From IMG/VR virus record IMGVR_UViG_3300037114_000074: a stretch of 22,845 bases of DNA. One strand, given 5' to 3'. The stretch comes from an uncultured virus (IMG/VR IMGVR_UViG_3300037114_000074). Taxonomy: Duplodnaviria > Heunggongvirae > Uroviricota > Caudoviricetes. Of the stretch, positions 1 to 22,845 are shown in pieces (positions within the stretch are counted from its first letter, which is position 1; every line of letters starts with the position of its first letter). The position numbers and the translations under genes were made by a program. Under the pieces are notes generated by a model. It ran no database searches. It saw only the letters and a list, made by a program, of their open reading frames with translations, and was not told where the DNA came from.

Positions 1-384
1 CTGCATGAGCTTCTTGCCCGCGGGGATTTTCGGGAACTCCGTGAGCGAGCCGTCGCTGCTGAAGGTCCACAGCTTCCCTAAGCCCGGGGCGGACAGGCTG
101 ACGCCGATCCCGTAAGCATCCTGCGCGGCTTCCTGCGCCTCCTGTATCGCGTCCATGATCGCGACGGAAGGGGAGTCAGCTTGCAGGGTGAACGGGAACG
201 GCACGAGGAAGGCGACGTAGCCCTGGGACTTCCTGGCGTCCACCCCCACCATCACCTCGACCGGCTTGACCGCGATCGCGCCGAAGGCGTCGTCGGTAGC
301 GAAGCCCTGGATCTGCACGGGCCCGATGTCCAGGTCAGTGCAGGTGAGGGTGAGGACGGCGTTTGCGACTGTCAGCGTTGCCAT
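1..384 (-). CDS. Tail tube protein (5' part; runs off the window start)
   Basis: Not in the ORF track. Read by hand from ATG at 384: MATLTVANAVLTLTCTDLDIGPVQIQGFATDDAF...VGVDARKSQGYV...TLQADSPS. It starts 3 nt after the sheath stop. The QGFxxDDAF, GVD and TLQADSPS motifs are typical of tube proteins next to DUF3383 sheaths. Confidence 0.8.
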   Translation of the reverse strand, partial: MATLTVANAVLTLTCTDLDIGPVQIQGFATDDAFGAIAVKPVEVMVGVDARKSQGYVAFLVPFPFTLQADSPSVAIMDAIQEAQEAAQDAYGIGVSLSAPGLGKLWTFSSDGSLTEFPKIPAGKKLMQ

Positions 385-387
385 GAT

Positions 388-1911
388 TTACTCCACGTCC
401 ACAGCGTTGACGGTGAACTGCTGGATGTTGCCGCCGTCGGTGTAGTAGAAATAGATGTTTGGTGACGCCCGGGCGTTGCGCGCGGTAGCCCCCGGGTCCG
501 TCACACTCAGGTACCACCCTTGGTTCTCCAGCGTCGCCAGCGCCCCGGCGCTCAGGGCAGCGGTGATCTCCGCGTCCTGCGCGCCCGACAGGTCCACGTT
601 ATTCGTCCACGCGCCAAAGGTCCCCATCTGGTCGATGGCGCCCTGCAGCGCCTGGCGCACGCCGTTGTACCCGGCTTCCGTGTAGGGGACCCACTTGATC
701 GACGTGCGGTAGACCAGCAGATCGTTCTGCATCTGCGAATTGAAGTAGAGCTGGTTGATGTACGGGTCGATCCACTCCCACTCCCCCGGCATGCTCCCGG
801 GCTGCAGGAATTGGAACTGCGCCGTGCGCGTGGCCACATTGCAGTAGCAGTTGTAGCCATTGCCGACGAGGTTGTTGTAGACGGTGAGGCTGGACACGTC
901 CGGCGTGAGACCGGCTTGGCCCAAGTACGCGAAATCGATGCGCCCGTCTTCCTGCGTAAAGTCGATCGAGGCGATCGCGCCTAAGACGAAGGCTGCCTTG
1001 GTGGGATCCAGCCCCCACAGCGGGATCGTGCCGTTGTACTGGGCGGCCGTGAGCAGTGCGCCGAAGCAAGCGGCGTCGTTGGTTGAGGTCGAAGGCGTCG
1101 GGTCCGAGTCCCACGGGACGTACGCGTACTGCCCGTTCTGCTGGCTCGCCCACAAGGAGAACTGCAGCTTGAGCGGGCCGCCGGGGGCGCCGGCGTCCGG
1201 GTCGAACAGTGTGGTGAATGCCGCCCAGTTCTGCGTGGCCGCGATGATGGACGCCATCACGCCCGCCGGGGTGGCGATTGCAGCGCCAGCCGAAAGCACC
1301 GCGCCGAGCGTGGCCGTGAAGTTGAAGTCCGGGGAGAGCGAGGAGTCGGTGCCGTAGCCGACGCTGCTCGCGCTCCCGGTCGTGCCGCTGGTAATGAGGA
1401 AGGCTTGGCGCAGCACGTCGTAGGTCACGGTCGCGGTCGTGGTCGGGGTGCCCGCCTGCAGGCCGGTCTGGATGAGCGCGGCGGCGGCGGTAAAGCTGGA
1501 GGCAGACGCAAGGTTGATCGCGGCGGAGGTGTGGCTCACCCCGTCGATCACCACCGTGATGGTGCCGGAGAGCGCCTGGAGCTGCGCGAGCGTGAGCCCC
1601 GCGACCGAGCCGCCGCGCATGTAGCCCGCGACCACCGTGGTGTTGTACTGGACGAAGTAGAGCTCGGACGGGATCTGCTGCGCGCCGGTGAAGCCTGCGA
1701 AGTAGATGGCGGCGGCCTGGGCGTGCACCGAAGCCGGGCCGAACCACGCGCTCACCGCAGCCGCGCTACCGAAGCCCTGCACGGTGCCGATGGGGATGGA
1801 CGGGTCCTTCTGCAGGATTATGCCGTTCATCGAGAGCGGCACACCGGCGGCCGACAGCACCGACGGCAGGGAGCTCACGAACTTGGATGCGGGGATGGCG
1901 GCGATGGTCAT
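388..1911 (-). CDS. Tail sheath protein (DUF3383 type)
   Basis: 507 aa. N-terminal IPASKFVSSLPSVLSAAG, TQNWAAFTT, and C-terminal ARNARASPNIYFYYTDGGNIQQ match contractile sheaths of Bcep781-like myoviruses. It lies immediately upstream of the tube gene. Confidence 0.9.
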   Translation of the reverse strand: MTIAAIPASKFVSSLPSVLSAAGVPLSMNGIILQKDPSIPIGTVQGFGSAAAVSAWFGPASVHAQAAAIYFAGFTGAQQIPSELYFVQYNTTVVAGYMRGGSVAGLTLAQLQALSGTITVVIDGVSHTSAAINLASASSFTAAAALIQTGLQAGTPTTTATVTYDVLRQAFLITSGTTGSASSVGYGTDSSLSPDFNFTATLGAVLSAGAAIATPAGVMASIIAATQNWAAFTTLFDPDAGAPGGPLKLQFSLWASQQNGQYAYVPWDSDPTPSTSTNDAACFGALLTAAQYNGTIPLWGLDPTKAAFVLGAIASIDFTQEDGRIDFAYLGQAGLTPDVSSLTVYNNLVGNGYNCYCNVATRTAQFQFLQPGSMPGEWEWIDPYINQLYFNSQMQNDLLVYRTSIKWVPYTEAGYNGVRQALQGAIDQMGTFGAWTNNVDLSGAQDAEITAALSAGALATLENQGWYLSVTDPGATARNARASPNIYFYYTDGGNIQQFTVNAVDVE

Positions 1912-2444
1912 GTTGGGTACCTTACGTTGATGTCTACCAACTCGAGGTCAAGCTCGTCGGTGTACTGCTGCGGCGCAGTCACCACCGGGTTGTATTGCAG
2001 ATGCGCGTCCAAACACCACCGTTCTTCATACTGCGACTCCTCGTTGGTGAGCTGCACCATCCGCCCCTCGTTGCAGAAGAGCGGCTCGCAGTTGGGAGCG
2101 AGCGCGTTGCACCCGTAGGTGCTCTGGAAGGCGGTGGAGATGATGCTGGCCCAGGTGCCGGAGTGCTTCCCGTAGCAGTCGATCTGGAACGGGATCTCCA
2201 GCCCCTGCTCGATCGTGTAGTCGGTTGGCGCCTCCTCGGTGCCTTCAGGATACGTGTCGATCGCCATGCGCAGGCGCGCGGTGAACAGCGCCTGTATCGA
2301 GACGAAGCCCGGGGGGGAGGGCGGCATGGCGGCGCGGTTCGGCAGCCCGCGGATCACCGGCACGCCCGCGGGCAGCACGCCTGTCAAGAACGCCTCGAGC
2401 GCCTGGTACACCTGGTCCTGGTCGGGCGAGACGGACAGGCTCAC
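1908..2444 (-). CDS. Tail terminator / neck completion protein
   Basis: The likely start is GTG at 2444 (GTGA overlap with the upstream stop), giving 178 aa, MSLSVSPDQDQVYQAL. Motifs NRAAMP, QIDCYG, EESQYEERW and LQYNPVV. Canonical position before the sheath. Confidence 0.75.
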   Translation of the reverse strand: MSLSVSPDQDQVYQALEAFLTGVLPAGVPVIRGLPNRAAMPPSPPGFVSIQALFTARLRMAIDTYPEGTEEAPTDYTIEQGLEIPFQIDCYGKHSGTWASIISTAFQSTYGCNALAPNCEPLFCNEGRMVQLTNEESQYEERWCLDAHLQYNPVVTAPQQYTDELDLELVDINVRYPT

Positions 2445-2920
2445 GACTCGGTCCTCACGATCCGGCCCAGGGTATCCAGCGCCAACTGCCCCTGCGCGTT
2501 GACCGAGGAGTAGAGCCGGTCGAGCTGCAGCACCGCGAACAGCTTGGTCCAGCCGCCCTGCTCCACGTCCCAGCCCTCGTCCGGCTTCTGCACGAGCCAC
2601 GTGTCGTTTGGCGCGTCCCGCCCCTGCGGGAACAGCAACAGGTCCCCGCCGCGCTGGTTTACGCGCACGATGCCCTGGGGGTTGCTGCGCATGAACACGG
2701 TGCGGATGACGCCCTGCAGTTGCAGGAAGTCGATGTGCTGCACGTCGCGGGCCGAGGGCGGCTGCACCTGCATGCGCGCCGCGACCGCGGGCAGGTAGGC
2801 CGGCACCTGGCGGCCGTCGGCGTTCAATACCGAGCCCTTGGACCTGTACCACCACCCGAAGGTGTCGGGGTTGACCGCAGTGATCGCGCTGCGAACGATG
2901 GCGTGCAGATTCAGGCCCAT
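2441..2920 (-). CDS. Head-closure / neck protein
   Basis: Start ATG at 2920 after GGAG; 159 aa, MGLNLHAIVRSAITAVNPD...GIVRVNQRGGDLL. Recognisable neck-gene family preceding the terminator and sheath. Confidence 0.7.
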   Translation of the reverse strand: MGLNLHAIVRSAITAVNPDTFGWWYRSKGSVLNADGRQVPAYLPAVAARMQVQPPSARDVQHIDFLQLQGVIRTVFMRSNPQGIVRVNQRGGDLLLFPQGRDAPNDTWLVQKPDEGWDVEQGGWTKLFAVLQLDRLYSSVNAQGQLALDTLGRIVRTES

Positions 2921-3030
2921 GCGATCTCCACGCTCGGGTGCCGCGCGAGCCAGTCCGCCCACTCCCACAGCCCCAAGTCCACGGCCGCGCGGTAGCAGGC
3001 GACCCACCAGGGTGCGAGGCTGACGATCAT
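2911..3030 (-). CDS. Small Trp-rich hypothetical protein (39 aa)
   Basis: MIVSLAPWWVACYRAAVDLGLWEWADWLARHPSVEIAWA. ATGA overlap with the upstream stop at 3027-3030 and a 10-nt overlap with the downstream start; fills the gap exactly. Confidence 0.5.
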   Translation of the reverse strand: MIVSLAPWWVACYRAAVDLGLWEWADWLARHPSVEIAWA

Positions 3031-3593
3031 TCGTGCACCACCTCGAAGTCCACGGCGCGCGCCATAGTCATCGAGTCCACAAGTCCGTGGTTGAAGCCCT
3101 TGACCGCCACGGTGAGCGGCGCATTGTCCGCGGGCCAGCTCTGGATGGACTCCTGCAGCTGGCCGGCGATCAGCATGCCCAGCTTGTTGAGCGCGACCTC
3201 CGCGTCAAACTGCGCACCCTTAAGGTAACGCGCCAGCTTCTTGCCCCACTCGCCCGAGTGCTGCCGGATCATGAGGCGGAAGAACGGGCGGGGCTTGCTG
3301 GTGCTGGTGCCGAACTCGTTCCAGAACGCCACCTGAGCCACGGACAGACCCCGGGGGTGCTTCGCCTGCCACCGGGACCAGGCAGCGAGGAGCCGCCCCC
3401 AACCGGGGTGCGCTTTGAACACGCGCTTTGCCGCAGCCATCAGCCGCGCCCCGCCGTCCCCTTCCGGGTAGTCGCTTCCCTCGAGGAACCCGATGCGCAC
3501 GGCGCGCGCGGTGTTGAGGCTGCGCGCGAGGTTCTGCAGCTGCGCTTTGAACTTGTCCCCGCCGCGCAGGTTGAAGGTGACGTTGTCGCTCAT
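3027..3593 (-). CDS. Neck / tail-completion protein (HK97-gp10-like superfamily)
   Basis: 188 aa. Motifs VRIGFLEG..YP, VAQVAFWNEFGT, PRPFFR and NAPLTVAVKGFNHGLVDS; located in the neck cluster. Confidence 0.7.
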   Translation of the reverse strand: MSDNVTFNLRGGDKFKAQLQNLARSLNTARAVRIGFLEGSDYPEGDGGARLMAAAKRVFKAHPGWGRLLAAWSRWQAKHPRGLSVAQVAFWNEFGTSTSKPRPFFRLMIRQHSGEWGKKLARYLKGAQFDAEVALNKLGMLIAGQLQESIQSWPADNAPLTVAVKGFNHGLVDSMTMARAVDFEVVHE

Positions 3594-6244
3594 TCCGCAT
3601 CCACCTTGTATTCGCCTCCTGCGTTCACCACGTACCCGCCTTTCACGCTCACCGTCCAGGGGCCGCCTGGCGGGGCCACCGCGTACCCACCCCTCGCGCT
3701 CACTTCCCAGCCGCCGGGCGGGGTCACCACGTAGCGCCCGGGCGGGGGCGAGATGATCATCGAGGCGAACGCGGTCGAGAACGACACGCCGACGCCGGAG
3801 ATCGACGCCTTGAGCGAAAGCGCGCCGGTCGCTGCGGAGAATGAGACTGCTACGGCCTTCAGCGTCCCGGCTGCGGCGCCCGAGACATGACCCATCGCGG
3901 CGCTGAGTGAGGCGCCGATCCCGTGCAGCGCGCCCGCGCCCGTGAGCGCGCCTTGCGCCATGGTGAACGACGCTGCGACGCCCGCGATCGGGGCCGCGCC
4001 GGCCAGGCGCCCAGCCGCTGCCGAAAGGCTCCCCGCCGCTCCCGCCAGCGCGCCCTTGCCGAGCAGCAGCGCGGCAGCGGTCGAAAACGACGCTGCAACG
4101 CCCGCCACGGCCCCAGCGCCCGGGGCTGCGAGTCCCCCTATGGCCGCCGAGAGGCTCGCGGCTTCGCCCCTGAGAGCCCCTGCGGCCGTCAGGTGGCCGC
4201 TGGCGGCGCTAAAGCCGACGATGCCGCTCTCGAGCGCGCCGCCGCCGAGGAGGTTGCCGATAGCCGTCGAGGGGCTGACGGCGCCCCCTGACAGCGCCCC
4301 GGAGCCGGAGAGGTTTCCTAGCGCCGCGCTAAAGGCCGCTGCAACGCCGGCGAGCACGCCCTTGCCGAGCAGTTGGCCTGACGAGGTGCTGAAGGACACC
4401 GCCCCACTCGCCAGCGCCCCTGCGCCCGCGAGGTAGGCGATCGATGCTGAGAAGGTCGCCGCGCCGCCTGCGAGCGCGCCGGCTCCGGTGAGGCTGCCGA
4501 GCGCCACACTGAAGGACGCCGCGGCAGCCCCAAGCGCACCCTTACCGAGCAGTTGCCCAGAGGCGGCGCTTAAGGACATAGACTCACCCGCCAACGCTCC
4601 GGCGCCGGTGAGGTAGGCGATCGAGACGGAGAAAGTTGCCGCGCTGCCGGCGAGAGCGTTTGTGCCGGTAAGGTTGGCTTCCCCGGCGCTGAAGGAAGCA
4701 ATCGCGGAGGCGAGCGCGCCGGCTCCGGTCAACGCTCCTGCAACAGCGCTCAGCGAGGCTGCGCCCCCGGCGAGCGCTCCCTTGCCGGTCAGCGCCGCGC
4801 TGGCGGCGGAGAAGCTGACCGAGGGGCCGGACAGCGCCAGGCCCGCCAGCAGATTGCCCTGCGTGGCGGACAGCGACACCGCGATGCCGGAGAGCGGTGC
4901 CGCGCCGCTGAGGTTGGCTTGCGCAGCCGAGAAGCTCACCGCAGGCGCAGCGAGCGCGCCTGAGCCGAGCAGCGAGGCTTCGGCGACGCTGAAGGACGCA
5001 GCGGCGGCCGCCAAGGCGCCCGCGCCCGAAAGGGCGGCAATCGCCGTCGTGAAGCCGACGGAGGCGCCCGACAGCGCGCCAGCGCCAGTGAGCGCGCCCG
5101 CCGCGGTCGAGAACGAAGCGGCGGCGCCAGCGAGCGGCGCTGCGCCCCCGAGATTGCCCTGCGCGGCGGAGAAGCTGGCGGCTACGCCTGAGATCGCCGA
5201 GATGCCAGTGAGCGCGCCTTGCGCTGTCGAGAACGAGGCGGCGATACCGGCGAGCGGAGCCACACCGTTCAGCGCGCCTACGGCAGTGCTAAATGAGGCG
5301 GCGACGCCTGCAAGAGCGCCAGCGCCAGTGAGCAAGGCGGTGGCCGAGCTGTAAGAGACAGCGATGCCGGAGATCGCGCCAGGAGGCGGAGCCGGGGCGA
5401 CCGAGGTCTCCAGCCGCAGCGCCTCGAACAATCCCCGCGGCTGCCACGGGTAGATAAGCGGCGGCACCGGCGCGCGCACGTCCGGGTACACCCCGGCTGA
5501 TCTAATCGCAATGGCGACCGCAGCGCTCGTGCTGTTATTCGTCGTCGCCGTCGGTGCCGGATAGTTCGCCGGGAGCGGCGACAAGCTCCAGAACAGATGC
5601 AGATAGGTGTTTAAGCCAGGAGCTGAGGCAATGCACCCGTTCTTCGAGAACGTGCCACTGGCCGGAATCGTCGTCAGGCTGTCTGGCCCGCCCGACTCGT
5701 ACAGCAGCACCAGCATCAGGTCGCTAGGCGACGCCGTGACCATCGACGGCGTGCGGGTCGTGCCACTCGTTGCGTACGCTGTGACTGGCGCTACGTCGAA
5801 GAACCAGCCTGGGTTCGCGCCAACGATCTGCGCCCACAGCACGTTCGACGGAGGATTCTGGCCAGTCTGATACTGAATCTTTACCGCGGGGTTAGTGCCT
5901 AGAAGATTTGGGCACCAAAACAGGTAAAGGTCTTCTAAGATGCCGCCGACCGTCGTCGGCCATACCGACCAGGGACTGCCGAATTGGTCTGTTACGCTCG
6001 GGACGAGGTAATTCGAGTTGCCCGCGACAAAGCCCACCACCGCACTGCCAACATTAGCGCTGACGGCGAATGAGAAATTCCCCGTGCCGCCAACATTGTT
6101 ATTAGGCCCAGACGCGACGCCGGTATTGCCAACATAAGGCGTCGCGGGCGGCGCGACGCTCTGCGCTAAAGGCTGCGGCCCCGGAGGCCACGGCGGCAGG
6201 AACGGCGGACCCGGCGGCCTGCGCGGAGGGCCGGGAGGCGCCAT
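3590..6244 (-). CDS. Large Ala/Gly-rich repeat protein, putative virion fibre
   Basis: 884 aa: Pro-rich N-terminus, a ~230-aa beta-rich domain, 27 degenerate 20-aa repeats, and short GGYxV repeats at the C-terminus. The stop overlaps the next ATG. Confidence 0.7.
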   Translation of the reverse strand: MAPPGPPRRPPGPPFLPPWPPGPQPLAQSVAPPATPYVGNTGVASGPNNNVGGTGNFSFAVSANVGSAVVGFVAGNSNYLVPSVTDQFGSPWSVWPTTVGGILEDLYLFWCPNLLGTNPAVKIQYQTGQNPPSNVLWAQIVGANPGWFFDVAPVTAYATSGTTRTPSMVTASPSDLMLVLLYESGGPDSLTTIPASGTFSKNGCIASAPGLNTYLHLFWSLSPLPANYPAPTATTNNSTSAAVAIAIRSAGVYPDVRAPVPPLIYPWQPRGLFEALRLETSVAPAPPPGAISGIAVSYSSATALLTGAGALAGVAASFSTAVGALNGVAPLAGIAASFSTAQGALTGISAISGVAASFSAAQGNLGGAAPLAGAAASFSTAAGALTGAGALSGASVGFTTAIAALSGAGALAAAAASFSVAEASLLGSGALAAPAVSFSAAQANLSGAAPLSGIAVSLSATQGNLLAGLALSGPSVSFSAASAALTGKGALAGGAASLSAVAGALTGAGALASAIASFSAGEANLTGTNALAGSAATFSVSIAYLTGAGALAGESMSLSAASGQLLGKGALGAAAASFSVALGSLTGAGALAGGAATFSASIAYLAGAGALASGAVSFSTSSGQLLGKGVLAGVAAAFSAALGNLSGSGALSGGAVSPSTAIGNLLGGGALESGIVGFSAASGHLTAAGALRGEAASLSAAIGGLAAPGAGAVAGVAASFSTAAALLLGKGALAGAAGSLSAAAGRLAGAAPIAGVAASFTMAQGALTGAGALHGIGASLSAAMGHVSGAAAGTLKAVAVSFSAATGALSLKASISGVGVSFSTAFASMIISPPPGRYVVTPPGGWEVSARGGYAVAPPGGPWTVSVKGGYVVNAGGEYKVDAE
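3750..5380 (-). repeat. 27 degenerate 60-bp coding repeats (consensus about GALAGAAASFSAAxGxLTGA)
   Basis: Counted by hand in the translation from GAISGIAVSYSS to ASISGVGVSFST. Two units carry a 2-aa insertion. Confidence 0.85.
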
Positions 6245-6266
6245 GGCTTAACCCCTCACGAGTAGG

Positions 6267-6857
6267 TCAATTCAGGATCGTCAGCTCAGCCATCTCGCAC
6301 GTCATCGAACCGGTGGCGACCGTCTGCGTGAAGAAGCTGTCGAACACGTTTGGCACGGAGGTATCGAAGCCCGCGGTGTTGGCAAGCGTGCCGGTGAGGC
6401 CGCTCGTCGCGCCGTACGGCAAGAGTTGACCGCCGGGACCAGGGCCGGTCGCGGGGGCCGCGGTGTTGATCGAAGCTGGCGAGAGCCACTCACCCTGCCC
6501 CCAGAGGAGGCCCATGTTCGTTACGCCCTCCTGCCTCACCACGCACTCGATCTCGATCTTCCACCACACGTTCGTCTGCGCCACGATGTTAAGCGGCATA
6601 GCCTGCGAGTCCCACGCGATCACGCCACCCAAGCGGATGTCGAATCGCGCGGTGCCCGGGGTCGTGACGGCGCAGGATATGAGGCCGCGCGCCTTGAAGC
6701 GGAACTGTGTTCCCACCCGCAATGACAGAGCGGGGAGCGGCGCGCGCAACTGGCCGGCAGCTGGCGTCGCGGCCACCAGCATAGAGGCAGCGGCCGCAGC
6801 GGTGAGCGTGGGGCCCGGGCCGCTGAGGGTGAAGAGAGTGCCGTTATAACCAAGCAT
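6267..6857 (-). CDS. Hypothetical protein, probably virion-associated (196 aa)
   Basis: Start ATG at 6857 after AAGGGG (MLGYNGTLFTL). Beta-strand-rich, Thr/Gly/Ala-rich, within the structural operon. Confidence 0.7.
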   Translation of the reverse strand: MLGYNGTLFTLSGPGPTLTAAAAASMLVAATPAAGQLRAPLPALSLRVGTQFRFKARGLISCAVTTPGTARFDIRLGGVIAWDSQAMPLNIVAQTNVWWKIEIECVVRQEGVTNMGLLWGQGEWLSPASINTAAPATGPGPGGQLLPYGATSGLTGTLANTAGFDTSVPNVFDSFFTQTVATGSMTCEMAELTILN

Positions 6858-6870
6858 TGAATTTTCCCCT

Positions 6871-7155
6871 TTACGCCAGCGCGTCGACGTGCGCAACCAG
6901 TGCGTCTGCGATCGGGTTGGAATGATCAGCCGTCATGCCGTCGACCGGCTTGCCGTCAACTTCACCCTGCCAGCTCTGCACCAGCTCGCTGTGCGCCTCG
7001 TCCGGGTACAGCGGCTTCACAACGCGCAGGATGCGCAGCTTGTGCCCCTTGTACTGCGCCACGTGGTGCTCGCCCTTGTGCGGAATCGTGAGCTTCTGAC
7101 TCGGGCCGATAAGCATCGTGTCGGTGTCGTCGTAGTTCCAGGTGACGGGTTCCAT
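6871..7155 (-). CDS. Hypothetical protein (94 aa)
   Basis: GAGGAG RBS before the ATG; tiles between its neighbours. Confidence 0.7.
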   Translation of the reverse strand: MEPVTWNYDDTDTMLIGPSQKLTIPHKGEHHVAQYKGHKLRILRVVKPLYPDEAHSELVQSWQGEVDGKPVDGMTADHSNPIADALVAHVDALA

Positions 7156-7164
7156 GGCTACTCC

Positions 7165-7896
7165 TCAGGACTTGTAGTACGCGAGTTGGTTGGCGGCGAC
7201 GCTCGGCGTGATGCCAGAGCTGACGATGAGCGGGGACTGTTTGTACAGGATGCCGCTGCCTGCCGTGGCGCCGTTGATGCCGGTGCCGCTCGAGGTCGCG
7301 GACAACTGGCACGTGGTGCCCGAGACGGAAACGGCGTAGTAGAGCGTGCCGATGGTGAACGCCGCGGGGATGAGCGAGAGAGAGCCGGACTGCGGTTGTG
7401 GGTAGAGCGACACGCGATCATTAAGCGTCGGGGTGTAGCCCGGGCAGGTGAACACGGCCGGAGAGGCGAGCGTCGAGGTCCACTCTACGGAGGGGCCGGC
7501 CACCGCGCCGAGAGGACCGTAGGCAAGCAGCGTGCCGGTGCCCGAGGATGAGAGCCCGACGCCGAAGTGCGTCAGCGTGTCGCCAGTCGCGCCACACGCA
7601 GCGAACGAGATCGCACCGGCGTTGGTCACATTGCTCGGCGTCGTGCCTGAACCCGTCGTTACCGTAAATCCGCCCGTCGTGCGCGCCACTGCGATTCGCG
7701 CGTAGTTCGTGTATGCGGTTTCGCTCGTGGTCTGCGATCCGCCATCCCCGGGGTCGGCGTTGTGGAGCGAGATGTAGAGATTGGTGGCCGGCGAGCTCGT
7801 GGCGTTAAGGGCGACGGTCGCCCAGGTGCCAGTGAATACCGCACAGAACAGCGCGTTCAGTTCTGCGGCGGTCTCGATGAAAGTTGACATGGGCAT
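7165..7896 (-). CDS. Fibre-associated structural protein
   Basis: 243 aa. NLYISLHNADPGDGG.QTTSETAYTNYARIAVAR is a widespread phage minor tail/fibre motif (LHxADPG...E..Y..YAR). Confidence 0.7.
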   Translation of the reverse strand: MPMSTFIETAAELNALFCAVFTGTWATVALNATSSPATNLYISLHNADPGDGGSQTTSETAYTNYARIAVARTTGGFTVTTGSGTTPSNVTNAGAISFAACGATGDTLTHFGVGLSSSGTGTLLAYGPLGAVAGPSVEWTSTLASPAVFTCPGYTPTLNDRVSLYPQPQSGSLSLIPAAFTIGTLYYAVSVSGTTCQLSATSSGTGINGATAGSGILYKQSPLIVSSGITPSVAANQLAYYKS

Positions 7897-7908
7897 GGAA
7901 GCGGTCTC

Positions 7909-8175
7909 CTACATCCGGCGCTGACCGCGCCAATTGAGTTGATCGAGTACTGCGGAGTTCATAGGCGCCACAGAGCGCGTAGCTTCGGCAACCCATGCAA
8001 CAATATCCTGCGCGAGCAGCATGGCGTGTTCGGGGTTGCCAACCGCCAGCGCGACCTCGCCGATAAAATCCCCGTTGACGGCGTTCGTCCAGATGATGCG
8101 GTTGTGCACGCCAGGCACGATCTGCACGGTGCGCTTGAGTTGGATCGTGACCGGCTTGGCTGGCATAGCGTCCAT
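7909..8175 (-). CDS. Hypothetical protein (88 aa)
   Basis: TGATG coupling to the upstream stop; tiles the operon. Confidence 0.65.
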   Translation of the reverse strand: MDAMPAKPVTIQLKRTVQIVPGVHNRIIWTNAVNGDFIGEVALAVGNPEHAMLLAQDIVAWVAEATRSVAPMNSAVLDQLNWRGQRRM

Positions 8176-8522
8176 CAGTACCCCACGGGCAAAATGCCCT
8201 GCGTCTCAAAGCTCCAATCATCACTGGACGAGGCGCACTGTACATCGAACAAGTAGTAGACGCTCGCGAGGCCGGCCTTCACCGGCTGCAGCACCAGTGT
8301 GTTCGTTACATCGAGCACTGCTGGGCCGTTCAGCACACTGGTCGGGCTCGGGTCATCCCCATCGGCCACCGACGCAGTGACGGTCGGGGTGCCGGTCAGA
8401 GTGACGCCTGCGGGCAGCCACTGCACGGCACTGAAGCTCAAGACCACTTCGGCACCGGGGAGCTTGTTGGTGAACAGTGCCGGCATGGTCCGCTCAATAA
8501 CAGACGACGGTGCGAGGATCAA
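8175..8522 (-). CDS. Putative fibre adaptor protein (start uncertain)
   Basis: KLPGAEVVLSFSAVQWL..G.TLTGTPTV..SV.DG.DPSP..VLNG resembles small phage fibre-tail adaptor proteins. The true start may be the internal MPALF. Confidence 0.55.
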   Translation of the reverse strand: MILAPSSVIERTMPALFTNKLPGAEVVLSFSAVQWLPAGVTLTGTPTVTASVADGDDPSPTSVLNGPAVLDVTNTLVLQPVKAGLASVYYLFDVQCASSSDDWSFETQGILPVGY

Positions 8523-8525
8523 GCA

Positions 8526-8783
8526 TCAGTCGTAAACCCAGTTGGTGCCGTTGCAAAAAACCTTGTCGTAAGAGGCTCCGGTGGTGGAGACGGCAGCCAA
8601 ATACACTGGCGAGGCGACTCCATTGGTCACGTAAACCATAAGGCCCTTAGCGGCGCCGTTGCAGTTTGGGAGCGTCGCGATGGTGTAGCCAGCCAACAGC
8701 ACCGGCGTCGGCACCGGATTCATCAGCTGCGCCTGAGCGGCTGTCGCAAACAGCATGAGGGCGATCAGGATTCGGCGGAACAT
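8526..8783 (-). CDS. Small protein with signal peptide and fibre-tip-like motif (85 aa)
   Basis: AAGGAG RBS, ATG at 8783. MFRRILIALMLFATAAQA is a Sec-type signal, followed by YTIATLPNC...VYVTNG...VFCNGTNW. Confidence 0.7.
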   Translation of the reverse strand: MFRRILIALMLFATAAQAQLMNPVPTPVLLAGYTIATLPNCNGAAKGLMVYVTNGVASPVYLAAVSTTGASYDKVFCNGTNWVYD

Positions 8784-8793
8784 AGTGAACTCC

Positions 8794-9606
8794 TTAAGCA
8801 CGCAGGAGACCTGGGATCACAGAGCGCGACGTGCAGCGGCAATTGATCAATTCCCCTGGTTGGATTCTTTTCCCCTCGTCTGGGTCATACCAGCCGTCAG
8901 CTATTTTGAACCGTACCTTGTCGCGGCCAGCCTTGACGTGTGACGGCCGCGGCACCTTCCCGGCATTCGAGTGTTGCCACTGAGCCTCCACAATTCCGAT
9001 CTCGGCCCGCCGCGCGTTCTCCAGCACTGCCTTTGATTTGGCCACCTGGTCCCGGCTGATAAAGGCCGCCCGTCGATAGGTCACGCCGTACTTCTTGCGG
9101 ATCTCGGTAGATAGTTCGCCCATCGCGCCGCCCTTCATAACCGAGCGCCACACCGCGCTCTGCACGTCCTTGGCGAACTCCTGCGGTACCGACTTGATCA
9201 ATGCCACGTTCTCGGCCACAACGGCACGGTACGCGCTCACCATGCGTTCGGTGGGACGGAAGCGCACGGTAAATCCTGCCTCGCGCATGCGCCTGCGGAT
9301 CGCCGCATCGGTATAGCGCTGCGATTGCCCGGCGAAACTCGCGGCGATGTCCTTGGCCATGTCATCGAAACGCTTCTGCCAGGCAATACCCCACATCCGC
9401 AGCATTCTGCGCAGCGTCACGATCGGGTCATCGTCCTGCGCCAGACGCTCTGCAGCAGGGCGGTAGTGCGTGGCGAGCTTGCGCAGAATGTCAGCGGCCA
9501 TGCGGCGGGCCATCTCCTGCAGGCGCTTGCGATAGGCCGCCTCGATGCCGGCGTTCGGATGCACCGGACGCAGGACGCACTCAGGCCGCGTCGCGCTTAT
9601 CGTCAT
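8794..9606 (-). CDS. Minor head / head morphogenesis protein (Mu gpF, SPP1 gp7 family)
   Basis: Start ATG at 9606 (MTISATRP), 270 aa. Motifs RAAFISRDQ, WQHS...PRPSH and PGELINCRC; directly after portal. Confidence 0.88.
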   Translation of the reverse strand: MTISATRPECVLRPVHPNAGIEAAYRKRLQEMARRMAADILRKLATHYRPAAERLAQDDDPIVTLRRMLRMWGIAWQKRFDDMAKDIAASFAGQSQRYTDAAIRRRMREAGFTVRFRPTERMVSAYRAVVAENVALIKSVPQEFAKDVQSAVWRSVMKGGAMGELSTEIRKKYGVTYRRAAFISRDQVAKSKAVLENARRAEIGIVEAQWQHSNAGKVPRPSHVKAGRDKVRFKIADGWYDPDEGKRIQPGELINCRCTSRSVIPGLLRA

Positions 9607-11050
9607 CGGACTCTCCAGCGGTGACGTCCTGTTCTTCAGGTGGCTCCGGCACATCGTTAACATCAATACTGGAGTACCCGCTGTCAGGATCGCGAGCTAG
9701 TTTCTCGCGCACTTCCTCGGGCCTGAGCGCGCCCATATCCACGTACGCCGTGGCGGCCGTGGCTTCGTAATTCTTGATCTCCGCGCGCGCCCGGCCAGTG
9801 ATCTGTTTGATCGGGTGGAAGTCGAACGTGATCGAGGGATCAACTTCGCCATAGAGGTCCATCTGCACGATGTCCAACACGGTCTTGACGTTGTCGCGCA
9901 TCACCGCGCCCTGCTCGCTGCGGTTCCAGTCGTGATAGACCTCGATCTCCCCTTCGCTCGAGGCGGAGAGGCCAGACGGGGTAATGCCGGTCAGCACCAC
10001 GAGCGGCAGATGGGTCGGGGCTGCCATGTGCTCCTGAGCCTGGGCCTGCAGTTCCGAGAGCCCGGCGAGTGATACGGTGAGCTGCTCCAGAAGCTCGCGG
10101 TCCTTGTCGGTGAGGAAGACGCCCTGGTTGTCACGGTCGCGGGCAAAGAGCTTGATGCGCTTGAGCAGTTCGGAGTCAGTTTCACCCTGGAGCACGGCCG
10201 ACATATCCGTCTGCAGGTTGATGATCGAGAAGTTGCTGATGAGCTTGTTGACGCTGCCAACAGTCTTCAGCCACCGATCCACGTACGGCTCGATCAGCTG
10301 CGACAGGGACACGCCGCCGAAGTTAAAGGCGGGCTTGAGTATGTCCGGGATCTCGTGCGAGACAAAGCGCAGCAGCCTGCTCTGATGCGTCTCGCGCCCG
10401 AGCACCATCCAGCTCTCAGGCTTGTAGAAGTTCGGCGCCGTCGGGTCATTCGCGTTCCACGTGAGAGGCGTTGTCCACATGGGCTCGATGTTCACGAAGC
10501 CTTTGAGCGTGCCTTTCTCGATCCCCTCGAGAGTCAGCGGGTCTTCGTGGGAGCCCTTGTCCATCTGCACGAACACGTGTCCGAGCCCGAAGTAGCCGTC
10601 ATGCAGCAGTGCGCGGCGGAAGATGTCCTGCACGTTGAGTTCGTCGAAGCGCAGCTCGATGTCGGCGAGCTTGTCTCCCTCGCCTTTCTTGCCGGTGCTC
10701 TTGAACTCGATCCACTCGCGCGTCATGTCCTTGGCGTGCGTCTCCACGGGCTGGCGGAACTCCGAACGCTGCGCGAGCATGGCCAAGTACGGATAGCCCG
10801 GGAAGAACAGCTCGAAGCCGACCCCGCCCGTGTTGAGGAAGCCGCCGTAGGGCATGCCGCCTGAGTCGTCCATCGCAATGACGGTGCTGGCTCGTTCGAC
10901 CTTTTGACGCCGCACCGTGAAGGGCACGCGCGGGAGTGTGAGCGGGCGGCTGCGATAGCCGTGGGCGGGCAGCGGAGTTGGTGAGTCCTGCGCCAGGAGC
11001 GCATTGGAAACCTTCATAGGCTTCGGCGCAGATTGGCGCTTGAGGGTCAT
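9581..11050 (-). CDS. Portal protein (DUF1073 type)
   Basis: 489 aa. Motifs FPGYPYLAMLAQRSEFR, DMTREWI, FYKPESW and LTGITPSGLSASSEGEI; between TerL and Mu-F. Confidence 0.88.
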   Translation of the reverse strand: MTLKRQSAPKPMKVSNALLAQDSPTPLPAHGYRSRPLTLPRVPFTVRRQKVERASTVIAMDDSGGMPYGGFLNTGGVGFELFFPGYPYLAMLAQRSEFRQPVETHAKDMTREWIEFKSTGKKGEGDKLADIELRFDELNVQDIFRRALLHDGYFGLGHVFVQMDKGSHEDPLTLEGIEKGTLKGFVNIEPMWTTPLTWNANDPTAPNFYKPESWMVLGRETHQSRLLRFVSHEIPDILKPAFNFGGVSLSQLIEPYVDRWLKTVGSVNKLISNFSIINLQTDMSAVLQGETDSELLKRIKLFARDRDNQGVFLTDKDRELLEQLTVSLAGLSELQAQAQEHMAAPTHLPLVVLTGITPSGLSASSEGEIEVYHDWNRSEQGAVMRDNVKTVLDIVQMDLYGEVDPSITFDFHPIKQITGRARAEIKNYEATAATAYVDMGALRPEEVREKLARDPDSGYSSIDVNDVPEPPEEQDVTAGESDDDKRDAA

Positions 11051-11190
11051 GAGAGCCCCACGGGCCCCATGTAGTTAAGCGCGATGCAAGCGAGCAGCCA
11101 GCCGCCGATCAGCGCCACAATTGCCCACGCGATCCAGTCCGACCAGTGATGGATTTTGGTGAAGCTGATCGAGTGGGTGGGGAGTTTCAT
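11047..11190 (-). CDS. Small single-TM protein (47 aa)
   Basis: MKLPTHSISFTKIHHWSDWIAWAIVALIGGWLLACIALNYMGPVGLS. AAGGA RBS; the stop overlaps the portal ATG. Confidence 0.6.
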   Translation of the reverse strand: MKLPTHSISFTKIHHWSDWIAWAIVALIGGWLLACIALNYMGPVGLS

Positions 11191-11378
11191 GCGTCCTTTT
11201 CATACTCCCATTTCAACGACCATGTTTTCGGAATGATCCCCAAAAGCGCGTTAGAACTGGCCTCATGTATCGACCAGTGTTCCATTCCTCATGTCTGCGC
11301 GACGACTAAACCGCTGTCAGCCGAAAATGTTTCAGCCGATACACCACTAGGTGGCGTCGCAATTATGCACATTTTCAT
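11187..11378 (-). pseudogene. 64-codon frame interrupted by one in-frame TGA (or two tiny ORFs)
   Basis: MKMCIIATPPSGVSAETFSADSGLVVAQT*GMEHWSIHEASSNALLGIIPKTWSLKWEYEKDA*. Coupled at both ends (TAATG, ATGA). Confidence 0.4.
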
Positions 11379-11611
11379 TACTGCACCGGCGCCCAGGTCG
11401 GCTTGCCTTGACACTCGATCCACGCGCCGCCGGTCGTGTAGATGCGCCCGTCGCGCAGCGTCCCGCCCCCAGGGTTCTGCGTGTACATCGCGGCGATTTG
11501 AGTTTTGCAGTCCTGCGCAGAGGCGTACTGCAGCGACCCAGAAGCGGTGCAATAAGCTTGCGTCGAATTGACGGGCATGCAGATGAAGATCGCGTAGATC
11601 ATGGCGTTCAT
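11378..11611 (-). CDS. Small Cys-containing hypothetical protein (77 aa)
   Basis: GGAGG RBS, ATGA overlap with the TerL stop, hydrophobic N-terminus, four Cys. Confidence 0.65.
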   Translation of the reverse strand: MNAMIYAIFICMPVNSTQAYCTASGSLQYASAQDCKTQIAAMYTQNPGGGTLRDGRIYTTGGAWIECQGKPTWAPVQ

Positions 11612-13230
11612 GCGTCCTCCGGTTCAGAGTCCAGCAGCGCGTCGCTGATGCGTATCGGACGCCATCGCGGTGCGAACAGGATCATCAGTGCGTCGGCCCG
11701 GTTGGGAGACAGGGAGCCGTCGGGCATTTTGTCCACCACGACCTTGCCGCTCGCCGATGTCTTCCACTGCGGCTGCGACAATTCGATGCAGAGCTTTTGC
11801 ACATCTGGGATCGCGCTCGACAGGCTGATGAGGCTGTCCGGATCATACTCCCCGCCGGCAACCGCACCGTGCGTATTGCGAAAGAGGTCGCGCAGGTGGA
11901 AGTACGCCTGCGCCTTAGCGTTCTGATAGCGGTCCTTGGCCTTGACGTCAGTGCCTGGCACCAGCCGCTCAGGCTCGAATACGGCCGCCGATCCTCTGAA
12001 GTCCTGCACCCGCACCGAACGCAACTGAAGGGCTGCCTTGCGCCGGGCGAGAATCCGCTTGGCATCCCCGCGCACCCCGGCACCTAAGCCGTCCGCGTCG
12101 TAGTCGAAGCCGTCGAGATTCAAGTCATCGCACAGCTGGAAGGCGCGCTCTGTAGTGGCGAAGATGTCGGAGTTCTTGCCACTCCACACCTCACACGCAA
12201 GCACCGACATGCCATGGCGGGCTGCAAAGCAGTTGAGGTCCCGCCCCTCGTCCGCCACATCCAAGGCCCCACGGCGCACGCCCGTGGGTGTGAGTTTGAG
12301 CTTCTTATCGGCATCGACCGCGGACTGCACCCACTCCTGAGGAATGATGACGCCCTCGATGGAAGCGGAGTAGTCCAGCTCGTACTGCGAAGCCCACACG
12401 ACCGGATCACTCGCCCCTTTTTTGGCATCGCGCCAGGCGTCGTCCTTGCGCAAGTCATCGCGGTAGTGGTACGTGAAGACGGGCACGCGACCTGAATGCC
12501 GGCGCATCCCGAACCAGTTCGACATGCCGTTCACGCTCGACCAGTCGATGCGACAGTCGGTAGTGGCGATCAGTGATTGTTCGATGAGATCCGGGTGTTC
12601 GGTGAACGCCGACTCGTCCACGCCATAGATCGCCTTGCGACCACCCAGGCCAATGCGATCCCCCGCCTCACCCGTGATGCTCGAGCCGGTAGCAGGAAAG
12701 AGCAACCGCAGGTAGAGCGAGTCCCGATTCACATCCCAGCCGTTGCGAAACTCCACCGGCAGCAGCGACATGAAAGCGCGCGCCTTGTAGAACAGCGTGT
12801 CTGGATCCCCGGTGCGGTCGAGTTTGTCCTCTTTCGCCGATCCGACACCAATCATCATGCCGTCGTGAAACAGGCAAAGCGTGCAGGCGAGCGCCATAAA
12901 GAGCCAGCTTGCCCCAACATCGCGGGACTTCTCGATGAGGGCCGATTCGTTGTGGCGCCAGCGCTCGACGATCCAGTCGACCAGCTCTCGTTGCTTGGGC
13001 ATCAGCACGAAGGGAAGCGTCGTCGGGCGCCCAATGGCGACGTTGCGCGGGTCTACGGTGCACCCAAAATCATTGATGAAATCCGCAGGGTGAGTGCGGT
13101 AGTAGACACGCAGCCCCGGCAACATGTCCGGATTAGCGCGTAGGCGATTGATGCGTTCGACCCGAGCCTGGACTATTGCCAGGTAGTTGGGCTCCTTCCA
13201 GTCGAACAACTCTTCAGCGCGCGCGTTCAT
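11608..13230 (-). CDS. terL: Terminase large subunit
   Basis: 540 aa. Walker A-like EKSRDVGASW, Walker B YGVDESAF, nuclease motifs ALDVADEGRD and SPNRADAL. Confidence 0.93.
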   Translation of the reverse strand: MNARAEELFDWKEPNYLAIVQARVERINRLRANPDMLPGLRVYYRTHPADFINDFGCTVDPRNVAIGRPTTLPFVLMPKQRELVDWIVERWRHNESALIEKSRDVGASWLFMALACTLCLFHDGMMIGVGSAKEDKLDRTGDPDTLFYKARAFMSLLPVEFRNGWDVNRDSLYLRLLFPATGSSITGEAGDRIGLGGRKAIYGVDESAFTEHPDLIEQSLIATTDCRIDWSSVNGMSNWFGMRRHSGRVPVFTYHYRDDLRKDDAWRDAKKGASDPVVWASQYELDYSASIEGVIIPQEWVQSAVDADKKLKLTPTGVRRGALDVADEGRDLNCFAARHGMSVLACEVWSGKNSDIFATTERAFQLCDDLNLDGFDYDADGLGAGVRGDAKRILARRKAALQLRSVRVQDFRGSAAVFEPERLVPGTDVKAKDRYQNAKAQAYFHLRDLFRNTHGAVAGGEYDPDSLISLSSAIPDVQKLCIELSQPQWKTSASGKVVVDKMPDGSLSPNRADALMILFAPRWRPIRISDALLDSEPEDA

Positions 13231-13709
13231 TGGCCGATGAGCTTTGCGTAAACTTTCATCGCGTCCACATCAGTCATATCGCCGCCGACTAAAGCGACGG
13301 GAATGGGTCCACCATTCTTGCCACTGTGTTCCAGCGACTGCTTGACGCGCCATTCCTCTGGCTTGCGATTGCTGAGCCACAATGTAGCCGCGCCAACATC
13401 AGGCGCCACGTGCTCAGTGTACGGAACCAACAGCGGCTGGCCATCGCTCTGAAAGATTTTCACCGCCGCATGCGAATATCCAACAGCGCGGTGAAAGAGC
13501 GAAGTCTCGACTCGATCATCAGCGGCTTCCTTGCCCACCTTCAGTGCCTGACAAAAATCCGGGTATTCCGCCTTCCAGCGATAGAGCGTGCGCACGCATA
13601 CGCCGAGTTCTTCAGCGACTTCAAAATCAGTCGAACCTTTCGCGCACAGATTTGCTGCGCGCTGACAGAAGTCGGGCTGATAATCCGTGGGGCGGCCGCG
13701 CTCAGCCAT
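13227..13709 (-). CDS. terS: Terminase small subunit
   Basis: Start ATG at 13709 (TAATG overlap), 160 aa. GRPTDY, HTH EVAEELGVCVRTLYRWK, WLSNRKPEEWR and EHSGKNGGPI. Confidence 0.88.
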   Translation of the reverse strand: MAERGRPTDYQPDFCQRAANLCAKGSTDFEVAEELGVCVRTLYRWKAEYPDFCQALKVGKEAADDRVETSLFHRAVGYSHAAVKIFQSDGQPLLVPYTEHVAPDVGAATLWLSNRKPEEWRVKQSLEHSGKNGGPIPVALVGGDMTDVDAMKVYAKLIGQ

Positions 13710-14506
13710 TACGTCCCCTGCTCCTGCAGCGCCTGCATCTGCACCTGCCATTGCGCGATCGACAGCCCAGCGGGCGTGGTGCCGTTGGCTTCGACGAAGT
13801 CCCCGTCGATGAGGCCGTACGCCTCATCCACGAACGCGGCAAAGAACGCCGGCGTCATGGTGTAGAAGTTTCCCCACGAGATCACCACGTAGTTGCCGGC
13901 GGCGTCGTATCCGCACAGCACCACGCAGTGGCCGCCGACGATGGTTTGGTCAGCGGACGGGTTGACGTCCCACACGGAGCCCGCGGCGGTAAGCCCGTTC
14001 TCGAGGAACGCAGGCACGTCGAAGCCGATGTAGGCAACACCGCAGTCAGCGATCGTGCGTCGCACGTCCTCGGGCTTGCTCGGGTCCACCTCCACGAATG
14101 CGGTCAACTCCCGTCCGTTGAACCCGGTCTTCATCCAGTACGTCAGCACGTCCTGCTCGACGCCGCCCTGGTCGGTGGAAGGGTCGGCAGTGTTATACCC
14201 GCACGCGCCTTCGTACAGCGCCAGTACCGCTGGGTCAGGCGGGGTCTGCATCGCCAGCAGCGCGTTGTACGTCCACACCTGGTCTGCGTGTCCACAACCC
14301 GCACACGTACAGTCGCCCAACGAATTATTCAACATGACCCCAAGGTTCGATGGCATGCCAGTGCCGTAATTTATGGCCGTCGGGATCGGCGGCAGCGTCA
14401 CGCCGGCAATGAGCGCAGACAGGTGAGGCACGCGAGGATTGCGAGTCCGGGGGAGCCGACCGTACTTCAGATTGGGATTTATATACTTAACTCCCACGGC
14501 GCTCAT
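13709..14506 (-). CDS. Papain-like (C1-like) cysteine peptidase
   Basis: Start ATG at 14506 (ATGA overlap), 265 aa. N..LGDCTCA (catalytic Cys), GGHCVVLCGYD (His) and ISWG. Confidence 0.75.
   Translation of the reverse strand: MSAVGVKYINPNLKYGRLPRTRNPRVPHLSALIAGVTLPPIPTAINYGTGMPSNLGVMLNNSLGDCTCAGCGHADQVWTYNALLAMQTPPDPAVLALYEGACGYNTADPSTDQGGVEQDVLTYWMKTGFNGRELTAFVEVDPSKPEDVRRTIADCGVAYIGFDVPAFLENGLTAAGSVWDVNPSADQTIVGGHCVVLCGYDAAGNYVVISWGNFYTMTPAFFAAFVDEAYGLIDGDFVEANGTTPAGLSIAQWQVQMQALQEQGT
14474..14501 (+). repeat. Left terminal inverted repeat
   Basis: GGGATTTATATACTTAACTCCCACGGCG. Confidence 0.9.
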
Positions 14507-15405
14507 GCGAACAGCCTTTCCTGCGTGAGCGTTGCCGGGAGACAGGCTGGCGAATACCAGACGCACTCTCTATCCGTGGTTTGGCCGCCTGAATACGTGA
14601 GACGACCGCGCGACCACTCCACGGCGTCCCATCCATCTAGCGCGTAATCGCCCTGATGTCCGCACAAGGCGATCCGCAGGTGCTCGTTCGCGCGTGCCCA
14701 TGCCTCGACGGCATCGGCAACCGCGCCCGCTTTGCCGTAAAGCGCCTCGTATGACCGATAGGGCGGGTCCAGGAATACCGCTGCGTCATCGCCGCCGAAG
14801 TGATTGTTTAGGCAACGCGACCAGTCACCATGCGTCACGCGCACCCGCTCAAGCCTGTCAGCGATCCGATGCAGCCACGCCCATGCTGTGCGCCCGCAGG
14901 AGGTCAGCAAGGCATCTGCGCCCCTCCCGGCATCGCTCGCGTGCGGGATTTTGCCTATGGCCTGCACGCCCATCCCGGCATTGCCCGCGTGCGGGATTTG
15001 GCCGAACCAATCGCACCACCCAGAGCCGATCCAGCAGCATTGCCCCCACAGCCACCACCCGGCGACCTTGGCATCACCGGGCCAGTCCGGGTCTTGCATC
15101 TCCGCGCCGATGCGGTCGCGCTGCGCCATGAGCCATCCGTGACGCGCGCCGAGGTCAATGTGCGAGACCGGGTAATCCGCCCATTCCGCAACCGCCGCCG
15201 GTTGATGCTTGACCGCGCGCCAGAAATTGGCGATGAAGCCAGACCCGTCGCACACGACTTCAAGCGCAGCCGGGCGCGGCGCAGCCAGCAGAACCGCCGC
15301 CGATCCGCAGAAGGGCTCGATGTATTGCTTAGGCGATCCGAGCCGCGCCCACACAGCCGCCGCGACCGTGCGCTTCCCTCCGAAATATGGGAACGGGCTA
15401 TTCAT
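14503..15405 (-). CDS. DNA adenine methyltransferase (Dam/D12 class)
   Basis: 300 aa. PFPYFGGK, SAM-binding YIEPFCGSAAV and catalytic FLDPPY in alpha-group order. Confidence 0.9.
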   Translation of the reverse strand: MNSPFPYFGGKRTVAAAVWARLGSPKQYIEPFCGSAAVLLAAPRPAALEVVCDGSGFIANFWRAVKHQPAAVAEWADYPVSHIDLGARHGWLMAQRDRIGAEMQDPDWPGDAKVAGWWLWGQCCWIGSGWCDWFGQIPHAGNAGMGVQAIGKIPHASDAGRGADALLTSCGRTAWAWLHRIADRLERVRVTHGDWSRCLNNHFGGDDAAVFLDPPYRSYEALYGKAGAVADAVEAWARANEHLRIALCGHQGDYALDGWDAVEWSRGRLTYSGGQTTDRECVWYSPACLPATLTQERLFA

Positions 15406-15418
15406 AACCCGCTGATTT

Positions 15419-15446
15419 CGCTGTGGGAGTCAAGTATATAATTCCC
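15419..15446 (-). repeat. Right terminal inverted repeat
   Basis: The minus strand reads GGGAATTATATACTTGACTCCCACAGCG. Confidence 0.9.
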
Positions 15447-15453
15447 TTCAGAT

Positions 15454-15633
15454 TCATGGCCGTCGTCCCAATATCCCGCCGTTGTCGGCGCGCAGCACAT
15501 AAGGCACGGGAACCCGCGGATGCGATATGCGCCAGGCGTGGGCTATCGGGTCAACCGCAGGGCCTGCCTTGGGTTTGAACGCCGTGGCGAAGCGGCCGTG
15601 ATGCCGAGACAGTGACTGTAAACGCATCGGCAT
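15454..15633 (-). CDS. Small basic hypothetical protein (59 aa)
   Basis: GGAG RBS; MPMRLQSLSRHHGRF...GILGRRP. Fills the gap, and its stop overlaps the ATG at 15457. Confidence 0.5.
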   Translation of the reverse strand: MPMRLQSLSRHHGRFATAFKPKAGPAVDPIAHAWRISHPRVPVPYVLRADNGGILGRRP

Positions 15634-15635
15634 GC

Positions 15636-15857
15636 CTATCTCCTGCGAATCGCGCGCGCCAACTGCAGCCGGTGCGCCTTGCCGTAGAGCTGGTAGAGAT
15701 CCACGCCGAGCTTGTTGGCGAGCTCGTGCAGCGTCCCGGCTTCGCGCGCGCTATCGTACTCCGCAACCAGCGTCGTAATCATCTCGGCTGTCCACATGCC
15801 TTTGTGCTCGTGCGTCGGCTCAGGTGCTGAGGTTTGTTCTGTCACGGCTTCAGCCAT
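15636..15857 (-). CDS. GcrA-like HTH DNA-binding protein
   Basis: WTAEMITTL...ELANKLGV......GKAHRLQL resembles the GcrA N-terminal domain (WTxE...IAxxLG...GKAHRLGL). Start approximate. Confidence 0.6.
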   Translation of the reverse strand: MAEAVTEQTSAPEPTHEHKGMWTAEMITTLVAEYDSAREAGTLHELANKLGVDLYQLYGKAHRLQLARAIRRR

Positions 15858-15859
15858 CC

Positions 15860-16156
15860 TCACTGCGTAGCCGCAGCCGCAAGCAACGCCGGCGCGCTAA
15901 CATAGCGATTCAGAATCACGTTGTTGGCCGCCAACTGTTCCTGCACTGCGGCCAATTCCACGCGCGTCATCTTCAGCTCGTATACCAGCCGCGTGAGAAC
16001 GACGTTGGGCTTGCGCTCAATGGCGTGGCGAAGTGCTGTGTCGAGGCTTGTCACTACGGATTCCAGCGCTTTCAGGCGCGCGGAGGTTGGGTCATAACGT
16101 GCGGCTCGGCGAATCGGCGTCGGTTTGGCATGCTTGGTCTGTTTGTGCGTCGTCAT
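15860..16156 (-). CDS. Hypothetical coiled-coil protein (98 aa)
   Basis: GAGG upstream; heptad-like helix; tiles the operon. Confidence 0.6.
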   Translation of the reverse strand: MTTHKQTKHAKPTPIRRAARYDPTSARLKALESVVTSLDTALRHAIERKPNVVLTRLVYELKMTRVELAAVQEQLAANNVILNRYVSAPALLAAAATQ

Positions 16157-16159
16157 CCA

Positions 16160-16624
16160 TCACCTCGCTGTCATAATTCGTTGGATTTGCGCCAGCGCTG
16201 AACCGTCGGCTATCGCCGGCGCACAGTACTCCAGCACCCGGATCCCTGCCTCAACTGCGGCATTCATTTTTTCCCGATCGCGCGCAAATCCGCCCTGCGG
16301 CCCGCCGCGCAGATGGCGCCCGCGGTTGAACTCACTGGTCGCCCCGTGACACTCGATGGCGAGCCGGTGCGTGGGTGCGAACAGATCCAAACGCCAGCCA
16401 CGCTCTGGGTCAAAACGGTACTCGCGCACGAACAGGTACGAGAGCTTCACGGTCGAGAGTTGGAACAGCAGCGCACACACGTGCCGCTCGCGCTCTTCGC
16501 GTAACTCAGCCAGGCGCAAATCCCGCGCAGCGGGTGCCGTCGGCTTGACCACAGCAAGCCGCGTGCGCACTGAGTCGCGAACCGACTGCGGCAAATCCAG
16601 CACGCTGCGGATGCGTAGGCTCAT
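16160..16624 (-). CDS. PD-(D/E)XK endonuclease (very-short-patch/resolvase-like)
   Basis: REYRFDPERGWRLDL...LAIECHG...GRH.R...F.RDREKMNAA...G.RVL. Confidence 0.75.
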   Translation of the reverse strand: MSLRIRSVLDLPQSVRDSVRTRLAVVKPTAPAARDLRLAELREERERHVCALLFQLSTVKLSYLFVREYRFDPERGWRLDLFAPTHRLAIECHGATSEFNRGRHLRGGPQGGFARDREKMNAAVEAGIRVLEYCAPAIADGSALAQIQRIMTAR

Positions 16625-16950
16625 TGGCCCATGTTCTGCGGCAGCGGGTCGTCGAAGGGCGCCGCCTCTGCAGCCGTGTCCATTGCGGCTACGAGATCGT
16701 CTGGCAGCTTGCCGGTGGCCTTGGCGCCTCGCACCAGCGCGCGCATGTCGGCCGCGCGAACGGTACCTACGAAGTGCTTCACCTTGCCCCCCGTGGCTTT
16801 GCCCTGCGCGTCCAGCTTGCCGTCGTCGCTTTCAGTCACGTCGGCGTCGATGAGCCAGTGGCGGCCGTCAGGGGTGATGACGTGGCCGGTGTAGGCGCAG
16901 CGGTTAGCGCTCGAGGTGGAGCGGAAGAGCTTAAAAGCTGGTGCTGTCAC
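16621..16950 (-). CDS. Hypothetical protein (109 aa)
   Basis: AAGGAGG RBS before GTG; the stop overlaps the next ATG. Confidence 0.7.
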   Translation of the reverse strand: MTAPAFKLFRSTSSANRCAYTGHVITPDGRHWLIDADVTESDDGKLDAQGKATGGKVKHFVGTVRAADMRALVRGAKATGKLPDDLVAAMDTAAEAAPFDDPLPQNMGQ

Positions 16951-16962
16951 GGAGCCTCCTTG

Positions 16963-17204
16963 CTCATAAGCTCATAAGGTTCATAAGCCAATTCCCATGT
17001 ACACCTATACGGGAGTACAGTTTTACCAACGTGTGCTATAGGCATTGCCTTATGAACCCTATGAACCTTATGAGTTAGAACGGAATGTCCTCGTCAGGAA
17101 TTGACGTTTTTGACCTTGTGACCTTGTGACCTTGTGAGTCTGGCTCACTTATCGCGGCCTCATGCTCGCCGGAAACACCTTGTGATCCTTGTGATCCTTG
17201 TGAG
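16963..17204. promoter_or_regulatory. Probable replication origin: four triplets of CCTTRTGA-like iterons
   Basis: Triplets at 17048-17074, 17114-17137 and 17178-17204, plus an inverted triplet at 16963-16987, with a lower-GC spacer at 16988-17047. Located at the 3' end of the helicase gene. Confidence 0.65.
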
Positions 17205-18505
17205 GTACCTTGATCAGGCTCACAGGGTGGTTCCCCGATGTACACGTAGGCCTGCACTCGACTCTTGCCGCGCCCGGTAGGCTTCTCGCGGCGCCACCCG
17301 TCACGCACAAGTGCCCTGGCCGCAGGCCCTGCGATGCCACCTGATTTTCCTGGATCCTTGCGAGTCCCGATGTCAAAAACCTCCGCGAGCAGGTGTCGCA
17401 TTTCGATACGCTTTACGCCGCCGGCAACGAGCGCATCTGCGTACTGCAGAACATCGATATCGAGCGTTGATACACGAGCTCGTGAGGCCTGCTCTAGTCC
17501 TGCGCGCCGCGCCTGGTAGTCATCCAAATACCAAGGCTCTTTAGCCTCGTAGCGGCTCACGCCCTCCCCCCACAGTTGGGCCACGTCGCGCTTGAGGGCG
17601 GTGAGGTTGATTGCCGCGCAGTCCACGGGCCAGAAGCGGCGGGCCCCCGTGGCGTCCTGCAGGTACTCGTTCTCGTTTGTGGTGGCGATGAAGACGCTGT
17701 GCCGCGGCCTGTCCACGCTATTGCGCCCGTATGGCGGCCGGTAGTGGTCTATCCGGCGACTGATGAAGCCCTTAACAGCCTCCTGGTCTGAACGGCGTAG
17801 GCTCGTGAGCTCGGCCATCTCCCCGATCCACACGCTTTGGATGCCGATGGCTGCATCCTTGCTCGAGAGGTCGCCGGTGATATCCCGGGCCCACTGGTCA
17901 GCGCCCAGGATCCGTACCGCGGTGGATTTACCTTTCCCCTGCTCTCCTTCGAGTACGAGGATGGAGTCCATCTGACAACCGGGCTCAAAGATGCGTGCTA
18001 CAGCCCCAATGAGAAACTTTGGCCCCACGGCCTCGAGGTACGCGGCGTGGTCCTTGGCGCCGAGGTAAGCCTTTAGCCATGTTTCCAGGCGCGGCTTGCC
18101 GTCCCAGTCAGCCCGGCATTGGGTAAGGTAATCGCGCACCGGGTGGTAGGCGTGGTCCTTGGCGCGGCTCACAACCGTGTTGTGGACGGTACTTTCGCGC
18201 AGGGAAACGAAGCCTTGCGTCGTAAGCCACACCACGAGCTTTGTTACGTGATCGTCAGCCCAGGCGATTGGCTCATCATCGCCGAAAAACTTGTCGAGAT
18301 CGTCGCGCGGCATTCCAGGGAGTGGACGCCGGAGCTCAATGCGGTCGGAAAATTCGTCGTACTGCAGAATGTCCTTTAGTTCTGGCGCTTGATCCAGCGC
18401 GATCTGCACATTGCGTTCGTCTGGATACGGGTTGCCGTCTTTGCGGCGCACCAAGGAGCGCTTCCAGCCAGGGAATTCCGCGACAGCGTTTCCCACACTT
18501 CTCAC
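17075..18505 (-). CDS. VirE / virulence-associated E family P-loop helicase
   Basis: 476 aa. YHPVRDYL, WDGKPRL, Walker A GEQGKGKST, Walker B IGEMAEL, YRPPYGR and TTN...YLQDATGARRFWP. Confidence 0.9.
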   Translation of the reverse strand: MRSVGNAVAEFPGWKRSLVRRKDGNPYPDERNVQIALDQAPELKDILQYDEFSDRIELRRPLPGMPRDDLDKFFGDDEPIAWADDHVTKLVVWLTTQGFVSLRESTVHNTVVSRAKDHAYHPVRDYLTQCRADWDGKPRLETWLKAYLGAKDHAAYLEAVGPKFLIGAVARIFEPGCQMDSILVLEGEQGKGKSTAVRILGADQWARDITGDLSSKDAAIGIQSVWIGEMAELTSLRRSDQEAVKGFISRRIDHYRPPYGRNSVDRPRHSVFIATTNENEYLQDATGARRFWPVDCAAINLTALKRDVAQLWGEGVSRYEAKEPWYLDDYQARRAGLEQASRARVSTLDIDVLQYADALVAGGVKRIEMRHLLAEVFDIGTRKDPGKSGGIAGPAARALVRDGWRREKPTGRGKSRVQAYVYIGEPPCEPDQGTSQGSQGSQGVSGEHEAAISEPDSQGHKVTRSKTSIPDEDIPF

Positions 18506-18687
18506 CTAAGTCCCTGTTCACGCTCCATGTGCCCGACGCGCTGCGGGGTACGCAGCCCTATCAGTTCTTTCATGCGCGCAGCAGCCTCGCGCCTAGCGGG
18601 CTCGGAAGCCGCGTAATTGAGGTTTTTCCAGGCCTCGCTGATCCAGCGCTCGAGCTGTTCGTCGCTGGTTGGAAGTGTTGTGCTCAC
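18502..18687 (-). CDS. Hypothetical protein (61 aa)
   Basis: GTG start; the stop overlaps the helicase GTG. Confidence 0.6.
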   Translation of the reverse strand: MSTTLPTSDEQLERWISEAWKNLNYAASEPARREAAARMKELIGLRTPQRVGHMEREQGLR

Positions 18688-18784
18688 GCGCGCCCTACCC
18701 TGTTAGGTGTTATGTCGGAACGTTAAGTTGAGTCGCGCGCAGCGCGGGTAAAAATAGGCTTATTGTGTTCGTGAAGGACACGAA

Positions 18785-18994
18785 CTAAGCCGCCGAGGCG
18801 CGAGATGAAGCGGCTAATTTTGGGCTGTAAATGCCTTCCCAAGTGACCGGCGTGCTATCGACGATTTGCTGCGCGAGCTTGACTCGCGGCCTGCGGGTGC
18901 CTTGTTTGTAGGCAAGCGCTGCGCGCTCCGTGATTCCGAAACGCTTCGCGAAATCCTCTAATCCCACCTGCTCGACGTACTCAGAAAGTTGCAT
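18785..18994 (-). CDS. Cro-like HTH regulator (69 aa)
   Basis: MQLSEYV...FAKRFGITERAALAYKQGTRRP; divergent from the repressor. Confidence 0.8.
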   Translation of the reverse strand: MQLSEYVEQVGLEDFAKRFGITERAALAYKQGTRRPRVKLAQQIVDSTPVTWEGIYSPKLAASSRASAA

Positions 18995-19008
18995 GGCCAG
19001 AATGTGTA

Positions 19009-19021
19009 ACACAAACCGTGT
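19009..19021. promoter_or_regulatory. Operator (ACAC-N5-GTGT) in the cro promoter
   Basis: ACACAAACCGTGT; on the minus strand it lies just downstream of a TTGCCA -35-like hexamer. A degenerate copy, ACACAATTCGTTC, is at 19041-19053. Confidence 0.7.
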
Positions 19022-19090
19022 CGCATGGCAATCGCCGGTCACACAATTCGTTCATGGCGCGCGCCGAAGCCGCGCCAGCACACTTTGTGG

Positions 19091-19438
19091 ATGGCTGGGA
19101 AAGGCAAAAAAACCGTAGAAGGCGTCCTGTGCGGTCAGCGCATCGCTGAAGCCCGTAAGGGAGCCCCAGGTGGGCCAATGAATCTGAATGAACTGGCAGC
19201 CCGCACCAAGATAGGCGCCTCCACGCTAGGGAACTATGAGCAGGGCACCAGGAAGCTCCCCATACGAGCCGCCAAAGCTGTCCAGAAGGCGACCGGCTAC
19301 CCAGCGGCCTACCTCATGGGTCTAGTCGACGAAGGCGACAGGGACCTCCTAATGGCCTCCCCGGAAGCTCGCAAGTCGCTTCTTGAAGCTATCAGGCAAC
19401 TGGCCGCAGGCCCTTTTCGACGAACCGGATCTGACTGA
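19091..19438 (+). CDS. CI-like XRE repressor without S24 peptidase domain (115 aa; start uncertain)
   Basis: GQRIAEARK...NELAARTKIGASTLGNYEQGTRKL is an XRE HTH; flanked by operator-bearing promoters. Confidence 0.8.
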   Translation: MAGKGKKTVEGVLCGQRIAEARKGAPGGPMNLNELAARTKIGASTLGNYEQGTRKLPIRAAKAVQKATGYPAAYLMGLVDEGDRDLLMASPEARKSLLEAIRQLAAGPFRRTGSD

Positions 19439-19484
19439 TACGGGCGTCCTGCGGCTGCTCGAAAATTAGCTTTCTCCGTGACGC

Positions 19485-19525
19485 ACACGTTTTGTGTTGA
19501 CAGGCTCACACAGTTCGTGTTTACT
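19485..19525 (+). promoter_or_regulatory. Early promoter with two operators
   Basis: TTGACA (19497-19502), 17-nt spacer, TTTACT (19520-19525). Operators ACACGTTTTGTGT at 19485-19497 and ACACAGTTCGTGT at 19508-19520. Confidence 0.75.
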
Positions 19526-19532
19526 GCGTCCC

Positions 19533-19745
19533 ATGACGACGCCAGACTTATTCCCCGCCGAGCTCGCCGCCGCGCAAGCCGAGTTTGCTGCCGCTCACCC
19601 CTTCGATGAGTCCCCGCAATTGCTGGCGCGCGCCCATGAGGATGTCGACGAGTCCGACGAGGACATGCGCGATGTTGCAGAGGAACTTCGCTGGCAGCAG
19701 TTCGATGCAGCACTGGATGAGGAACGCCACAATGCCCGTCGGTGA
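19533..19745 (+). CDS. Acidic hypothetical protein (70 aa), first early gene
   Basis: ATG 7 nt after the -10; MTTPDLFPAELAAAQAEF. Confidence 0.65.
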   Translation: MTTPDLFPAELAAAQAEFAAAHPFDESPQLLARAHEDVDESDEDMRDVAEELRWQQFDAALDEERHNARR

Positions 19746-19905
19746 CGCCTACGACCGCTCCCGCACCTATCCCGAGCAGGTGCCGCTGCCCTGGTGGCTG
19801 GTCGTTGTGGCCTTCATAGGGCTAATCGTCGTCGGTGTGCTCGCGGTTCCGTTGCTACTCGCCTTTGCGTTCATTGACTGCATTGCGCAGCGCGGTGAGC
19901 CATGA
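19732..19905 (+). CDS. Small TM protein (57 aa)
   Basis: GAGGA RBS; WWLVVVAFIGLIVVGVLAVPLLLAFAF. Confidence 0.6.
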   Translation: MPVGDAYDRSRTYPEQVPLPWWLVVVAFIGLIVVGVLAVPLLLAFAFIDCIAQRGEP

Positions 19906-19991
19906 CCCGCCATCAACGCATCTGGCTTGGTATCGCGGGACTCTCACTGATGGCCGCCATGATCGCAGCGGGCGGCGTGTGGCAGCCGTGA
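19902..19991 (+). CDS. Small TM peptide (29 aa)
   Basis: MTRHQRIWLGIAGLSLMAAMIAAGGVWQP; ATGA/GTGA coupled at both ends. Confidence 0.5.
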   Translation: MTRHQRIWLGIAGLSLMAAMIAAGGVWQP

Positions 19992-20332
19992 GCAGTCATA
20001 AGTTGGTCTCAGACTACCTCGACCATGCACTGCAGCGGTGGGACAACGTATTCCAGAAGGCGTCAGGCTCGCGGGAGATGGTCGAGGATGACAAGGGCGA
20101 GTTCGTGAAGTTCGATGACATGGACCTGTACATGTTTGAAGGCGCTCTGCTTATGCAACAAATGGCCGACAAAAACGATGAGCTGCTGGCTGCGCTGAAG
20201 GAGCTGGTATTTGCAGAAACCGAAAGGTTGCAAGGCGCCGAAACAGATTCTGCGTACCTAGCGCAGCAGTCCGCCGTTGCAACGGCCCTGACTTTCGCCC
20301 GCGCCGCCATCGCCAAAGCGGTGCAGTCATGA
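19988..20332 (+). CDS. Hypothetical protein (114 aa)
   Basis: GTG start by overlap. C-terminal ELLAALKEL...ARAAIAKA motif common in phage early proteins. Confidence 0.65.
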   Translation: MSSHKLVSDYLDHALQRWDNVFQKASGSREMVEDDKGEFVKFDDMDLYMFEGALLMQQMADKNDELLAALKELVFAETERLQGAETDSAYLAQQSAVATALTFARAAIAKAVQS

Positions 20333-20463
20333 ACCGCTTCGCGCACTGGTGGGTGCACCTGAGCTTCTCTCAGGGCGCGCTCGTGATCATTCTTGCGCTG
20401 CTCGCGACGCTAATCATCTGCGGGTGGTTAGCTGCGCGCCGCGCCAAAAGGAAGTATCCGTGA
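20329..20463 (+). CDS. Small TM protein (44 aa)
   Basis: MNRFAHWWVHLSFSQGALVIILALLATLIICGWLAARRAKRKYP; coupled at both ends. Confidence 0.6.
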   Translation: MNRFAHWWVHLSFSQGALVIILALLATLIICGWLAARRAKRKYP

Positions 20464-20570
20464 ACGCTAAGTACCATCGCGCCCCGCGGTATTGGTCGCG
20501 GATGACAATAGCGGTGACGGCGGCAGTCCTTTTGCTCGCCGCACTAATGGCATTGGCGGTGACACCGTGA
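20460..20570 (+). CDS. Small TM peptide (36 aa)
   Basis: MNAKYHRAPRYWSRMTIAVTAAVLLLAALMALAVTP; coupled at both ends. Confidence 0.55.
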   Translation: MNAKYHRAPRYWSRMTIAVTAAVLLLAALMALAVTP

Positions 20571-20743
20571 GCTGCCACATCTGCGATCAGCGTATCAGTG
20601 AGCTTCTTGCCGACGGCTACAGCATGGAGATCGCGCTACGGGTTGCCAAACGCGAACACGGTGACCGCAATCTTCCAACTAAGGAGTTTCTGGATCGTGA
20701 AGTGCTGCGCCGGCAGGGTGACTGGGCGGAACTGACCGAATGA
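20567..20743 (+). CDS. Hypothetical protein (58 aa)
   Basis: GTGA overlap; MSCHICDQRISELL. Confidence 0.55.
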   Translation: MSCHICDQRISELLADGYSMEIALRVAKREHGDRNLPTKEFLDREVLRRQGDWAELTE

Positions 20744-20946
20744 ACATCATCCACCGCGACGGTCATCGCATCGTGACGGAGTACATCTACCCGCCGATAC
20801 CCGTCAGGACGATGGACTGGCAAGCCACGCTCGATAACTACGACTGTGATTGGAATGCGCAAGCCGGCTACTTCAGTACCTGCCCGATGGGGTGGGGGGA
20901 GACCGAAGCTGCGGCCATCGCTGATCTTCTGGAGGCAATCGAATGA
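20740..20946 (+). CDS. Phage hypothetical protein (68 aa)
   Basis: PPIPVR.MDW.A..D.YD...GWGETEAAAIADL, a recurrent phage motif; coupled at both ends. Confidence 0.7.
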   Translation: MNIIHRDGHRIVTEYIYPPIPVRTMDWQATLDNYDCDWNAQAGYFSTCPMGWGETEAAAIADLLEAIE

Positions 20947-21119
20947 CCCCCGACGAACTCCAACAGCTCGCCGTGCGTCTCTACCACGAACTGATGTGCG
21001 CTCACAGGGAAGCTAAGAACACATCCCGCAGCGAGCGCGCGCCGATTGAGGCGCGGATTGTGCAGATTGCCCGGGATCTGAAATTCACTCTCGATCAGCA
21101 CAAAAAGGTGACGCCATGA
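20943..21119 (+). CDS. Hypothetical protein (58 aa)
   Basis: GGAGG RBS; MTPDELQQLAVRLYHEL; coupled at both ends. Confidence 0.6.
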   Translation: MTPDELQQLAVRLYHELMCAHREAKNTSRSERAPIEARIVQIARDLKFTLDQHKKVTP

Positions 21120-21289
21120 GACTCACTAACAACGCACTCGTCAGCTTCCGCGTCGTCGGCGTGAGCCTTGACCGGCGCACTGAGGATTTACATCGCCGCC
21201 ACGACTTGATTGAGCAGCGCCGCTTTGCCAAGCGCGTTGAGATGAACGTCGCGCGGCGACAATATTACAAACCGAGGACAGCACAATGA
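21116..21289 (+). CDS. Basic hypothetical protein (57 aa)
   Basis: AAGGTG RBS; MRLTNNALVSFRVV; coupled at both ends. Confidence 0.55.
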   Translation: MRLTNNALVSFRVVGVSLDRRTEDLHRRHDLIEQRRFAKRVEMNVARRQYYKPRTAQ

Positions 21290-22425
21290 CTCTTTTCAAA
21301 AAAGCCGAATCAACTTCCGCGTACCTTAAGGCTGGACTCATGGGCTTTGCCGGCAGCGGCAAAACCTTCACGGCCACTACCATCGCGATTGGACTGGCGA
21401 AACTCATTGCGGAGAAGAAACTCGCGCAAGCGGGTAAGCCGATCTTCTTCCTCGACACGGAGACCGGCTCCGACTACGTGACGCAGAAGGTGCGCGAGGC
21501 CGGATTGGAGCTCTACGCCGCGAAGTCCCGCTCGTTCCTGGACTGCATCGAGGCGATTAACGAGTGCGAGAAGTCAGGTTCCGCGCTCATCATCGACTCG
21601 ATCACACACGTATGGCGCGAGTTCTGCGACGCCTATAAGAAGAAAAAAGGACGCAGCCGCATGGAAATGCTCGATTGGGTCGCGGTCAAGGAGGAGTGGT
21701 CGCGCTTTACGGACGCCTACGTGAATTCTTCCGCGCACATCATCATGTGCGGTCGTGCAGGCTTTGAGTACGAGCACGAGGTGGATGAAGTCTCTGGCAA
21801 AAAGCAGCTCATCAAGTCAGGGATCAAGATGAAGGCGGAAGGGGAAACCGGCTACGAGCCATCGCTGCTCGTGCTGATGGAGCGTGAGACGGACGTGCGG
21901 ACTAATCAGGTCTCGCGCACAGCCTATATCCTCAAGGAGCGCTTTGACGTGATCGACGGCAAGGCAATCGTGAATCCTGTATTCGCTGACTTCCTGCCGC
22001 ATATCGAGAGGCTGAACTTGGGCGGCGTGCAGTTGGGCGTTGACACGACGCGAGATTCGACCGCGCTCTTTTCTTCTGGCGACGGGGATAGCCAATGGAA
22101 GTACGAGATGCGGCAGAAGGAAATCGCGCTCGATGAGATCAAGGAGGAGATCACCAAGCACTTAGGATTCGGCATGGACGCGGAGACGAAGAAGAGCAAG
22201 GCGGAGCTGCTGGAGAAGGTCTCGGGCACGCGTTCATGGGCCAAGGTCGAGGCCATGAAATGGCTCGAGGTTAAGGAGATCCGAAATCGCCTGTGGATCG
22301 CGACGCGTGGCCACCCACACGGCGAGGAACCCAAGGTTGAGGCCGAGAAGATCCAAGGCGACGATGCCATCCCGCATGACGCGCCGGCGGCAAACAGTGC
22401 TGGCGCTGCCGAGGCGGCAGCATGA
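21286..22425 (+). CDS. AAA ATPase, Sak4-like recombination protein
   Basis: 379 aa. Walker A GFAGSGKT, FLDTETGS, Walker B LIIDSITHVW; located in the early operon. Confidence 0.8.
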   Translation: MTLFKKAESTSAYLKAGLMGFAGSGKTFTATTIAIGLAKLIAEKKLAQAGKPIFFLDTETGSDYVTQKVREAGLELYAAKSRSFLDCIEAINECEKSGSALIIDSITHVWREFCDAYKKKKGRSRMEMLDWVAVKEEWSRFTDAYVNSSAHIIMCGRAGFEYEHEVDEVSGKKQLIKSGIKMKAEGETGYEPSLLVLMERETDVRTNQVSRTAYILKERFDVIDGKAIVNPVFADFLPHIERLNLGGVQLGVDTTRDSTALFSSGDGDSQWKYEMRQKEIALDEIKEEITKHLGFGMDAETKKSKAELLEKVSGTRSWAKVEAMKWLEVKEIRNRLWIATRGHPHGEEPKVEAEKIQGDDAIPHDAPAANSAGAAEAAA

Positions 22426-22571
22426 GCACCTGGAGCAAGCGCAAGCGCGATCGTTATCTCGCCCTGGCGCGCTACTTCGACGGACTGGCAGCTAGCCTGC
22501 GCAAGCGCGTTCGCGAACATACCCCGAAGCGTGCGACGAAGCCGAAGCTGGTGCAGGACAAGGCGGCGTGA
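22422..22571 (+). CDS. Basic hypothetical protein (49 aa)
   Basis: MSTWSKRKRDRYLALARYF; coupled at both ends. Confidence 0.55.
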   Translation: MSTWSKRKRDRYLALARYFDGLAASLRKRVREHTPKRATKPKLVQDKAA

Positions 22572-22669
22572 GCGCACTGAGCTTCAAGGATCTGTGCCAG
22601 TTGCTTGATTGCAAGCAGGCGTCCGCCGCCGAACAGCACAACGCATTGAAAGCAAAGGTAAGCCCATGA
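22568..22669 (+). CDS. Small hypothetical protein (33 aa)
   Basis: MSALSFKDLCQLLDCKQASAAEQHNALKAKVSP; coupled at both ends. Confidence 0.4.
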   Translation: MSALSFKDLCQLLDCKQASAAEQHNALKAKVSP

Positions 22670-22845
22670 ACGTTCAGATCAAAAACCGCTTCTCAGGCGC
22701 CGTCCTGTTCAAAGGCGAATACGATTCGATGAGGGACTGCGTAGTCGCGGCGGTCAAAGCGCACGCCTACCTCGCGGACGCCTACCTCGCGGACGCCTAC
22801 CTCGCGCACGCCAACCTCACGGGCGCCAACCTCGCGGACGCCTAC
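22666..22845 (+). CDS. Pentapeptide-repeat protein (runs off the window end)
   Basis: MNVQIKNRFSGAVLF...AVKAH, then AYLAD AYLAD AYLAH ANLTG ANLAD, with 15-bp DNA repeats. Confidence 0.85.
   Translation, partial: MNVQIKNRFSGAVLFKGEYDSMRDCVVAAVKAHAYLADAYLADAYLAHANLTGANLADAY

Follow-up and report, generated by a model that had tools for sequence, protein, structure and literature searches.

Insertion sequences (IS) of the IS1595 family can carry passenger genes, and such elements have been termed 'transporter IS' (Siguier, Gagnevin & Chandler 2009, as cited in PMC3129680 and PMC2853133), while the concept of the mobile insertion cassette (MIC), as outlined in PMC3129680, covers IS ends that enclose passenger genes without a transposase and are thought to be moved in trans. 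Restriction-modification (R-M) and orphan methyltransferase (M) genes lying within inverted repeats and 8-bp duplications were described in bacterial genomes by Furuta, Abe & Kobayashi in 2010, who suggest a transposase acting in trans (PMC2853133); theirs was the only relevant study returned by our search of the literature on methyltransferase-carrying insertion cassettes or IS1595 in phages. Phages themselves are reported to tolerate insertion sequences poorly (PMC3429520). Here, we describe an IS1595-type element from the genome of an uncultured tailed phage, analysed over a stretch of 22,845 nt (the window). Orphan methyltransferases of phages are usually regarded as static 'morons'; the element in the window belongs to an extensive family, not described before, of cassettes that carry different methyltransferases from one phage genome to another. 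Mobile insertion cassettes and transporter IS are already known as kinds. What is new is a set of cassettes with fixed frames that hold methyltransferases of four Pfam families, and the position of the window copy directly after a phage start codon.

The family agrees with the IS1595 transporter IS in its inverted repeats, its 8-bp duplication, its passenger genes, methyltransferases included, and the combination of Zn-ribbon and DDE domains in the transposases of its autonomous relatives. Unlike transporter IS, however, the element in the window carries no transposase, and the cassettes share a 5′ frame of ~50 nt with the cargo start codon at element position 42, in many cases a fixed 3′ frame as well, and occur mostly on phage contigs. 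With MICs, such as the IS231-derived MIC231 of Bacillus cereus reportedly described by De Palmenaer in 2004, they have in common transposase-less IS ends around passenger genes and a modular cargo. In contrast to MIC231, the window cassette comes from a different IS family, its kind lies inside phage operons with a cargo consisting almost exclusively of DNA methyltransferases, and to our knowledge a stop/start arrangement conserved at both ends has not been described for MICs. Integron gene cassettes are likewise promoter-less, exchangeable single-gene units expressed from outside, but the likeness is functional only, as integrons exchange their cassettes through site-specific recombination at attC/attI, and the family here moves by DDE transposition with target duplication. 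The mycobacteriophage MPMEs, small non-autonomous elements with inverted repeats that are likewise distributed over phage genomes, are ~440 bp long and, unlike the window cassette, are not known to encode a methyltransferase or to derive from IS1595. The units of Furuta and colleagues share methyltransferase genes between imperfect inverted repeats and the 8-bp target duplication; as described in PMC2853133, they differ in being single cases on Xanthomonas and Neisseria chromosomes rather than in phages, with other repeats, and in having neither a link to a defined IS family whose ends are common to many cargo types nor a conserved translational frame.

The element spans positions 14474-15446 (973 bp) and is bounded by two arms of 28 nt that lie 917 nt apart and are complementary at 25 of 28 positions (89%, repeat finder). 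An exact 8-bp repeat adjoins both arms on the outside; by our own arithmetic, the chance of such an 8/8 flanking match is 4^-8. The features of the element are as follows.

14466..14473 (unstranded): target-site duplication, copy 1, TTCAGATT on the + strand; on the gene strand AATCTGAA, covering codons 2-3 of the interrupted gene plus two bases of its codon 4
14474..14501 (unstranded): inverted repeat (TTAACT type) terminating the element on the cargo-stop side
14503..15405, - strand: cargo, a 300-aa Dam-type (D12 class) N6-adenine DNA methyltransferase by its motifs and PF02086
14919..15003, - strand: in-frame tandem repeat of the methyltransferase gene, with a unit of 48 nt (16 aa) present twice
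15419..15446 (unstranded): inverted repeat (TTGACT type) terminating the element on the cargo-start side, within the conserved 5′ module of ~50 nt
15447..15454 (unstranded): target-site duplication, copy 2

The inverted repeats with three mismatches, the exact direct repeat and a methyltransferase ORF that fills nearly all of the element (903 of 973 nt) had been claimed in the preliminary description, and all were recovered here. So was the absence of a transposase: none is present in the element or in the window, where tblastn with a cognate transposase gave a best E value of 0.31. The arm ends read GGGAATTAT and GGGATTTAT and fit ggnnatTAT, the end motif attributed to the ISNwi1 subgroup of IS1595; the element may belong to this subgroup. 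A degenerate 24-nt terminus pattern allowing up to 3 mismatches hits the two arms and nowhere else in the window, and had 0.00 matches in 100 dinucleotide-preserving shuffles. Cassette ends are asymmetric, with GGGAA..CTTGACT at the cargo-start end and GGGA[C/T]..CTTAACT at the far end, and because this TTGACT/TTAACT asymmetry recurs in cassettes and in one autonomous IS of the family, the three arm mismatches do not represent decay. On the cargo strand, the cargo-stop repeat leaves one of three outward frames open and shuts the other two with TAA. Having no transposase of its own, the element is therefore an IS derivative and not an autonomous IS; with IS-family ends around a passenger gene it is a mobile insertion cassette, and it has the 8-bp target-site duplication that characterizes IS1595.

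The cargo shows the hallmarks of the D12 class, namely an N-terminal AdoMet motif I, a DPPY following a central variable region and a Dam-like predicted fold. Its Pfam and NCBIfam matches are confined to the N-terminal ~70 residues: residues 7-69 alone match PF02086 (D12-class N6-adenine DNA methyltransferase), with 33.1 bits against a cut-off of 22, and TIGR00571 scores 34 bits, under the cut-off of 115. The motifs FPYFGGK, EPFCGSAAV (motif I, residues 30-38) and FLDPPY (motif IV, residues 211-216) are present, and a structure model (pLDDT 68.7, pTM 0.72) finds its best Foldseek matches in E. coli Dam, T4 Dam, DpnM and Mcbe1 (probability 1.00, TM 0.5-0.6). The cargo is thus an intact gene for a Dam-type adenine methyltransferase, whose activity is predicted from sequence and model. 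Of 8,000 scored candidates, 5,101 protein clusters formed at 90% identity matched this cargo family with E <= 1e-5.

The identical termini were found again at no fewer than 168 loci in unrelated taxa. The end pair occupies dozens of different A+T-rich sites on contigs of phages and metagenomes, sampled in habitats that include peat, permafrost and freshwater. The window's 24-nt termini also flank IS1595-family transposases, both in five elements of 3.0-3.5 kb from three Dehalococcoidia genomes and in metagenome contigs and one phage contig. These transposases are 309-314 aa long and combine PF12762 (DDE) with PF12760 (Zn-ribbon), at 148.3 and 29.8 bits in the protein of locus L055, which reaches 201.9 bits against NF033547 (cut-off 75); others lie at L071, L127 and, with an in-frame TGA, L020. 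Autonomous and cassette ends match at 27/28 and 26/28 positions. The interpretation in the preliminary description, a non-autonomous cassette with IS1595 ends, is supported by these data, and the element belongs with the IS1595 family as a derivative.

Among 35 non-redundant elements with paired ends, 25 have perfect 8-bp duplications, all 25 of them different; A+T makes up 84% of these duplications, while the flanks average 59% G+C. A further case bridges the two ends of a circular viral contig, and eight of the 35 have none; seven of these eight come from metagenome contigs of short length, where assembly across a repeat may have produced chimeras. The preliminary description had proposed a search for other cargo between these ends and for the same methyltransferase at other sites, and each was found. 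Besides D12, the window-type ends enclose N6_N4, C5 and Dam-type methyltransferases and small ORFs, and there are cargo-less copies of 160-217 bp; the same D12 methyltransferase cargo occurs at four sites with differing duplications, TTCAGATT in the window and the perfect duplications AAATTAAA, ATTGCTTT and CTTAAAAA elsewhere. In the genome collection, an 18-base pattern gave 22 matches, of which ~17 could be due to chance (own arithmetic); 16 of the 22 have GGGA, which was not part of the search, just outside the pattern and one has GGTA, and a cassette-type 5′ module was found at none of the 22. Five loci (L022, L024, L031, L032 and L035) look like chance pattern matches.

The cassette is not intergenic, a point overlooked in the preliminary description: it directly follows the start codon of a phage gene of the phrog_19005 family, and the packaging module, encoded on the same strand, begins shortly downstream. 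The surroundings of the insertion comprise these features.

9581-11050, - strand: portal, packaging module
11608-13230, - strand: large terminase, after the small terminase
13227..13751, - strand: small terminase (phrog_309)
13709..14473, - strand: body of the interrupted gene (phrog_19005), codon 2 onward
14504..14506, - strand: read-out ATG overlapping the methyltransferase stop (ATGA; TGA = 14505-14503)
14515..14522, - strand: AGGAAAGG, resembling a Shine-Dalgarno sequence and placed 8 nt ahead of the read-out ATG, in the conserved 3′ module
15398..15457, - strand: 19-codon mini-ORF made by the insertion, MNLKGIIYLTPTAKSAGYE and stop, from the orphaned native ATG to TAG
15454..15633, - strand: upstream 59-aa phage ORF, its stop overlapping the native start of the interrupted gene
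15455..15457, - strand: native start codon of the interrupted gene, overlapping TGA 15456-15454 of the upstream ORF

The interrupted gene aligns over residues 2-249 with profile positions 3-255 of 260, and its native ATG is now separated from the remainder by the cassette. The mini-ORF that this ATG opens ends in a TAG located 2 nt after the cargo ATG, which is itself preceded by a weak Shine-Dalgarno-like sequence only. At the opposite end, the frame of the read-out ATG crosses the terminal repeat and enters the interrupted gene in frame, as MSAVGVKYINP followed by NLKYGR.... In a related phage (L192), the one relative that a protein-based search recovered, the target gene is uninterrupted, with 83% amino acid and 76% nucleotide identity and no terminal repeat; the homologue begins MTGVKYGR, its ATG overlaps the upstream stop, and its upstream gene differs from that of the window. 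Of the empty site that the preliminary description had suggested seeking, this gives the uninterrupted gene at the protein level; the exact allele with one copy of TTCAGATT was not found, a scan of viral contigs with a 30-nt flank leading only to record G001. An independent case similar to the window occurs at L008, where the insertion lies two codons past the GTG start of a nuclease-like gene and the read-out ATG is again in frame.

We propose that 14474-15446 is a non-autonomous, IS1595-derived mobile insertion cassette that was transposed into the phage and that permits read-out into the gene it interrupts, and we put the probability of this explanation as a whole at roughly 0.8. The cassette would have kept both asymmetric IS ends, with the methyltransferase gene replacing the transposase gene, and would have arrived in the tailed phage by transposition, duplicating 8 bp of an A+T-rich target at the junction of two translationally coupled genes, right after the phrog_19005 ATG and upstream of the terminase genes. 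The IS1595-type transposase was presumably supplied in trans, encoded by an autonomous copy that resided either in the host cell or in a second phage within it. A consensus scan of 13600-16300 revealed neither a sigma-70-like promoter nor a terminator-like site on the cargo strand, and of the TTGACT-N16/17-TATAAT/TACAAT that autonomous copies carry at the cargo-start end, the cassettes keep TTGACT alone, without a -10 box; a promoter of the cassette's own was rejected on both grounds. With no recognisable promoter or terminator, the cassette is therefore probably transcribed with the phage operon. Among the matches listed, the 5′ module is conserved at >=90% over positions 1-51 except two, and all three entering frames meet stops, at 15, 43 and 47 (50 in one), in 40/40 distinct 5′-module termini. 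By shutting the incoming frames at or near the cargo ATG, this module would pass ribosomes to the cargo, and the read-out ATG behind AGGAAAGG would then spare the gene a knockout and yield a phrog_19005 protein extended by 11 residues at its N-terminus. Judging from known phage orphan methyltransferases, the phage would probably benefit from having its own DNA methylated against host restriction.

More tentatively, at clearly less than even odds, we suggest that the cassettes are phage-adapted, promoter-less 'plug-in' units with fixed 5′ and 3′ frames and swapped methyltransferases, beyond mere decayed IS copies. The 5′ frame would halt incoming translation and the 3′ frame could restart it through the terminal repeat, with unrelated methyltransferase genes (D12, N6_N4, C5, Dam) being exchanged between the two. 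The read-out ATG as a family-wide device was rejected: frame 0 is the longest open exit frame in ~6 of 23 distinct 3′-module termini, not above one third and thus not enriched. This lack of enrichment also speaks for a different account of the same IS1595-derived cassette, in which the insertion simply knocks out or truncates a dispensable phrog_19005 gene and the read-out ATG and stops are by-products. The gene family has no known function, and most insertions of the cassette family lie just outside genes that keep their own start, as 21 nt before the ATG of a RusA gene (L012), before a DnaJ-like gene (L014), or with an ATG regenerated by the insertion (L110). Moreover, IS elements typically need their terminal 40-60 nt for transposition, and binding by the transposase, not translation, may be what keeps the 5′ and 3′ modules conserved. 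Against a knockout, both copies that sit in the first codons of a gene (the window and L008) match the read-out frame, with a chance of ~1/9; AGGAAAGG lies 8 nt before the read-out ATG; the conserved 5′ module runs past the repeat to take in the start codon and TAG; the N-terminus of the phrog_19005 family is conserved up to the insertion point; and the insertion-bearing phage persists in runs from three studies. We therefore rate a knockout as possible but unlikely. That the methyltransferase hitch-hikes selfishly, or works for the cassette or the host rather than for the phage against restriction, for example in epigenetic regulation, as a packaging mark or as a shield from methylation-sensitive defence beyond classical restriction, we consider a weaker contender still. 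A cargo with its own agenda is suggested by the autonomous Dehalococcoidia copies, which also bear a methyltransferase fused to an HNH nuclease, together with a P63C protein, and a few cassettes contain MazG-like, TnpB or small ORF cargo. Yet 18 of the 22 ORF-bearing transposase-less cassettes in the 35-element table carry DNA methyltransferases, of four unrelated Pfam families, which points to selection for DNA methylation as such in phage genomes, and anti-restriction is the established role of phage orphan methyltransferases.

It is also conceivable, if quite improbable, that a single old transposition left a fixed and immobile cassette whose methyltransferase has been domesticated as an ordinary phage gene. 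Consistent with such a fossil are the missing empty allele, the lack of a transposase in the window and the same insertion in G001 and in sequencing runs X2-X4. G001 is the same phage and not an independent witness (100% and 99.8% identity in two blocks, with 96 extra nt in the internal repeat), and megablast of 13700-16200 against the GenBank phage collection gave no match. The insertion is not lethal, since the phage that bears it is present in runs of two further studies (0.94-0.96 of sampled words). Speaking against immobility, freshwater run X7 contains pieces of the cassette, 105-304 nt each, with no more than 0-2 differences from the window copy, while it lacks the phage flanks and shows other sequence next to both cassette ends; in run X2, depth is 22-102 on the cassette and 15-20 on the flanks; cargo homologues at 95-100% identity are found on many contigs of ~1.0-1.3 kb, as for a repeat that is currently multi-copy; and the conserved asymmetric termini are retained at both ends. 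A recent spread of the cassette, as read from these sequences, is supported by the X7 and X2 data. That the repeats are a chance or structural feature around a methyltransferase native to the phage has only the missing exact empty site in its favour and, given the shuffles and the recurrence of the termini in at least 168 loci from unrelated taxa with distinct 8-bp duplications, is of negligible likelihood. Runs X5 and X20 (0.58-0.59 of words) were considered as sources of flanks without the cassette and rejected; they contain low-depth fragments of flanks and cassette alike and no joint that skips the element, and gaps in their coverage carry no weight as evidence. As a separate hint only, contigs of run X2 reach 30 nt into each terminal repeat, where the bridging criterion is 31 letters. 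A joint 14495>15413 in X7 (skipping 917, side 24) falls under the reliability guide and was left out of the evidence, since it may stem from faulty assembly or from a copy without cargo.

One pair of IS1595-type ends frames at least four unrelated methyltransferase families. If the cassettes are moved in trans and translationally coupled as we propose, they would offer phages a route to the rapid acquisition and exchange of methylation specificities against restriction, and would show a transposable element shaped for harmless insertion into compact operons. Should the 'plug-in' interpretation hold as well, insertion into packed, coupled operons, even into first codons, would proceed without polar damage; phages would possess a transposon-borne, integron-like exchange of anti-restriction specificities; and an IS family would have gained phages as vehicles despite their poor tolerance of IS. 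The family provides testable material in its defined ends, its candidate transposases, such as those of the L097-type copy and of a multi-copy metagenome IS with ends matching at 26-27 of 28 positions, and its natural methyltransferase variants, in which the 16-aa repeat is present in two copies in the window, four in the otherwise identical record G001 and one to six in homologues.

The element at 14474–15446 is, close to certainly, a transposase-less methyltransferase cassette derived from an IS1595-family insertion sequence. A repeat finder run on the window recovered its inverted arms (14474–14501 and 15419–15446; 28 nt, 25/28 complementary, spaced 917 nt apart), and an exact TTCAGATT lies directly outside each arm (14466–14473 and 15447–15454), in agreement with the 973-bp segment, three-mismatch inverted repeats and exact 8-bp repeat of the preliminary description. 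Both ends are the sole matches in the window to a 24-nt degenerate terminus pattern allowing up to three mismatches, a pattern found 0.00 times in 100 dinucleotide-preserving shuffles. The cargo ORF (14503–15405, minus strand, 300 aa) takes up 903 of the 973 nt, and tblastn with a cognate IS1595 transposase detected no transposase in element or window (best E 0.31). The earlier picture of a methyltransferase ORF filling the segment holds, and its reading as an IS-derived, non-autonomous cassette is supported. The surroundings are those of a tailed phage.

Phage genes around the cassette
17075–18505, minus strand, VapE-type primase/helicase
between the VapE-type gene and the small terminase, minus strand, several small ORFs
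13227–13751, minus strand, small terminase (phrog_309)
11608–13230, minus strand, large terminase (phrog_2)
9581–11050, minus strand, portal (PF06381)
8794–9666, minus strand, Mu F-like
1908–2855, minus strand, neck terminator
388–1911, minus strand, DUF3383

The cassette splits the native ATG of a phrog_19005 gene (body 13709–14473, minus strand) from codon 2 onward. From the duplication on (N-L-K-Y-G-R...), residues 2–249 of the window gene align to positions 3–255 of 260 in phrog_19005, and in L192, a related phage contig, the homologue (83% amino acid, 76% nucleotide identity) has an ATG that overlaps the upstream stop, reads M-T-G-V-K-Y-G-R from there and lacks a terminal repeat near its start. 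Because of this overlap and the phrog_19005 alignment, we place the native start at the ATG 15457–15455, which overlaps the TGA (15456–15454) of an upstream 59-aa ORF; the duplication corresponds to codons 2–3 plus two bases of codon 4. At protein level, the anticipated empty site is represented by the uninterrupted L192 gene; no exact one-copy allele of the window phage appeared in the GenBank phage collection, viral contigs or the coverage of four sequencing runs. The closest match, G001, is a second record of this phage (two blocks, 100% and 99.8% identity) with 96 additional bases within the methyltransferase gene. A 14-nt direct repeat (14369–14382 and 15452–15465, 13/14, ATT[T/C]ATGGCCGTCG), with copies at the native start and ~100 nt inside the interrupted gene, probably reflects chance.

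Judged by its sequence, the cargo is an intact Dam-type methyltransferase, with motifs FPYFGGK, EPFCGSAAV (motif I) and FLDPPY (motif IV). It scores 33.1 bits against PF02086 (cut-off 22; confined to residues 7–69), also matches phrog_56 (DNA methyltransferase) and falls under the cut-off of TIGR00571. The best PDB matches of its AlphaFold model (30 homologues; pLDDT 68.7, pTM 0.72; residues 123–165 of low confidence) are E. coli Dam, Mcbe1, T4 Dam and DpnM (Foldseek probability 1.00, TM 0.5–0.6). Among 8,000 candidates scored, 5,101 cluster-level homologues reach E ≤ 1e-5, many on contigs of ~1.0–1.3 kb, the size of the cassette; distant homologues on long contigs (63–72% identity) have other termini, some being fused to ParB-like or Rho_N domains, which suggests that the cassette gene was captured in trimmed form from a methyltransferase family of wide distribution. 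We infer an anti-restriction role for it. A 48-nt in-frame repeat (16 aa, IPHA[SG][DN]AG[RM]GVQAIG[KQ]; window 14919–15003) falls within the low-confidence region of the model, between motif I and DPPY, with two copies in the window, four in the otherwise identical G001 (L001), four in L008, six in L094 and one to five in database homologues (284/300/316/332/348 aa); given this position, it may tune specificity or be a fast-evolving linker.

The cassette ends are, by sequence comparison, those of an IS1595-family element, a proposed link now substantiated by IS1595-type transposases (PF12762 and PF12760) inside matching termini. A repeat-core scan gave 19 stretches on 14 viral contigs and 22 in reference genomes, where ~17 matches are expected by chance for 18 specified bases in 596 Gb; five of these 22 loci look like chance, and GGGA, outside the searched pattern, is present at 16 (GGTA at one). 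A tighter pattern of 22 specified bases yielded at least 134 metagenome stretches, and the census of all collected sequence holds 216 termini (188 distinct) at 168 loci. Five 3.0–3.5 kb elements with these ends in three Dehalococcoidia genomes (G002–G004; L055, L056, L057–L059) each encode a 309-aa transposase with both domains (NF033547 202 bits, cut-off 75) and have passenger genes 3' of it, one for a P63C-domain protein and one for an HNH-fused N6_N4 methyltransferase; G004 has three equal-length autonomous copies, each with a different duplication. Metagenome contigs, as well as two viral contigs, contain further transposase-bearing copies at 60–66% identity, and some have ends matching those of the cassette at 27/28 and 26/28. 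The cassette ends fit the ISNwi1 end motif, on which a tentative ISNwi1 assignment is based; the cassette itself would be mobilised in trans.

A multi-copy autonomous IS with 66-nt repeats occupies at least 34 distinct insertion sites among the collected loci (e.g. L101, L095, L128) and therefore appears very active in some communities. The TTGACT of its terminus serves as –35 box in a TTGACT-N16-TATAAT promoter; GGGGGAG and then the transposase ATG come next, and the repeats contain a near-consensus promoter and Shine–Dalgarno sequence. The duplications of this IS resemble TAAATTTN. A 95.6-kb viral record rated 100% complete (G006; L020:936-2524 / L060) contains a 1,589-bp member that has a transposase and is perfectly duplicated at its flanks (AAATGAAA); the transposase frame has one in-frame TGA and is therefore a pseudogene or recoded.

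The 35 non-redundant paired elements (22 transposase-less ORF-bearing cassettes, five cargo-less copies of 160–217 bp and eight transposase-bearing elements) bear the signature of transposition: 25 have perfect 8-bp flanking duplications, all mutually different and 84% A+T in flanks averaging 59% G+C. Two more match at 6–7 of 8 positions and eight at fewer than six, seven of the latter on short metagenome contigs for which we suspect chimeric assembly across the repeat. In one additional case the cassette is divided between the two ends of a circular viral contig of 52.6 kb (duplication GAAAATTT). As foreseen for methyltransferase cargo at other sites, window-type D12 cargo (85–97% amino acid identity) has four different perfect duplications, TTCAGATT in the window, AAATTAAA in L008, ATTGCTTT in L078 and CTTAAAAA in L094; in L073 it lacks one. 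The cargo-less miniatures (160–217 bp), sharing termini and 8-bp duplications, occur at L033, L034, L039 and other loci of one Thiotrichales MAG, at L036 (Terriglobia MAG) and at L081, with several copies in one genome.

Public sequencing runs suggest that the cassette is still spreading. Four of 24 listed public runs (16 studies) contain at least 0.94 of the sampled words of 13700–16200; they represent three studies, one possibly the source. About a dozen others (peat, freshwater, lake, bog, moss and fish-gut metagenomes) contain ~0.3, close to the share of the cassette in that interval. Contig coverage along 13700–16200 was compared in four runs. In X7 (freshwater) contigs cover the cassette with 0–2 differences per 105–304 nt, the phage flanks are essentially without cover and different sequence adjoins both cassette ends; in X2 (permafrost) depth is 22–102 on the cassette versus 15–20 on the flanks, and flank contigs enter each terminal repeat by 30 nt, one short of the bridging criterion. 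One X7 contig joins the terminal repeats directly (14495>15413, skipping 917 nt; side 24, below the reliability guide); it may represent a copy without cargo, or else misassembly at the inverted repeat.

The expectation of other cargo within such ends was confirmed. DNA methyltransferases are carried by 18 of the 22 ORF-bearing transposase-less cassettes (five D12, ten N6_N4 in two size classes, one C5, two Dam PF05869), and the cargo of the remaining four is a MazG-like protein, a TnpB and, in two cases, a small unknown ORF; Pfam typed sixteen of the proteins, and six (L066, L073, L078, L084, L092, L120) were placed through their BLASTP clustering with these sixteen. Where the cargo is unrelated, cassettes have 42–63 nt in common at the cargo-start end (window 41/42 versus the C5 cassette, 49/51 versus an N6_N4 cassette) and 18–49 nt at the opposite end (window versus L016, 48/49). 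In 40/40 distinct termini with the 5' module, the conserved cargo-start end, the cargo ATG is at position 42, and the entering frames close at 15 (a TGA in TTGACT), 43 (a TGA that overlaps the ATG) and 47 (TAG/TAA; at 50 in one terminus). Positions 1–51, save two, are conserved at 90% or more, and conservation drops past ~52; the frame thus supplies the first 3–4 cargo codons (MNS/MSS), and where the 3' module is of the window type it also provides the final ones (..QERLFA). The TnpB RNA-guided nuclease gene (NF040570 276 bits, cut-off 100) occupies a 1,220-bp unit with the same terminal repeats (L093:1305-2524); this unit lacks a target duplication and so may be a chimeric assembly.

Both mobile insertion cassettes and the 'transporter IS' within the IS1595 family are established, as PMC3129680 describes. 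In Furuta et al. 2010 (PMC2853133), restriction-modification and orphan M genes likewise lie within inverted repeats and 8-bp duplications, with trans-mobilisation suggested, but on bacterial chromosomes rather than in a phage. IS elements are reportedly poorly tolerated by phages (PMC3429520), and searches of open-access literature found nothing closer to phage-borne cassettes of this kind. As a kind, such cassettes are known; what is new is the variant described here, a family that is borne by phages, swaps methyltransferases and keeps a conserved translational frame.

On the cargo strand, a consensus scan of 13600–16300 detected neither promoter-like nor terminator-like sites, and the cassettes retain TTGACT without the –10 box of the autonomous copies; the simplest assumption is therefore that the cassette would be transcribed by read-through from the phage operon. 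Translational coupling or restart may operate at the two ends. The orphaned native ATG opens a 19-codon mini-ORF, MNLKGIIYLTPTAKSAGYE*, ending at a TAG two bases past the cargo ATG, a geometry that would suit termination–reinitiation. The cargo TGA (14505–14503) is overlapped by an ATG (14506–14504) with AGGAAAGG 8 nt upstream. This read-out ATG starts the one outward frame that is open through the terminal repeat, in frame with the interrupted gene (predicted product MSAVGVKYINP + NLKYGR..., 265 aa), and translation could restart there and continue through the repeat into that gene. Independently, the L008 cassette sits two codons past the GTG with which a nuclease-like gene begins (phrog_93; weak VRR_NUC), and there too the read-out ATG is in frame.

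As a general rule the read-out ATG was rejected, exit frame 0 being the longest open frame in only ~6 of 23 distinct termini with the window-type 3' module. In most cases the insertion falls just outside a gene whose own start is retained: the L012 cassette lies 21 nt upstream of a RusA ATG, inside the last codons of the upstream gene, L014 is upstream of a DnaJ-like gene (26.5 bits, below cut-off), and the N6_N4 cassette L110:540-1245 has met a Mu-type transposase gene (PF09299, rve) precisely at its start codon, where the duplication TTTTTCAT regenerates the ATG downstream. A preference for A+T-rich targets in G+C-rich phage DNA would by itself suffice to steer insertions to such gene junctions.

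Follow-up and report, generated by a model that had tools for sequence, protein, structure and literature searches.

How could a gene in a dense phage operon still be read after a one-kilobase element has entered it directly behind its start codon? The question is raised by a stretch of 22,845 nucleotides from an uncultured virus of the Caudoviricetes (IMG/VR record IMGVR_UViG_3300037114_000074; this whole stretch is called the window below), in which a cassette with a DNA methylase gene separates the first codon of a putative peptidase gene from the rest of its body. An earlier note on this DNA had proposed that the cassette repairs the gene it interrupts by supplying a new in-frame start through its inverted end.

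The cassette occupies positions 14474-15446 (973 bp) between two identical 8-bp target-site duplications, and all the genes around it lie on the minus strand. One duplication is on the side of the old start (15447-15454, AATCTGAA on the minus strand) and the other on the side of the peptidase body (14466-14473, TTCAGATT on the plus strand and AATCTGAA on the minus strand). The ends of the cassette begin GGGAATTAT and GGGATTTAT. They are inverted copies of 28 nt, one upstream of the methylase gene (15419-15446, minus strand, starting GGGAATTATATACTTGACTCCC) and one downstream of it (14474-14501, minus strand); the two match at 25 of 28 nt, and their outer 22 nt (14474-14495 in the downstream copy) are conserved in the family described below. 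The downstream end is free of stops in only one of its three outward frames, the one ending in ...CCC at the tip. The upstream end has a TTG at its positions 14-16, in frame with the old peptidase ATG.

The cargo of the cassette (14503-15405, minus strand) encodes a protein of 300 aa that belongs to phrog_56 and matches PF02086 with E 6e-8 and 33.1 bits (cut-off 22), over residues 7-69 only. The translation contains DPPY, which we take to be the catalytic motif of the D12-class N6-adenine methyltransferases, and the gene product is a predicted DNA methyltransferase of that class. Two 48-nt repeat units lie in frame within the gene (14908-15003, minus strand), each encoding 16 aa of the type GQIPHAxxAGxGVQAI. 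A near-identical viral contig of about 11 kb (G001, the twin of the window) has the cassette in the same site and two more units, four altogether, which gives a methylase of 332 aa. The repeat was found by self-comparison, and Tandem Repeats Finder reported no array at score 30. A tblastn search of the window with the transposase of the family gave nothing below E 4. Because the methylase is the sole gene of the cassette and a transposase is absent, the element is a non-autonomous derivative and not an insertion sequence (IS). In passages of a review of such elements, an IS with passenger genes is called a transporter IS and its transposase-less derivatives mobile insertion cassettes (PMC3129680). 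With its IS-type ends, passenger gene, lack of a transposase and occurrence at several sites, the element of the window has the sequence features of a mobile insertion cassette.

The insertion has changed the order of starts and stops on both sides. Upstream lies an ORF of 59 codons (15454-15633, minus strand), for which the family search gave no match; its relatives were found, among the viral contigs, in the twin contig only. The TGA of this ORF (15456-15454) is overlapped by the old peptidase ATG (15457-15455, minus strand), which the starts of the homologues also indicate. In the filled site the old ATG opens a leader ORF of 19 codons (15398-15457, minus strand; MNLKGIIYLTPTAKSAGYE), which is made of the old ATG, the duplication and the inverted end and whose TAG sits 2 nt behind the methylase ATG (ATGAATAG). 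The same arrangement is present in two other copies of the cassette (L237 and L239). At the far side the TGA of the methylase (14503-14505) is overlapped, as ATGA, by an ATG of the cassette (14504-14506, minus strand), and this ATG, together with the end, is found in five viral contigs. As the old ATG opens a leader into the methylase, stops and starts overlap in a chain that leads into the cassette and out of it again. A search of the minus strand between 13200 and 16700 gave neither a terminator-like nor a promoter-like site.

The region 14466-14506 takes in the duplication, the inverted end and the donated ATG. The cassette closes with 33 nt that form 11 codons, MSAVGVKYINP, in frame with the peptidase, of which ...V G V K Y I N P is the inverted end read through. 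The frame from ATG 14506 continues with NLKYGR and is open for 265 codons to 13709 (13709-14506, minus strand); the native residues begin at N12 and constitute the 254-codon body of the gene. The predicted peptide starts MSAVGVKYINPNLK..., and a prediction of RNA folding at this start gave nothing unusual (z 0.42). Window and twin are 100% identical across the junction. Downstream on the same strand are the genes of the small terminase subunit (13227-13751, phrog_309) and of the large terminase subunit (11608-13230, phrog_2). When the cassette and one duplication are removed, the gene reads M-N-L-K-Y-G-R from the ATG that overlaps the stop of the 59-codon ORF. On re-reading, the statements of the earlier note about the sequence (the ATGA overlap, the 11 codons, the frame and M-N-L-K-Y-G-R after excision) all hold. 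We infer that ribosomes would start at 14506 by coupling and that the peptidase would be functional; it and the downstream genes can probably still be made.

Whether M-N-L-K-Y-G-R was the original start can be judged from the relatives of the interrupted gene. The product belongs to phrog_19005 and has no Pfam match. The profile of its family matches the cysteine protease 3ois weakly (E 2e-4), the residues C66 and H193 are invariant in 36 aligned sequences, and one source names a homologue (P0119) 'Peptidase C39-like domain'. On these features the product is a putative papain/C39-like cysteine peptidase. A protein search with the peptidase gave 1107 relatives, and 35 of the best 120, chosen for approximately full length, were aligned. 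None of these 35 homologues has the SAVGVKYINP extension, as had been predicted. Their N-termini, which are starts predicted by gene callers or from ORFs, lie 0-14 residues before a conserved K-(L/Y/F)-G-R, with Met directly before this motif in 11 of the 35. One homologue (P0003, 69% identical) starts MALKYGR. Among phage copies without a cassette, the closest (L003, 83% identical) starts MTGVKYGR with an ATG that overlaps an upstream stop, and the fused protein matches the PHROG profile from residue 12 onwards; both support the original start that had been proposed. The natural spread of head lengths in the family suggests that a head of 11 residues is tolerable.

A profile scan of viral contigs gave 55 loci with relatives of the peptidase. 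Cassette-type ends at a distance of up to 1.5 kb were present only in the twin of the window, and none was found within 1.5 kb of the 53 other viral peptidase loci. In most of the viral loci in which the motif was found, the nearest in-frame ATG is 1-6 codons before it. GenBank phages searched with 13200-16200 gave no match in the near mode and a terminase fragment only in the distant mode. The empty site of this phage itself was not found by an exact 24-mer in metagenome contigs, by the peptidase search of metagenome contigs, or through the 59-aa upstream ORF in viral contigs. Contigs of sequencing runs X5-X8 contained no joint across the cassette where this was covered; in X8 there is one joint from inverted end to inverted end, with only 21 nt on one side.

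The same cassette has entered other sites. A stretch of 17 nt spanning the donated ATG and the inner end is present on five viral contigs with different flanks, and the cassette is therefore mobile or was so recently. In the most informative copy (L237) a perfect duplication, AAATTAAA, follows immediately on GTG-GAT, the first two codons of another gene, which encodes an endonuclease (phrog_93). Its donated ATG reads MSAVGVKYISP and then 124 codons in frame (135 in total), and a gene caller picked this homologous ATG (P0121). A cassette-free homologue of the target (P0122, 79% identical) starts MGNKPPTT and is without the extension. This copy is best read as an independent second case in which the cassette entered in frame behind a start, and it bears out the suggestion that other copies might land in frame at gene starts.

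The remaining copies are less orderly. One (L239) lies between genes; the ATG of the next gene follows after about 24 nt, the duplication is unrecognisable, and the frame ends after 30 codons. The outward frame of another (L235) ends after 42 codons, and its other side is off the contig. A third (L238) measures only 700 bp and lacks a duplication; its frame runs for 37 codons through a hydrophobic stretch. L238 and L239, which have no matching duplications, are probably rearranged or recombined copies. In a freshwater run (X8), compared over 14474-15451 of the window, a cassette of about 99% identity is present in another site, where the 8-mers at its sides agree at 7 of 8 positions and the outward frame, read by hand on a loose end of 30 nt, ends after about 18 codons. 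Runs X9-X14 contain a share of the sequence words similar to that of X8, and RNA runs contain at most 0.07 of the words. Since the frames of L239, L235, L238 and X8 are short (about 18-42 codons), the donated ATG is used in some sites and not in all.

The ends of the cassette belong to a much larger family. A scan of viral contigs with the end motif gave at least 158 stretches, which represent at least 165 ends on at least 117 contigs. Among the ends listed there are at least 43 facing pairs, 313 to 3509 bp apart, and 31 of these 43 pairs are flanked by perfect 8-bp duplications. The recurrence of the 22-nt motif on so many contigs, together with these duplications, shows that the structure of the cassette is not due to chance. 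At positions that the search pattern did not fix, position 15 is T in 157 of 157 and position 22 is C in 147 of 157 unique viral ends listed. The cassette ends fit the consensus ggnnatTAT, presumably that of the ISNwi1 group. Elements of 1.4 kb or more encode a protein of about 305 aa with PF12762 and PF12760 (E 6e-47 and 3e-9 in L151:637-1551), which is the IS1595 transposase.

In the scanned transposase-less cassettes, the cargo that could be named comprises C5 methylase, N6/N4 methylase, Mom-family proteins and a QueD-like enzyme; seven cargo ORFs have no family. One member of 1.9 kb has a second N6/N4 methylase besides a transposase. An Eco29kI-type nuclease and an ORF that looks like a C5 methylase are enclosed by a pair of ends that spans 2.3 kb and has no matching duplication. 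In a 1155-bp cassette (L097:1609-2719) a QueD-like gene (PF01242) stands beside a 215-aa ORF without a family, and the pair may be a small deazaguanine-type DNA-modification module. Cargo ORFs were also observed to use the ends as gene signals (L142:1609-2280; L105:1858-2265; L088:2429-2932; L097:1609-2253). Some start at the ATG of end positions 14-16 and encode proteins beginning MTP..., and several terminate within the other end, at its TAA, with proteins ending ...E-S/L-C-I.

The end motif is not confined to viruses. Bacterial genome contigs contain at least 138 stretches in many phyla, and the carriers include Alpha- and Gammaproteobacteria, Acidobacteriota, Planctomycetota, Patescibacteria, Dehalococcoidia and Fibrobacter. 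Short, MITE-like forms are present as well: two of 139 bp (L241:401-539 and L270:401-539), one of 171 bp (L258:401-571) and one of 312 bp (L311:401-712), the last two with perfect 8-bp duplications. No clear tie to start codons was found for these forms of 139-312 bp on genome contigs. Many ends beside a transposase gene (for example in L082, L178 and L140) have TTGACT at positions 14-19, then 17 nt, then TAGxxT, which looks like an inward promoter with its -35 box within the inverted end.

The targets of the family are AT-rich. The 31 duplicated targets have 18% GC compared with 58% in their flanks, and their positions 2, 3, 6 and 7 are almost always A or T. In the window, with 63% GC, only 658 of about 22,800 positions offer 8 nt with no more than two G+C. 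Empty sites were reconstructed and classed by eye, for 33 sites including the window and L237, with gene starts as predicted. Eight of the 33 fall in codons 1-8 of a gene; in 4-5 the duplication encloses the start codon or the start codon straddles its end; about 11 follow a stop codon and precede the next start; and the rest are inside genes or of ambiguous class. Over all viral and bacterial ends listed, an ATG directly before the duplication occurs 11 times against 5.2 expected (p about 0.02); for an ATG that straddles the end of the duplication, the figures are 14 observed and 5.1 expected. The enrichment is modest. The elements are related to one another, so that these counts are not independent, and the p values given here and below ignore kinship.

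In 7 of the eight insertions behind a start codon the element provides an in-frame ATG, where the expectation is about 25% (binomial p 4e-4); in the eighth it provides none. The rescuing ATG is that of a CATG core in the end in three cases, an ATG abutting the end in one, the ATG at the methylase stop in two (the window and L237) and an ATG in the second open frame in one. Over 150 ends, an in-frame ATG is available in the first open frame in 67, in the second in 47 and in the third in none, which amounts to about 25% at random phase. In the consensus end, no stop interrupts the outward frame with the CCC tip, and the second frame is open too; the third contains a TAA, at which several cargo ORFs terminate. 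Long outward frames, counted crudely, did not favour any of the three phases (27/24/24), and this count was set aside as uninformative in GC-rich DNA. Rescue in seven of eight cases is what selection against destructive insertions would be expected to leave, and by itself it is no proof of design.

We consider it probable that the locus reflects permissive, partly start-bearing ends acting together with selection, in an IS1595-derived mobile insertion cassette that came to lie behind the peptidase ATG. A non-autonomous cassette derived from an IS1595-type IS, with its transposase presumably supplied in trans, would have entered an AT-rich 8-mer beginning at codon 2 of the peptidase, in an orientation along the late operon and without bringing in a terminator-like site. 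The stop of the 59-codon ORF would still overlap the old ATG; the 19-codon leader would cross the first end and stop behind the methylase ATG; and the methylase TGA would overlap the cassette ATG, from which 11 codons would cross the second end into the peptidase body. Entered in this manner, the peptidase exchanges its first residue for a head of 11 residues, a length within the range of N-termini in its family. In the family at large, the 22-nt end would be passable in two of its three outward frames and would often contain, 15 nt from its tip, a palindromic CATG core that offers an ATG; in a gene entered between two codons, the 8-bp duplication would bring the ATG of either direction into frame, and selection would retain the insertions that fit. 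The earlier note had left open whether the rescue was due to a lucky insertion or to a built-in property of the ends. The family data point to both, to permissive ends and strong selection, and at the level of the sequence its interpretation is supported.

A stronger version of the role of the ends is possible, although we regard it as doubtful: the IS1595-type ends of phages would have evolved as two-way translation adaptors, the transposase would prefer the regions of start codons, and non-polarity would be a designed property. The triplet at positions 14-16 is ATG, TTG or GTG in 118 of the 157 viral ends listed. The CATG core is an ATG in both directions. Outward it reads ATG-TAT-ATA-ATT-CCC, five codons to the tip; inward, the 8-bp duplication and the first G of the end complete three codons, so that after a hit at a codon boundary the end is read GGA-ATT-ATA-TAx-xTG and positions 14-16 are in frame. 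Insertions behind a start codon are at a codon boundary in 7 of 8 cases (p 0.003), and one of the cargo ORFs mentioned above, L142:1609-2280, runs from the ATG of one end to the TAA of the other. ATG-bearing ends are, moreover, 4-6 times commoner on viral than on bacterial genome contigs: with kinship ignored, an outward ATG (CAT at positions 13-15) is present in 39 of 157 viral and 10 of 141 bacterial ends (Fisher 3e-5), and an ATG at positions 14-16 in 54 of 157 and 12 of 141. The viral excess and the end-to-end cargo ORFs hint at an adaptation of the ends, but both may reflect a few related lineages. Against a dedicated device, the AT-richness of the targets explains their choice on its own, many insertions are intergenic or of ambiguous class, and only a quarter of the viral ends listed carry the outward ATG. 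The cassette of the window is itself a poor example, with its donated ATG outside the conserved 22 nt and a downstream end that is open in one frame only.

It is unlikely that the insertion is a tolerated knockout, in which the peptidase is dispensable, is not made or is made in truncated form, and owes its in-frame ATG to coincidence. The gene-caller product for the peptidase of the window (P0001) has 189 aa as against the 265-codon frame, and with this end taken by itself, an open frame that has a start codon is not an improbable outcome. The start of P0001 lies far inside the gene, so that automated calling has ignored the donated ATG here. But window and twin alike have the 265-codon frame intact, and the K-Y-G-R...P-H-L-S-A-L block at its native N-terminus is conserved in the family, with G16, R17 and R20 invariant. 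In addition, the same cassette gave a second in-frame fusion in L237, and coincidence would have to account for the rescue of seven of eight comparable insertions.

The choice of another start codon in the same frame would leave the gene readable and change only its head. There are two candidates in the open frame, GTG 14497 within the inverted end and GTG 14566 within the methylase gene, and we consider the use of either in place of ATG 14506 improbable. Neither GTG overlaps a stop, while ATG 14506 has the ATGA typical of this operon and a AGGAAAGG stretch 8 nt upstream, and it was the homologous ATG that the gene caller chose in L237.

That there was no insertion at all, the methylase being ancestral here or the contig an assembly chimera, is hardly credible: the empty site of this phage was not recovered, but the inverted ends with an exact 8-bp duplication, the cassette in other flanks, the contigs of two independent runs (X6 and X7) that bridge the right junction and the homologous phage genes without a cassette all argue against it.

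The cassette, taken as a mobile element with permissive ends that has been filtered by selection, resembles several known systems and differs from each. The IS1595 family, of which Siguier et al. 2009 is said to be the founding paper, is the closest: the cassette has an 8-bp duplication and a passenger gene inside ends that are shared with elements encoding PF12762 and PF12760, and it exists in transposase-less copies, as mobile insertion cassettes do. It differs in that the elements described here are on phage contigs with a cargo almost only of DNA-modification genes, and in that their ends carry start and stop codons which preserve the interrupted reading chain. MIRUs (mycobacterial interspersed repetitive units) are short repeats that have neither cargo nor inverted ends and for which no transposase is known. 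They insert at start codons, and their internal ORF is coupled to the target by a 4-nt overlap, according to passages of one report (PMC12548453). The cassette likewise lies directly behind an ATG and has an ATGA (14506-14503) at the methylase stop, where coupling may be supposed by analogy; unlike a MIRU, it is a 1-kb gene cassette of a DDE transposon family, and it resides in phages. In passages of Furuta et al. 2010 (PMC2853133), restriction-modification (RM) genes are described within inverted repeats and 8-bp direct repeats on bacterial chromosomes. These units share with the cassette the placement of methylase or RM genes in transposase-less, transposon-like units with 8-bp duplications. 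They differ, in the same passages, in their repeats (65 and 26 bp) and their chromosomal location, and a start codon or an in-frame rescue is not mentioned there.

Rickettsia palindromic elements, which are repeats inserted in frame, and the mobile elements of mycobacteriophages are small mobile DNAs that persist in or between the genes of compact genomes. The cassette has in common with them this persistence in a compact genome without destroying genes. To our knowledge those elements have no cargo gene, and a donated start codon has not been reported for them. In open-access text, searched non-exhaustively, no report was found that describes this end family in phages, the DNA-modification genes it carries or ends that donate a start.

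The prevailing view is that phages contain few insertion sequences, since nearly any insertion into a dense, translationally coupled operon is harmful. The cassette and its family would represent one route round this polarity: the ends are readable, the ends or the adjoining cassette sequence provide start and stop codons, the cargo gene joins the reading chain, and the interrupted gene would retain a start. For annotators the locus is a warning, as the donated start was missed and a peptidase of 189 aa was recorded. The cargo of the family (adenine, cytosine and N4/N6 methylases, Mom-type and QueD-like proteins and a small RM pair) suggests a route by which anti-restriction genes are swapped. 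It may be proposed, tentatively, that one IS1595-type lineage colonises phage genomes across many bacterial phyla and that its 22-nt ends, through the palindromic CATG core, the TAA stop and the fit to the 8-bp duplication, act as two-way adaptors for the non-polar drop-in of anti-restriction genes. If this is true, the family would be a natural 'plug-in' system for the acquisition of genes by phages at the start codons of tightly packed operons.
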